From a virus, in IMG/VR virus record IMGVR_UViG_3300049043_000133, positions 28,659 through 92,658 of that record: a stretch of DNA of 64,000 nucleotides. One strand, written 5' to 3'. The notes beneath the pieces were generated by a model that saw only the letters and a program-made list of their open reading frames with translations, had not been told where the DNA came from and searched no databases. The position numbers were made by a program, and so were the translations under genes. Positions 1 through 64,000 of the stretch are shown piece after piece (the first letter of the stretch is position 1; every line of letters starts with the position of its first letter).

Positions 1-9
1 TGAAATAAA

Positions 10-630
10 ATGATTGATAACTATAGTAAAACTCAAGATGGTATAATCTATCAGGTTGAAAGAAAACCTTTTGATTATACTGGTGCATATAATAATTATT
101 ATAAAGAAATTCAAGATTCAACAAGATACACATCTTATTTGAGATTGGGATATATTGTTGGTAGTATTGGATATACTCCAAAAAGTATTTTGGATGTTGG
201 TTATGGAACAGGAGCGTTTTTGCAGGCTTGTGAAACGGAGGTAAAAGAAAGATATGGACATGATATTTCTGGATGGGAAGTGCCATCTGGATGTACATTT
301 GTAGATAACATTTTAGAAAGTCATTATGATGTTATTACATTTTTTGATTCTTTAGAACATATGCATGACATTGAATTTGTTAAAGATCTGAATTGTAATT
401 ATGTTTGTATATCTGTTCCTGATTGTCATTATTTTGACGATGAATGGTTTGATAGTTGGAAACATAAAAAACCAGATGAACATCTTTGGCATTTTAATAA
501 AAACTCTCTGAAATCTTTTATGAACAGAATGGGATATTCCGTAGTCAACATGTGTAATTTGGAGGATATTACACGAATTAATAATCAAGAATATACAAAT
601 ATTCTTACTGGTGTTTTTAAAAAAGTATGA
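10..630 (+). CDS. class I SAM-dependent methyltransferase
   Basis: ILDVGYGTG motif I; YDVITFFDSLEH motif; HLWHF. Confidence 0.8.
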   Translation: MIDNYSKTQDGIIYQVERKPFDYTGAYNNYYKEIQDSTRYTSYLRLGYIVGSIGYTPKSILDVGYGTGAFLQACETEVKERYGHDISGWEVPSGCTFVDNILESHYDVITFFDSLEHMHDIEFVKDLNCNYVCISVPDCHYFDDEWFDSWKHKKPDEHLWHFNKNSLKSFMNRMGYSVVNMCNLEDITRINNQEYTNILTGVFKKV

Positions 631-1478
631 ATAAGAAAATTGCAGTGACAACATGGGTCACGGATGATTACTGTGACTTTATTGGTGTAGAAGAACTTAA
701 AAATTCTTTTAAATATTTTCATCCAGATGTTGACTTCTTCGTATTTGATACAAAGATGACTGAAGAAGCAAAACAAAAAGACCCTTGGTTAAATCCAGTA
801 TGGATGATGCCACCTAGTTGTCTTCCTTTTGTTGATGAATATGATATGGTTGTGCATATTGATGGGGATTGTGTTGTCACTGGACCTCTTACTGAATTGT
901 TCGAAAGCACCGAAGATCTAATAGGAGTTAGAAATAATAATTCTTTTAACAAAGCAAGTTCTCATAAAGGTATTACAATCGCACATCTTCCTCCCTATGG
1001 TCAAGGGCATCTTATCCCAGTTCAAAATTTTATTAATGCTGGACTAATAGCATCAAATAATAAAGAGTTTTGGTATGAATGGCATGAATTAAATCACCAA
1101 GCATATAAAATTAAGACAGAAGTAAATCCATATTTCCATGGTCTCGGTGATGAACAAGATACTCTAAACCAAATATTTCATAGTGGTAAGTATTCGTCAA
1201 AAATTATTGATGCAATCGGAACTGGATTATCTTATGGATTATGTAATACTTGGGGAGATCAAACTCATTGGGATAGTTGGGATCATCTTTATGTTGAAAA
1301 TGGTGAATTGTATCTTGACGATCCTGTAGATAATGCTAAAATGAAAGTAAAGGTTTTGCACCAAGCAGGTGGGTCTTTGGCAGGAGAGTTAAATAGAAAG
1401 CATGGAACATTTAGAAATTGGTTAAAGTCTACCCTAAAGGGAGATGTTCTTAATTACGTAAATAAGGTATCAAAATGA
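627..1478 (+). CDS. putative GT-A glycosyltransferase (GT8-like)
   Basis: VVHIDGDC DxD motif, FINAGL, GDEQDTLN. Confidence 0.65.
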   Translation: MNKKIAVTTWVTDDYCDFIGVEELKNSFKYFHPDVDFFVFDTKMTEEAKQKDPWLNPVWMMPPSCLPFVDEYDMVVHIDGDCVVTGPLTELFESTEDLIGVRNNNSFNKASSHKGITIAHLPPYGQGHLIPVQNFINAGLIASNNKEFWYEWHELNHQAYKIKTEVNPYFHGLGDEQDTLNQIFHSGKYSSKIIDAIGTGLSYGLCNTWGDQTHWDSWDHLYVENGELYLDDPVDNAKMKVKVLHQAGGSLAGELNRKHGTFRNWLKSTLKGDVLNYVNKVSK

Positions 1479-2179
1479 CAGTTTTAAATTTTAAAGATAT
1501 TCGTGGAAACGAAATAAATCTATCTTTATCTGAAAATTATAAGAGCCACGCATTTGCCCAACATTCTTGTGTTGGTGCAATTGTTCAGCAGTTTGATCAA
1601 GACTTTTATTATTTTCTTAAGGAGCAAGATGATCTGAATGTAATTGATCTTGGCGCAAATATTGGATTGTTTTCTCTATATGCATCTCCGATTGCAGAAA
1701 AAATTTATGCGGTGGAACCAACTCCTTCGCATTTTTCTCTTCTTAAAGAATTGGTTGAGTTGACAGGAAAGACTAATATTGATCCGCTAAATCTTGCTAT
1801 TGGATTAGAAGATGGTGAAGCAGAGTTTTTCGTTCATGACGGAAATTCTACAATGAATTCTTTTGTTAAACACACCACCAATCCCCACAGTGAAACTAGT
1901 GTTCTAGTTCAAACCAAAACACTTAATAGTTTGATTAATTCTTTGGGTCTTGATAGGGTTGGGTTTGTAAAAATGGATATTGAGGGATTTGAAAATCAAG
2001 TAATTTTTGAACCTTCTTTTGAAGAAGCAGTAAGCAAGATTGATGCAATGTACGTTGAAGTGCATGATTTTGAAGAAGCAGGTAAAATGCAATTAAACTT
2101 TAATCGAATAAAGGAACAATTTATTTCTTGGGGAAAAACTGTAGAAAAATTACAGTTTGATGGTATGTTTGTATATTGA
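1475..2179 (+). CDS. FkbM-family methyltransferase
   Basis: VIDLGANIG, YAVEP, VKMDIEGFE motifs. Confidence 0.9.
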   Translation: MTVLNFKDIRGNEINLSLSENYKSHAFAQHSCVGAIVQQFDQDFYYFLKEQDDLNVIDLGANIGLFSLYASPIAEKIYAVEPTPSHFSLLKELVELTGKTNIDPLNLAIGLEDGEAEFFVHDGNSTMNSFVKHTTNPHSETSVLVQTKTLNSLINSLGLDRVGFVKMDIEGFENQVIFEPSFEEAVSKIDAMYVEVHDFEEAGKMQLNFNRIKEQFISWGKTVEKLQFDGMFVY

Positions 2180-2183
2180 TTAA

Positions 2184-2801
2184 ATGAAAAAACTTTATCG
2201 TAGACTTCTTGATATTTGTTATAAAAACAAATTACATCACCTTGGAAGTTATTTTTCATCACTTCAAGTTCTTGATAACATTTATAAAAATATGAATAAA
2301 GATGATATCTTTATTCTTTCTAATGGTCATGCTGTAGTGGCACTATATGTAATATTGGAAAAATATTATGGATTAGATGCTCAAGAACTTCTTGATAAGT
2401 ATGGAGAGCATCCAAAAAGAAATGAACTAGATAAGATTTTTTGTTCTACAGGAAGTCTTGGAATGGGAATTACTGTAGCAGTGGGTAGGGCATTGGCAAA
2501 TCCTAAGAGAAATGTTTATTGTATGATCTCTGATGGTGAATGTGCTGAAGGATCCGTATGGGAAGCACTTAGATTTTCGAATGATTATGGAATAAAAAAT
2601 TTGCAGATTTATGTAAATGCTAATGGGTGGGCAGCATATGATCCTGTAAATCTAATTCTTTTGGAAGATCGAATTAGAGCATTCAATCCTTCAGTTAAAT
2701 TTTGTAGAACATCAGTAGAGCACTTTGGACTAAAGGGTTTGGATGCACACTACACTAACTTTACAGAAGAGCAATATCAGGAGGCAATTGAGTTATTATG
2801 A
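2184..2801 (+). CDS. transketolase-like protein, N-terminal (ThDP-binding) subunit
   Basis: HLGS, LSNGH, STGSLGMG, SDGECAEGSVWEA...N ThDP-binding motif. Confidence 0.85.
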   Translation: MKKLYRRLLDICYKNKLHHLGSYFSSLQVLDNIYKNMNKDDIFILSNGHAVVALYVILEKYYGLDAQELLDKYGEHPKRNELDKIFCSTGSLGMGITVAVGRALANPKRNVYCMISDGECAEGSVWEALRFSNDYGIKNLQIYVNANGWAAYDPVNLILLEDRIRAFNPSVKFCRTSVEHFGLKGLDAHYTNFTEEQYQEAIELL

Positions 2802-3268
2802 GACGTAGATTTCAAGAACTTCTTACTGAAGAAATGAAAACAAATGAAGACATTGTTCTTCTTGTTGGTGATGTTGGTTATAAAGTATTTGATCATTTGC
2901 GAGAGGAATTTCCAAGACGTGTAATTAATCCTGGAGCTGCTGAGCAACTAATGATTGGTATGGGTGTTGGTCTTGCTTTGGACGGAAAAATCCCTGTTTG
3001 TTATTCCATCACCCCGTTTGTTTTGTATCGCCCATTTGAGTTTATCAGAAACTATTTGCATCACGAGCAAATTCCTGTTAAACTGGTAGGAAGTGGTCGT
3101 GATGATGACTATGGACCTTGTGGGTTTTCTCACTATGCGTGTGAAGATACAAAGGTATTGGGGGCACTCCCAAATATTGAAGTATTCCGTCCTCAATCAG
3201 CAGATGAAGTTGATATTAAAAAATTCCTATATTCAGGTAAACCATCATACATTAATTTAAAACGATGA
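2798..3268 (+). CDS. transketolase-like protein, pyrimidine-binding subunit (short, no C-terminal domain)
   Basis: NPGAAEQLMIGMGVGLAL, RPFEFIRN, GFSH, PSYINL; overlaps previous gene (ATGA). Confidence 0.85.
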   Translation: MRRRFQELLTEEMKTNEDIVLLVGDVGYKVFDHLREEFPRRVINPGAAEQLMIGMGVGLALDGKIPVCYSITPFVLYRPFEFIRNYLHHEQIPVKLVGSGRDDDYGPCGFSHYACEDTKVLGALPNIEVFRPQSADEVDIKKFLYSGKPSYINLKR

Positions 3269-4087
3269 AAATTTTATTCACTGGTAGTCGTGGTAATCTT
3301 GGTAAAGAACTTATTCCTCTTCTTGAGGAAGATCACTTAGTTCATTACTGTGATATTGATTATGCTAATTTTGATTGTGTAAATTCTTTCTTTCGCAATA
3401 GAGAGATTGATTTTATAATTCACGCGGCTATTCGTGGTGGTCGTAGAGTTCGTGCTGATATTGCAGATGATTTCTATAACAATATGATGATGTTTGAGTG
3501 CTTAGCATCTCAAAATGTTCCGATGATTAATTTGTGTAGTGGTGCTGCATATGGTCGTAAAGATGATATTATGTCTGCATCAGAAAAAGATTTTGGAAAA
3601 AGAATTCCTGATGACTATTATGGATTTTCAAAGTATTTGATTACTCATAGGTCTCGCCAGTTAAATCACGTATATAACTTGAGATTTTTTAATATCTTTG
3701 GAAAACATTCTCCGAAAGATATGTTTACTACTGCTAATATTCTTAATTACATTCATAAGAGAGAAATTGTTATCTTTAAAGATAAGTTTATGGACTTTTT
3801 TGGTGTTCTTGATGCTAAAAAAGTAATAGACCTTTATCTTGACGGCAAGAAAAATCTTCCCGCAAGAAGTCAATCTTGTTTATCCAGAAACTACTAAACT
3901 TTCTGAAGTTGCGGAAATGATTAATGATCTTTCCGATTATAAAGTTCCTATTGATGTTCTTGAATCTGGATTTGATAAAGCATACTGCGGAAATAGTCAA
4001 TATCTTAATAGTCTTGGAATTGAGTTTGGTGGACTAAAAAAATCACTTGAATATTGTTATAATAGTTTTGTAGATAATGTCAAATAA
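3265..4087 (+). CDS. NAD-dependent sugar epimerase/dehydratase (extended SDR); frameshift near 3860
   Basis: TGSRGNLG Rossmann motif, YGFSK YxxxK, LRFFNIFG; continues in ORF 3839..4087. Confidence 0.8.
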
Positions 4088-4805
4088 AGTTTGCTTAATA
4101 TATCAACCTTTGGGATTGGGCGATATATTTTGGGTTCAACAAATTATCGATACTATTATCTCTGATGGATATGTCGTCTATTATCCAGTAGGAAGCGTTT
4201 ATTATGATATTGTTTCCTCTTATATTTCTAAGAAAAATTTAATTTGGGTAAAAGAAACTGATGAATTCCCATTGAAACAATATTATGGGCAAGTCAATTT
4301 TCACCAAACTGAAAATGAATTATATGTTCCTTTAAGTTATGCAGATAGGTATGTTCCCAATGCATCTGTAATGATTTCAAAGTATTATTTTCTTTCCATT
4401 CCCATTGGGGATTATCGTAAGCATTTTTCAATTAAAAGAAATAATAAGAGAGAAAAAGAATTAATTCAAAAATATGAATTGGATGGAGATTATATCTTAG
4501 TAAATTCTTCTTTTGGTACTGAGCATCAGAAAAGAGATCTTGAAATTAAATCTGATTCAAAAATTCATTATATGGACATTCAGCAAGATCGTGAGAATGG
4601 ATTTCATATCTTTGATTGGATTATGGCTCTTGAAAATGCAAAAGAAATTCATACCGTTGAAACTTCCTTATGTTATTTGATAGATAAGTATTGTGAAAGT
4701 AATGAATTACATATGTACGAAAAAAGGACTTCTTCGCAACCTAATACATATTATAACAATGTAAATTTGGTTTACCGCAATTCAAATTGGATTTATGAAA
4801 ATTGA
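4077..4805 (+). CDS. hypothetical glycosyltransferase-like protein
   Basis: QPLGLGDIF N-terminus and IFDW...ENAKEIHTVETS resemble GT9-like folds; cluster context. Confidence 0.45.
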   Translation: MSNKVCLIYQPLGLGDIFWVQQIIDTIISDGYVVYYPVGSVYYDIVSSYISKKNLIWVKETDEFPLKQYYGQVNFHQTENELYVPLSYADRYVPNASVMISKYYFLSIPIGDYRKHFSIKRNNKREKELIQKYELDGDYILVNSSFGTEHQKRDLEIKSDSKIHYMDIQQDRENGFHIFDWIMALENAKEIHTVETSLCYLIDKYCESNELHMYEKRTSSQPNTYYNNVNLVYRNSNWIYEN

Positions 4806-5166
4806 AGTATCTGTTGGTGAGATAGTTGATAAGTTTACTATTTTAGAAATAAAAGAAGAGCACTGCCTTGATCCATCTAAAATAATAAACATACAAAAAG
4901 AATTAAACTACTTAAAAGATGTAGTTGATGAGTTAAAAATTCCTGAGAAATTGGTAGATAATCTTCGAGAAGTAAATAGAAAACTGTGGAAGATTGAAGA
5001 TGATATTAGACTTTGTGAGAGCAAATGGAAATTTGATGATGATTTTATTCAACTTGCAAGATCAGTTTATTATACAAATGATAAAAGATTTGAAATAAAA
5101 AATAAAATTAACTCTCTAGTTGAGAGTAATTTTAGAGAAGAAAAAATACTTCCAAAGTATACTTGA
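4795..5166 (+). CDS. conserved hypothetical protein (DUF6165-like)
   Basis: IEVSVGEIVDKFTILEIK, LWKIEDDIR, ARSVYYTNDKR. Confidence 0.7.
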   Translation: MKIEVSVGEIVDKFTILEIKEEHCLDPSKIINIQKELNYLKDVVDELKIPEKLVDNLREVNRKLWKIEDDIRLCESKWKFDDDFIQLARSVYYTNDKRFEIKNKINSLVESNFREEKILPKYT

Positions 5167-5167
5167 T

Positions 5168-6723
5168 ATGAAAGTAGTTATCCCAATGTCAGGAATGAGC
5201 AGTAGATTTTCTTCTGCTGGGTATAAAATTCCAAAATACTTAATTGAAGTTGATGGTAGACCTGTTATTGAACATATTGTAAATTTGTATCCTAAAGATA
5301 CGAAGTTTGCTTTTATCCTTAACGAAGAGCATCATAAAAATACAAATATTGTTGAGGTATTACAGTCAATTACAAAGACACCTTTGATCGTTGTTATTCC
5401 CCAGCATAAAAAAGGACCAGTGTATAGTGTTTCTGAAGAAAACTGGTTGATTGATGATGAGGAACAAGTCATTGTCAATTATTGTGATTTTTCAATGTAT
5501 TGGGATTATAATCATTTTGAACAATTTGTAAATGAAACGGATTGTGATGGATGCGTGGTTTGTTATACTGGATTTCATCCACATATGTTGGGAAGTGATA
5601 ACTATGCTTTCTGTAAAGTTGATGAAGATAATAAAATTTTAGATATTAGAGAGAAGCAACCATTTACAGATAACAAGATGTCTGAGTTTGCTTCTACTGG
5701 AACATATTATTTTAAGAAAGGAAAGTACATTAAAAAGTATTTCAAGCAATTGATGGATGAAGATTTAAACATCAATGGTGAGTATTATGTAAGCCTTGTA
5801 TATAATCTTTTGATTAGAGATGATCTAGACAATCTTGTTTATGAAGTTCCGCATATGCTTCAATGGGGAACTCCATTTGATCTTGATATCTACAATAGTT
5901 GGTCTGACTATTATCGTAAGGCACTGGAAGGGCAGAAGCAAGTTAAATTGGAAAACTGCACTCTTGCACTTCCAATGGCAGGCGCCGGTAGTCGTTTTTC
6001 AAAAGAAGGATATGACTGCACCCAAACCATTTCATTCAGGTTAATGGTAAGAATATGGTAGAGCAAGCAGTTCGTTGCTTACCAGAAACTGACGAAGTAA
6101 TTTATGCCTGTTTAAAAGGACACCAATCTCCTGGTCAAAATACTGTATGGATTGATGATGTTCTTGAAGGGCAGGCTTGCACTACAGAAAGAATTGTAAA
6201 TGTAATTGATCCCGATAATTCTATTCTTGTATCTGCTTGTGATAATGGTGTGTTTTATGATGCAGATAAGTTTTTAGATTTGGTGAATGATGAAGAAAAT
6301 GATATAATTGTATGGACTTATAGGAATAATCATACAAGTCACTTACAACCAAATGCATATTCTTGGGTAAACTGTGATAGTGATGGCAATGTAAGTCGTG
6401 TTGATGTTAAAAACTTTACGGGAACAGATCCCGTAAAAGAATTTGCAATTGTTGGAACAATGTTCTTCCGATCGAGAGAAGTGTTTTTTGCATCATTAAA
6501 ATCACTATATGATAATGATGTTAGAACCAATGGAGAATTTTATGTTGATAGTATGCTTAATGAAGCAATATCTCTTAAATATAAAGTAAAGAATTTTGAA
6601 ATCGACAATTATATTTGTTGGGGAACCCCTAACGATTTAAAAACATATCAATATTGGCAAAGATTTTTTGATAAAGTTGATTGGCATCCTTATGAATATA
6701 CAAAAGACTATTTTACCAATTGA
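5168..6723 (+). CDS. tandem two-domain sugar nucleotidyltransferase; frameshift near 6020
   Basis: two copies of PMxGxxSRF...PK, NGE(Y/F)YV and WGTP; ORFs 5120..6061 and 6055..6723 join. Confidence 0.75.
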
Positions 6724-7795
6724 GTACTGGAACTCTGGAAGAACAAGACTATTAAAGGAAAAAGACGAGAATGGTAGAGATATAGAAGTTGCTTATTTCT
6801 TTACTTGCCAGTTTACGGGACTTTCAAAACATTATCCCCAACCATTAATATTCTCTTATCAGACGCAAAGATTAACTCTTCCTACTAAAGAGATGTTTAT
6901 GTCTTTGGGTAGAGGAACAGTCTATGAAGAGACGATGGAATATGAAGTAGAACTTCCTTTTCATTTTAAAAACTTCTGTTCCATTCCAGTATTTTACTTC
7001 GTGTATAATATGGCAAACTATTATCACTTCATCTATGATACCTTGCCATACTTGTATTCATACTTTAATGAAAAGGAAATACACCCAGACCTTAAACTTC
7101 TTGTAAGTCCCCCAGAGGGAAAGGAAGATCTTTATCCATTTGTATGGGAGTGTTTAGAACTTCTTGGTATTCGTAAAAAGGACGTTGTATTTTTAAACCC
7201 AGAAACTCTTTATAATACTGTTGTAGTTGGGTCTTCCTTGACCCACAATGGTCTTTCAAATACACCTCCACATTCTGGTGTATTTGATATTATCAATCGT
7301 ATGAAGGGTGAATATCAAGGACCAGAAAAGATTTATATCTCTCGTCGCACCTGGTTACATAATAACTTTGATAATATTGGAACAAATTATACTGAACGTC
7401 GTCGTTGTGTAAATGAAGATGAAGTAGCAGAACTTTTTAAGTCATATGGATATGAAGAAGTCTTCTGTGAAAATATGACGATGAAAGAGAAGATTGGTCT
7501 CTTTAACTCTGCCAAATATGTTGCTGGACCTATCGGTGGTGGGATGTGTAATGTAATCTTCTCTCCACCAGAGACAAAGGTTATTTCTATCAATAGTCCT
7601 TTGTTCTTTGATATCAATACACGTTTTGAATATTCAATGATGCATACACAACTACATCATTTTAATGACACTGAATTTGTGGAAAAGGTTGATGAAAGTG
7701 TAGAAAGTGAAGGTTCTCTTTCTATTTCTGGTGGTCTAAACTCCCCTTGGAAGGTTGATCTAAATACCCTAGAAACTTTTATTAAAGATGTCTGA
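6692..7795 (+). CDS. glycosyltransferase family 61-like
   Basis: NYYHFIYDTLP, KIYISRR, RRCVNEDEV, GPIGGGMCNVIF. Confidence 0.8.
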   Translation: MNIQKTILPIEYWNSGRTRLLKEKDENGRDIEVAYFFTCQFTGLSKHYPQPLIFSYQTQRLTLPTKEMFMSLGRGTVYEETMEYEVELPFHFKNFCSIPVFYFVYNMANYYHFIYDTLPYLYSYFNEKEIHPDLKLLVSPPEGKEDLYPFVWECLELLGIRKKDVVFLNPETLYNTVVVGSSLTHNGLSNTPPHSGVFDIINRMKGEYQGPEKIYISRRTWLHNNFDNIGTNYTERRRCVNEDEVAELFKSYGYEEVFCENMTMKEKIGLFNSAKYVAGPIGGGMCNVIFSPPETKVISINSPLFFDINTRFEYSMMHTQLHHFNDTEFVEKVDESVESEGSLSISGGLNSPWKVDLNTLETFIKDV

Positions 7796-8453
7796 AATAC
7801 TAGAACTGGCAAGAGAAATTAGTGACTACACCATCTGTGGTGAAGGAAACGTTTCTATGCGTAAAAGTGAAAATACTTTTGTAATTAAGGCAAGCGGAAC
7901 AAGTCTTCATACATTGTCCGATGAAGATATGACTTTATGCAATGTTCGTGGAGTTCAAATAGAACTTTTACAAAAAAAACCAAGCATTGAAACTTCTTTT
8001 CATGCTTGGATTATGAGAACCTTTCCAGATATAAATTTTATTGCTCACACTCATCCGCCAAATACTACAAAGATTTTATGTTCTAATCAATTATATCAAT
8101 TTGCTAACCGCAGATGGTTCCCTGATCAAATAGTTAGAAATGGTACAAAATCTTGTGTAGTACCTTATGCTCCACCAGGAGAAGCAATTTTAAAATTAGT
8201 TGAAGAATATGTTTCGCGGTTTGTAAATCGTGAAGGATATTTTCCTAAATTGATACTTCTTCAAAATCATGGTATAATCACAGCATCTGCATCTAAAAAA
8301 GATTGTGCAGCTTCTACCTTAATGTGTGAAAAGTCTGCCGATATCTTTATTGGAGCAAGACTTTTAGGAGGAGTTAAATTCTTAACAAAACAAGAAGTTG
8401 CTGATGTTGATACTTGCCCAAATGAAAATTACAGGAGAAATATGTATCAATGA
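7788..8453 (+). CDS. class II aldolase/adducin-family protein
   Basis: GEGNVS, KPSIETSFH, HTHP, LLQNHG metal-binding motifs. Confidence 0.85.
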   Translation: MSEILELAREISDYTICGEGNVSMRKSENTFVIKASGTSLHTLSDEDMTLCNVRGVQIELLQKKPSIETSFHAWIMRTFPDINFIAHTHPPNTTKILCSNQLYQFANRRWFPDQIVRNGTKSCVVPYAPPGEAILKLVEEYVSRFVNREGYFPKLILLQNHGIITASASKKDCAASTLMCEKSADIFIGARLLGGVKFLTKQEVADVDTCPNENYRRNMYQ

Positions 8454-8761
8454 AAGTCATTTATGTTGATATTGATGAAACTATTTGTCATCGTGAAACT
8501 TCTGTTGACTTTGGGACAACACATGATTATACCAAAGCAAAACCAATAAAGGAAAACATAGAAAAAATCAATAAACTTTATGATGAGGGGCATACAATAG
8601 TTTATTGGACTGCTCGTGGTTCTAGAAAACAAATTGATTGGACTGAACTTACTGCAAAACAACTTGCAGAGTGGGGGGCAAAATATCATGAGTTGAGAGC
8701 AGACAAACCATTTTATGACTTGTTTATTGAAGATAAAGCATTGAGGATTGAAGAACTGTGA
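8450..8761 (+). CDS. small HAD-superfamily phosphatase (capsule-biosynthesis type)
   Basis: VDIDETI motif I, WTARG motif II, KP.YDLFIEDK. Confidence 0.8.
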   Translation: MKVIYVDIDETICHRETSVDFGTTHDYTKAKPIKENIEKINKLYDEGHTIVYWTARGSRKQIDWTELTAKQLAEWGAKYHELRADKPFYDLFIEDKALRIEEL

Positions 8762-9198
8762 TTATTATTTCGCATCGTGGTAATATAAAAGGGCCAGTTC
8801 CAGATAAAGAAAATCGCCCAAGTTATATTGATTGTGCAATTGGAAATGGATATCATGTAGAAATCGATGTTCGTTCTATTGATGGTGAATTGTGGTTAGG
8901 TCATGATGAACCACAATATAAAGTTGATCATAACTGGTTAGATAAGCGTAGACAATATCTTTGGTTGCATTGTAAAAATCTTGAAGCAGCAAAAGAATGT
9001 TGGGCATATCATTCTTTTTGTCACACATCTGATCCATTTACTTATACTTCAACTGGTCAAATATGGTTGCATGATTTGTCTATGAGAATTGGTAGTAATT
9101 CAATTATTCCTTTAATTGATAAGGACGAAGTTGAAGCATTTGTGTCAGTTGGTGAAAACCCTTTTGGCATCTGCACAGATTATCCACATTTATTTTAA
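8758..9198 (+). CDS. GDPD/PI-PLC-like phosphodiesterase
   Basis: ISHRGN, EN, VEIDV, LGHD, HCKN, GICTD. Confidence 0.75.
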   Translation: MIIISHRGNIKGPVPDKENRPSYIDCAIGNGYHVEIDVRSIDGELWLGHDEPQYKVDHNWLDKRRQYLWLHCKNLEAAKECWAYHSFCHTSDPFTYTSTGQIWLHDLSMRIGSNSIIPLIDKDEVEAFVSVGENPFGICTDYPHLF

Positions 9199-9207
9199 AG
9201 TATTGAT

Positions 9208-9954
9208 ATGACACGTATTGCTCTTTGTTATTCGGGTAGACCTAGAAGTATTTTAGAGTGCTTTGACAATCATAAAGAACATTTTAGATTGGGACAAGAT
9301 AACGTTGATGTCTTTGCCCATCTTTGGTTTGATGATGATTTGGTAGGATCGCAATTTAGATCTGATGTTGGACAGGGAACTTGGCCAGATTCTTCTGTTA
9401 AAGAATGGATAGAAGAAAACTGGAAACCTAAAAAAATAGTATATGAAAAACCGAAATCTTTTGAATCTTTGTTTGAGCAAAGTTGGAATCCGCAGTGGCC
9501 GTTCGCACATCCAAAAGACAATCAAATTTCCATGTTTTATGGAATTGAAAAGGTAATGAATCTTAAAAAAGAATACGAACAAGAAAATGGTTTTAAATAC
9601 GACTATGTTGTACGTATGAGAACCGACCTAACATTCTTACAATCACCTGGCGAATTTGAAACTTATAATCAGGATAATCTTCATGTCTTTAATGTTATTC
9701 CCGGTATAGATTGGATCGAAACTAAAGTTAAAGACTTTGCAATTCTTGATATTGTTGCTTGGGGAGGATCTGAAGTTATGGATAAGTATGGATTCGCATA
9801 TTCTAATTTGGAAACAATTATCAATTCTGGATGTCCAACCTTTACACCAGATGCAATTTTGGGGTATAATGCTGTTAAAGTAAACAATTTAAACGTTCAG
9901 AAACATCCTTGGAAGTTTAAAATTTTTGTGGGAAATTCGATTTATCAAAATTAA
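9208..9954 (+). CDS. putative glycosyltransferase
   Basis: IALCYSGRPR, DVFAHLW, SMFY, YDYVVRMRTD. Confidence 0.6.
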   Translation: MTRIALCYSGRPRSILECFDNHKEHFRLGQDNVDVFAHLWFDDDLVGSQFRSDVGQGTWPDSSVKEWIEENWKPKKIVYEKPKSFESLFEQSWNPQWPFAHPKDNQISMFYGIEKVMNLKKEYEQENGFKYDYVVRMRTDLTFLQSPGEFETYNQDNLHVFNVIPGIDWIETKVKDFAILDIVAWGGSEVMDKYGFAYSNLETIINSGCPTFTPDAILGYNAVKVNNLNVQKHPWKFKIFVGNSIYQN

Positions 9955-9956
9955 TT

Positions 9957-10700
9957 ATGAACAGAATAACTGATTACACAAATTTAAAAAATAGAATAGT
10001 ATCTTGGTTGGGTGATTATGTTGTAGAAAATCCGTCAATCAAATCCTTTGTGGTTGGAGTATCAGGTGGAATTGATTCTGCAGTAGTTTCTACTCTTGCA
10101 GCATCAACTGGGTTACCAACCTATGTATTGGGAATGCCCATACATCAAAATTCAGAACAAGAGGATTTATCTGATTCGCATTTAGAGTGGTTGCAAACCA
10201 ACTTTGATAACGTAATCGTACAAAAATATAATTTGACTGATGTATTTGAAACATTCAAATGCACTATGAAAGAATTTGGATCTGATAATCACGCTCTTGC
10301 TAATAGTCGTTCCCGTCTCAGAATGGTAACTCTTTATCAAGTTGCTGGTTCTGTTGGTGGATTGGTCGTGGGAACTGGTAATAAAGTAGAAGATTATGGT
10401 GTAGGATTTTATACTAAATATGGTGACGGTGGGGTTGATATTGCCCCCATTGCAGATCTCTACAAGACTGAAGTGTGGGAACTTGGAAAATTCTTGGGTA
10501 TTGATTCAAGAATTGTCAATGCTAAACCAACCGATGGTCTTTGGGATGATGGAAGAACCGATGAAGATCAACTCGGTGCTTCATATACTGAACTTGAAGA
10601 AGCTATGGAAACGGGATCTGGTCCAGGTCTTGACTCTCTGATTAAGTTTAGTAAAATGAATCAGCATAAAATGAACCCCATTCCTACATTCAAACTATGA
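9957..10700 (+). CDS. nadE: NH3-dependent NAD+ synthetase
   Basis: SGGIDS PP-loop, NSRSRLRM, GTGNKVE, GFYTKYGDG, PIADLYKTEV, PTDGLW. Confidence 0.92.
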   Translation: MNRITDYTNLKNRIVSWLGDYVVENPSIKSFVVGVSGGIDSAVVSTLAASTGLPTYVLGMPIHQNSEQEDLSDSHLEWLQTNFDNVIVQKYNLTDVFETFKCTMKEFGSDNHALANSRSRLRMVTLYQVAGSVGGLVVGTGNKVEDYGVGFYTKYGDGGVDIAPIADLYKTEVWELGKFLGIDSRIVNAKPTDGLWDDGRTDEDQLGASYTELEEAMETGSGPGLDSLIKFSKMNQHKMNPIPTFKL

Positions 10701-11854
10701 AAATTGGCGTAATCGGTGCTGGAAGACTTGGTATTTGTTTCGCTCTTCTTTGCGAAGCAGCAGGATACAATGTTCTTGTTTCGGACATTAGAGAAGACTA
10801 TGTAAATCAGTTGAATCAAGGAAAAATTGATACAAATGAACCTGAAGTAGATACGTTATTACGTGCAGCAACTAATTTTAGGGCAACAACTAATAATAAA
10901 GAAGTTATTGAAGAGTGTGATTTAATTTATACTTTGGTTTCTACACCATCTCTTCCTGATGGATCTTATGATGTTTCTTCTGTTTGGGATGTTGTAAAGG
11001 ATTTTTCTAATATTACTAGTAAAAAATATTTTGTTGTTGGGTGCACAGTTAATCCTGGTGATTGTGAAGAGTTTAAAAAACAACTACCAAAGAACGTAAA
11101 GGTATTTTATAACCCAGAATTTATTGCTCAGGGCACTATCATCAACGACTTACGTAATGCTGATATGGTTTTACTTGGATATGATAATGAAATTGGAAGT
11201 GATAATCCTATCATTTCTGATATTCGTAAGTTATATACAAAAATTCAGACTAGCAGAGCAATAGTTTGTACAATGTCAACCACTGCTGCAGAAATTACAA
11301 AAATTGCAATCAACTGCTTTTTGACTACTAAAATTAGTTATGCCAATATGTTGGGCGATGTTTTATCGATGGCAGGATGTGGAGATGAGATAGTTGGTGT
11401 TCTTGGTGCAATTGGAGCAGATACGCGAATTGGTAGAAAATATTTGAATTATGGTCTAGGATATGGTGGTCCCTGTTTACCTAGAGATAATAGGGCTTTT
11501 GCTGCGTTTGCTAAAAAACTTGGGATGATTTATAATCTTGGATTTGTTGTAGACGGAATCAATAATGAACATGCAGAATTTGTTTGTAATTTTTATGAGA
11601 ATCTGAATAGTAAAAATATACCATTTTATTTTGATTATGTTACTTATAAGAAAGGAACTGATATTTTAACAGAGAGCCAGCAGTATCGTCTTTGCACAGA
11701 TTTGCTTGATCGCGGACATACTGTTTATATTCATAATGATAAGAGAGTGATTGATCAAATCTACGATACTCTCGTTACAAAATATGATTCTAGAGTTAGA
11801 TTTGTTGATAATAAAGAAAATATAACTGAACCAATTTTTGTGGTAAATTTATGA
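10697..11854 (+). CDS. UDP-glucose/GDP-mannose dehydrogenase family
   Basis: GAGRLG, YNPEF, AEITK...N, GYGGPCLPRD catalytic Cys. Confidence 0.9.
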   Translation: MKIGVIGAGRLGICFALLCEAAGYNVLVSDIREDYVNQLNQGKIDTNEPEVDTLLRAATNFRATTNNKEVIEECDLIYTLVSTPSLPDGSYDVSSVWDVVKDFSNITSKKYFVVGCTVNPGDCEEFKKQLPKNVKVFYNPEFIAQGTIINDLRNADMVLLGYDNEIGSDNPIISDIRKLYTKIQTSRAIVCTMSTTAAEITKIAINCFLTTKISYANMLGDVLSMAGCGDEIVGVLGAIGADTRIGRKYLNYGLGYGGPCLPRDNRAFAAFAKKLGMIYNLGFVVDGINNEHAEFVCNFYENLNSKNIPFYFDYVTYKKGTDILTESQQYRLCTDLLDRGHTVYIHNDKRVIDQIYDTLVTKYDSRVRFVDNKENITEPIFVVNL

Positions 11855-12720
11855 TTGGATATAATCGTTTAGGAACTAATGGACGTTTGGGAAACCAGAT
11901 GTTTCAATATGCAGCACTAAGAGGAATTGCTGCGAATAATAATTTAGATTGGTGCATTCCCCCAGAAGACACGCCAACCTATGCCAACTATGGTCTCTTT
12001 GATGCCTTCAAACTTAAAAACTTAAAACACACTGGACTTATTGATGGTCCAACACACGATGAACCTGGATTTGATTTTGATGAGAAACTTTTCAATAATT
12101 GTCCAGACAATATAAACATTGATGGGTATCGTCAGACTGAAAAATACTTTAAGAATATTGAAAAATCAATCCGCGAAGACTATGAGTTCAAAGATGAAAT
12201 CTATGAACCCTGCAAGGAGTTTATGGAACAGTTCAACGGGAATATTGCTCTGCTTCATATTCGTAGAGGAGACAATGTAGGTCGTCCTGATTGGTATCCA
12301 ATTCCTACCATTGATCATTATGAGTATCTTCTTGATAAACATTTTTCAGATAATCAACCTATATTGATTTGTTCTGATGATCTTGATTGGGTAAGAGAGC
12401 AAAAACTTTTTGTTGGCGATAGATTCTATCTATCCGAAACTAGGATTTATTATCCAAAAGAAGTATTGAATGGTGCAGGACAAATGGAAAAATCTTTGGT
12501 TCCATTTTATGATCTATGTTTGATGACAATGTGCAGTGATGCAATCATTGCTAATAGTTCATTGTCTTGGTGGGGTGCTTGGTTGCAAAAAAATCCTAAT
12601 AAAAAAGTGATCACACAGACACCTTGGTTTGGTGAAAAACTTTCTTTTAATAATCTTAAAGATTTAATCCCAGAATCTTGGATTGTTGAACCAATTCCAG
12701 AGGAAAGAATTCAAAGATGA
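11851..12720 (+). CDS. GT11 alpha-1,2-fucosyltransferase-like
   Basis: GRLGNQMFQYA, HIRRGD, IIANSSLSWWGAW. Confidence 0.88.
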   Translation: MIGYNRLGTNGRLGNQMFQYAALRGIAANNNLDWCIPPEDTPTYANYGLFDAFKLKNLKHTGLIDGPTHDEPGFDFDEKLFNNCPDNINIDGYRQTEKYFKNIEKSIREDYEFKDEIYEPCKEFMEQFNGNIALLHIRRGDNVGRPDWYPIPTIDHYEYLLDKHFSDNQPILICSDDLDWVREQKLFVGDRFYLSETRIYYPKEVLNGAGQMEKSLVPFYDLCLMTMCSDAIIANSSLSWWGAWLQKNPNKKVITQTPWFGEKLSFNNLKDLIPESWIVEPIPEERIQR

Positions 12721-13523
12721 TGGACCTTACTTTTCTTATTCCAACCCAAATTGAAACAGAAGATAGATTAAGGAATATCATATCTTCTGTTTCTTATTTG
12801 TTAAGACATATTCCAGCAAAAGTAATTGTTAAGGAAGTTTCTAATCATCCTACATTTCAATTCAGAGCACTACCTGAAATTAGAAAGTATGTAAATACAG
12901 AAAACTTAACTTTTTTATATGAGCAAAGTAGTGAGCCTCTATTTTGTAAGAGTAAAGTTTTAAATGATTTAATCGTTGCTGCAGATACAAAAGTGGTGGC
13001 AAATTACGATGCAGATTGTATTCTCCCATTATCATCATACCACCAGGCATATGGTGCTATTAATGATGAACAAGCAGATGTAGTGTATCCATATGGTTGT
13101 GGTATTTATCAGTGGAGAGCAGAATATAATATGAGCATCTATGATGAGTTTGTAAATCAACTTGATATATCAATTTTAGATAAAAATAAAACATTATCAA
13201 ATTCTACAATTGGATGGACGCAGTTTATTAGTCGCCAAAAGTATATTGATTCTTATATGATGAATGAGAATTTTGTATCTTGGGGGTGTGAGGATGATGA
13301 ATTTTATTTTCGTATGAGCACTCTTGGAAATAGAATTGCAAGAATTGATAATTATGTTTATCATTTAGAACACGGTAGAACTCATAACTCTTGGTTCAGT
13401 AATCCAAATTTTAATAATAACTGGCAACTTTGGAATACTATTAAAACATTTGACAAGGAGCAACTTATACAGTATTATGAAAATCAGGACTATCTTAAAA
13501 TACGCAGAAAACAATTGAAATGA
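12717..13523 (+). CDS. GT2/GT7-like glycosyltransferase
   Basis: NYDADC DxD, MNENFVSWGCEDDEF, HLEH. Confidence 0.8.
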   Translation: MMDLTFLIPTQIETEDRLRNIISSVSYLLRHIPAKVIVKEVSNHPTFQFRALPEIRKYVNTENLTFLYEQSSEPLFCKSKVLNDLIVAADTKVVANYDADCILPLSSYHQAYGAINDEQADVVYPYGCGIYQWRAEYNMSIYDEFVNQLDISILDKNKTLSNSTIGWTQFISRQKYIDSYMMNENFVSWGCEDDEFYFRMSTLGNRIARIDNYVYHLEHGRTHNSWFSNPNFNNNWQLWNTIKTFDKEQLIQYYENQDYLKIRRKQLK

Positions 13524-14332
13524 TAGGATTTAATGCCCTAGGTAGAATGGGACGTTTGGCAAACCAAATGTTTCAGTATGCATCCTTAAAAGGAATTGCA
13601 AGGAATGTTGGCGCAGATATTTGTATTCCAAATCATACTCAAGTAGTTGATGATGGAATTGGTAATATGTTGAGGACAGAATTGTTTGACTCTTTTGATC
13701 TTAACGTTAATATTGGTTTGTTGAATAATGGGCATTCGCCTACTGTTCAGGAAAGATATTTTCATTTTGATGAAGAACTTTTTACTCTATGTCCAGATCA
13801 CGTAAGTCTTCAAGGATATTTTCAAACGGAAAAATATTTTAAACACATTGAAGATGAGATCCGTGAAGACTTTGCATTTAAAGATGAAGTTCTAAACCCT
13901 TGTAGAGAAATGATTTCTTCTGTAGAAAATCCTATTGCTCTTCACGTTCGTCGAACTGATTACGTTAAGAATAGTGATAATCACCCACCGTGTTCAATAG
14001 AGTATTATCAAAAAGCACTTGAACATTTTGATGGTGATAGAAATGTAATTGTTTTTTCTGATGATCCTGCTTGGTGTAATGAACAAGAATTATTTGCAGA
14101 TGATCGTTTCTTGATTTCTGAAAATACTGATAATAGAGTTGATCTCTGTCTAATGTCTTTCTGCGATGATTTTATTATTGCCAACTCTACCTTTTCTTGG
14201 TGGGGAGCGTGGCTTTCCACTAATAAAGATAAAAAAGTTATTGCTCCTGTCCAATGGTTTGGAACTGGATATACAAAAGATCACGATACTAAAGATTTAA
14301 TTCCCAATGACTGGACAAGAATTACTGTTTGA
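13520..14332 (+). CDS. GT11 alpha-1,2-fucosyltransferase-like (paralog of 11851..12720)
   Basis: GRLANQMFQYA, HVRRTD, IIANSTFSWWGAW. Confidence 0.88.
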   Translation: MIGFNALGRMGRLANQMFQYASLKGIARNVGADICIPNHTQVVDDGIGNMLRTELFDSFDLNVNIGLLNNGHSPTVQERYFHFDEELFTLCPDHVSLQGYFQTEKYFKHIEDEIREDFAFKDEVLNPCREMISSVENPIALHVRRTDYVKNSDNHPPCSIEYYQKALEHFDGDRNVIVFSDDPAWCNEQELFADDRFLISENTDNRVDLCLMSFCDDFIIANSTFSWWGAWLSTNKDKKVIAPVQWFGTGYTKDHDTKDLIPNDWTRITV

Positions 14333-15098
14333 TAAAAATAAATCATCCTTTAAACTTAAAGGCATTCCCCACATTTATTGGTTGAACCTTGATGCAGATA
14401 CTCATCGTCGTGAGTATATGGAAACCCAGTTCAAGTATTGGGAGATTGAAAATCATACCCGCATTTCTGGTTTTGATGGTAGAGAAGATGATGTATCTTC
14501 TCATTTAAAAGGTAGAATACCTGATAATGTAAGTCAGAACGAACTTGGATGTTGCATGTCTCATCTTAAGGCAATCAAACATTTTTACGAAAATAGTACA
14601 GATGATTATTGTTTAATACTTGAAGATGATGTAAATTTTGATATTGTAAGATATTGGAATTTTACTTGGACGGATTTTTTTGCTGAGGTTCCTTATGATT
14701 GGGACTGTGTACAGTTAACTACAATTTGTACGGGTGATATTCATGTTAAACTTCATTTAAAATTTATTAATGATTTTTCTGCGGCAATTTATCTTATTAG
14801 TAGACATCATGCTGCTAAAATGATGAGACATCATATTCGCGGTGATAAGTTTAAGTTGGATAATGGTGTAAAACCAAGAGCAGTCTCTGAAGATACTATT
14901 TTAGAAACTGGTAAAACTTATACTATTCCATTGTTCCTCTACAATTTGGAAATGGGATCTGCAATACATCCAGAACATCTTGGAATCTTTCATAAAGGAC
15001 CTCATGATGCTCTTTTGAATTATTGGCAGCAAACAGGTGCTCAAATTAATATCAAAGATTATATGAACTATGACCCTTATCTTAGGTCGAATAACTGA
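14307..15098 (+). CDS. GT25-family glycosyltransferase
   Basis: YWLNLD, ELGCCMSH, LILEDD. Confidence 0.8.
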   Translation: MTGQELLFDKNKSSFKLKGIPHIYWLNLDADTHRREYMETQFKYWEIENHTRISGFDGREDDVSSHLKGRIPDNVSQNELGCCMSHLKAIKHFYENSTDDYCLILEDDVNFDIVRYWNFTWTDFFAEVPYDWDCVQLTTICTGDIHVKLHLKFINDFSAAIYLISRHHAAKMMRHHIRGDKFKLDNGVKPRAVSEDTILETGKTYTIPLFLYNLEMGSAIHPEHLGIFHKGPHDALLNYWQQTGAQINIKDYMNYDPYLRSNN

Positions 15099-15122
15099 AA
15101 ATACTGCTGCTCAGCAAACCTC

Positions 15123-15190
15123 TTGACACAGTAAAGGATATGCATTATACTAAATAAGTACTTAAGAATTAAGTTATAATTCTTAACATT
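15123..15190 (+). promoter_or_regulatory. sigma70-type promoter (TTGACA-17-TATACT) with overlapping TAAATA late-type element and downstream HLR1-like box
   Basis: TTGACA 15123-15128, TATACT 15146-15151, GTTATAAT-TC-TTAACATT 15173-15190. Confidence 0.65.
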
Positions 15191-15222
15191 TAAATGTCGT
15201 TTAGTACTAAAACAAAAAATTT

Positions 15223-16089
15223 ATGATTACTCGTTCAATTCTTGCCACTAGTATTGCTGCTGTCTCTCTGACTGCCCCTGCTATGGCACAAGTCACCAGT
15301 GTTGCTCAACTGAAAGATGTGCAACCTACTGAGTGGTCCTATCAAGCTGTTTCTAATCTGATTTCACGTTACGGTTGTGTTGCTGGTTATCCCAACGGCA
15401 CTTTCCAACCTGGACAACCTGCAACTCGTGCTGAGCTTGCTGCTCTGACGAATGCTTGCCTTGATCGTATTAGTGAGTATCAAACTGCTGCTGATGCTGC
15501 TCTTGCTGCTGCTCTTCGTGCTCAGTTTGCCAAAGAGATTGGTGCTACCAATACTCGTGTAAGTGCTCTGGAAGTTGCTGCTGCTCAAAAAGCACAAGGC
15601 GTTGGTAACTATCTGGGTGCTGGGGTTCTTCTGAATCAGCAAGGTGTTGCTGGTAATGGTTTCAGTGCTCAGCAAACAATTTCTGGTGCAACCATTCAGG
15701 CTCGTTATGCAGTCAAAAACTTCACTAACCTGAATGCAGTTTCGGTTCGTCCTTATGCAAATCTTGTCGGCACTCCTGCTGGACAGGTTGGTGCTGGTGG
15801 TGGTGCTCTGGTTTCTTATGATTGGAGTATTTCCCGTGCTAAGAGTGGTGTAAGCCGTGCTAACGTCTACACTGGTGTTGGTTATCAAATTCCTTTTGTG
15901 AATAACACTGCTGCCAACTTCCAATCTGCTGTTGGCAATCGTGGACAAGTTGTGTTTGCTCTGGGTGTTGAGGGTCGTTTGACCAATTCTCTGGTTGGTT
16001 TTGCTGATCTGAAGTTCCCCACTACAAATGCTTCAAGCAATGGTAGTTACTCACCTGTCTTCACTACTGGACTTGGATTCAAGTTCTGA
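15223..16089 (+). CDS. SLH-domain outer-membrane protein (Som/porin-type N-terminus plus short beta-barrel)
   Basis: signal peptide, QLKDVQPTEWSYQA...RYGCVAGYPNGTF...TRAELAA SLH motif, C-terminal GLGFKF. Confidence 0.8.
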   Translation: MITRSILATSIAAVSLTAPAMAQVTSVAQLKDVQPTEWSYQAVSNLISRYGCVAGYPNGTFQPGQPATRAELAALTNACLDRISEYQTAADAALAAALRAQFAKEIGATNTRVSALEVAAAQKAQGVGNYLGAGVLLNQQGVAGNGFSAQQTISGATIQARYAVKNFTNLNAVSVRPYANLVGTPAGQVGAGGGALVSYDWSISRAKSGVSRANVYTGVGYQIPFVNNTAANFQSAVGNRGQVVFALGVEGRLTNSLVGFADLKFPTTNASSNGSYSPVFTTGLGFKF

Positions 16090-16112
16090 TAACATACTCA
16101 CATTATGAGTGC

Positions 16113-16141
16113 AATCACCCCAGAAAGGGGTGATTTTTTTT
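16113..16141 (+). terminator. rho-independent terminator
   Basis: AATCACCCC-AGAAA-GGGGTGATT followed by a T run. Confidence 0.85.
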
Positions 16142-16161
16142 GAGATAAAGACATTGAGGGC

Positions 16162-16211
16162 TTGACACCTCTTTATTTTTCCTATATAATTCTGTTATAA
16201 ATCTTTACAAA
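16162..16211 (+). promoter_or_regulatory. sigma70 promoter with HLR1 (RpaB)-like box at the start site
   Basis: TTGACA 16162-16167, 17 nt, TATAAT 16185-16190; GTTATAAA-TC-TTTACAAA 16194-16211. Confidence 0.75.
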
Positions 16212-16216
16212 AGACA

Positions 16217-16426
16217 ATGACTGTTACAACTAATGAGCGTGGGCAACAAAATATGTTTGCCAAAGAACCTCAAATGTATATTTCTCAAACTGATGCAGAA
16301 CGTTATGCTCTTCAAACTCATGCAGAACGTGCTGAACTTTTGAATGGACGCACTGCAATGCTTGGATTTGTTGCAGCACTTATTTCTTATGCATTTACTG
16401 GACACCTTTTCTTTGGTGTAATCTGA
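16217..16426 (+). CDS. hli: high-light-inducible protein
   Basis: NMFAKEP N-terminus; AELLNGRTAMLGF chlorophyll-binding motif. Confidence 0.92.
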   Translation: MTVTTNERGQQNMFAKEPQMYISQTDAERYALQTHAERAELLNGRTAMLGFVAALISYAFTGHLFFGVI

Positions 16427-16512
16427 TGTCTGAAGTAATCTTTACTGTTACCAGTGTTGCTTTTTTTGTGCTTCTTGCACATTCTGTAAACAAACTTTCT
16501 GAAACTTACTAA
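16426..16512 (+). CDS. 28-aa hydrophobic peptide between hli genes
   Basis: TGATG coupling; MSEVIFTVTSVAFFVLLAHSVNKLSETY. Confidence 0.5.
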   Translation: MSEVIFTVTSVAFFVLLAHSVNKLSETY

Positions 16513-16523
16513 GGAGAAAACAA

Positions 16524-16631
16524 ATGAACGAACGCGCAGAACGTATTAATGGTTGGTTTGCTATGATTGGAATTATGGCAGCAATGGGTGCCTATGCCCT
16601 GACAGGACAAATCATTCCTGGTGTATGGTGA
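16524..16631 (+). CDS. hli: high-light-inducible protein (35 aa, not in ORF track)
   Basis: AAGGAG RBS; MNERAERINGWFAMIGIMAAMGAYALTGQIIPGVW. Confidence 0.9.
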   Translation: MNERAERINGWFAMIGIMAAMGAYALTGQIIPGVW

Positions 16632-16651
16632 TTTTAATTTAATAGATTGTT

Positions 16652-16679
16652 AAAGGAGGGATAAAACCCTCCTTTTTTT
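16652..16679 (+). terminator. rho-independent terminator
   Basis: AAAGGAGGG-ATAAAA-CCCTCCTTT plus T run. Confidence 0.8.
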
Positions 16680-16709
16680 ATAAATATAATGCAAAGATGT
16701 TTCAAATAT

Positions 16710-17412
16710 ATGTTAGTAGATTTACACAATTTCTTTAAGCATTATGATGAAAAAAATCCAAAGCACGTTGCTGCTGTGGAAAAATTTGAAAAGGATTTGC
16801 TTCTAAAAGCACAAGACTTAATTCAAGACGAAGCAGAATGGGTTAAGGTTTTTAGAGCAAAACCAGAAGCACCCAAATCAAATATTCTTGATGTTCCTTT
16901 CTTTCCTCAGACAGATAATTACAGAGATGCTAGCCGCACTTGTAATTCATCTTCTTGTGCTATGTGTTTTAGAATACTTTAAACCAGGCACACTTAAAGG
17001 AGCAAAGGGAGATGATGCCTATGTTCAAAAAGTTTTCTCAATTGGTGATACAACAGATCACGTTGTTCAAACCCGTGCTCTGGCGTCTTATGGTATTCAG
17101 TCACACTTTAGTTACGGGTTATCTTTTGCTGACCTTGATCGTGAGCTTGCTGCTGGGAAGCCAGTGGTTATTGGTATTCTCCACCGTGGTCCTTTATCTG
17201 CTCCTACTGGTGGGCACATGGTTGTAGTCATCGCCAAGACATCTTCTGGTGATTATGTTGTTAATGACCCCTATGGTAGCCTTAATGATGGTTATACTGG
17301 TGCTGTAACAAATGGAAAAGGTGCCGTATATAAACGTGGAGATCTTGCTCGTAGATGGTGTCCAAATGGAAATGATGGATGGGGAAGAATCTTTGATGTA
17401 AAAAACTCATGA
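16710..17412 (+). CDS. C39-like cysteine peptidase; frameshift near 16965
   Basis: VPFFPQTDN..RTCNSSSCAM, GGHMVVV, VNDPYG. Confidence 0.75.
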
Positions 17413-17873
17413 ATGGACTTCTTGCTGGTTCAAAATTAATTAAAGAATTTGAAGGTTGTCATTTGAGTGCATATCCAGATCCTCTTTCTGGTGGATTGCC
17501 GATTACAATAGGATGGGGAAGCACAAGAGATTTAGACGGCAAACCATTTTCAAGAGGAAGAACAATCACTCAAAAATACGCAGATGAACTTTTAGAGTTT
17601 AATTTGAAAAATAAATTTCTTCCGACATTATCAAAGATTCCTTATTGGAGTGAGATGAATGAAAATCAAAAAGGAGCATTGCTCTCTTTTGCTTATAATC
17701 TTGGTGCTGATTTTTTTAACTCTCCTGGATTCAATACGATCACCAGAAGATTAAAAGAAAAAGATTGGAAAGGAGTTCCTGCAACACTGGAACTTTATCG
17801 TAATCCAGGAAGTAAAGTCGAAGCAGGACTTTTACGAAGAAGAAAGGCAGAAGGAAAACTTTGGATCTCTTAG
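17409..17873 (+). CDS. GH24 lysozyme (endolysin)
   Basis: IKEFEG, AYPDP...TIGWG, ALLSFAYNLG, GLLRRRKAE. Confidence 0.9.
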   Translation: MNGLLAGSKLIKEFEGCHLSAYPDPLSGGLPITIGWGSTRDLDGKPFSRGRTITQKYADELLEFNLKNKFLPTLSKIPYWSEMNENQKGALLSFAYNLGADFFNSPGFNTITRRLKEKDWKGVPATLELYRNPGSKVEAGLLRRRKAEGKLWIS

Positions 17874-18110
17874 TCTTCTACTTTTGTTCTGAGTGCGATT
17901 ACCGTAGTTAAGATTGATAATAAAGTTTCATATCCTCTTCTCTCAGATTCTTTGCAATCTAAGGGAGGAGGATTTTTTAGTCCTCCTAATGCATTTGCAC
18001 TTATAATTGAACCAGGAATCATAAAGTTGCAGGTAATAAAGTTAAAACCAACAAAACCAACTAGAGGCAAAGCAAACGATAAAAATAAGTTTAGTAAGAT
18101 TAAGTTTCAT
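17870..18110 (-). CDS. small membrane protein; frameshift near start
   Basis: hydrophobic N- and C-terminal stretches; ORF track 17870..18070. Confidence 0.5.
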
Positions 18111-18299
18111 CTTCCTTCCTGCTGATGTATCCAGGTTTTTAAATCTCTTACATATTTTCTTAATACTTCTGCTTGTGATAAGTGCCACTCATCTTTTGTT
18201 TGAATGTGTAACTTGATGTGCTCATCGATGGCATCAAGACACTTCTTCAATCACAGGATTCCAAGGTTCCCGAATTGGAGTGTTCCATTCCCGTGGCAT
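18107..18299 (-). CDS. conserved cyanophage hypothetical protein; frameshifted
   Basis: MPREWNTPIREPWNPVI...CLDAIDEHIKLH...WHLSQAEVLRKYV. Confidence 0.55.
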
Positions 18300-18348
18300 C
18301 GTGGGAAAGCAATTTTAAGTATTTATTGTGATTGAGACGTTTTGCCTA

Positions 18349-18400
18349 TTGACAGGATTTCCTGACAATGCTATGATAAATAAATCTTAAGAAATGTAAC
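18349..18400 (+). promoter_or_regulatory. psbA promoter (TTGACA-17-TATGAT, overlapping ATAAATA) with reverse HLR1-like box
   Basis: TTGACA 18349-18354, TATGAT 18372-18377; minus strand GTTACATT-TC-TTAAGATT 18400-18383. Confidence 0.7.
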
Positions 18401-18410
18401 GTTTCTTAAT

Positions 18411-18500
18411 CCTCTACCTAACCGAGACCTATGGGGAGGTTAAACACAGTCTCTCATATCCACAGTGGAGGGTGCTGTGGAGTATAATGTATTACCAGTT
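18411..18500 (+). ncRNA. PhotoRC-II-like cis-regulatory RNA in the psbA leader
   Basis: AACCGAGAC...GTCTCTCATATC and CCACAG-TGGAGGGTG-CTGTGG stems directly upstream of psbA; boundaries approximate. Confidence 0.65.
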
Positions 18501-18532
18501 CCCTGCTGGATTTACTTACCCTTTAACGAAAA

Positions 18533-21398
<2,866 letters not shown>

Positions 21399-21419
21399 TA
21401 TAAAACCTAAAAAATAAAT

Positions 21420-21446
21420 AAAGGAGTTCCACAAGAACTCCTTTTT
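21420..21446 (+). terminator. psbA terminator
   Basis: AAAGGAGTTC-CACAA-GAACTCCTTT plus T run. Confidence 0.85.
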
Positions 21447-21617
21447 ATGCTCCTCATCCTCCTCTTCTTCCAACTCTTCGGACTTTTTCTTTTCATAATG
21501 TCCGTCACACAAGACTTATGATATCATCAGAAACACCTCATAAGTTAGCAGAAATTATCAGAGATACTTGGACAACTTTACAGAAAACCACAGATACCTT
21601 ATAATAAAGAGAAAAAG

Positions 21618-21900
21618 ATGAACGAATATTGGATCGTAACGGAAAATAAAACTGGTCGTACTATTTGCCATTGTGCAGATATTAATGATGCGATGATGAT
21701 GGTTGGATTTGATCCTCATCATCGTTCATACAGTCTTCATCGTTTTATTATGGATCAGGTGATTACAGTCACTTCTACAACTGATAAACAACTCCCAGGA
21801 CAAATTGGTCTCCCTGCTTCAAAAGAAAAACTATCTCCAACAGAATTGCAACAACAAGTTTGGTTGCCAGAAGGTCAAGGAGCCAGTAATTTTATAAATA
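21618..21900 (+). CDS. hypothetical protein (3' end uncertain)
   Basis: ORF track 21618..22016 probably extended by an indel into grx. Confidence 0.45.
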
Positions 21901-21921
21901 ACTTTCGATTTATTAAAAAAT

Positions 21922-22158
21922 ATGAAGTTTACAGTTTATTCAAAAGACGGTTGCCCATACTGCACAAAAGTTCAACAGGTATTAGAGTTAGCAGAACTGC
22001 AACACATAGTTTATAAATTGAATAGAGATTTTACCCGTGAAGAGTTTTATGCAGAATTTGGAGAAGGATCTACCTTTCCTCAAGTAATTGCAAATGATCA
22101 ACATATTGGAGGTTGTACCGATACAGTCAAATATTTGCAAGAAAACAATATTGTATGA
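21922..22158 (+). CDS. glutaredoxin
   Basis: CPYC, TFPQV, IGGCTD. Confidence 0.92.
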   Translation: MKFTVYSKDGCPYCTKVQQVLELAELQHIVYKLNRDFTREEFYAEFGEGSTFPQVIANDQHIGGCTDTVKYLQENNIV

Positions 22159-22334
22159 TTATAAATAATCAAGAACTCCAAATTAATCGGGGTGTTGAGT
22201 TATTATTACGCAATCGGAGGAAAAGAGAATCAAAACCAAAAACTTTTCAAGTGAAGTTTGGTAAAATGATTTCTCTCCTTCACAGAGAGTTTCATTTTTT
22301 TATTGAATTTCACTTCGACATTAGAAAAAAATAA
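22155..22334 (+). CDS. hypothetical protein
   Basis: INRGVELLLR; coupled to grx stop. Confidence 0.5.
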   Translation: MIINNQELQINRGVELLLRNRRKRESKPKTFQVKFGKMISLLHREFHFFIEFHFDIRKK

Positions 22335-22351
22335 ACCCTCTGGAGAAAAAA

Positions 22352-22576
22352 ATGTTAGCAGTAACTCTAACTATAGGAACATTAGTTTCAATTATGTTCT
22401 TCTTTGTAGGAGGTGTGGTAGGATGGTTAGCCAAAGAACATTTCTATCAAACACAACCTATTTTTACGCACCCAGAGATGTTTGACTCAAATGGGAATGT
22501 AATACCCGACGAAATTTTAGCTGTGAGATTTGAAAATGACTATGACTACGACGAAAACGACGAAGACGAAGATTGA
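22352..22576 (+). CDS. small membrane protein, conserved in cyanomyophages
   Basis: TM helix then HPEMFDSNGNVIPDEILAVRFEN and acidic tail. Confidence 0.6.
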   Translation: MLAVTLTIGTLVSIMFFFVGGVVGWLAKEHFYQTQPIFTHPEMFDSNGNVIPDEILAVRFENDYDYDENDEDED

Positions 22577-23111
22577 GACCCCAATCGAAACTCTTCCCTC
22601 CAATCCATTTATTTTTGAAGTTTTAGAACTTGTTTCAAAACAAAGAAGTAATACAAAAAAAGTTGAAGTTCTAAAAACTTATGAACACGATTCTTTAAAA
22701 ACAATCTTAATTTGGAACTTTGACGATACTGTAATTTCTCTTCTTCCTGATGGAGAAGTTCCTTATGCAAATGCAGATGAACAATCTGTTTATTCTGGAA
22801 CTCTATCAGAGAACTTAGCAAAAGAAGCTGCTGGTGGAGAATCTGCAACGGGTCAAGATTTGGATGGAAGAGGACGCACATCTCTTCGCAGAGAATATCA
22901 AAATCTTTATCATTATGTAAAAGGTGGTAATAATGGTCTTTCTACAATTCGCAGAGAGATGATGTTTATTAATCTTCTTCAAGGACTTCATCCAAGAGAA
23001 GCAGAAGTATTAATTCTTACAAAAGATAAAAGATTATCAAATAAATATAAGATAAGTATTGATAATGTAAAAGAAGCTTATCCTGACATTCAATGGGGAG
23101 GACGTTCTTGA
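22536..23111 (+). CDS. conserved T4-like hypothetical protein (DUF6433-like)
   Basis: IWNFD..ISLLPDGEVPY, RREMMFINLLQGLHP.EA. Confidence 0.65.
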   Translation: MTMTTTKTTKTKIETPIETLPSNPFIFEVLELVSKQRSNTKKVEVLKTYEHDSLKTILIWNFDDTVISLLPDGEVPYANADEQSVYSGTLSENLAKEAAGGESATGQDLDGRGRTSLRREYQNLYHYVKGGNNGLSTIRREMMFINLLQGLHPREAEVLILTKDKRLSNKYKISIDNVKEAYPDIQWGGRS

Positions 23112-23458
23112 TGAGTAGAACTCGTAATGTGGAAAGTATATCTGTAGAAAGAACTATGGGAAAAGAAGTAGATGAAACAAATATAGTTCCTTCTCAATAT
23201 GGATGTGAAATCTTGCTTGAAAAGACATCAATTGAAAAAGCAAAGGATACTTCTTTTCCTAATGATGCGCGTTTAATCTGGTATATTGTAGATGGAAAAC
23301 AATATATTGATTTAACCAGAGGAACTAACGTTCGTGTTTTTGATATGTATTATGATAAGTATGGTCCTGGTGCAGTTCAAAAAATTGATTTTGGATATGG
23401 AAGAATTAATCCCAAACTTTGGGGATATAAACAACCAGAGAAAAAGAAAAGACGATGA
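23111..23458 (+). CDS. hypothetical protein
   Basis: FDMYYDKYG...FGYGRINPKLWG. Confidence 0.55.
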   Translation: MSRTRNVESISVERTMGKEVDETNIVPSQYGCEILLEKTSIEKAKDTSFPNDARLIWYIVDGKQYIDLTRGTNVRVFDMYYDKYGPGAVQKIDFGYGRINPKLWGYKQPEKKKRR

Positions 23459-23640
23459 GTGAAGGATTTAGTAAAGAAAATATTGATATTGCAATCAATA
23501 AAGATGAGATAAATAATATATTAAAAAAATACAAAAAAATTAAAAAGTATCAAAAATCTTCCATTTTTAAAATCAAAACTATGGATGGAACTGAGACTTA
23601 TGTGAGCAAATTAATTCAGGAAGGGCAGGAGAACCTATGA
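23455..23640 (+). CDS. hypothetical protein
   Basis: ORF coupled to neighbours. Confidence 0.45.
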   Translation: MSEGFSKENIDIAINKDEINNILKKYKKIKKYQKSSIFKIKTMDGTETYVSKLIQEGQENL

Positions 23641-23643
23641 TAA

Positions 23644-23970
23644 ATGGGCAAGCATTATCTACTTAACTTATATGGATGTTCATTCGTTCTTTTAAATGAC
23701 GAACGATGTCTTGTAGATTTATTAGAAAATGCAGCAGTTGCATCGGGCGCAACTGTAGTTCAAACAATTTGGAAGAAGTTTGAACCACAAGGAGTTACTG
23801 TAATGTGTCTATTGTCGGAAAGTCATATTAGCATTCATACTTGGCCTGAAGAAGGGAAAGCAGCCGTAGATGTTTATACTTGCGGAGACTGTAATCCAAA
23901 GATTGGATGTGATATAATTATTCAACAACTTTATGCATCCAGCCATACATTAAGTTATATCGAGCGTTGA
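23644..23970 (+). CDS. speD: S-adenosylmethionine decarboxylase proenzyme
   Basis: FEPQGVT, LSESHISIHTWPE cleavage motif, DVYTCG. Confidence 0.93.
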   Translation: MGKHYLLNLYGCSFVLLNDERCLVDLLENAAVASGATVVQTIWKKFEPQGVTVMCLLSESHISIHTWPEEGKAAVDVYTCGDCNPKIGCDIIIQQLYASSHTLSYIER

Positions 23971-23976
23971 TATAAT

Positions 23977-24029
23977 TGTATCAGGAAATACACACAAACT
24001 TGACTATATAGAATGACTAGGGGTATAAT
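23977..24029 (+). promoter_or_regulatory. NtcA-type box plus sigma70 promoter
   Basis: TGTA-TCAGGAAA-TACA 23977-23992; TTGACT 24000-24005, 18 nt, TATAAT 24024-24029. Confidence 0.65.
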
Positions 24030-24039
24030 AATCCCCTAA

Positions 24040-24294
24040 CGTTCATCCTATGACTAAAGCACTTTTGCTTTTGGCATGGGTTCCACTTCTTTCTTTTTCT
24101 ACGCCGCAACTTACCAAACTTAATAATCAAGTGACGATAAGTTGTGATGTAGCTTGGGAACTAATGGACATCGTTAAAAACGACGATGTAGTAGATCAAA
24201 GAAGAGAAGACCGATTGCTATTAGAACTCCGAAAGGATGTTATAAAACTTAAGTGCTAAAACTGAATAGGACGGAAGTAAGCCGACTCGGAACG
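24040..24294 (+). ncRNA. glutamine-riboswitch-type aptamer 1 (Downstream-peptide/glnA family), P2 loop occupied by an ORF
   Basis: CGTTCA-TCCTAT 24040-24051 ... ATAGGA-CGGAAGTAAGCCGACTCG-GAACG 24266-24294. Confidence 0.6.
24050..24259 (+). CDS. 69-aa protein with signal-peptide-like N-terminus, nested in aptamer 1
   Basis: MTKALLLLAWVPLLSFS...ISCD...LKC. Confidence 0.6.
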   Translation: MTKALLLLAWVPLLSFSTPQLTKLNNQVTISCDVAWELMDIVKNDDVVDQRREDRLLLELRKDVIKLKC

Positions 24295-24297
24295 GAT

Positions 24298-24348
24298 CGT
24301 TCATTCGCTATTTGCAAATAGCGAACGCAAAAGTTGACTGAAGGAACG
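24298..24348 (+). ncRNA. glutamine-riboswitch-type aptamer 2 (Downstream-peptide family)
   Basis: CGTTCA-TTCGCTATTT-GC-AAATAGCGAA-CGCAAAAGTTGACTGAAG-GAACG; directly upstream of a YRG peptide gene. Confidence 0.75.
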
Positions 24349-24383
24349 CCACCTCACCCTAAACAAGTAAAGGAGCAAACCGA

Positions 24384-24515
24384 ATGACAACAGCAACGTA
24401 TCGTGGTGTTAAATATAACGTCGAAGATCGTAAAATCAACGTTCTTCAACTTATCAAAGATCAAATTGAAAAAGAACAACGTCGTAAAGCGGCACAACTA
24501 GCATCACTTAGATGA
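24384..24515 (+). CDS. DUF4278-like 'downstream peptide' (43 aa, not in ORF track)
   Basis: AAGGAG RBS; MTTATYRGVKYNVEDRKINVLQLIKDQIEKEQRRKAAQLASLR with YRG motif. Confidence 0.75.
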   Translation: MTTATYRGVKYNVEDRKINVLQLIKDQIEKEQRRKAAQLASLR

Positions 24516-24520
24516 TACTT

Positions 24521-24549
24521 AGAGAGGGACTTGACTCCCTCTCTTTTTT
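24521..24549 (+). terminator. rho-independent terminator overlapping the next promoter
   Basis: AGAGAGGGA-CTTGAC-TCCCTCTCT plus T run; TTGACT 24531 and TATAAT 24553. Confidence 0.8.
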
Positions 24550-24581
24550 GTCTATAATTACCTTTGTTGAGGTTGATAAAA

Positions 24582-24740
24582 ATGGATAAAGAAAAACTTA
24601 AGCTTATTGTAAAAAATCTTGAATCTTTAGTGAACTGTTTAAAATCAGAAGTTTATTCTGATACTTCCTCATATAAGTATGAAGAAATTGCTCCATATAT
24701 AAATGATTACGACGAAGTATTTTATGAAGATGATGACTGA
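24582..24740 (+). CDS. conserved small acidic protein
   Basis: MDKEKLKLIVKNLESLVNCLKSEVYSD...DYDEVFYEDDD. Confidence 0.6.
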   Translation: MDKEKLKLIVKNLESLVNCLKSEVYSDTSSYKYEEIAPYINDYDEVFYEDDD

Positions 24741-24796
24741 TATTACAACTGGTATTTATTTGTATAAATAATTATATAGTTTAAATAAATACCAAT

Positions 24797-25260
24797 ATGT
24801 CTAATTGGAAAATTATAAAAGAACTTGGAGTACGAACTTATTGTGGAAGAAATAGACCATACGTTATTGCAATCTGTCCTCATTGTAAAGAAGAAAAAGA
24901 AATAATGTATTATCATACAAGAAATAAATCTTGTGGATGTCTTAAAAAAGAAAGTGCTATAAAGAGGGGACAAAATCAAAGAACGGAAAATGGTCACATT
25001 AAATCTTTAATTACAAGATATAAAAAATCAGCAAAAGTAAGAAATATAGAATGGAACTTGAACTTTGATGATTTTTCTGTTATAGTAAAATCAAATTGCT
25101 TTTATTGTGGTAAAGAACCTAACTTAAGAAAGGGTAAAACTCAATACGGAAAAGTAATTCCTACAAATGGGATTGATAGAAAAATAAATTCTATTGGTTA
25201 TATAAAAGAAAATTGTGTTCTATTGTATTGACTTGCAATTAAATGAATTTATGATACGAC
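24797..25260 (+). CDS. free-standing HNH-type homing endonuclease (3' end garbled)
   Basis: CPHC, KSCGC, YKKSAKVRNIEWNL, CFYCG, NGIDR...GYIKENCV; late promoter upstream. Confidence 0.7.
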
Positions 25261-25322
25261 CTAGAAGCTTTAAAACTCATATAGTGTTAAAATCCATGAA
25301 AATGCTGGAAGAATTTGAATCT

Positions 25323-26008
25323 ATGAAACCTGAAGTCAAGTTTATATCTGCTACACCTGATGCAGTAAAGCATATGTATCGCAAGAGTTTCAAATCCAAC
25401 AGAATGAAAACTCTACTCTTTGCAGGACTACTTAAGTATTGTATTCAGCATCAACATTGGAGTCAATCTTTGAACAGATCTTCACTGACTGTTGAAATTA
25501 ATACTACAAGAGGCATTGCAGCACAAATTTTGAGGCATCGTAGTTTTACCTTTCAAGAGTTTTCTCAACGATATGCTGATACTGGGCTTTTAAGTAAATC
25601 AATTCCTCTCCCCGAACTTCGTCGGCAAGATACTAAAAATCGTCAAAATAGTATTGATGATATCCCTGATTATTTAAAACTGGTTTTGCTTGAAGATATT
25701 CGTGTGCTTTTTGAACACTCTCAGAGCATCTACAATCGTCTTCTAGATAAGGGTGTGGCAAAAGAGTGTGCAAGGTTTGTACTGCCCTTAGCAACTCCCA
25801 CAAGACTGTATATGACGGGTTCTGTGCGTTCTTGGATTCATTATATTGATTTGCGTTCAGCACACGGAACTCAAAAAGAACATATGGAGATTGCAGAAGC
25901 AATTCGTTGTATCTTTACCTGCCAGTTTCCTGCTGTATCTGAAGCACTTGGATGGACTAGAGAAACTGTCCAGAGTGTATGGATGCCCCATCTATCACTC
26001 TCGAATAA
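25323..26008 (+). CDS. thyX: flavin-dependent thymidylate synthase; indels at both ends
   Basis: QILRHRSFTFQEFSQRY ThyX motif, KECARFVLP, GSVRSWIHY...R...TQKEH. Confidence 0.92.
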
Positions 26009-26033
26009 ATATTTCCGTTATAATTGATATTAC

Positions 26034-26283
26034 ATGGCAACATACCCTGTTTACAATAAAGTTACTGGTGAACAAAAAGAAGTGACAATGAGTGTTCACG
26101 ATTGGGAACAATGGAAAAAAGACAATACTGATTGGGATAGAGACTGGAGTGATCCTTCAACTTGTCCTTCTGCTGCTGAGGTTGGAGAAGTTTACTGATA
26201 GACTTAAAAAATCTCATCCTGGATGGAACGAAATTTTACACAAAGCATCAAAGGCTCCTGGATCCAAAGTAAAACCCGTTTAG
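26034..26283 (+). CDS. conserved hypothetical protein; frameshift near 26195
   Basis: MATYPVYNKVTGEQKEVTMS...WDRDWSDP...GWNEILHKASKAPGS. Confidence 0.65.
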
Positions 26284-26289
26284 AAAGAA

Positions 26290-27045
26290 ATGCCAAGAAA
26301 AAGAAATCAACCAGCATCTCCAGTTCCTTTCGGTATGAGCAATAAGCAAATGAAACGCAAAAAACCAATTAATTTAGATTTGATGAGAGACATTGAACCT
26401 CTCACTGATAATCAAGAAGAATTTTTTAGATCTTACCGATTGGATAAAAACATTGTTGCTTATGGATGTGCAGGAACTGGTAAGACCTTTATTGCTCTTT
26501 ATAATGCTCTTCAGGACGTTTTAGATGAAAAGTCCCCCTATGAAAAGATTTACATTGTTCGTTCATTAGTTGCTACAAGAGAGATTGGTTTCCTTCCTGG
26601 AGATCACGAAGATAAATCTTCACTTTACCAAATTCCATATAAGAATATGGTAAAGTATATGTTTGAGATGCCAGACGATTCCAGTTTTGAGATGCTGTAT
26701 GGTAATCTTAAAACTCAAGGTACGATTAGTTTTTGGAGCACATCATTCATTCGTGGAACAACTTTAGATAATTCAATTATCATCGTAGATGAATTTCAAA
26801 ACTTGAATTTTCATGAACTTGATAGTATCATTACTCGTGTAGGAGAAAATAGTAAAATTATATTCTGTGGAGATGCAACACAATCTGATTTGATCAGAAC
26901 AAATGAGAAGAATGGCATCGTTGATTTTATGAGAGTTCTTCGTATCATGCCTTCAATTGATATTATTGAGTTTGGTGTTGATGATATTGTAAGAAGTGGT
27001 TTAGTTAAAGAGTATATTCTTGCAAAAATGGAAGTGGGTGTATGA
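26290..27045 (+). CDS. phoH: PhoH-family ATPase
   Basis: GCAGTGKT Walker A, IGFLPG, FIRGTT, VDEFQN, GDATQSD, IVRSGLV. Confidence 0.93.
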   Translation: MPRKRNQPASPVPFGMSNKQMKRKKPINLDLMRDIEPLTDNQEEFFRSYRLDKNIVAYGCAGTGKTFIALYNALQDVLDEKSPYEKIYIVRSLVATREIGFLPGDHEDKSSLYQIPYKNMVKYMFEMPDDSSFEMLYGNLKTQGTISFWSTSFIRGTTLDNSIIIVDEFQNLNFHELDSIITRVGENSKIIFCGDATQSDLIRTNEKNGIVDFMRVLRIMPSIDIIEFGVDDIVRSGLVKEYILAKMEVGV

Positions 27046-27721
27046 GTTTTATTCATCATAATTTTTTAGGTGAGCTTGAATTAGAAAAGAAAGAGCAGAA
27101 CGGCATCCGTCTCTATAATCTTCCCAATGGAGATTGGGTGCCTTCTATTACATCAGTTACCTCCTTTTATAATCGTCAAATCTTTGCGGATTGGAGAAAA
27201 CGTAAAGGACTTGAAGAAGCAAATCGTATCACTAAAAGAGCAACAGCACGAGGAACTGATTTCCACCAAGTTTGTCAGGACTATCTTGAAAATAAAGAAC
27301 TGAACTGGGATGATTATCAACCCCTAACAAAGTTTATGTTTTATCACCTCAAACCAGAACTTGATAAAATAAATAATATTCATGCAATTGAAAGAACTTT
27401 ATATTCACAGTACTACGGACTTGCGGCCGAGTTGATTGTATTGCAGAATACGAAGGAGAACTTGCTGTTATTGACTTCAAAACTTCAGATAAAATCAAAC
27501 CAGAAGAGTGGATTGAAAACTATTTCGTTCAAGAAATGTTTTATGCTGCTGCTTATTATGAGCTCACTGAAAAACCTATTAAAAAATTAATTACATTGAT
27601 GGTCACTCCTGGCGGAGAAGTTAAAGTATTTGACAAAAGAAACAAAGGGGATTATATTAAGTTATTAGTCCGATATATCAAAGAATTTGTACATCACAAT
27701 ACTGGGTCAGATGGAAAATGA
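27042..27721 (+). CDS. PD-(D/E)xK exonuclease (Cas4-like); frameshift near 27425
   Basis: PSITSV, ARGTDFH, then RVDCIAEY...IDFKTS in the shifted frame. Confidence 0.8.
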
Positions 27722-27968
27722 ATTAGAGAAAGCATTAGAAGATAAGTTCTTTTGTCCATCAAAGTTTGCACAAGAAATTGAATCTCTTGTTCATACAAAT
27801 GAGGATATGAACTATATTGATGCCATTATTCATTTCTGCGAAAAGAATAGCATTGATGTTGAGTCTGTTCCTAAGTTGATTTCCAAACCATTGAAAGAAA
27901 AAATTAAGTATGAAGCAATGGAACTTAATTTCCTTAAAAAAACTTCCCGTGCTAAATTAGTATTTTGA
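27711..27968 (+). CDS. g33: late transcription coactivator gp33
   Basis: YIDAIIHFCEKNSIDVESVPKLISKPLKEKIKYEA; synteny with g59 and g32. Confidence 0.85.
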   Translation: MENELEKALEDKFFCPSKFAQEIESLVHTNEDMNYIDAIIHFCEKNSIDVESVPKLISKPLKEKIKYEAMELNFLKKTSRAKLVF

Positions 27969-28565
27969 ATGATGCCTTTTGATGCATATCGTGAATATCT
28001 TGCTCTAAAGAATCACTTTACAAAAGATAGTTATGACTACTTTAAGTATTGTGGTAAAAGTCGTGCAACGGTTCAATCTTTTTACAAACGTCGTGACAGA
28101 TTTTGGTTTGAAAAAATTGCAAGGCAAAAAACAGATCAAGAAGTTGTAGATTTTTTTGTATCTAACTTTATTACCTGCACAGATCCAAGTAAACTTTGGA
28201 TTGGAGAAATGATACGAGAAGGTGATCAAAGATACGAAGAATGGAAGAAAAAAAATCAATCACTTTCTTATATTTTTAAACAAGAAACTCAAAGTTTATT
28301 TGAGGGTAAAAAAGTTGATGAAGTTTTTAAATGCTCTAAAGGACATCCTCTAATACTTAAAAACTTTTTGAGTGGAAATATAAGTCTAGAAACCCTAGTG
28401 ATTTATGATAAAATATTTTTGTTTGGAAAGAATTTTGATAAGAAACTTCAAGATCCTGTGTGGGAATCTGTAAGTATGAAAATGAAAAAGTATTCTCCTT
28501 TCATACATATAGATGTACAACGTTATAAAAGTATTTTAAAAGAAATTATTTTGGGGGATCGATGA
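27969..28565 (+). CDS. g59: helicase loader gp59
   Basis: YLALKNHFT...YDYFKY, F.KR.DRFWFEK, ISLETL. Confidence 0.88.
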   Translation: MMPFDAYREYLALKNHFTKDSYDYFKYCGKSRATVQSFYKRRDRFWFEKIARQKTDQEVVDFFVSNFITCTDPSKLWIGEMIREGDQRYEEWKKKNQSLSYIFKQETQSLFEGKKVDEVFKCSKGHPLILKNFLSGNISLETLVIYDKIFLFGKNFDKKLQDPVWESVSMKMKKYSPFIHIDVQRYKSILKEIILGDR

Positions 28566-28907
28566 GTTTTTTTAAATCTGAAGTCGTCCGTGCTGAGATG
28601 GCAGAAATTAGTGAATTGCAAGAGGACGTTTATCAAAATGTCTTTAAGTTCTCCACGATGTCAAAAGAAGAACAACTTAATCATGTAAAAACTCTTGAAA
28701 AACTTCTTGAAAAACAAAAAGTTCTTTACACCAGATTAAGTTTATCTGATGATCCTGAAGCAGTTGCAATGAAAGAAAAAATTTCTGAATCTGCACTCAA
28801 TGATGGGACTTCCCCAAAATGTGGATATGAATGTTATTTTTAATAATATGTCAAGAATGTTGGATATTATGAAAGAACAAATTGACAAGACAGGTTCCGA
28901 CCTGTAG
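28562..28907 (+). CDS. DUF1825-like protein; frameshift near 28800
   Basis: MSFFKSEVVRAEM, EKQKVLYTRLSLSDDPEA. Confidence 0.7.
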
Positions 28908-28910
28908 AAT
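28882..28910 (+). promoter_or_regulatory. sigma70-type promoter of g32
   Basis: TTGACA-17-TAGAAT. Confidence 0.7.
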
Positions 28911-28956
28911 AACGAAGTACACAAAAGCCAAATCCGTACAAATACGAGGTAATCTA

Positions 28957-29892
28957 ATGTCTTTTAAAGATCTTAAGAAACAGTCTTCTCTTGGTTCCCT
29001 GACTCAAAAACTGGTGAAGGAAGTAGAGAAGATGAGTACAACTTCTGGGGGTGCTGATGAGCGTCTCTGGAAACCTGAAATGGACAAAACTGGTAATGGT
29101 TTTGCAGTCATTCGTTTTCTTCCTGCTCCTGAAGGTGAAGAACTTCCCTGGGCAAAAATGTATTCTCACGCATTCCAAGGTCCTGGTGGATGGTATATTG
29201 AGAACAGTCTGACTACAATTGGTCAGAAAGATCCTCTTGGAGAATATAATCGTGAACTATGGAACAGTGGAACTGAAACGAATAAGGAAACTGTTCGTAA
29301 GCAGAAGCGTAAACTGTCCTACTATAGTAACATCTATGTTGTGAAGGATCCCACTAATCCTCAAAACGAAGGTAAAGTCTTTCTGTTTAAGTATGGAAAG
29401 AAAATCTTTGATAAGATTATGGAAGCGATGCAACCTGAATTTGAGGATGAAACTCCTATCAATCCTTTTGATTTCTGGCAAGGTGCAAACTTCAAACTGA
29501 AGATTGTGAAGAAGGATGGTTATTGGAACTATGATAAGTCTGAGTTTGGTTCTGTAGAACCTCTGCTGGACGATGATGATGCCCTGGAAGCAATCTGGAA
29601 GAAAGAGTATTCTCTTGCTGCTGTGACTGCTCCTGATCAATTCAAGTCCTATGATGAACTTGAAAAGCGTCTGAAGTATGTTCTTGGGCAAAAAGGTTCT
29701 TCTCGTTCTTCTGTTGAAGAAGAAACTGAGTATGATGATTACTCTGAGAACAATGTTGAGAGTACTGTTGTAAAAGAACTTGAAGAGTCTTACGCTCGTT
29801 CTAAGTCCCCTTCACTTCCAGTTGTTACAAAAGAAGTTGATGACGATGAGGATGATGCTCTTGCATACTTCTCTCGTCTCGCAGAAGAGTGA
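28957..29892 (+). CDS. g32: single-stranded DNA-binding protein gp32
   Basis: DERLWKP..DKTGNGFAVIRFLP, WYIENSLTT, FKYGKKIFDK, GANFKLK, acidic tail. Confidence 0.95.
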   Translation: MSFKDLKKQSSLGSLTQKLVKEVEKMSTTSGGADERLWKPEMDKTGNGFAVIRFLPAPEGEELPWAKMYSHAFQGPGGWYIENSLTTIGQKDPLGEYNRELWNSGTETNKETVRKQKRKLSYYSNIYVVKDPTNPQNEGKVFLFKYGKKIFDKIMEAMQPEFEDETPINPFDFWQGANFKLKIVKKDGYWNYDKSEFGSVEPLLDDDDALEAIWKKEYSLAAVTAPDQFKSYDELEKRLKYVLGQKGSSRSSVEEETEYDDYSENNVESTVVKELEESYARSKSPSLPVVTKEVDDDEDDALAYFSRLAEE

Positions 29893-30560
29893 TTAAGAAT
29901 ATAGTTTAATATTATCTGCTCTTTTCAGGTCCTCACTAACATACTGTGAGGACCCTTTTTATATGGCATAATATCTTCCATATCATTGAGAACAATATTT
30001 AAGTATTGTGATTTAAGGAGAAAGATATTTCTCTTATCATTCTCTAATTTTTCTTCATACTCATAGTTGGTAACGGGAGACTGCAATATTTCCTGTATCA
30101 ATTTGCTGATCTATAAAGTAATCATAAAAACTTACAGAATAACTTGAAGGAACTTGCAATTCAGATGGAACAATTACAACACCTTGACTGTTTTTGACTT
30201 CTACTGTTTCGTAATGATGAATGCCACCATACAAGGTATCATAGTTTCCATACTTTGATAGCATTAGATCATCAAATTGTTGTTGGGGTAATGGCCATTC
30301 TGTTTGAATATTAACAATATTATTACAAAGAAGAACTAACCAATCAAGTGTAGAATCGTTATAAACTTCATAAGCAACATTATCTGGACGATCATTACCT
30401 TTGATTTGATATTTGGTGAAGAATGCTAAGTCTTGAAAAATATCCTCTCTAAGTTTTCCTTTTTAAATAAGTTTTTAAGTGGAGCATAGTCTCCAATCTT
30501 AGAGTTTGGAAGTCTGCTAACGTATTCGAAGTTTGGAACTTGGCGGAAGTAACTTGGCAT
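29893..30560 (-). CDS. g53: baseplate wedge gp53; several indels
   Basis: MPSYFRQVPNFEY, RPDNVAY, LDWLVLLCNNI, GIHHYET, YEEKLENDKRNI. Confidence 0.8.
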
Positions 30561-30561
30561 T

Positions 30562-31930
30562 TTAGTATCCTATAAAATTGTCTTTATCTGTATCAAGTTC
30601 ACTATAATCATCGTCATAAATTGGTTCAAGTTCTTGGAATGTTAAATCAAGTTGATAGGAGACCATTGCCCCATCTTTGAAAGACATATAGGTCCCTTCT
30701 GGAGTGTAATTTACATTACAATTTGTCAAGGCACACTCTTTAAATTTATTTAAGTATGGATGACTTTTATCTCTTAAAAATATAAGAAATTGCAAAAGTA
30801 TGAGGTGTCTGTAATAAAAATGAAGAAGCAGATCTTTTTACTGACATTGATTGCTTAAATGCTCTGATAATTTTTTTAACTACTTTTGCCTCTTCGCCTG
30901 AACGTGGTGATAATCTAAAACTAAAAGAAAATTGACGAAGATCTGGAGAATTGAAAAGTAATTCTAAGTTTGGATTGATTATGGCACCAAATTGTCTTTG
31001 CATTAATCCTTCTGCACCAATAGCACCTTCTGCCAATTTTCCAATTATTGCAGTTCTAACTCCACTAGTCTCTTTTGCCAGCTGCTGTTGTTTGACGTTT
31101 AAATTCGGCACCAATATCTCCTCCGGTTATTCCTGTCAGTAAATAATTTCCCCAATGCTTGATCTAAATCAGATAATTTTAAATCTGACCAACTTACTCG
31201 ATTCTATCAGATATTCCTCCAGGAATTGGTAATACTATAGTTCCTATTCTTTGTCTATCTTTAATACCTGGTTTTTTATCTTCTATAATTACTCTACGCA
31301 GATCTCTATTTCCCTGTCCAAATCCTTTGAGACCTGATTGTTGATACTTTATAATTGAAAATTTAATACAATCTTGGTATTCACGATTTGTAACTCCAAT
31401 CTGGATATGACAATCGTGAGTGTTCTAATCCGTAATTGTCTCTTGACTTTATTGTCTTTAAATCCTTATTGATAAAATTAAGTTGTGTTTCATCTAATGC
31501 ACCTTGGAAGTCGTTTCCAGTTCCTGTTGCATGCTACTTTTCCAAGTTGCTAATTGGTTAATTGTTTGTCTGGTAGTATCCTGCTTAATTTTGCGTCTAT
31601 ATTTGCTGCGATTTTGTGTTGTTGATTTAATATTACCATCGGATTTATAGTGAAGCAAGCTTGATCTGAATTGTATTATTGACTTTTGCTTTGAATCTAT
31701 TCTGAATTCAAGTTTTCCACCATCAGTTGATGTTGCCAATGCTCTTGGTGTTGATACAGTTCCTCCAGATACTGTGTCTTGTACAAGTTAATTTGATGAT
31801 TCAAGTTCCATTTCTACTATTGCATTTAGTATCTATTAATGTTGTTACTTTTAGTATTAAGTGTCTTTGTCAATGTAGTAATTTACTTATATTTGCATCC
31901 ATCATGATTGTCCATTATTGACTGCGCATC
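30562..31930 (-). CDS. baseplate tail-tube cap gp48-like; heavily frameshifted, 5' end uncertain
   Basis: INPNLELLFNSPDLRQFSFSFRLSPRS, CALTNCNVNYTPEG, LTFQELEPIY. Confidence 0.75.
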
Positions 31931-32004
31931 AAACTCTCTCCTCATTTACAAGAAGATTACTCATCTCAATTTTTTGTAGAGTGTGAGACATTGATAAGGA
32001 GTTT

Positions 32005-32397
32005 TTATTTATTTAGACGAAATTTTCCATACTGTAAAGCAATCAATTCATCAAGTTCTTCGTACTTAACAACGTGAAGTTGTCCTGCTACTTCTTCCCA
32101 GGTGTAATTTCTATACTTTCTCCAGTGAAAATTAATACCTCTAAATCCCCATCTTTGAATTTCGGTACAGGCAATTAATGGATGTTGATCATATTCTATT
32201 CCTGGTGTTTTTGCATTATAGACAAATGTATAATACTTTCCAACTTCAGGTGTCCAAGTTTTTTCTATAAAGATCTCCATAATCAATATCATAATTTCTT
32301 CGGGATCTTTAATATTACCTTTACTAATTTGTCGTTTAAGTTCTCTAACTTTTGCTGTTGATCCGGTTTGAATATATTGACCAAAACCTTCTGCCAT
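32005..32397 (-). CDS. gp2 (DNA end protector)-like protein
   Basis: GKYYTFVYNAK, YDQHPLI, GFRGINFHW. Confidence 0.55.
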   Translation of the reverse strand: MAEGFGQYIQTGSTAKVRELKRQISKGNIKDPEEIMILIMEIFIEKTWTPEVGKYYTFVYNAKTPGIEYDQHPLIACTEIQRWGFRGINFHWRKYRNYTWEEVAGQLHVVKYEELDELIALQYGKFRLNK

Positions 32398-32850
32398 TAT
32401 TTGATACCTAATTCTTTTTCTGTGATCACAATAAACTCAAGCATTCTATCTGCACACCATTCCTTTGCTGCTTTCCACTTTGATTGATTCACTGCATAAG
32501 TATTCACTTCATTAATATATGTTTTAGTTTTCCTTTTTCCCTGAACAGGTGGAACTGTTTGTCTCTTTCTGGTTTTATTTCTATTACATACTTTTGAACT
32601 TTATTGTTACTTTCAAGAACTTCAATAATAAAGTCTGGAAAATATCTACATATTTTTTGTTTTACTGGATTAAAATAAGGGATGCAAAATTCTTCGGATC
32701 CATATCTTAATATATTTGGAGGATCTATCACACCATTGCATAAACTTTAGTTCCCAACTACTTCTGTACACTATGTTTTGTGGGTTTCCAATATATTTTC
32801 TGAATTTCTTGGGTAAAAAATCCTTGATGATATTTTGAATCACGTGGCAT
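32397..32850 (-). CDS. g4: head completion nuclease gp4 (TnsA-like); indels
   Basis: KYIGNPQNIVYRSSWELKFMQWCD, RYFPDF, IEIKP, VNQSKWKAAKEWC. Confidence 0.85.
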
Positions 32851-33408
32851 TTTTCCAACCTTTATGTGATTTATTTCTTCCAGATACAACGTGCTGTAAG
32901 CATCCAATACTTAAATCATTATCCTTAGCAAATTTAGTCAGATTTTTTATTTTTATAATTTCACCTTGAGGGGAAATTAATTTATACTCTTTACTATTTT
33001 TTCTGATAATTTTTGTTTCGTTGTTCCAGGGAATATTTTCCCTTAGTGGGTTTTCGTTGTTTTTAAACCACTCTTTTTTCTTTTTCACTTTGTTTTAATT
33101 TTGATTCTTCAGAGTGAGTTTTTCCCCACATTGGGTTCAATTTACCAAATCTTGTACTACCATACATTCCGTTTTTTTCTTTATAATTAGCACGACTCAC
33201 TCTGAAAAGTATTATCTTTACAAAGTTCTAATGTTATTTGTCTTAATTTTCTTTAGTTTCTTCTGAATGTTTTTTGCCATAAAAAGGATTTAATTCTCCT
33301 TCATATCCAGAAACACCCTCATATTCTTCATAGATAATTTCTGAAGGTATGCTTAATGTTGAAAGTATCGTTTAATTTTTTTGTATTAAATTTGATAATT
33401 TTTTTCAT
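32840..33408 (-). mobile_element. NUMOD3-repeat protein, putative homing endonuclease or remnant; frameshifted
   Basis: NPFYGKKHSEETK and NPMWGKTHSEESK repeats, C-terminal HKGWK helix-turn-helix; TATAAATA upstream on minus strand. Confidence 0.6.
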
Positions 33409-33494
33409 TATGAATTAATTATTCAATATTATTTATAATACTTTTTGCCATTATCCTGAATACATAACATATAACAGTCAAAAAGTATTTATAG

Positions 33495-34357
33495 ATGCCT
33501 AGTAACGTCTCTAGCGCCAAAAAAACGATCAGTATCTGATATTAAAGCGGCACTTTTAAATCCATCTACAACTTCTCATTTTGAAGTATTTGTTAATCTT
33601 CCAAAAAAACTTACTACTGGTGGGTATCTAAACTGATAGTGGCATTAACTTAAATCCAGTAAATTATGATAGACTTAATTTAATGTGCTGTGAAGCAACT
33701 CTTCCTGGTTCTAACTTACTACGTTAGAAATTACGGGAGATTATACAGGTGTAACCGAAAGGCACGCATATAGAAGAGTTTATGATGATCGTATTGATTT
33801 AACTTTTTATGTTGACGCTGAAGTATCACTTGCCAATTAGAGTATTTGAAACTCGGATGGAAATACATTGCCCAAGAAGCAAGTGAAGCACCCCAACCAG
33901 ACAAAGGAAATATAACTTCTAGAATATTCAAACTATTTTTATAGATTTCAGTATCCAGATGAATATATGGCAGAAGGTTTGTCTGTAACTAAATTTGAAA
34001 GAAGCACTTATGCAGATGTGGGGGAAGTAAGTGCAAGTACCTTAGTTTATGACTTTTATAAGAACATACCCCATTTCAATTACATCAATGCCTGTTTCTT
34101 ATGAGTCTTCTTCTTTATTAAAATGCACTGTATCGATGACTTATATCAGATACCTTGTAAATAAAACTGCCGATGTCATGTCAGGTCCAACTGAAGGGAC
34201 TACTACATCAACCCCCGTTGAACAATCATATTGGAACAGTACTCCCAGTTATTTCTTAAATCCTCAATTTGGAGTACAAGCCCTCAGAGGAACAACAAAA
34301 GAGACAAACGAATATTATAATAACTTTGGAAGAAGTGAACAAGATGCTACTAAATAG
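33495..34357 (+). CDS. tail tube initiator gp54-like; frameshifted
   Basis: CCEATLPGS, GVTERHAYRRVYDDRIDLTFYV, YPISITSMPVSYE. Confidence 0.7.
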
Positions 34358-34555
34358 TGTCAACTTCTTCAATGGTAGAAATGTTGATAAGGGTGTATTA
34401 GGTGCATCTGGTTTTGCATAAAAAAGAGGATCCGAAGACCCACTTTTAGTTTGGAAACAAATCATTAGCATTTTCTGTTTTTACTGCTTGATCCAAAATT
34501 GCAACTGCCAGTATTGTGCAACTTGCAAAAGTAAAATATAATAATACAATAATTC

Positions 34556-34804
34556 CTAGAAATTTAAATATTTTTTTATCATCTTTCTGACACATACCAA
34601 GATACCGGCAATAGCAATTATATTACCAAGTAAAAACCAAGTTCCTTCTGCTGCTATATTTGTTCTATGACGCATTTCTGCATTTTGTGCTCCGTTTTGG
34701 ACAGCATTTTCTAAATGAACCATATCCCTTGTGGTCTCATATGCAACATATGATGATCCAAGAATACCATAAAGAAAAACTAGACTAAAGAAAAATCGAC
34801 GCAT
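34556..34804 (-). CDS. small membrane protein
   Basis: two hydrophobic helices; inserted antisense among structural genes. Confidence 0.5.
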   Translation of the reverse strand: MRRFFFSLVFLYGILGSSYVAYETTRDMVHLENAVQNGAQNAEMRHRTNIAAEGTWFLLGNIIAIAGILVCVRKMIKKYLNF

Positions 34805-34921
34805 TGATTTTATTGCTTACTTTATTAGTATAGTCCAAAATTTTATTTGCATTGCTATAGAGGATACTTTTCCATCCGTCCATCCCCCATAAATAATCAC
34901 ACTGAACTTTTATAGGACATT

Positions 34922-35645
34922 ATGCCTTTACCAAAGATTGCTACGCCAACTTATGAACTTGGAGTTGCCTTCAACTGGAAAAACAATTCAATACAGACCA
35001 TTCCTTGTAAAAGAAGAAAAACTTTTAGTCATTGCTTTAGAAAGTGAAGATACCAAACAAATCACAACGGCAATCAAAACAGTTATCAAAAATTGTATTC
35101 TTACTAAAAGTATTAAAGTAGAAACACTTACCTACTTTTGATATTGAATTCTTGTTTTTGAATATTAGAGGCAAGTCTGTTGGGGAAGAACTGGAAGTCA
35201 ATATCATTTGCCCTGATGATGGTGAAACTCAAGTTCCAGTGAAGATTAATCTTGATGATATTCAAGTTCAAAAGAACGAAGACCATACAAACAGTATTAA
35301 AGTTGATGCATAATATTATGATGGAAATGAAGTATCCATCATTGGATCAGTTTATTAAGAATAACTTTGACTTTAATGATAAGAATGCAATGGATCAATC
35401 ATTTGAATTGATTGGTTCTTGTATTGATAAGATTTATTACAGAAGAAGAAGTTTGGTCTACTTCAGATGTAACCAAAAAAGAATTGATAGAGTTTTTAGA
35501 GTCAATGAATTCTTCTCAATTTAAAGATATTGAAAAGTTCTTTGAAACGATGCCTAAACTATCTCATACAATCAAAGTTAAGAATCCAAAGACTGAAGTT
35601 GAAAGTGAAGTTGTTCTTGAAGGGTTAGCATCTTTTTTCGCGTAG
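34922..35645 (+). CDS. g26: baseplate hub subunit gp26; indels
   Basis: MPLPKIATP, YRPFLVKEEK, IRGKSVGE, FFETMPKL, LEGLASFF. Confidence 0.88.
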
Positions 35646-35656
35646 CACTGGTCCAT

Positions 35657-35838
35657 ATGGACCTTGAAAACTATTTCCGACTTAATTTTTCTTTGATGCA
35701 GTACCATAAATATTCATTTATAGGAGATTGAAAATATGATACCTTGGGAAAGAGATATCTATGTTGACTTTATTGCAACAACATCTTGAAGAAGAAGAGT
35801 CCAAACAAAGACAGCAGATGAGCAATGCCCACTTCTAA
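35657..35838 (+). CDS. g51: baseplate hub assembly catalyst gp51; indels
   Basis: YFRLNFSLMQYHKYS, IENMIPWERDIY. Confidence 0.8.
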
Positions 35839-38445
35839 TGACTTAAACGATTTAGAATCACAAGTCAAAAAGTCAAAGATTTCTGCTGCAAGTTTTAAAA
35901 GCAAGAGTTCTTTGGGATCTGGGCAAGAGATTTTAAATATTCATAAAACAATAGGAAATCTTGCGGGACACGTAAGAAAGACTGTAATAAGAGTTGGCGC
36001 ATTAGAAAAAATAGTTAATAATCAATCTAAAAAGATTACAAGTCTTAAAAATATTTCAAAGACCCAAAGTGAAAGAATAAGTGGAACAAATATTGGTGCA
36101 AAATTACCAGGAGGTTCTGCTGATAATTTAAATAAAACTATAGTAAAAATAGCAGATGTAGTATCCTCTATTGCAGAGACTTTAAAGGCACAGAAGAAAA
36201 CGTCTGGTGCTGCAAGTGAAAATGAAAGAAAGAGAGTAGAGAGAGAAAAAGAGGACTAGCAGAAAGTAAATTAGAAAAAGTATTTGGTGGTATTATTAAT
36301 ACTGCACAGAAAATAATAGCACCTGTTAAAAGTCTTTTAGATAGAATTCTTGAATTTATTGGGACAGTTATTCTTGGAAGAATTGTTTATAAACTTGTCG
36401 GGTGGTCTGGTGATCCAAAAAATCAAGATAAAGTAAAGTCTATTATTCGTTTTGTTAAGGATTGGTGGCCTGCTTTATTGGGTGCATATGTTATATTTGG
36501 AACATCTTTTGGTAGGTTTACCAGAGGAATAATTGGTGTTGTTGGAAGATTTATTTTCCAAATTGGTAGAGTTGCTATACCACAACTTTTAAAATCTCCA
36601 ATAGGAGCAGGTGCCCTTTTATTTGGAGCAGGTGCTGCAATTCCTGCAATGTTCCCAGAGACAGTTGATGAACAAGAGAGAAAAACAAAGAGTGCCCCTG
36701 GAACAACGGAAGAAAAAATAAAAGTATTACAACAACAAAAGGCAAATCTCAACATCTTTCAAAAGATGCAAGGAGTTGGTTCAGAAATTGATGAACAAAT
36801 TTCCTCTCTTAAAACAGGACAAACAAAATCATATGGTCTTGCTGGCGGTGGATCTCCTGGTTATATAAGTGGGCAGAAAGGAGTTGATAAAATCCCTGCA
36901 ATGCTTTCTGATGGCGAATTTGTTATGTCTGCAGGCGCAGTTCAGAAATATGGTGTTGATACATTGCTGCAATGAATGCTGCTGGAGGTGGAAACAAACA
37001 GACCTAAGATTGTGAGTGGGACTACTTATGCTCAAGGTGGAGGACCTATGGGTAATATGCTCAACCCAGATCCCTCATATAAAGATACTGATAATAGAAT
37101 TAACTTAATCAAAGAACTTGAAAGATATGCTAGATCTCAATCTTCTTCTGGCGGAAATGGTAATATTATTAAAGCTTTAAATGATGTAGCATTAACATTA
37201 AAAGGTCAAAGAACAAGTAACACTTTTAGTTCTGATAATCCTCTATCTAGTTTCAGGAACCCTTGGAAAAAATGCTTTATCCCAGGGGCAAAGATTACTT
37301 GGAAAAGCACAAGATCCGGGAAAATTATAGAGGAATTTTAAACAAAGGACAACAACTATTAAAAAGTGCTACATCTATGGGTTCTAGAGTATCTGGTAGT
37401 ATTAAAGATAGAATTCTTAAAACAGTAGATTTCCACTAGCAGCTCTTGAAAAGTTTGGATCAGAGCGTGAAAATGCATTAATTAAATCTGGGCAATTAAA
37501 ACCAGGTGAATCTTTAACGAAGACAACTCAAAAAAGACTTGCTGATCGTGATGCATATGTTAAAAGTCTTTATGACCCTAAAAAAGATAGGGGTCCTTTA
37601 GGTCTTTTAAAAAAACACATCAAGATATACAAAATAAAGGATTGATAACAGACCCGTTTGCTGCTCTTGGATTAAAAGAAGCGGGAACTGAAAAATTTGT
37701 AGAAAAAATAAGTGGAGGAAGAATTAAAAATCTTGGAGCAAAAATAACAGGTCTTCAGTATGCTGCAAAGGGATTATTGGGTCCATTAGGATCGGCATTT
37801 AGAATTGATGATAGAGGTTCTTTAGGGAGATATGTAAGACCTGCAATGCTTGAGGCACAAAAAAGAGGTCAAGGTGGAGTTGGTGCTGTTGGATTGGGGC
37901 AAAAAGATTATAATAGATTGATGGGAGATAAACTTGCTAATCTTGCATTGGGACAATTTAGTTTTAATGTTGATAAAAGTGGTAAAGCAAAAACTGATGA
38001 TGTTTATGATTCTAATAAATCTTCTTCAGATTATTTTAAAAAGGCGCGATCTGCACTAAAAAGTGGAAACGTGGGTGGAGCATTATTTCAAGGTCTTTCT
38101 GGAGTATTGAGAATTAATCAAAACACTGGTTGGGGAAATTTAAGACCTGGAGGATCTGGTATTGATTTGGGTGGAGGATTTACTCCAACAGATTCTAAAG
38201 GAAGACCAAAAACTCCACAACAAATTGCTGCCGAAAAAGCAAAAGTTGCAAAACCAAAATCAAAAACATCACCAGTAAAACCACCTGTCAAATCAAATCC
38301 AAAAGTTGTTTATGGACCTCCAGTCCCAACAACTGGAAGATTTGGTCAAGGAAATAAATCTGCAGGAAGCAAACCTCCTAGTTTTTCTGCAAATTATCCC
38401 AAAGGTATGAGAAGTAAAACAGAAACTTTGGGATTAATGAGGTAA
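35825..38445 (+). CDS. baseplate hub/tape-measure-like protein; multiple frameshifts
   Basis: coiled coil, hydrophobic segments, DKIPAMLSDGEFVMS motif; follows g51. Confidence 0.55.
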
Positions 38446-38450
38446 AATAA

Positions 38451-41400
38451 ATGGCAATAACCTCAGATAAACTTCTAAACAGACCATCAGAACTTCACAG
38501 GCGTTATGCTGGAAGACTTGCTATGAAGGAAGATCTTCAGAAGCGTATGGTTCAAGGTGGTTCTACTAATATAGTTTTAACTAAAAAGTCTATCAAAAGT
38601 ATTGATATTATTAAAGATAGAGTTATTGAAATTGATAGTCTTCTTAAAGGAACTCTTGCTATAGAAAAGAAAAAATTAGATACACAAAAAAGACAAGAGA
38701 GTGGTAAAAGAAGAGAAAAAGAAGAAGAAAAACTGGAAACAAAACCACAAGCAGAAAAGAAACCAATTAAAGTACCCAGTCTTCCAAGAATGGGATTTTT
38801 TGCTTGGGTTAAAAACTTTATTGGAAATATAATTCTTGGATATTTTGCAGTAAGACTTGTAAAATTTCTACCATTAGCAGTTCCTATTGTTAAGTTTATA
38901 GGTAAAGCAACAGACTTTGTAATTGATATTGGTGGAAAACTTTTAGATGGTCTTGCAACATTTATTGATTGGGGATATAAAGCATATGATGCTACTCGTG
39001 GATTTATGAAGAATTTGTTTGGCGAAAAACAAGCAAAAGAATTTGATAAACTTTCTGGTCTTTTAAATCAATTTTTAAATTTAGCATTGATTGTTGGAAT
39101 GGCTGCTGCGGGATCTGGAGGTCTTGGTGGTAGAGGTGGTGGTGCTGCAGAGGCTGCTGCAGGAAGACCAAGACCAGGAACTGGTGGAAGACCTAAGGTA
39201 ACCACTTCTGGTGGAGGTGGTGCTGGTAGACCTGGTATAAGAAATCCTCTTAGACAAAGACCAACGGTAACAACTGGAGGAAAACCTCAATTCAGATTAC
39301 CTGGAACAGGACCAAAGATTACTGGAAGTGGTGCTAAAGGTATCCTTTCTTCAGTAAGACCATTCCTAAAAAGAATTCCGTTACCTGTTGTTGGTGCATT
39401 AATTGATTTTGGATTGTCTGTAGCACTTGGGGAAAATCCTGGAAGAGCTGCATTCAGAGCAATTGGTGCTGGACTTTTAGGTGCAGTAGGTGCTGCAGCA
39501 GGATCTGTTGTTCCTGTCGCAGGAAACTTTTTAGGTGGACTTGCTGGTGGTTTTGTTGGAGATGCAGTTGGTGGTGCATTATATGATGCTTTCTTCGGTA
39601 ATAAAAAACCTCAACAAAAAAGTAAAGGAATAAAAGCAGCAGGTGGTGGAATGGCACCAAGAGGATCAGTAACTCGTGGCGGAATGTCTCAAGGAGGAGT
39701 TAAAAGAACAATTAACTCAAAGCAAAAAGGAAAATATAAAAGAACCATACCACAAAAACCAGGAAAGGTGGAAATAACTTCTCCTGGTGCAGATATTGGT
39801 GGCAAAGATAAATTGTTTGGAATATTTCCAAATCCACTTGCCACCGCACAGAAAGTTGTAGATGCAATAAATCCATTTAAAACTGTTAAAGATGCGGGTG
39901 AGGAACTTGGAAAGACTGATTATTTTGGTCCCATTCTTGCAATTTCATCAAAAATAACGGCAGGACAAAAACCATCTCAACAAGATTATCAAAATGTTGG
40001 TCGCGGTCTTAACTTATTAATTGCAAAAGGAATACAGGACAAACAATTAAAAGGAGGTATTGTTGCTGCTTTTGCTGAGGGTGGAATGGTAGATCCTGAT
40101 ATTTTATCTGCTGCAGAAACTGGTGGAGATATTAGCAATTGGGTAGCAAAAACATTCCAAGGTGAGATTGAAAGTAATGCTCAAAAAACTTTGAGAATGA
40201 TACGTGAGAATTCTGAGAAAAAGCAATTAAACGAAGGACCAGATAAAAGTGATCCAACATTAGGTGTTGATGATGAATTGCCCCCAGGAGGTTTAACAAA
40301 AGGGCAGTGGGGTCCTTTATTAGATTTAATTGCAGGAAAAGAATTGGTGGAAACTACGAAGCAATGTATCCAAGAACGAAACTTCCAGGTGCAACTAAAA
40401 TGACTATTGCTGAAGTTGCAAGAAGAGCAACTGGTGCTGTTGGAAAGTACCAACAACTTCCACAATATCTTGTTGGAAGAGCAAAGGCAGCGGGTTTAAA
40501 TCCAGATAAGGATCTTTATAGTGCAGAAAATCAAGAAAAAATTATTATCAATGTCAATATTAAAGGGAAGAGGAGGGCAAAAATGGTTAGAAAATAAGAT
40601 AAGTGATGAAGAGTTTATGCAAGGTCTTTCTCAAGAATTTGCATCGCTTCCAAATGCACAAGGTAGGTTTTATTATCCTGGGCAGAGAAGTGCAATGACT
40701 CCTCAAAAAATTAAAGCATCTCTTGCAAAAGTTAAAGGGGTGGGTATTCTCAAGATGAACTTGCTAGGTCTATGCAATCAGTTTCTACTGCTGCAGCGAC
40801 TGGATCAATGGGAGACAGGCAAAAAAATGTTGTAGAACTTGGAAAATTTATACAATCTTTGGGAGTTGCAAAAGGTAGTGGGGTCACTGAGAATCCTTCT
40901 TTTGGTGGAGTATCAAATGTTCATAAAGGAAGAGGACATTATGAAGGAAGAGCAATTGATATTGGAGGATATGGTGGTAGATATGGAAAAGCGCAGATTA
41001 GGGAAAACCTTTATTGATGACCAGTCTGCAATTTTAGCCGCGATTGGTAAGTTTGCTGCTAAGACAGGAAAAAGACCATCATTACTTCTTCATGGAGATA
41101 ATGATCCGGAACACTGGCATCACGTTCACGCTGAGTATGCAAAAGGTGGAGAAACCTTAGGATATCCACACCTTGCTACGCTTGGTGAAAAAGGAAAAGA
41201 AACTGTTATTGATGCTGATAGTTCTGTTCCAGAAGCAAGAAACATGTTACTTGCTATGAACCAAGCAACAGATAAACGAAGTGTAATGAAAGCAATACAA
41301 CAATATGCTCCTTATGATGCTCTTGCACCACAAACAATCATTATGCAATCACCACAGACTTCATCTCAAGATTATGGTTCTGACTCTCGTGCAAGTGGTG

Positions 41401-41468
41401 GTTTAGGTGTAATGATGTCTGGAGAAGAAGAGGAAGATCCGTTTAGATCTCTTTATATTGGTGGGTAA
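38451..41468 (+). CDS. baseplate hub/tape-measure-like protein with lysozyme-like and Zn-peptidase-like domains; frameshifts
   Basis: LLDLIAGKE..GGNYEAM, AVGKYQ, EFASLP; HYEGRAID and HWHHVH. Confidence 0.6.
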
Positions 41469-41491
41469 ATAGAAATAAGAGGTAATAAAAA

Positions 41492-42848
41492 ATGGTAAAT
41501 CCAATAATCTCAAAAAGTGCTGAACCTTCTTTTATAGAAAGGATAGACATTATTTCCAATAAGGATCAAAGTAAAACAGTAAGCGTTACTAATGGAACAA
41601 TTCGTTTGATGTATTATGAAAGCATACTTCAAGATTCTGTTAAAGCAACTGTAACTTTTACTGATACCTGGAAATGCTATTGATAACAAGACTGTTTTAG
41701 AAGGATTACCTTTAGTGGGACAAGAAAAAGTATTTGTTAAATTTTCGGATAATAATAGTTCTACTTTAAATCTTACTTTATATGTAAACAAGATTACACC
41801 AATAGTTGAAGATACTACCAAGTCTATGATTCAAATGGAATTGGTATCCAAAGAATTTATTATGAATGAAAAAGTTAGATTGAATACTAGGTTTGATGGA
41901 AAAATATCCGAACATATTAGAAAAATTTTAACCAACCAAAATTATTTGGCAACCCAAAAAATGTTGACATTGAAGAAACTTCAAATAATTATAATTTTAT
42001 AGGCAACAATAGAAAACCATATTATGCTATGAATTGGTTATCTAAAAAAGCAGTATCTTCTCAAAATCAAAAGAAAGGTGATAGTGCAGGATACTTTTTC
42101 TTTGAAACATCTGAAGGGTTCTTTTTTAAATCTATTGATGGATTACTTTCACAAGATAAGAAAAAGTCAATTACTTTCAATCAGTCTCCAGACTCCAGAG
42201 GAGAAAAATACGCCTGCGGGATATGATGTTAAAGCTTTAGAGTACTCAAAAGATAATAATATTGATGTGCAAGAAAAACTTAAAATGGGCTTTTTCCACA
42301 AGGACAGTATTATTTGATCCGTTTTCTTGTTATTATGAAGTAATTACTCCAAATGCAAAAGGAAAAGAACAATCGCTTAAACTTGGAGGTAAAGAACTTC
42401 CTACATTAAATCCAGAGTTTGATAAATCTGGAAATAATAAAGATTTTTCTAGAACAACATATTATCTCTTAGATAAAGGAAGTCTTCCCTCGGGTAGTGG
42501 TGTTGGAAAGTCTCAGCAGCAATTAGGAGAAAAATCAAAGAAGAAAATTTTGATCCAAAAAACATTTTAAATCAGGCTATAATGAGATACAATCAATTAT
42601 TCTCTCAAAAATCAACAGTTACTATACCTGGAGATTTTTCTTTACATGCTGGAGATGTTGTTTTTGTTGATGCAAAACAACTTTCTGATGCTGATGAAGA
42701 AATAAATAAGGAATATGGTGGACATATATATTATGGCAGATTTATGTCATTATATTTCTACAAAAGAAACATATACAAAACTTAATTTGGTAAAGAGATT
42801 CTTTTGGTCAGAAAAGGAAATCACACCTCGGGCAAAATTCCATTATGA
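41492..42848 (+). CDS. baseplate hub protein (gp27-like); many frameshifts
   Basis: YYESIL, GYFFFETSEGFFFKSID, RYNQLF...IPGDFSLHAGD. Confidence 0.6.
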
Positions 42849-43063
42849 CTTCTAGAAGTATTCATCAACATATAAATGATAATCGTGATGAATTGGATGA
42901 TCCAAATATTAATTCTCAACGTCGTCGGCACATTGAAAGTGAATTAATTTCTCTTGAAAAGTATCAATTAAATCATCCAGACGATGATTATGATCCATCT
43001 TCATTTGAAATGTATTGTGATGAAAATCCAAATGCGTCTGAATGTAAAAAATATGAGGTTTAA
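42845..43063 (+). CDS. cp12: CP12 Calvin-cycle inhibitor, phage type
   Basis: C-terminal FEMYCDENPNASECKKYE; QRRRHIESEL. Confidence 0.85.
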   Translation: MTSRSIHQHINDNRDELDDPNINSQRRRHIESELISLEKYQLNHPDDDYDPSSFEMYCDENPNASECKKYEV

Positions 43064-43066
43064 TAA

Positions 43067-44803
43067 TTGATGGAAGGTGGAGCATTATTTAATCCTGGAT
43101 TTTTAGGTGGTAATTTTTTATGGTGGGTTGGGCAGATTGCTGACGATTCCACTTGGAGAGATAATATACTACCTGGAAAATTTGCCGATAAAAATAGTGT
43201 TGCTGGATGGGGATATCGATATAAAGTAAGAATTATAGGTCTTCACGATCAAGAAGAAGAAACACTTCGTTCTGAAGAACTTGCTTGGGCACAAGTAATG
43301 TATCCAGTGACTGCAGGAGGAGGACAATCTTCCGCATCACAAACACCAAATCTTCGTCAAGGAAACTTTGTATTTGGATTCTTTCTTGATGGACAGGATC
43401 AGCAAGTTCCAGTGATTATGGGTGTGTTGGGCAATAATGCTCAAACTTCTTTATCCAGTCAAACTGCCCTGACTGGAGGAAAGAATTTTACTGGCCAAAG
43501 TGGTTATGCAAATACACAAGAACCAAAAACAGGCAGCAAGAAAGAAAAAGTTCCTGATGAAGAAAAGGTTCTTGTAAAACCAAAAACAGCAGAGCAAGCA
43601 TCAGAGTGTTCTCCTGCTCCTCCAGGAGTTTTTGTAAATAAATATGGTCTTCGTTCAGATAAATCTCTTACTTCTACTCAACTTGCAGATGCTCAAAGTG
43701 CAAGAGCAGAAGCAGATCAAAGAGGATTAACTGGTGCAGAAAGAGATGATTATGTTCAAAAAAAAGTTGCACAAGGAATTCAAAATCGTTGCAGAGAAGC
43801 AAACTCACCATCATCAACATCACAACCAGGAGCAACAAAAGAAAGCACAAATGCGGTTCATCAAACCAGTGCAGGTGATAAAAAGAGGCAGGATAAGTAT
43901 GATGAAAGAATTCCATTGTTAAAACCAGATGATAAAGTTGGATCTGCAATTAAAGCAATTCAAACAGTATTGGATAATTTAATGCGAGAAATTGCAAAGT
44001 ATTTGAATGCACTTAAGTGTTATGCTGATGCGGTTACAAGTTTAATTCGTGAAATATTAGGTTTAATCTCAAAGGCTGCTTGTATTATTGCAAAATATAT
44101 GAAAATAATTTTTGATAAGATTATGGAATATGTTTTAAAGTTATTGAACAAGGAATTGAATAATGTTGTTTCTGCGATGCCTTCAAGTATGAGGCATATG
44201 TTTGGAGATATGAAAGAGATTATTACTGAACTTATTCTATGTCTTTACAATAAAATCACACAAGGACTTTGTGGACTGATTGAGGCTTTATTACTTGCTG
44301 CATTACAACCAAAAAAGATAGAACAACAAGCAAAGGAAAGTACAAATGATAGAAGAAAAAATCCATATGTTCCAATGTGTTATGCAGAAGAAATTGTTGG
44401 TCAAGCAATTTCTTTTAATAAAGATCAAATCACGCAAGCAAACAATAGTTTAATTAATAATGTAAATGCCTTTCTTGGCGATATACAAGGTCAAATTTCT
44501 GGAGTAAGTGGATCTTTTGCAGATATCACTTCATTAATTGGTAATATTGATGGAAGTATGACTTCTGCTTTAAGTTTTGAAAATCTTAAATTAAATGTTT
44601 TTGGATGTGAATTAAAACCAAATGTGGCAGTATCTGATTTTTACACCTTTGCAAGAGGCGGTGCATCTCAACCAGAACCCCAATTACCAAATCTCAAATC
44701 TGTCGAAGACGTTGCAGCAAAGACAACATCAGTAACTCCAACTGCAGAAATTCCTTATGTTGAACCAACAAAAGCAACTCCGGACGTGAATTTAAAAAGA
44801 TAA
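43067..44803 (+). CDS. g5: baseplate hub gp5 N-terminal OB-fold protein
   Basis: WWVGQI, RYKVRIIG.H, LAWAQV, FVFGFFLDG...PVIMG. Confidence 0.8.
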   Translation: MMEGGALFNPGFLGGNFLWWVGQIADDSTWRDNILPGKFADKNSVAGWGYRYKVRIIGLHDQEEETLRSEELAWAQVMYPVTAGGGQSSASQTPNLRQGNFVFGFFLDGQDQQVPVIMGVLGNNAQTSLSSQTALTGGKNFTGQSGYANTQEPKTGSKKEKVPDEEKVLVKPKTAEQASECSPAPPGVFVNKYGLRSDKSLTSTQLADAQSARAEADQRGLTGAERDDYVQKKVAQGIQNRCREANSPSSTSQPGATKESTNAVHQTSAGDKKRQDKYDERIPLLKPDDKVGSAIKAIQTVLDNLMREIAKYLNALKCYADAVTSLIREILGLISKAACIIAKYMKIIFDKIMEYVLKLLNKELNNVVSAMPSSMRHMFGDMKEIITELILCLYNKITQGLCGLIEALLLAALQPKKIEQQAKESTNDRRKNPYVPMCYAEEIVGQAISFNKDQITQANNSLINNVNAFLGDIQGQISGVSGSFADITSLIGNIDGSMTSALSFENLKLNVFGCELKPNVAVSDFYTFARGGASQPEPQLPNLKSVEDVAAKTTSVTPTAEIPYVEPTKATPDVNLKR

Positions 44804-44840
44804 ATATGATTAAACTGGAACCAGAAAGATTGTAATATAA

Positions 44841-47800
44841 ATGTCTTTTAACATTTTTGGACCTGCTTCAAAAGATGCGATTAAAGTTGGATACATTTCC
44901 ACAGACAGGGGATTTGTTGAGGGAGTATCGATATGTGAGGCTAATGATTACGCAAAGTTAAATCCTGGAACTCGTTTTATTTTTAAAACCAGAAACTTTA
45001 TTAAGTATTTGAATATTAATGAAGTCAATCAATTAACTCCAAGTGATTTTGTTTCTAAAGAAGATTCCTGTGGAGGGATACAACTTGAGGCAGAATGTGG
45101 ACCCCCTCAAGTTTATTTTTATGGCGGTGGCGGAGTTGGTGTTCAGGGAAATCCAGTCATCGGTGAAGATGGTTCATTACTTGCAATTGATTTAGTTTCT
45201 GGTGGATTTGGTTATCAATATCCTCCAATCGTAGAGGTTAAGGATAGATGTAATATTGGAGTGGGTGCAGTCACTCGTGCTGTAATTGGCGAAATTACGG
45301 AGACAGTTGAGTTTTATGATCAAGAAGAGGACTTTGAAGACTATGAAATCTGTCAACCAACTGATGTTGGATTATGGGTTGAGGTATGGTCCCGATGGAC
45401 AGACCTATAGGTTCTTGGGACCCAACTTTATATGCTAATCTAACAAACGATCCAATTGCTTTAGAGATTAAAGAATATCAAGATTTTCTTAAACAACTGC
45501 AAAATCCTTGGTGGAGCACAAGAAAAGAAGCACCATTAAGAATGACTTCTGCAAATAAAGTTACTAGAACAAGATTTAATGTAGATTATCCTGCTTGGAA
45601 TGAATTTATGAATTCATTTGCAATCTCACCCGTTCCCAAATCAAATGTAACGGGAAGTGATTTTGCAGGTATTCCATTCACCTTTGAGTGGGAAGAAGAA
45701 TTTCCGTATGATGGAGAATATGTCTTTAGAGGATTGTGTGACAATAAAGCAGAGTTTTATTTGGATAATATTAAAATAACTGATCTCAAATCTTTTAAAG
45801 ATACCCCAGAAGCAATTACAAAAACACTGAAGGCAGGGGTCCATAGAATTCGTCTTGATTTATTAAACATACCAATTAAAGAAAAGATTGCAAAACAAAT
45901 TATCACACAACCATCAATCCCAGATCAAAAACCATTTAAAATCACTGCTGCTTATTCTGGAGTTAAAAATGTTTTAAATAATTTTAAAGCAGGTATCTAT
46001 AAAGTTAGAGTATTATATAAACAAGTAACAGGTCCTTCAGGTATTGCGATTGAAATTAAAAATAAGTCAAATGGTAAAGTTGTTTTTGATAGTTTAAGTG
46101 ATATTAATGGGTCGAATGTTAAGTTACTTCCTGTTACTTCTAGTCAATATCCTATAGAAGGATTTGAGTTAAACTCACCAGAAAGTCAAATCTTTTTACA
46201 AAGAAGTGGGGTTTTTCCTGAAGACGTAAAAGACCAATCAAGTACTAATATTGAATGGTCAAATGTATACATTACTGAAGAAGGAGACTATGAAATTACT
46301 GCAAGTGCTGATGATGAAATAGTTCTTGAAGTACTCATTGCAGGTGCTTTGCCTACAGAAACAAACACACAATCTTCAAAGATTTCAACATCATCTCAAA
46401 ACATACAGTCAAGAAATATTTTTAATACAATTGATTATATCAACAAAGCAGACAGAGGACTTTGGAGAACCTTTCCTTCTGTGGGAAGAGATGGCGATTT
46501 TATTCATCAATATGGAATTACACCATTTGATCCAAATACAGAAGAGTCAAATACAAATAGTTACGCAGGAACTCATACAATCAATTGGAGAAACATTACA
46601 TTTCCAATTGATGGAAACTATAATATTGAAGTAATGGTTGATGATAATGTAACTTTAACATTTACCGGTCCTTCTGGTGATACAGTTATTACCAAAAAAG
46701 GATTTAGTGGTCCTGGAAGAAGTACAGGAAAAACATTAGAGACGAAGTTTTTTAAGGCAGGTTCATATAGCATCAAAGCAGATTTAGAACAAATTCCAGG
46801 CAAGCCATTAGCACAAGGAAATCCAATGGCTCTTGCTGTGAATGTTGAAACTTCATTTACTGAAGAAGAAGTTATCTCTGCAAAATCTTGGAATGAAAAT
46901 CCAATGGGTGTTGCATTAACAATTGATGCACCAATGCCCCCAATTCCACAAGAACCAATTATACAACAAGAAGGGAGATGTCCAAACAATCCAATCTGGA
47001 CAACAAGATTTCCGAATGCAAAAGAGAAGTGGTGGCCTGTTAAATATGACTCAGCAAGGCAAGTTGGAGTAAGTTTACCAATCGTTATGCAATCTCTCCA
47101 GTTCCACCACTTTCTAGTAAAGGAAGTGATAGTGGTGGTGTTGTTTATCGAAACACTTGGGATTTGGATATTCCTTACGATGGTTTTTATGCACTTAAAT
47201 CAACTGTAGACAATGCAGGTAGGATTCTGATTGATGATGTGCCTATTATGCAGGCAAATTATATTCCAACAGAGTTAAGAAACACTAGAGGTGGAAGTGG
47301 TGCATTAAGAAGAAGTGGAATTGCTGCAATTGATGGTGATGGAATCATCTATAACTTGAGAGAAGAAAATCCAAAGGCAAGAAAAATCTTCCTGAAAAAA
47401 GGAAGACACACAATACAAGTTGAAGTTGAAAATGGTATTACAGAAACCTTTGAATTGGTAGATAAAAAGATTTTCAGCACAAAAGATTGGTTATTTAAAA
47501 CCAATCCTCCAGTCATTCCAGATCAAAAACCATTTAAAGTATCTGCTGAATATTCTGGAGTTAAAAATGTTTTAAATAATTTTAAAGCAGGTATCTATAA
47601 AATAAGTTCAAATTATCGTCAAGAACTTCCTCCATCAGGAATTGCAATTGAGATTAGAAATAAATTAACAGGTAAAGTAGTTTTTGATACTTTACAAAAC
47701 ATTAATAATTCAAATGTTAAGTTACTTCCTATTACTTCTAGTCAATATCCTATAGAAGAATTTGCATTAAACTCACCAGAAAGCCAGCAGTTTTTGTTGA

Positions 47801-49096
47801 GAAGTGGTGTTTTTCCTGAAGATGTAAAGGACAGAACAAATACTAGTATTGAATGGTCAAACATTTACATCGGTGAAGATGGAGACTATGAAATTACTGC
47901 AAGTGCTGACGATCAAATTACTTTTGAAATATCAATTGTAAGTGGTTTAAAATCTCCACCAGTTATCGTCAATCAATCCCCAACAGCAATAGGTGTCGTT
48001 TATGAAGGACCAACACCAATTGCGTCTTATCCACAACCAATAACAGGAAGAACGGATTTTATTTCTCCCGTATTTGATGATGTAAATGCTACAACCAAAC
48101 GAAGAAGTTCAGGGAAAAACTTGGATCTTCCGTTGGAGTAATGTGGATTTCCCCGAAGATGGACAATACACTTTAGAGGCAGAAGGCAGATGATAATTTG
48201 ATTGTAAGAATTGATGGAGTTGAAGTTGGAAAAGCAAAAGTATTTGAAGGTAGAAGAAAGACCAACTTTAATATTACTAAAGGGAAGAGAACTGTTGAAT
48301 TAGAACTCTCAAATATTCGTATATCCTAATACTGGATTTCAAGCAAAATCCAACTATAGCATTTGCACAGATTACAAAAAAGGTAAATCAAACAACAGGG
48401 ATTAGTAAACCCTGGACAGAAAATCCAATGGGCATTTCTGCAATTCTAATACCACCACCTTGCCCTAAAAGAATTAGGGGAAAAGGTGTTGTGACTGATG
48501 TAATTGTTGATGATCCAGGAAATGGACTTCCTCGTCCAGGAACAGGTGGATATCCAGTTACATTAAGACTTAAGAATATTGTTGTTGAAGATACTCCTGG
48601 TATTAATTATTCTCCAGGAGATCCAATTACAATTACTCCAGATAATGGGGCAATTTTAGAACCAGTTTTTGGTCCTTTTGGAACTGTTCCCGAAGTCAAA
48701 ATATTAAATCCTGGTCTTGGATTTACAAAATATCCAGAGATTACTATTCAATCAAACACCGGAATTAATGCAACATTTAGACCACAGTTTGAAGTTGTAA
48801 GAGATCCAATTGTTGAACCACAAAAACTCATTCAGGTAACTGATTTGGTTGGACTAAAACAAACTGGATATGTTGATGGTCGTGCTTATTATGGTGCAGT
48901 CTTCTTTAAAGATGGTATCAGTTATGCAGGATTTTATGAAACTCCAGGGCAATTAGTTCAAGTTTATGCAACTCTTCAAGAGAGTATTGATGCTCAAGTC
49001 ACTACACCTCCATCTGCAATTCAAAGACAGGGTACGGATGTTACTAGTAATGACCCAAGACTTAATCTTCCAGGTACTCCTGAAAATCTGATCTAA
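44841..49096 (+). CDS. large virion structural protein with repeated beta-sandwich modules; frameshifts
   Basis: ORFs 44841..45410, 45386..47209, 47164..48141, 48428..49096 are collinear; WxENPMG repeats; FPxDGxY motifs. Confidence 0.6.
45920..47920 (+). repeat. ~400-bp intragenic duplication (45920-46320 and 47518-47920)
   Basis: shared tracts e.g. TATTCTGGAGTTAAAAATGTTTTAAATAATTTTAAAGCAGGTATCTATAAA. Confidence 0.9.
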
Positions 49097-49132
49097 ATCT
49101 TGATTAAATACTTATCATATTAAGAGATATCA

Positions 49133-49862
49133 ATGCCACTTTCTGATGATTTTGTAAACGAAATTGAAAATCAATCTCAACAAGATGTTGAAGGTTTTGA
49201 TGATATTGTAAACAAATGTGCTGTAGATCGACTGGGTGCAACTGAAGGTGAAAGGCAAAGTACAAACCCATCAGACACTGCAAAGCAGAACTATACTGCA
49301 ATTCGTTATGGAAATGATCATGGGTCAATTAGCTTTGGTCATATTCACGAAAAGGCAGACGTAACTGCTGCTGTGATGCTTCAAACTCCTGATGGAAGAC
49401 ATCAACTTTCTATGGATAAAGATGGTGCAAGAAAAGGGTGGACAACTCTAACTGCACCTGGAAATATTCAAATAGAAGCAGGAAGTGATAATCAAGAGGC
49501 ACAAGACACCTTGATGATTAATTCAAAAAATGGTAATATACTTATTGTTGCATCAAATGGTAAAATAAGACTAGAAGGAACTGATATTGAATTAATTGCT
49601 ATTGGTGAAGGAGGAAGTAAAGGAAACATTCGTCTAACTGCCTACTGAAAATATCACTAACAGACTCAAAAAAGCTTTCTAATGTAGATGCGTAAAGTTA
49701 ATTATAAAATTAGCTACACCAGGCACAGGTGAAGTGATATCAAATGGAGTTCTTAAAGATGTATGGATCAATAATTCAAGGAGTGAGCTGATGCCTGTGC
49801 AGTAAAAGATTCCAAAAGTTGGTGGTCAAAGACTATCAACAAGAACAAAATCAAGTCATAAT
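49133..49862 (+). CDS. gp5 C-terminal/needle-like beta-helix protein; garbled 3' half
   Basis: short alternating beta-strand pattern (SKNGNILIVASNGKIRLEG). Confidence 0.45.
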
Positions 49863-49875
49863 TAGGAGAAATAAG

Positions 49876-50700
49876 ATGTCTTTTAACGTCAAGATGATCG
49901 TAAGTGTATGGGGACAACTAAAAGTTGGAACTGGAATTGTTCCTGCAATTAAAGAAGGTGATCAAAAAATTAATGGATCAATGCCTATGCTGAAGGTCCT
50001 ATGGTAATTGGAAGTCCAATACACATTTTCCAACTGCATATGCAACACGTATGCGTTGCACCACTGGCAAATAGTGATCCAGACTCAGTGTTCCTCCCGT
50101 TGCTCCTGGATGCTCTATGTGGACTCCAGTGAGCAATCGCCATATGCACTGTGCAGTATCTGATAATGCTGCAGTATATGGGAAATCTTGACTGTTAATT
50201 TCAGAATACAAGTCGAGGTTGGAACTATGTAATTGCATCTGGAAATATTATTTCTAATTGTGGCGGACAATACATTCTTGCAGCTAAAGAAAAACTTTGA
50301 TATTCCACACCCAACAAAAGAAGGGTGGAGACTTCGCCATACCTGCCCAGAAGGACCATCAAATGATGTTTATGTAAGAGGTAAGGTTCTGAACAGAACA
50401 GAAATTGAACTTCCACAATACTGGAAGAAACTTGTTGACTTTACTACAATCACTGTGTCTCTTACGCCAGTCGGGGCACATCAAGATGTGATTGTAAAAA
50501 GAATTGATGAAGATAAAGTTTATCTCCAATCAAGAAGTGGTATTCCTATTCATTGCTTTTACCATATTTTTGGAACTCGTGCGGATGGTGAACGATTAAT
50601 TCCAGAATATGAAGGAGAAAGTCCAGCAGATTATCCAGGAAACAATAATGAATATTCTGTTGTTGGATATCATTATGACACTCGTAAACAAGGAGAATAA
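49876..50700 (+). CDS. baseplate/tail-associated protein; garbled 5' half
   Basis: KNFDIPHPTKEGWRLRHTCPEGP.NDVYVRG module. Confidence 0.55.
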
Positions 50701-50702
50701 TT

Positions 50703-51440
50703 ATGGCAGGAGAATTAGAACCAAAAGTATTTGGACAAAAAACTTGTACTGACCCCATTATTGTTGGTCAACCATCATACAACTATGATTGGGTACTGAA
50801 ACCTAGTAATAATGATGTAGGACAACCTCAAGATATTGTTCTTCAACCAGAATGTGTCCCATATTATTATTATAATATGAGAGTTGGAAGCATTTATGCA
50901 CAAGGTCCAAATCCAAGTATTTTTGCTACTGGAGACATTGTTTCAAACAACGGATCACACGTACTTTCTGGAAAGAAAAACTTACCCTTCGATATGCCTC
51001 ATCCAAACAAACCTGGATGGAGACTCCGCCACGTTTGTATAGAGGGTCCGGAGATTGCAGTTTATTGCAGAGGATAAAGTTCCAGAAGATGGTATTATTC
51101 ATCTTCCATCTTTCTGGGAAGGCTTGTAAATCCAGAGGATATGACAATCAACATTACTCCAATTGGATTTTGGCAAGAATTATTTGTCCAAGAAATTCGT
51201 TGGGGCAAACAAGTTGTTGTTAGAAATAATTTAGGCAGTTCAATTAATGCAAACTATCACATTGTTGCTCGTCGTCTTGATGATGACTTAGTTGTAGAAT
51301 ATGAGGGAGAAACCTACCAAGATTATCCTGGAGGAAATGAAGGGTATTCCTTTAATTATGAGCACAATTATGTTGAAAATTTGATTAAAGATACTATCAA
51401 AAAGACCGTAACTGAAATAAAGGAGAATGGTAATGTCTGA
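50703..51440 (+). CDS. paralog of the preceding gene; frameshifts
   Basis: PFDMPHPNKPGWRLRHVCIEGPEIAVYCRG; EYEGE..DYPG.N. Confidence 0.55.
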
Positions 51441-52105
51441 TTTTATTTTTTACTTCCTGATGGTGGATCATACACTGATGAAAATGGTATAATCACGACA
51501 AGAAGTAGATTACCTGGTCCTGGTTTAGGATATACATATAATTCTAATAATTGTGGATTAGGAACTGCTTATGGTGATTCGGAACTCAAATCTTGTGGTA
51601 GTTATACTGGAAAATTTACGTGTGATGGGAATTTAAAACGCATTCAAATTTAATCGTTGATCAAGATTTGAATGTTTCTGGTCTATCAACTTTTATTGGT
51701 ATCACAACTTCCACATCTACTTTATTTGCAAATCAATTAAGTATTGCTGGAATTACAACTTCAAAAACTTACGCAGCATCGGGAACAACAACTAGCACAG
51801 ATGGAACAACACCTCAACCACAAATTGATGCTAGTGTAACACAACTTTATTATCATTCTGCATCTTTTGGTGGAGACAGAACTTTTCAAATTTCTAATTT
51901 AACCAACGGAAAATCTGTTACTCTTTATATTCGTAACACAAATGCATCCTCTAGAAATATTGGATTCCAAGCAAGTACAACCTCTTCTGGATTTTCAACA
52001 GTTGAATTGTCGGGAAATGTTTCCAGTTTTAGTCTTGGTTCTTCTTCAACTAGGATGGTTTATATTGTAAACATTGGTGGCAATTTTGTTGGTGCTGTGT
52101 ATTGA
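51433..52105 (+). CDS. short tail-fibre-like protein; frameshifts
   Basis: LNVSGLSTFIGITT motif shared with fibre gene at 62 kb. Confidence 0.45.
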
Positions 52106-52107
52106 CA

Positions 52108-52136
52108 TTGACACCAGCACCCGACCGTGCTATGAT
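52108..52136 (+). promoter_or_regulatory. sigma70-type promoter
   Basis: TTGACA-17-TATGAT with extended TG. Confidence 0.75.
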
Positions 52137-52161
52137 AAGCAAGTAATCAACAAACCAACTA

Positions 52162-52383
52162 ATGCAAGACGAATCGTTGACGGAAATTCAACCAACTAGT
52201 GATGACAAAGAATATCTGACACGTTGCGTGGTGGATCCTGTAAAGAGAGTTGTGTACCTCTATTCCAATGAAGGGTCAGAACGACAAGTGCCCTGTGAAA
52301 CTGTCGAAGAATTTATGAATGTGCTACAGTATGTTCGTGATACAGTGGATGAAACAACAGTCTCGTATGTAAATCCACTTTAA
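52162..52383 (+). CDS. conserved hypothetical protein
   Basis: RCVVDP..R.VYLYSNEG...CETVEEFMNVL. Confidence 0.6.
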   Translation: MQDESLTEIQPTSDDKEYLTRCVVDPVKRVVYLYSNEGSERQVPCETVEEFMNVLQYVRDTVDETTVSYVNPL

Positions 52384-52445
52384 AATCCAAAAAAGGTCGA
52401 AGAAAATCCCGGTAAAAATTTTACGCACGATACTTTTTTAAAAGT

Positions 52446-52652
52446 ATGTATCCATTTAAAATCAATCTAACAAATCTTTGTGAATCTCCTGTCAAAACAA
52501 CACCACAAAATGTTCAAGAGGCAAATGAAGGTTTATTCTACTCTAAAATGACACTTCCTGCTGCAGCAAAACACTGTGGTATGACACAAAAAGAAATGAA
52601 GTTGACATTTTATGAGTATTTGAAGTATCATCCAAGAACCTATCAAGGATGA
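52446..52652 (+). CDS. hypothetical HTH-like protein
   Basis: KTTPQNVQEANEGLF..KMTLPAAAKHCGMTQKEMKLTF. Confidence 0.55.
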   Translation: MYPFKINLTNLCESPVKTTPQNVQEANEGLFYSKMTLPAAAKHCGMTQKEMKLTFYEYLKYHPRTYQG

Positions 52653-52659
52653 TTTTTAT

Positions 52660-52941
52660 GCGAGTATGGCGAAATCGGTAGACGCACCAGACTTATGAAA
52701 ATTGAACTCATTTAGGAAACTTTATGAGTGCAAATTCCTCAAATTCGGTGAAACCTGTAAAATGGCAATACCGAGCCAAGCATCGCAAGATGAAGGTGCT
52801 AGAGACTAGACGGGGAACACCTAAACTGAAAGGTATGGTGAAGGTATAGTCCAGACCACAAACTGAAAAGGTAGTGAAAACTATAGTGGTAAGAAAATCT
52901 GTTGGGGGCAACCCGTCGGGAGTTCAAGTCTCCCTACCGCA
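52660..52941 (+). tRNA. trnL: tRNA-Leu(UAA), exons 52660-52694 and 52894-52941
   Basis: GCGAGTA..TGGCGAAATCGGTAGACGC D arm; spliced anticodon arm CAGA-CTTAAAA-TCTG; long variable arm; GGGAGTTCAAGTCTCCC T arm. Confidence 0.9.
52695..52893 (+). mobile_element. group I intron (IC3-type, 199 nt, no ORF) after U34 of the anticodon
   Basis: P AAATTCGGTGAAAC, Q GGCAATACCGAGCC, R AGAGACTAGACGG, S GAAGGTATAGTCC; follows U, ends in G. Confidence 0.9.
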
Positions 52942-52984
52942 TTAGAGTTCACACTCTAAATAAACAAAAGTAGGAGTATATCCT

Positions 52985-53254
52985 ATGAAGTACAGAATTG
53001 AAACCGCATATTGTTGGTACAATAGAGGAACTCAAATTGTTCTAATGTACTTTATAAATCATATTCCATTTACTTTCGACGAACTTCCTGATTGTGCAAT
53101 GCAAGATTTGGAAGTGATTCACTTGGCAGATCAACAATTAAGGTATGAACCAGAGGACTTATATCGTACATCATTCTATTTGATTGATGAGGAATGTCAT
53201 CCAATGTTATTTGAGGTTGAACTGGAAAATCCTGAAATGTTGCCTGTTGATTAA
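52985..53254 (+). CDS. conserved hypothetical protein
   Basis: AGGAG RBS; IVLMYFINHIPFTFDELP, YLIDEECHP. Confidence 0.6.
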   Translation: MKYRIETAYCWYNRGTQIVLMYFINHIPFTFDELPDCAMQDLEVIHLADQQLRYEPEDLYRTSFYLIDEECHPMLFEVELENPEMLPVD

Positions 53255-53257
53255 TTT

Positions 53258-53332
53258 GCCCTTATAAGCATTGTGGTAGATGCAACGGTTTTGTAAACCG
53301 TCAGTAGTACAGTTCAATTCTGTTATGGGGCT
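53258..53332 (+). tRNA. trnT: tRNA-Thr(UGU), imperfect cloverleaf
   Basis: GCCC/GGGC acceptor; ACGGT-TTTGTAA-ACCGT anticodon arm; ACAG-TTCAATT-CTGT T arm. Confidence 0.7.
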
Positions 53333-53353
53333 TGAGTTTCTAATACAACTCTT

Positions 53354-53512
53354 ATGTCTTTACTTTCACAAACAGATCGCCAAATGGTGATTGAAGCATT
53401 AGAATATTATATTCAAAAACTTAAAGAAGATAACTGCACTGAGGCTTCTATCACTGCATTTCAAACACTTCTTCTTTGGGTTGAATTGGAGCACTTTAAA
53501 AATGAAAATTAA
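53354..53512 (+). CDS. hypothetical protein
   Basis: MSLLSQTDRQMVIEALEYYIQKLKEDNC... Confidence 0.5.
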   Translation: MSLLSQTDRQMVIEALEYYIQKLKEDNCTEASITAFQTLLLWVELEHFKNEN

Positions 53513-53688
53513 TCTCTGGCATTGTAAAGAAATGGGGCAGTGGAGATGGACTATTATGTGATGATTGTCGCCCAGTTATTAAGACAAGTATGCAGGACAA
53601 CAACCAAATTTTAAGGGATGCTATGAATGATGTGGCAAATACAGTAGAATATATTTTGGAATCCAAACAAAGTGAGTAAAAATACTTA

Positions 53689-54314
53689 ATGAAATCTGAT
53701 TTTTATATAGATAGGGTGAGCAAAGAAGAACTTAAACAATCTTCTTTTATACTTATCATTATCTAAAAGACGAATCAAAAGATTTCAAATCAGGCTTCAA
53801 CTATGGACTTTTTAGATCCACATTCGAATGCCCTCTTAATCTTGGCGGCTGCCTCGGTGCTTGCATTTTTAGTACTCTCCCAGTTCCAGAAATTGCCGTA
53901 GGTGCTTTCGGACTAGAAAGAAATCAACAAAAAGGAATATACGAATTATCAAGACTCTGCATACATCCAGATATACAAAAAGAAGAATATAATATCACAT
54001 CCTGGTTCTTAAGTCGTTGCATACGGAGATTTAAAAAAGATGCAAATGTTTCTGCTATTCTTAGTTACGCTGATTCTACTCGCCACAACGGAACTATCTA
54101 CCGCGCTTGTAATTTCAAGTATTATGGGTTAACAGATCCTAAAAAAGATTTTTATTATGCTGACGGGACCAAACATTCAAGAGGTTCTGTAAAGGGACAG
54201 GAGGGTGAATGGAAAGATCGTCCAAGAAAACATAGATACTTAATGATATTTGATAAAGAATTGGAAAAAAGGTTGACGTGGAAGGAAGAGAAGTGGTATA
54301 ATAATGATGTGTGA
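53689..54314 (+). CDS. Mom-family (GNAT-like) adenine-modification protein; frameshift near 53740, absent from ORF track
   Basis: YHYL, YELSRLCIHP, SWFLSRC, ILSYADS..HNGTIYRACNFKYYG, RKHRY. Confidence 0.8.
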
Positions 54315-54328
54315 AGGAAGTACGCCTT

Positions 54329-54360
54329 AAGAGACCAGGATTATTCCTGGTCTCTTTTTT
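54329..54360 (+). terminator. rho-independent terminator
   Basis: AAGAGACCAGGA-TTAT-TCCTGGTCTCTT plus T run. Confidence 0.88.
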
Positions 54361-54404
54361 CGTATGATAAATAATCCATAACGGAAACTATAAGCACTAA
54401 TAAA

Positions 54405-57400
54405 ATGGGATCTCAGTCGATTAGATAATTTTCTGAAGTCTGTTCGCGGTACAATAATTTATGTTGATCCAAACTCTCTTGATTCAACTGATAGTATAGA
54501 AAATACTGGAAATAGTTTAACAAGACCATTTAAAACTATTCAACGTGCTTTAATAGAGGCATCAAGATTTTCTTATCAAAGAGGACTGAATAACGATAGA
54601 TTTGGAAAGACTACAATTCTTCTTTATCCTGGTGATCATATTGTCGATAACCGTCCTGGATGGATTCCTGATGGCGCAAATAACTTTAGATTAAGAGACG
54701 GAACTACTTCAAATGATTTCCCTCCGTTTGATTTAACAACTAACTTTGATATCACTACTTCAAGTAATGCACTTTATAAACTGAATAGTATTCACGGTGG
54801 AGTTATCATTCCTCGTGGCACTTCAATTGTTGGTTTAGATCTTCGTAAAACTAAAATCCGTCCAAAATATGTTCCAGATCCAACGAACGATAATATTGCA
54901 AGATCAACCATCTTTCGTGTAACTGGTGGATGTTATTTTTGGCAGTTCTCCATTTTTGATGCTGATCCAAATGGACAGTGTTTTATTGATTATACTTCCA
55001 ATTTATTTGTTCCCAATTTCTCTCATCATAAACTGACTTGTTTTGAATATGCTGATGGAACAAATGATGTAAGCATTAATGATACCTTTATAACATACTC
55101 CACAGATCGTACAGATCTGGATATGTATTATGAAAAAGTTGGACTTGCTTATGGACAGTCATCAGGTCGTGCAATTGAACCTGATTATCCAAGTTCTGGT
55201 CTTGATATTCAACCAAAAATTGATGAATATCGTATCGTTGGTCCAACAGGTGGTGAAGTTGGAATTACCAGTATCAAGGCTGGTGATGGAGTTACTGCAA
55301 CTACAACAATTACTGTTACCACAGCATCAACGGTAAGTGGTCTTGATGTTGATACTGCATTTAGAATCCGCAATGTTTCTGAATCCACTTATAATGGTCA
55401 GTTTGTTGTAACCGAAAGAGTAGATGATACTAATTTTAAGTATCAAGTTCAGAATACACCAATTCTTGCACTTCCAAGTGTAACTAATGCATCACTGACT
55501 TTATCATCCGATACTGTTACATCAGCATCACCATACATCTTTAATATCTCTCTGCGTTCTGTGTATGGAATGTGTGGTGTTCTTGCTGATGGTGATAAAG
55601 CAAGTGGATTTAAGTCGATGGTCATTGCCCAATTTACGGGTATTGGTCTACAGAAAGATGATAAAGCATTTGTACTTTATAATTCAACAACTGGAGAATA
55701 TGACGATAGTACCAAACCTGGAAATGAAACAATCAGCAATAATTCCAGAGCAATTTTCAAACCATCCTATCGTAACTTTCATATCAAAACAATTAACGAA
55801 GCATTTATTCAAAACGTTTCGATTTTTGCGATTGGTTATGCAGAACACTTCTCAACAGATAGTGGTGGTGATCAGTCAGTTACGAACTCTAACTCCAACT
55901 TTGGTGCAAAAGCACTTGTTGCATCTGGATTTAGAAAAAGTGCATTCCCTCAAGACGATTTAGGATATATTACACACATTATTCCTCCAAAGGAATTACC
56001 ACTTACAGAAACTGCGATTGAATTTAATGCGATTGATGTAAACAAAACTGTTGGTGTTGCATCTACGGGTCATTTATATCTCTACAATCAAACAAACATT
56101 GATACTCCACCAGAAAACGTACTAGAAGGTTATAGAATTGGTGCGAGAGAAAATGATGCACTGAAAGTTCTTGTTTCTTCGGGGGTTCTGTAACAGAATA
56201 CAGTGCTCGTATTGTAATGCCTGGATCTCAATCCAGTTCTGAAAAGAGATTTACAGTTGCAAAAGTTGGAACTGCAAATAGTATTACTGGAGGAAATACA
56301 TTAAATCTTACAAGCAGTCATACATTCTATAGTGGAGAGTCAGTTAGAATTATTAGTGATAATGCACAACTGCCTGATGGTATTACGCCAAATACAGTGT
56401 ATTATGCAATTACTGACACTGTTGATGGTACATTAACATCAAGTCAATTAAAACTTGCAAAAACAGAAACTGATTCCACGGTTGCAACGAATGCAATCAC
56501 AATCAATAACAAAGGTGGTGTTCTGTCTGTAATCAGTAGAGTTACTGATAAGAACTCTGGAGACATTGGACACCCAGTTCAATATGATAGTACAAATAGT
56601 CAGTGGTACATTAAAGTTGCTACTGCATCTACAGAAAATAACATTTATTCCACAATTGTAGGACTTGGATCCACTGCACTTGGAGTAGCAACACCAAGAA
56701 CATACTTCAAGCGTAGACCAGATAATCGTACATGCAACTGATACTCTTTACCGTGTTCGTTATGTGATTCCAAAGAGCACTGGAGCAACGGTTGCAAGAC
56801 CTCCAAGTTGATGCATTTATTCTTCAAGAATCCAATACTTCGATTGGATCAACTGATGGTGAAATTCAAACTTACTTTGGAAGTGGATCATTAACAAATG
56901 TTAATGATCAGAGAAACTTTAGATTTGTTGCAAATGCAGAGTGGTCATCAAGCACTGCAAAGATCACCACAGAACTTCCTCATAATTTATCTGTTGGATC
57001 ACAAGTTGAACTCGTAAACATTAAGAGTACAAATAATCTTACTGGAATTGCAAATACTGGATTTAACAGATCTTATACTGTAACAGGAATTAGTAGTGCA
57101 AAACAATTTAATGTAAGTCTTACAACTGATCCTGGAACATTCACGAACGATACTTCTGCAAGAACAACATCACTTCCATACTTTAAGAGAAAGCAGTACA
57201 AAGATACTTATTACGTTTATAGATCACAAGAAGCACAAAAGTATGTTGCAGGGCAGCAAGATGGTATTTACTATATCACTGTACTGAATGGTTCAAACAG
57301 TCCATCAGTTGCACCATTTACTGATGAAAAGTTCTCACAACCAGTTAAAGAACTTTATCCACAAATCAATCGTGATAATTCAAAATCAGATCCGGACTCT

Positions 57401-59922
57401 ACAACCTGTGCTGCATCCTCATCTTTAATTGGCGAAGTCGTCGTTAATGACGTTCGCAACAGTATTACAAGAGAAACTGTTGATAAGTTCCTTAAGGATA
57501 CTGATGTTGGAGTTGGTTTAACTGATATCACTTCTGGTATTGGTAACACGTCTCATACTATTCATACAAGCATTGATCACGGTCTGAACAGAATTACCAG
57601 ACTGACCCTTACCACTGCTGGTGCTGGTTATGGATCTGGTACTGCAGGAGACCTTTACAATGCAAGACTTGTAGGATTTGCTAGATCAACCACTGGTCAA
57701 CACGCAACAGCAAAGATCACGATAAATGGATCTGGTGCAATCACCGACATTAAGATTATGGACGGTGGTTCTGCATATGGTATTGGTAATACTCTTGCGG
57801 TTGTTGGTGTTGGAACAACTACTGGATATTCCCAAGCAGTCGTAACTGTTGCAGGTGTTTATAACAACGTTGGAGACACTGTAAGAATTACTGGTGTTTC
57901 CTCTGAAGCATATACTTCATTTAATGATGTTTACAGAATTACTCAAGTTGCAGTTGGTGCAGCAAAGAGTTTTGTTGTTACTTCAACCAGTGCGATTGGA
58001 ATTGGTACGACTTCTGGTATTGGAGAAACACTTACTTCTAAAGCATTTGCATATGTAACAGGTGAAGCAATTCGTATCAGTGCTCTTTCTTATGATAACA
58101 CAACTGGAGTTGGTATTGTAACTTCCATCAACAATCACGGACTTAAGGTAGATACTAAAGTTCGTCTTGTTGGTGCAAATGAGAGTCTCTACAATGGTGA
58201 TTTTGTTGTTACTGAAAACGTAAGCAATACATCCTTTAAGATTAACGTTGGTCTTTCTACAAGTGCTCCAACAGCAACTGGAACACTCTTTGCATACCGC
58301 GAAGGTGTATCATCAAATGATGGTGTGATTACTGTAGATAATGAAAATCTTAAATGGTAGAATGAATACCATTTATGCTGGAATTACGACAACTCTTTCC
58401 AATGCAATTATCAACGCAACCACTGATTCAATCAACTTTACAAATGCAGGTAATCTGGATGTAAACATTGGTGATTACTTGATGATTGATGATGAAATTG
58501 TAAGAATCAAAACCACGACTTCTACAAGCAGTGTAACTGGCGTATCAAACCCAGTCTCTGTGTTCCGTGGTGTTCTTGGAAGTAAAGCAACCACTCACAT
58601 CGCTGGTGCAGTTGTAAAGAAGATTGATATCAAACCAATTGAATTAAGAAGACATTCTATCATTCGTGCGTCAGGTCATACCTTTGAATATGTTGGATTT
58701 GGTCCAGGTAACTATTCAACTGCATTCCCAGATAAGCAAGACCGTCAGATTTCTGCACAAGAAGAACTTCTTGCACAATCAACCAGAAAGAATGGTGGCA
58801 TTAACTTCTATACTGGAATGAATGATAAGGGTATCTCATATTCTGGTAACAAGAAGATGAGTTCCATTACTGGATTAGAGGAAATCTTTGATACCCCAAT
58901 TCAGACCATCACTGGAGAGGATATTGGACCACAGCAAGGACTGAATGTTATTAACCCAACTGAAGGATCATTCTACGTTCGATTCGTGTTGAAGGTGGAT
59001 CTGATGGTAAAGTAACATCAGAATTCAATGGTCCTGTTATTTTTGCTAATAAAATTACTTCGAATTCGAACGAAAGGTATTGAAGCAAATTCACTCTTTC
59101 TGCAAGGAATACAACTGTATCACGCAAATATACTGTAGGAATTTCTACACCATCTCTTGCAGGAAACGTTGGTGACGTTGTTTATAATGCAATTCCTTCT
59201 AGTGGTGGATATCTTGGTTGGGTATATGCTGATGATAACAAGTGGAAACGGTTTGGATCCATTAGTACTGCAACAGATTCGGGTTTAATCCGACATTTAA
59301 TATTATTCGTGGTAATACTTATATTGGAAATACTTTTATTGGAACATTTTCTGGAGACGGATCTGGATTGACGGGAGTAGATAGTATTTGGGTTGTTGAT
59401 GGTGTAGGAATTCACACTACAAGATCTGTTGGTGTTGGAACAACAACGGCAGTTTCTGGAAATGCTTTATATGTAAATGGTAATACGACAATCAACGGAA
59501 CTCTAAATGTTTATGAAATTATTGAAAAAGCAACAATCAGTGCTGGTATTTTAACAGCACAAAATCCTGTTGGTATTGCAACAACTACAAATATTGATCT
59601 TGCAACCAATAATGTTTATTACTTTACAAATCAAACCCAAGGTAATTGGAATCTTAATTTTAGAAGGAGATTCAACTACCACTTGAATAGTTTCTTGACA
59701 ACTGGTGATTCAATTACTGTTGCAATTCTTACAAATCAAGGATCCACAGCATACTATAACTCATCTATCAGTATTGATGATGTTTCGGTTACTCCAAAAT
59801 ATTATGGTGGTAATCAAATTATTTCTGGAAATGTAAATAGTTTGGATATGTATACGTATGTGATTATTAAAACTGGATCTGCTGCTTATACTGTTCTTGC
59901 TTCTCAATCCCAATACGCATAA
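54405..59922 (+). CDS. very large virion structural/tail fibre protein; frameshifts
   Basis: SRLDNFLKSVRGTIIYVDPN...RPFKTIQRALIE; SASPYIFNISLRS; ELRRHSIIRASGHTFEYVGFGPGNYST; collinear ORF fragments. Confidence 0.7.
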
Positions 59923-59928
59923 TAAACT

Positions 59929-61943
59929 ATGAGTCCATTATTAGGTTCGATTGGAGCTATATTGAATATTCCTATAGAGGAAATTTGAATGATTATTCCA
60001 AATACCTTTACTTTTACTAATATATCGAACGCAGAACCAGGAACTGCATATACAACAGGAATCACCACAATCACGGGTATTAATTATAAAGCAAGAGTTT
60101 CAATATCTGGAATTGGTTCATTTTCTGTAAATGGTGGAGGATTTACGACAACATCTTCATTTATTCGAAATAATGATACAGTTTCAATTCAAATTCCGAC
60201 AACTTCTGGAACAAGCACAGATTTTTCTAAACTTTATAATTCAATTTTAACAATCGGAAAAGTTTCATCAAGTTGGTCAGTTATTACAAGAAATCTTGAT
60301 CAAACACCAGTTTCTTTTGCATTTACATCAGTAAGTGGAATGAATGTTGGAGTCGGAACCACCAGTAATACTGTAACTTTATCTGGACTTGAACCTGGAA
60401 TTCCAATCACTTCTCAAATTGTTTCTGGAATTGGATCATTTAAAATTAACGGAGCATCTCCAATTTATTCTGGAAATGTCACTAATACAGATGCTATTCA
60501 AATGGTATTGACATCTCCAGTATCGTATGCATCTACAAATACATCAGAAATTCGTGTTGGATCTTTTATCACTTTCTTTCTCAGTTTCAACTAGAGCAGC
60601 AGAACATTACTCCAGATGCTTTTACTTTTACCGCACAAACCGATGTCAATTTCTCAACAACAGTAGATAGTAATACAATTACTATTTCTGGATGCGATGC
60701 CGATGTTTTCCTATCTGCATCAATTTCTGGAGGAAGTGGTTTGTTTAAAGTTGTAAGAAGTGGAGTGACTATTAGAGATTTCAGTCCATTAAGTTATGAT
60801 TTGGTTCAGAACGGAGATCAAATTACTGTTCAGATTAACTTCATCTTCATCTGGAAGTACATCAACTTCAACGACATTAACCGTTTCTGGAGTATCTGCA
60901 ACATTCACTGTAACAACAAGAGTATCCGCAATCAATACAATTCCCAATCAATTTACATTTACTGATGTCAACGATCAAAGTTTAAGTTCAACAATTACAA
61001 GTAATACTATTACATTGTCTGGAATGACTCCAGGAGAAAATGGAACTGCATCAATCAGTGGTGGAACCTTTAGAGTGGTCCGAAGTGGATCTACAATTCG
61101 TGATTTTTCTTCTTCATCTACCAGTGTTAGAAACGGAGATGAAATTACGTTAAGAACAACTAGTTCATCATCACCGGTTCAACTGTTCAAGTTTCTTTTA
61201 CTGTGAGTGGTACAAATTCTATTAGTTTGCCAGCAACAAGTGGAAGCACAAGTGACACTTGGGCAGTAACAACTCGCAGTCCAAATTGCAATCCTCTTTC
61301 GGCAAATTATAATTTAACTAATGTAAACAACGCAAGTCGTTCAACCACATATAGTCAATCATTTACACTTACTGATGTTGACAATTCTTGTTCGGGATTC
61401 ACTGTAGCAGTTGATGGTGCTACTGCCTACCTAAGAGTTGACGGTGTGACTGGAAATAATTTAACTGCACAATATGGAAGCAGCATTACTGTTTTTATGA
61501 CATCTTCATCAAGTTATGGAAGTTTAGTGACCACTGGTTTTTATATTAGAAGAGGTGGATCTACAGTGGTTGTTCAAACTTGGGGTATTACAACAGAGGA
61601 TGCGCCAGCACCACCACCAAATTGTAATCCATCGAATGCAAATTATAATTTAACAAGTATACGTAATGCCGATCTTGGTAGATTTTATAGTCAATCATTT
61701 AGTTTGACTGATGTTGATCGGTCTTGTACTGGATTTACAGTATCTGCTAGCTGAACAGGTACAACTTATGTGGTGGTTGATGGTAGGACAGGTAATAATT
61801 TACCAGCACGATATGGAAGCAGTATTACTGTTGTTATGCAATCTTCTTCGCAATTTGATACAGTAATTTATGGAAATTTTTCAATATCAGGTCCTAGTGG
61901 TGGAGTTTCTCAATCTTGGTTTATTGAAACAAGAGTATCCTAA
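59929..61943 (+). CDS. Ser/Thr-rich repeat-domain tail fibre/adhesin; frameshifts
   Basis: four P..F.FT...SNT(I/V)TLSG modules then two NCNP..ANYNLT...YSQSF modules. Confidence 0.6.
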
Positions 61944-61982
61944 ATAATCATAACAAAATACCTGGGGGAGAGTGAACCCAAA

Positions 61983-63895
61983 ATGGCTGTAAATAAGAAT
62001 TTTGTAGTCAAAAACGGATTTGAAGTAAATGCTGACGCTTACTCTTGCAAACGCAACAACAAGAAAGGTCGGTATTGGCACATCAAATCCAAGATATAAT
62101 TTAGAAGTTCGTGGTGGTATTGGAGCAACTGATGTCATCATTTCTGGTATTGCAACAGTCCTTAACGAATTAAGAGTTGGAACTGCAGGTACAATCTTTA
62201 CCGTTATTGCAGGTCCAACTGGAGATAGCTCAATCAGTTGGTGTTGGTACTGCAAATCCAGGATTTCTATTAGACATTCGATCACCAGTTTCTACAGGAC
62301 AGGCAGCACTTTATGTGAAAGGTGATGCAAGAATTACTGGAAACGTAAATTTAGAGGGTGATATTAATATTGATGAAATAACGGTTCGCAATATTAATGC
62401 AACTGGTATTGCTACTCTTGCAACTTTGGGTGTTAGTGGAGTTACGACTTCACAACATCTTCAGGTCATTGGTGTTTCTACATTAGGTGTTACAAGTGCT
62501 ACCAACTTAACGGCACAACAATTAAATGTATCAGGTCTTTCCACATTTGCTGGAATTACTACAGTTACTGGAGAAACATTATTCTCCAAACAACTGAATG
62601 TATCTGGAATTACGACTTTAGGTGTTACGACTGTTACCAACTTAACAGCACAACAGATTAATGTTTCTGGTTTATCAACCTTTGCTGGAATTACCACAGT
62701 TACTGGAGAAACATTATTCTCCAAACAGCTAAATGTATCTGGGGTATCTACACTTCCAACATTATCTGGTACGACAGTAACTTATACAACAGGAAACTTT
62801 ACAACTGGCAATATCGTTACTGGAATTGTAACGACACTAACCAGTACAAATGCTACACTTACGAATATTAATTCATCGGGTATTACAACTCTTGGTGTTA
62901 CATCAACAACTAACCTAACAGCACAACAACTGAATGTATCTGGCGTATCAACCTTTGCTGGTGTTACCACTCATACTGCATCACTCTTTGGAACTCAAGC
63001 ATCATTTACTGGTGTCGTCACTGCAACATCATTTGTTGGTTCAGGTGCAAGTCTCACAGGTAATGCAAGAAATCTAACTGCAACGATTGGTATTGGTACT
63101 TCTGGTTCTGTTGTTGGATATGGAGTTTCGTTCCTTGATTTAAGAGGACCTGGATTATCAACAGTTTATTATAATAATAATGTAGGTATTGCAACCATTT
63201 ACTTCCAAGGTGGTGGAAGTGGTAGTGCAAGTATTGGTATTGGAACAACACCAGGGGCAGCATTTGTTGGTGTGATTACTGCAGGTAATTTGTGGTATAA
63301 CAACAACATTGGTAGATTGTTCATTTACTATCAAGATGCTGATAGTGCTCAGTGGGTTGATGCATCACCATCTAATGTTGGTGTGATTACTTCATTAACC
63401 AACGTATCATTTGCTGCGGGTTCTGCATCAAATCCATCAATGTACTTTATTGGTGACCCAACAACTGGTTTCTTCTCTCCAGGTGCGGGACAGTTCACTG
63501 TTGTATCCAGTTGGTTCATCAATCTTAAATATCAATCCAAGTGGTATTAACGTCACTGGTGTTGCTACTTCTACAAGGATATCAACGGTAATGTTGTATC
63601 TTCTGGTATTGTACGCACAAGATTCTGATATCTGATATCAACTACAAAGAGAACATCACTACAGTTAATAATGCTTTATCAAAAGTAGAGCAGATGCGTG
63701 GTGTGAAGATTTGATTGGAAAGAAAGTGGTCTACCTTCTTATGGTGTGATTGCACAAGAACTGCAAGAAGTTCTACCAGAACTTGTACACGGCAATGACC
63801 CCAAAACAGTCAACTATAATGGTATTATTGGTGTTCTGATTGAAGCAATCAAAGAACTGAAAGCAGAAGTAGAAGAACTGAAAAACACTAAATAA
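61983..63895 (+). CDS. tail fibre with C-terminal intramolecular chaperone (peptidase S74-like); frameshifts
   Basis: MAVNKNFVVKNG, VGIGT repeats, GVIAQELQEVLPELV...VNYNGIIGVLIEAIKELK. Confidence 0.8.
62480..62970 (+). repeat. tandem peptide repeats in tail fibre
   Basis: LGVT..TNLTAQQ(L/I)NVSG.STFAG x3 and ITTVTGETLFSKQLNVSG x2. Confidence 0.85.
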
Positions 63896-63930
63896 TAAAA
63901 AACTACCTAGTATAATACGAGGACGGTAGA

Positions 63931-64000
63931 ATGGCCATTAAGATTTCAGGAGTTACTATTGTTGATGATACCCAGAACTTAAGAATTACTGGTGTATCAA
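63931..64000 (+). CDS. start of next tail-fibre-like gene (truncated by window)
   Basis: MAIKISGVTIVDDTQNLRITGVS after TAAATA element. Confidence 0.55.
   Translation, partial: MAIKISGVTIVDDTQNLRITGVS

Follow-up and report, generated by a model that had tools for sequence, protein, structure and literature searches.

In a T4-like cyanophage sequence, comparison with related phages confirmed that positions 24040-24294 correspond to aptamer 1 of a glutamine riboswitch of the glnA type with two sensors in tandem; judged by its sequence, this aptamer is split by a gene for a 69-amino-acid protein. All positions refer to the window, i.e. the whole stretch of 64,000 nucleotides that was analysed (IMG/VR virus record IMGVR_UViG_3300049043_000133, a viral contig of 92.7 kb, positions 28,659 to 92,658), in which the gene speD ends at 23970. 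According to the explanation we favour, to which we assign a probability of about 0.6, the stretched P2 helix of an intact aptamer 1 encloses a functional gene for a two-cysteine protein, and folding and translation compete on one RNA. The same estimate covers the proposal that the region from around 24037 to 24515 would form one small operon, headed by the tandem riboswitch, in which aptamer 1 is followed directly by aptamer 2 and then by a single gene (Table 1).

Table 1. Features of the putative riboswitch operon and its upstream region, in window coordinates.
Feature	Position	Strand	Basis and remarks
NtcA-type box GTA-N8-TAC	23978..23991	+	directly 3' of TATAAT 23971-23976 (with upstream TG)
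Sigma-70-like promoter: TTGACT, 18-nt spacer, TATAAT	24000..24029	+	11/12 matches; predicted start near 24036-24039
Inverted repeat TAGGGG / 9-nt loop / CCCCTA around the -10 hexamer	24018..24038	+	ends 1 nt before the aptamer
Aptamer 1, 5' half: P1 5' strand CGTTC, A, P2 5' strand TCCTAT	24040..24051	+	sequence, family loci, HMM
Nested gene for a helical 69-aa protein with a hydrophobic N-terminus and cysteines at 32 and 69	24050..24259	+	program ORF list
Aptamer 1, 3' half: P2 3' strand ATAGGA, junction CGGAAGTAAGCCGACTC, P1 3' strand GGAACG	24266..24294	+	
Aptamer 2, compact glutamine aptamer	24296..24352	+	Rfam RF01739, 36.7 bits (cut-off 35)
Shine-Dalgarno-like AAGGAG of the downstream gene	24370..24375	+	read from the sequence
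Downstream 43-aa gene, YRG motif, IF17/DUF4278-like N-terminus	24384..24515	+	
Terminator-like hairpin closing the small operon	24521..24544	+	sequence prediction

The coordinates that the initial annotation had given for the split aptamer were all found to be correct when the sequence was read again. P1 consists of CGTTC (24040-24044) and GAACG (24290-24294), P2 of TCCTAT (24046-24051) and ATAGGA (24266-24271), and the junction CGGAAGTA (24272-24279) is identical to the consensus junction of the Rfam family RF01739. The tip of P2 is replaced by an insert of around 214 nt, and the aptamer spans 255 nt. As had been proposed, the nested ATG overlaps the 5' strand of P2, with the A and the T being common to both, and the stop codon TAA (24257-24259) lies just before the 3' strand, 6 nt ahead of ATAGGA. 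Both helices are present in the minimum-energy fold of 24037-24296 calculated with ViennaRNA; P1 has a pairing probability of 0.69-0.80 in the isolated aptamer, and the value for P2 is 0.44 compared to 0.40 with a shuffled interior, which is no excess.

The central idea of the initial annotation, a gene located inside the P2 loop of a glutamine-type aptamer, is supported by compact orthologues, by an HMM score and by the retention of both aptamer halves in homologues. S-PM2 and S-CREM1 possess two compact aptamers, 3 nt apart, at the corresponding position before one small gene, and the first of these is composed of CGTTCA, a short hairpin and then CGCAAGTAAGCCGACTCGGAACG; the GenBank record of S-CREM1 annotates a glnA riboswitch feature. 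Since these phages carry a compact aptamer at this place, the halves found in the window correspond to aptamer 1 with around 214 nt added at the tip of the hairpin. The compact aptamer 1 of DSL-LC02 has a 3' half identical to that of the window and reaches 35.6 bits with RF01739 (cut-off 35), and the compact copies of S-PM2 and S-CREM1 stay below this cut-off with 24.4 and 20.4 bits, respectively. As these other compact copies reach only 20-24 bits with Rfam, aptamer 1 is best described as a shortened variant of the glutamine class. In a compact orthologue, Infernal aligns AG-CCGA-CU as a P3 of 2 bp and deletes part of GAAG. The 3' half of aptamer 1 together with the start of aptamer 2 shows 94-100% identity to around 20 cyanophage records.

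A chance match as the origin of the two halves was considered and rejected: a single copy of the 15-nt core CGSAAGTAAGCCGAC is present in the window, compared to an expectation of 0.02, and the window construct from which the loop had been deleted scored 39.9 bits against an HMM built from 46 compact aptamer-1 sequences, whereas the best of 2000 shuffles reached 5.6 bits (nhmmer); the 46 compact copies themselves score between 24.8 and 50.4 bits with this HMM. When the intact split region was searched using cmscan of Infernal with E-values of up to 10, only aptamer 2 was reported, and the split form was missed, as expected with an insert of 214 nt. The glutamine-II model (Downstream-peptide, RF01704) gave no match in the window at its cut-off of 33 bits, and the compact aptamer 1 of S-PM2 reaches 24.6 bits with it. 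The other Rfam matches above cut-off in the window, located at 18397-18495, 20744-20954 and 52684-52875, are a PhotoRC-II RNA and two group I introns.

The split layout recurs in other phages. A scan of IMG/VR with the tandem junction motif yielded at least 120 stretches, from which 121 junction sites were parsed. In 62 of the at least 120 stretches, i.e. in about half, at least one aptamer is confidently split: only the second in 20, only the first in 13 and both in 14, with the other aptamer unparsed in 15. Both aptamers are compact in 33 stretches, and the remainder is partly unparsed. An ATG is found 3-7 nt after CGTTCA in each of the 92 parsed split aptamers, and in all 92 it opens an ORF of 49-69 amino acids that fills the loop. 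Inserts of aptamer 1 end mostly in GGA CGC AAG TAA and those of aptamer 2 mostly at the TGA of GACTGAAGGAACG; because the inserts mostly end at a fixed codon of the core, their stop codons are at the same time conserved core nucleotides. The ORF of the window stops earlier than the other inserts, right after its second cysteine, with the frame unchanged.

Examples among named phages include P-SSM4, in which both aptamers are split and the nested genes are annotated as PSSM4_169.2 and 169.3 (T4-GC 429 and 430), S-SSM7, whose second aptamer is split by an annotated ORF, and DSL-LC02, whose second aptamer is split by an annotated 50-aa gene. In the marine virus AG-345-E15, it is the first aptamer that is split; this genome also carries a manA RNA (L004:1452-1653, RF01745, 162 bits) around 200 nt downstream of the riboswitch operon. 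The second aptamer of P-SSM2 (AY939844.2; L206:652-790) encloses a 49-codon ORF beginning with MDILLATILTCEEAK, which is absent from the GenBank annotation.

That homologues keep both halves of the aptamer had been set as a test beforehand, and this was the case in all 78 parsed loci encoding the ORF family of the window (80 were fetched): each of these preserves CGTTCATCCTATG on the 5' side and, on the 3' side, ATAGGA together with the core, so that this ORF family was always found inside an aptamer. In these loci, 2-14 nt separate the stop codon from the core, and the spacer that links the stop to ATAGGA differs in both sequence and length. The second aptamer of the loci of this family is split in 48 cases and compact in 23, the window belonging to the latter. 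When a sister protein family was used alone as the query, 79 of 80 loci were located inside an aptamer. On these counts, the split layout is widespread, present in hundreds of related phages and not unique to the phage described here. In contigs of cellular genomes, nearly all of the listed matches to the 15-base junction motif were chance matches. Only one among the matches listed, L398, has an aptamer core upstream; its module, with both aptamers split and an NtcA-type box, lies in a bin of 1.1 Mb, and the sequence is probably a phage contig that was binned with a cell genome.

Split and compact copies have a common consensus of the 3' core. Pair 1 of P2 is U-A in every split aptamer, and pairs 2 and 3 are always paired, with C-G in 34-40 of the unique split copies, which number 37 for aptamer 1 and 42 for aptamer 2. 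Other positions vary: pair 5 of P2 in aptamer 2 is TA in 14, AT in 13, CG in nine and TG in four copies, and it is paired in 40 of 42 copies, compared to a mean of 20 and a maximum of 29 in shuffles; pair 4 in aptamer 1 is paired in 23 of 37 copies, compared to a shuffle mean of 13.8 and a maximum of 21. The covariation that was to be tested for in the TCCTAT/ATAGGA stem is seen across the insert in the sister families, but the ORF family of the window yields none because its P2 never varies. In this family, constraint on the RNA is indicated by ATAGGA itself, which is mostly non-coding and nevertheless invariant beside a variable spacer. Furthermore, when native split aptamers are folded in isolation, P2 has pairing probabilities of 0.66 and 0.64, compared to 0.17 and 0.19 when the interior is replaced by dinucleotide-shuffled sequence; in 43 of 44 and 47 of 50 comparisons, native pairing was higher than that of the corresponding shuffles. 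By these pairing statistics, closure of the RNA is under selection in split aptamers.

Relatives of the nested protein of the window form 248 clusters, the best 120 of which have 77-100% identity. The ORFs of split aptamers show dN/dS values of 0.12-0.38, and the third codon position is the most variable one, with entropies of 13.7, 8.6 and 43.5 at codon positions 1, 2 and 3 of the largest group; by these measures, the nested ORFs are real genes under purifying selection. Inserts of aptamer 1 match phrog_6471 and inserts of aptamer 2 match phrog_504, whereas the window ORF has no PHROG match at E <= 0.01, and Pfam contains no family for any of the three nested protein families. All three follow a common plan, consisting of a hydrophobic N-terminus and two invariant cysteines 34-37 residues apart. 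Comparison of profiles relates the phrog_6471 type to the phrog_504 type (probability 79%, E 1.5e-5), and it links the family of the window only weakly to these two sister families (probability 1% and 17%). AlphaFold predicts the window protein with low confidence (pLDDT 58) and the phrog_6471 type with a pLDDT of 83 as a helical hairpin, in which the two cysteine regions are brought together. A PDB sequence search with the sister families A2 (the phrog_6471 type) and A3 gave no match, and a Foldseek search of the A2 model against the PDB gave no significant fold match; in the ESM Atlas, the nested protein is matched best (0.92) by a viral cluster that carries no name and may be its own.

The promoter that lies closest to the aptamer (24000-24029) has the same layout in relatives and predicts a transcription start a few bases from CGTTCA, in agreement with the description of the nested ORF as nearly leaderless in the initial annotation. 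However, around 55 nt further upstream lies another potential promoter, which has an NtcA-type box and would give a longer leader, and this description would therefore hold for only one of the two potential starts. GTA-N8-TAC is found 53-70 nt (mostly 62 nt) ahead of CGTTCA in 44 of 46 distinct loci of the window ORF family, and marine tandem loci contain 75 such boxes at -53 to -62 over 98 distinct upstream regions, compared to one in 98 for controls. This positional conservation suggests that the riboswitch operon is under the control of NtcA. For Prochlorococcus, an IF17-like gene with an NtcA site over its start has been reported (PMC6212724).

Of 97 related loci, 95 have an inverted repeat of 5 bp or more (mostly 6-8 bp) upstream of the aptamer, in 74 of these 95 at a distance of no more than 4 nt, and it also occurs in loci of the window ORF family. 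The sequences of its arms differ between loci, for instance ATGTGTT/AACACAT, GGGTATG/CATACCT and ATGTCATG/CATGACAT. If the repeat acts as RNA, transcription has to start further upstream, and a transcript starting at the upstream -10 hexamer (23971-23976) would have a leader of around 55 nt that contains the hairpin.

The protein encoded downstream of aptamer 2 has a weak match to DUF4278 (E 0.057) and matches to phrog_545 and phrog_5049. Its YRG-motif N-terminus is joined to a C-terminal part starting with INVLQLIK; in another locus (L138:1063-1298), a part of this type is encoded as a separate 33-aa ORF after a 45-aa YRG peptide. The nested ATG of the window lacks a Shine-Dalgarno sequence. 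At 24521-24558, the terminator-like hairpin overlaps the sigma-70-like promoter that comes next, whose -35 hexamer TTGACT lies inside the loop of the hairpin.

How such an arrangement could operate follows from its geometry; we infer ligand binding, burial of the AUG, blocking by ribosomes, the direction of control and the transcription start. At low glutamine levels, the 5' half of aptamer 1 would stay open and the nested gene would be translated. This half would be made around 215 nt before its partner, and ribosomes could therefore load first. Closed P1 and P2 helices would hide the AUG, and a translating or terminating ribosome would melt P2 and cover the core. As the fold would hide the AUG and a ribosome must melt P2, the folded and the translated state would be mutually exclusive. 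At high glutamine levels, the aptamers would lock shut, thereby repressing the nested gene, and the downstream IF17-like peptide would be produced. Glutamine turns expression on in reporters of Synechocystis and Prochlorococcus (PMC6212724). That known glutamine switches activate the gene downstream suggests that this gene and the nested one are controlled in opposite directions, and, by analogy, glutamine probably represses the nested gene while switching on the downstream one. It is tempting to speculate that one riboswitch has two opposite outputs, the nested two-cysteine protein at low and an IF17-like inhibitor of glutamine synthetase at high glutamine levels, layered on promoter control by NtcA; we regard this fuller scheme as possible, at somewhat less than even odds. 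If it is true, host nitrogen status would be read at two levels, with a choice between two sets of small effectors.

The junction between the two aptamers, GAACG-GAU-CGUUC (24290-24302), is self-complementary. A rather unlikely alternative to two aptamers folding side by side is a cross-paired fold, in which CGUUC of each aptamer pairs with GAACG of the other, the two inner strands doing so over the 3-nt junction. This fold is the unconstrained energy minimum of 24038-24352 with -82.2 kcal/mol, 3.2 kcal/mol below the -79.0 kcal/mol of the side-by-side arrangement; however, energy models leave out tertiary contacts and the ligand, each aptamer on its own matches the single-aptamer model of Rfam, and 24-43 nt separate the two aptamers in the loci L157 and L138. 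Sequence comparison cannot choose between the folds because both P1 helices have the same invariant sequence. The cross-paired form may be the sensing fold or a ligand-free alternative, and the nested gene would be enclosed either way.

An enclosed gene need not be a regulated one. It could be a passenger cassette that settled in an insertion-tolerant loop of an aptamer serving the downstream gene only, with no meaningful control of the nested gene by glutamine. Close relatives differ in having the compact or the split form, and they do so at either aptamer position. Furthermore, ORFs of the phrog_6471 type, which usually reside in aptamer 1, are also found in aptamer 2 (loci L106, L044, L025 and L116), and their C-terminal tail follows the hosting core, being GRK in aptamer 1 and DAKAD in aptamer 2 (L106 and L044). 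The swap of the tail to DAKAD implies that the residues after the second cysteine are imposed by the RNA, and the pattern as a whole suggests exchange of cassettes between the two aptamers, for which the conserved aptamer halves could serve as recombination sites. However, tolerance of an insert would require neither a start codon that always lies in P2 beside P1 nor a stop at a fixed codon of the core, and the interiors of split aptamers are selected to let P2 close. In addition, no mobility gene and no Pfam domain were found in the cassettes, and the geometry makes folding and translation exclusive, whatever the origin of the insert. We therefore consider a mere passenger unlikely.

It is very improbable that the insertion destroyed sensing by aptamer 1 and that its 5' half was kept only as a translation start region and its 3' half as a part of the platform of aptamer 2. 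The lack of an Infernal match to the split form and a P3 region shorter than the Rfam consensus would fit such a dead aptamer, but the core nucleotides of split copies all match the compact consensus, P2 covaries across the insert, the mostly non-coding ATAGGA is invariant beside its variable spacer, and closure is under selection. The idea that the insert is a non-coding extension of the RNA with an accidental ORF, which draws on the prediction of the interior as a long irregular hairpin and on the missing Shine-Dalgarno sequence, was rejected on the basis of the dN/dS values, the variable third codon position, a frame that stays open in each of the 92 split aptamers parsed, which encode three divergent protein families, invariant cysteines and the confident protein model of a sister family (pLDDT 83).

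With the enclosed, translated gene as the preferred reading, the closest known relatives of the element are the type 1 glutamine riboswitches. The glnA RNA motif (type 1, RF01739) was first described in PMC2864571, and one example is the leader of gifB (IF17) in Synechocystis (PMC6212724). The window element resembles this class in the P1 helix CGUUC/GAACG, the conserved base of P2 and the CGGAAGUA junction, and, like the gifB leader, it precedes a small DUF4278/IF17-like gene; the NtcA-type box at its promoter has a counterpart in that reported for the IF17-like gene of Prochlorococcus. It differs from type 1 riboswitches in that its P2 encloses a gene of 69 codons, extending the aptamer to 255 nt compared to around 55 nt, in its shortened P3 and in being borne by a phage; moreover, two outputs instead of a single one would be expected of the RNA. 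Tandem glutamine riboswitches in compact form are also known, with 157 doublets counted (PMC9481103), and S-PM2 and S-CREM1 carry direct compact orthologues of this kind, with two aptamers 3 nt apart and one small gene. Those tandems were described as side-by-side and gene-free, whereas about half of the sampled cyanophage loci hold a gene in one or both sensors. In the literature searched on glutamine aptamers, their tandem forms and phage copies, we found no account of a riboswitch aptamer that contains a gene. As Infernal and Rfam scans miss split aptamers, riboswitch counts in cyanophages are too low, and nested genes such as that of P-SSM2 have been left unannotated by standard scans.

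In attenuators of the trpL type, translation of an embedded ORF encoding a leader peptide competes with alternative RNA folds. To our knowledge, leader ORFs of the mgtL and trpL type have no role as proteins. They are short sensors of translation speed and lie in the expression platform, unlike the window ORF, which is a conserved protein gene inside an aptamer helix. The likeness lies in the competition: translation of mgtL, the ORF embedded in the Mg2+-sensing leader of Salmonella mgtA, also competes with alternative folds (PMC6460261). If glutamine controls the nested gene, the phage element would be a compact two-output switch and a new form of crosstalk between translation and ligand sensing.

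Homing-endonuclease genes sit in loops of group I introns. As in these introns and in HEARO RNAs (PMC2864571), the gene described here lies within a loop that varies in an otherwise conserved RNA, and only some relatives have it. Unlike in those cases, searches of Pfam, PDB sequences and folds revealed no endonuclease or mobility domain, the RNA that hosts the gene senses a metabolite, and conserved parts of this RNA provide the start and the stop of the gene. The layout is present in cultured phages such as P-SSM4, which makes direct testing possible, and it points to how cyanophages read host nitrogen status. Riboswitches have been regarded as leaders that gate a downstream gene, whereas in these phages the ligand-binding fold itself appears to wrap around a gene.

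Follow-up and report, generated by a model that had tools for sequence, protein, structure and literature searches.

A candidate IC3-type group I intron of a phage-borne lineage in the tRNA-Leu(UAA) gene of a probable freshwater cyanophage

The window analysed here, a stretch of 64,000 nt from an IMG/VR virus record, carries a tRNA-Leu(UAA) gene (52660-52941) that is interrupted by a group I intron between U34 and A35. By family, boundaries and covarying fold, the intron is a genuine IC3-type group I ribozyme, which we infer to splice. By branch support and sequence signatures, it belongs to a lineage that is carried mainly in phage tRNA genes and is separate from the canonical trnL intron found at the same site. 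Taken as a whole, the data make it quite likely that a working ribozyme of a phage-borne lineage splits a cyanophage tRNA-Leu(UAA) in this genome, and that the flaws of the present copy are errors of assembly.

A review of phage introns states that all phage group I introns so far reside in protein-coding genes, despite the many tRNA genes of phages (Hausner et al., 2014; PMC3984707). Introns in phage tRNA genes were described as previously unreported in a later study, and those presented there are not of group I (Devoto et al., 2019; PMC6784885). A literature search found no published phage tRNA gene with a group I intron. The ribozyme class, the insertion site and non-cyanobacterial trnL introns are already known (Williams, 2020; bioRxiv 10.1101/2020.01.27.920355), and the phage setting of the trnL group I intron is little described. 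This setting matters in several respects. The small ribozyme is present in at least 119 uncultured phage contigs, mostly in tRNA-Leu(UAA). Since this tRNA can decide the success of a cyanophage infection (PMC11726456), its supply would then hang on self-splicing. Two separate intron lineages at the classic trnL site would bear on the practice of using the intron to trace ancient vertical descent. Finally, with 197-201 nt these elements rank among the smallest group I introns found in nature and may serve as handy ribozyme models.

The intron comprises 199 nt (52695-52893) and holds no open reading frame in the sense direction; the base before it is U34, and its last base is G52893. The exon limits were set by alignment to the intronless tRNA-Leu(UAA) genes of the Synechococcus phages ACG-2014e and S-RIM2, and by this alignment exon joining regenerates the loop CUUAAAA. 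The Rfam family RF00028 matches at 52684-52875 with 61.4 bits (gathering score 50, E 3.9e-13), spanning the full model (1-253). The terminal guanosine of RF00028 is present as G52893, followed by exon 2 (AAAAT). The element also fits class Leu.3Ug, whose members are group I introns that split the tRNA-Leu(UAA) loop between positions 3 and 4 and have a U at -1 and a g at omega (CUU/a...g/AAAA). Hence, the RF00028 match and the intronless alleles bear out the preliminary description, which had reported an intron of 199 nt lacking a reading frame after U34, with a restored CU-UAA-AA loop, and the alignment likewise places it at U34/A35, the classic cyanobacterial and plastid trnL site named there. 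ARAGORN gives no call for the tRNA at 52660-52941, either with default settings or when introns are permitted; dozens of relatives are called. The features of the locus are as follows.

52660-52694, forward strand: tRNA-Leu(UAA) 5' exon, from acceptor base 1 to U34, with D stem GCG/CGC (alignment to ACG-2014e and S-RIM2)
52695-52893, forward strand: group I (IC3-type) intron (RF00028, intronless alleles, covarying consensus fold)
52704-52706, forward strand: P1 internal guide, GAA (GAG in relatives), pairing with C32-U33-U34 (pair counts, 31 relatives)
52707-52728, forward strand: P2 hairpin with GAAA tetraloop L2 at 52716-52719 (all five counted pairs covary in phage introns)
52735-52740, forward strand: P3 5' strand, partner 52812-52817 (six pairs, 100% paired, five changed on both sides)
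52745-52774, forward strand: P4-P5, with P4 at 52745-52750/52769-52774 and P5 at 52754-52755/52764-52765 (100% paired; motif CAAATTCGGTGAAACC...ACCGAG)
52775-52797, forward strand: P6/P6a hairpin with GCAA loop (consensus fold)
52799, forward strand: extra C in J6/7 of this contig only (absent from 31/31 relatives and from all covering contigs of runs X2, X3 and X4)
52804-52808, forward strand: P7 5' strand GACTA of the guanosine-binding helix, forming a pseudoknot with 52847-52851 (five pairs, 100% paired, three compensatory, for example in L079)
52812-52817, forward strand: P3 3' strand (consensus fold)
52818-52840, forward strand: P8 hairpin, CCTAAA...TATGG at 52820-52838 (motif read from sequence; helix in consensus fold)
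52847-52851, forward strand: P7 3' strand TAGTC (consensus fold)
52855-52890, forward strand: P9 domain, with P9 at 52855-52859/52886-52890, a hairpin at 52863-52870 and P9a at 52871-52875/52880-52884 (consensus fold)
52893, forward strand: omega-G at the 3' splice site (relatives end in ...GGTA(A/C/T)G before AAAAT)
52894-52941, forward strand: tRNA-Leu(UAA) 3' exon from A35 onward, with long variable arm, T arm and A73 at 52941, no CCA (alignment)
53258-53333, forward strand: tRNA-Thr(UGU) (tRNA call)

The gene order Leu then Thr is the same in the marine cyanophage S-RIM2. The anticodon stem of these tRNA-Leu genes contains a C.U mismatch. On the opposite strand, an open reading frame of 67 amino acids (52708-52911) and longer antisense frames in relatives were considered as genes and rejected, as the substitutions track RNA pairing; the frame of 67 amino acids is regarded as a chance effect of the conservation of the RNA. 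The flanking open reading frames of 68 and 89 amino acids have no Pfam match, and the locus thus gives no sign of a helper nuclease.

The fold was assessed on 19 phage trnL introns that differ pairwise by more than 8%. The RNAalifold consensus contains the anticodon stem together with P2, P3, P4, P5, P6, P8 and P9, and 28 of the 49 predicted pairs are changed on both sides. For counting, P1 and the P7 pseudoknot were included in the structure and one spurious pair was taken out. Standard pairs then occupy 97.6% of 1039 pair cells, compared with 81.1% after shuffling and 26-43% when the partners are slid. Compensatory changes occur in 31 of the 55 pairs, including five of six in P3 and three of five in the P7 pseudoknot, both fully paired throughout, and 0/500 shuffles reach any of these measures. 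The group I fold is thus strongly supported by comparative sequence data. In P1, the U.G and U-A pairs are found in 19/19 introns and the C-G pair in 18/19, the sole unpaired cell being that of the window, where U34.G52704 and U33-A52705 are present and C32 with 52706 is broken.

At the level of sequence, the structural marks of the Azoarcus type are present, these being GAAA in L2 and P9a (where it closes the helix at 52876-52879) and CCTAAA...TATGG in P8. In the structure of the Azoarcus intron, L2 docks into a receptor in P8. The P8 motif of the phage intron is a variant of the 11-nt tetraloop receptor, with A-U replacing G.U, and by analogy a probable docking site of L2.

This fold suggests a conventional splicing pathway. 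Once transcribed, the intron would fold into a P1-P9 core, in which the exon end CUU would pair with the guide GAG and place a U.G wobble at the 5' splice site. Free guanosine held in P7 would attack this site; G52893 would then occupy P7, and the exons would be joined with restoration of the loop CUUAAAA. The predicted ligated junction reads ...CCAGACUU/AAAAUCUGU....

The carrier is a 92.7-kb IMG/VR virus record with a CheckV completeness of 45%. A PhotoRC-II motif, a glutamine riboswitch and further group I matches around 19.7-21 kb are present, the tRNA exons of the window are nearest to Synechococcus phage tRNAs (BLAST, GenBank phages), and the surrounding sequence shows synteny, with nucleotide identity of about 70%, to many IMG/VR contigs bearing the same split tRNA. 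On these grounds the carrier would be a cyanomyovirus, and the public runs with carrier DNA are lake, freshwater and drinking-water metagenomes; together these data point to a freshwater T4-like cyanophage. Megablast of the 10-kb neighbourhood against GenBank phages, a search that may have omitted near-identical records, returned two weak matches and the intron in no cyanophage isolate. UUA accounts for 28% of Leu codons in the long frames of the window, so the phage needs a tRNA-Leu(UAA). In Synechococcus WH5701, the supply of Leu-UAA tRNA limits cyanophage Syn9 (PMC11726456). Codon use and this limitation suggest that the phage would depend on a tRNA whose maturation would need ribozyme splicing.

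The copy in the window departs from its relatives at several sites. The preliminary description had remarked on a weak P1 that might reflect a read error, and the comparison agrees on both counts: the guide state GAA-C, a G>A substitution plus a deletion, is found in the window only, all 31 close relatives having GAGCC and the 18/18 other aligned phage introns GAG. One T is missing after 52937, so that the 3' strand of the acceptor stem reads TAC-CGC instead of TACTCGC and A4 is left unpaired; the relatives have perfect acceptor stems. An extra A near 52732, the extra C at 52799 and disturbed letters of the variable arm are likewise specific to the window among these 31 relatives. In total, the window has three unique indels (L123 has two, the other 30 relatives none) and seven unique substitutions at otherwise invariant columns. 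With about 5 in 282 nt, indels are denser in the tRNA gene than frameshifts are in the flanking genes; this, like the G>A substitution in P1, counts against errors of assembly.

Two readings of these departures were weighed. In one of them, this copy is a decaying, non-functional pseudogene of tRNA and intron, in which the defects of P1, acceptor stem and junction are real and neither splicing nor tRNA-Leu would result. The only broken C32-G pair and the only missing acceptor-stem T among the sequences compared, the silence of ARAGORN, and a load of unique indels and substitutions that just one of 31 relatives approaches may suggest such decay, and the run that holds the same strain leaves the P1 site uncovered. 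This reading appears unlikely, as the contig also breaks frames in conserved genes. A Mom-family gene forms a single open frame in relatives and is broken in the window by an insertion of 2 nt, one extra base at 54410 parts the start codon from a long gene, and an open reading frame of about 1900 amino acids runs without a break in six relatives and is scattered across at least six frames in the window.

Logan contigs of four runs (X1-X4) were compared with positions 52000-60000 of the window. In run X1, a lake metagenome, the same phage is present at 99-100% identity, and its contigs do not have the extra base of the window at 53262, 54410, 56731, 56805 and 58350, five sites of this kind; they leave 52534-52800 uncovered. 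Contigs of related phages in X2-X4 (90-95% identity) have the consensus state at 52706, 52735, 52799 and 52937, and the related-phage contig of X4 shows an extra C behind 52706 and a T behind 52937.

Further points against decay are the Rfam score, which is close to the 63-68 bits of the relatives, the rank of UUA as a major Leu codon of the phage, and the compensatory nature of other window-specific changes: in the D stem, T>C is matched by A>G (relatives GTG/CAC), and in the P9 hairpin, C>T at 52864 by G>A at 52869. Such compensated substitution pairs are a mark of a gene under selection. Based on the frame-breaking indels of the contig, the lack of the extra bases in X1 and the compensated substitutions, we regard the P1 break, the missing T and the additional bases at 52732 and 52799 as probable indel errors of assembly. 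If so, the true phage would carry a consensus, splicing-competent gene. Because of these indel errors, the window contig is a poor type specimen of the element.

The occurrence of the intron in viruses was surveyed in IMG/VR by an exact P4/P6 core pattern, which demands an Azoarcus-like core and matched at least 119 contigs. Intron sites were assigned by ARAGORN with introns allowed and by an explicit CUU/AAAA splice-site test. In 73 of these contigs (119 being listed) the intron lies at U34/A35 of tRNA-Leu(UAA), so that the search for intron-containing phage trnL genes in viromes, as proposed in the preliminary description, proved productive. Among the 73 listed trnL contigs, 31 share the anticodon stem CCAGA/TCTGT with the window; their introns measure 197-201 nt, and they also have its gene neighbourhood. 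The same core interrupts viral genes for tRNA-Arg(UCU), Ile/Met(CAU), Asn, Ser, Tyr, Gln and Phe, and a 735-kb uncultured phage (LR756501) carries the intron in its own trnL(UAA) at 79% identity.

At least 120 viral contigs have the uninterrupted allele with an identical anticodon arm, which implies that the intron comes and goes; the Synechococcus phages ACG-2014e, ACG-2014i, S-SM2 and S-RIM2 have the same tRNA-Leu(UAA) with no intron. A contig of run X4 that joins 52661 to 52941 was considered as an intronless allele and rejected, as it skips the entire tRNA gene. An HNH endonuclease gene is found inside two viral trnL introns (L080 and L106) and two from Bacilli MAGs; the intron of the window has none. 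The HNH gene in some members and the patchy presence suggest that the lineage behaves as a selfish, come-and-go element.

The place of the intron among its kind was examined by scanning 185,579 species genomes with a generic IC3 pattern, which gave at least 120 named loci; the 120 listed include 77 trnL(UAA) introns, 22 of those cyanobacterial. Two trees were computed from MAFFT alignments, a quick one of 188 introns and a careful one (IQ-TREE) of 140 representatives and 217 columns. In both trees, the 22 cyanobacterial trnL introns and one from a bacterium form a clade, with 100/100 support and a stem of 0.71 in the careful tree, and the window lies outside. In the careful tree it falls into a clade of 29 (91/83) together with 19 viral trnL introns, 5 introns of other viral tRNA genes and 4 cyanobacterial fMet introns, a clade whose virus-only look is partly a product of sampling with a pattern for Azoarcus-like cores. 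A clade of 88 (96/83) encloses the clade of 29 and adds 50 non-cyanobacterial trnL introns (Alphaproteobacteria, Acidobacteriota, Bacteroidota and others). Azoarcus-type introns (CAU tRNAs; Betaproteobacteria and some phages) form a clade of their own (SH-aLRT 97-98 in the first tree), which in the careful tree meets the window only at the level of 114 rows.

Identity over the kept columns follows a similar order. The median identity to the window is 79% for viral trnL introns (maximum 95%), 67.5% for non-cyanobacterial bacterial trnL introns, 66% for the Azoarcus type, 65% for cyanobacterial fMet introns (maximum 71%) and 60% for canonical cyanobacterial trnL introns, the lowest of all groups. 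The core motifs of the window are CGGTG/ACCGAG, GACTAGACGG and CCTAA..TATGG; those of canonical cyanobacterial introns are CAGGG/CCTGAG, GACTCGACGG and ACCC..GGGT. The P8 motif of the CCTAA/TATGG type recurs in Azoarcus-type introns and in the trnL introns of Rhizobiaceae; canonical cyanobacterial introns lack it.

The alignment and tree that the preliminary description had proposed thus set the intron apart from the canonical clade, and the lesser likeness to the canonical trnL intron claimed there holds in clade, identity and core motifs. Its further claim of an Azoarcus-like core stands in part: motifs and P8 receptor are shared, but the Azoarcus type forms a separate clade at 66% identity to the window, versus 73-95% for virus-borne tRNA introns. 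Approximately unbiased (AU) tests over the 217 columns gave p 0.24 for a union of the window with the canonical clade, p 0.36 for phage and canonical clades (delta lnL 19.5) and p 0.16 for phage and Azoarcus-type clades. Because these tests reject none of the three unions, the claim of a lineage rests on branch support and signatures.

Two other origins have to be considered for the intron. It might belong to the Azoarcus tRNA-Ile(CAU) lineage and have moved into tRNA-Leu, as could be suspected from the common core motifs, the P8 receptor and the GAAA loops in L2 and L9, and such a union is compatible with the AU test. We consider this very unlikely, given the distance of the Azoarcus-type clade in the tree, an identity no higher than that of bacterial trnL introns, and differences in insertion site, P9 layout and 3' ends (...CACAAACC(A/G)G versus ...TAGTGGTAAG); moreover, the motifs common to the window and the Azoarcus type also occur in non-cyanobacterial trnL, Arg and fMet introns.

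Still more improbable is a fast-diverged canonical cyanobacterial or plastid trnL(UAA) intron captured from the host with its tRNA gene: site and tRNA are the same, the hosts are cyanobacteria and the AU test leaves the union standing, but the canonical clade on its long stem excludes the window and is the group least identical to it, an intron BLAST (E<=0.01) gave no match in three cyanobacterial genomes with canonical introns, many related cyanophages have the same tRNA uninterrupted, the same intron type occupies the site in Alphaproteobacteria, Acidobacteriota and Bacteroidota, and the canonical core pattern is found in 5 viral contigs only. The phage-borne lineage, separate from the canonical one, hence remains our preferred reading.

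In the preliminary description, cyanophages were suggested as a reservoir or vector of a second trnL intron lineage in freshwater cyanobacteria. The present data lend this no support. A BLAST search of 401 cyanobacterial genomes with the intron gave matches in 42; the best 15 places are introns that interrupt tRNA-fMet (73-75% over bases 20-199) or tRNA-Arg(CCU), and trnL is not among them. A pattern combining a GACTT exon end with the phage-type P4 was found in 0/401 of these genomes; in a check of the pattern, it was found in the window, in 66/72 viral, 33/33 proteobacterial and 11/11 acidobacterial trnL introns and in 0/22 canonical ones. Hence, a second trnL lineage was not found among the 401 cyanobacterial genomes searched.

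The phage connection, if any, may lie in the sporadic cyanobacterial tRNA-fMet intron, as 4/5 sampled introns of this kind nest in the viral clade of 29. It is conceivable, although we hold it as a tentative idea, that phage tRNA genes are the main home of a mobile IC3 lineage that crosses between tRNA species and between phages and cells, and that the fMet intron was seeded from cyanophages. If true, this would run counter to the textbook picture, in which group I introns of phages occur only in protein genes.

Among known systems, the non-cyanobacterial bacterial trnL introns of class Leu.3Ug (Williams, 2020; bioRxiv 10.1101/2020.01.27.920355) share with the phage intron the tRNA, the site U34/A35, the U at -1 and the terminal G. 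Like it, they have P4 CGGNG/CCGAG, GACTAGACGG, TATGG..AGTCCAGAC and a 3' end in ...GGTAAG. They differ in residing in bacterial chromosomes and measuring 200-330 nt, compared with 197-201 nt for those borne by phages, and the guide region is GAGCC in phage introns and GAGTGC in non-cyanobacterial bacterial trnL introns. A gamma-proteobacterial trnL intron was reportedly described by Vepritskiy and co-workers in 2002.

The canonical cyanobacterial and plastid trnL intron (Anabaena/Nostoc type, IC3) agrees in site, tRNA, subgroup and overall fold, including a P1 of CUU/GAG followed by CC. It differs in P4 (CAGGG/CCTGAG), in GACTCGACGG, in a P8 that has no CCTAA/TATGG receptor, in P9, in its 3' end (...GGGAGAATG) and in its length of 221-307 nt. 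The tRNA-Ile(CAU) intron of Azoarcus sp. BH72 and its betaproteobacterial relatives are alike in small size and IC3 core and, by analogy, in the L2 GAAA with the P8 receptor motif, the GAAA loop of P9 and a P1 of three pairs; they differ in insertion after anticodon base 36 of a CAU tRNA, in a simpler P9 and in the 3' tail ACAAACCNG. The cyanobacterial tRNA-fMet(CAU) intron (Synechocystis type) is chromosomal and inserted after U33, and some copies reach about 600-650 nt, which leaves room for a reading frame. This intron is said to be sporadic among cyanobacteria, with an endonuclease gene in some copies, as reportedly found by Paquin and co-workers in 1997.

The intron clade that holds the window's tRNA-Leu(UAA) intron is otherwise viral and includes tRNA-fMet introns from cyanobacteria (loci L247 and L254-L256; genomes G197, G245, G287 and G098), the neighbours of which in the tree are viral introns in tRNA-Asn and tRNA-Arg(UCU). 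Because these cyanobacterial introns are nested in the viral clade, there are hints that the sporadic fMet intron has been moved by phages. Group I introns in tRNA-Asn(GUU) were also seen on three contigs (L129, L138, L197) from MAGs labelled Pacearchaeota/Woesearchaeota, which are nominally archaeal (DPANN). Their recurrence across three DPANN-labelled MAGs makes these introns noteworthy despite the mis-binning suspected for one comparable DPANN case (Williams 2020, bioRxiv 10.1101/2020.01.27.920355).

Larger introns of 650-700 nt in tRNA-Leu(UAA) enclose an HNH endonuclease gene. They were found on two viral contigs, listed here, and in two Bacilli MAGs (L158, L205):

L080, 1139-1678: HNH-bearing viral trnL(UAA) intron
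L106, 10705-11142: HNH-bearing viral trnL(UAA) intron

In these HNH-bearing introns, the lineage found in the window probably has its mobile form. Two more stretches of the window match the group I intron model; a PhotoRC-II motif lies upstream of both:

18397-18495: PhotoRC-II motif
19712-19954: group I intron match (46.5 bits)
20744-20954: group I intron match (50.7 bits)

The gene holding both matches is presumably psbA.

Conserved genes of the window contig are disrupted by many indels of 1-2 nt (53262, ~53752, 54410, ~56180, 56731, 56805, 58350, ~59108). At 53262, 54410, 56731, 56805 and 58350, the extra base of the window is absent from contigs of a lake metagenome that contains the same phage. 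Reading-frame oddities anywhere in the window are to be regarded as possible assembly errors. Two of the genes concerned are:

53705-54311: Mom-family gene, a DNA-modification enzyme (Pfam PF25680, 71.8 bits)
54400 to past 59916: homologue of one undivided ORF (~1800-1965 aa) in related phages

With four related contigs as reference, the Mom-family gene is interrupted by a 2-nt insertion. The long-ORF homologue is scattered across at least six frames in the window, and its first 600 aa gave no Pfam match.

Related loci also occur in other phage records. In ACG-2014e (KJ019054.1; L001, 308-687), a "hypothetical protein" CDS is annotated over tRNA-Leu(UAA), where the tRNA feature is missing. Pelagibacter phage HTVC120P (MH598807.1, about 19599-19781; L003, 1447-1629) carries a related group I intron, matching the Rfam model RF00028 at 48.6 bits (E 2.5e-11), slightly below the gathering score. 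It is flanked by two CDS that both bear the annotation "capsid protein", and an unannotated intron appears to divide the major capsid gene of this pelagiphage. The 735-kb uncultured phage LR756501.1, a GenBank record without annotation, holds a tRNA-Leu(UAA) with a 205-nt intron (L002, 394-684), identical in family and insertion site to the trnL intron of the window.
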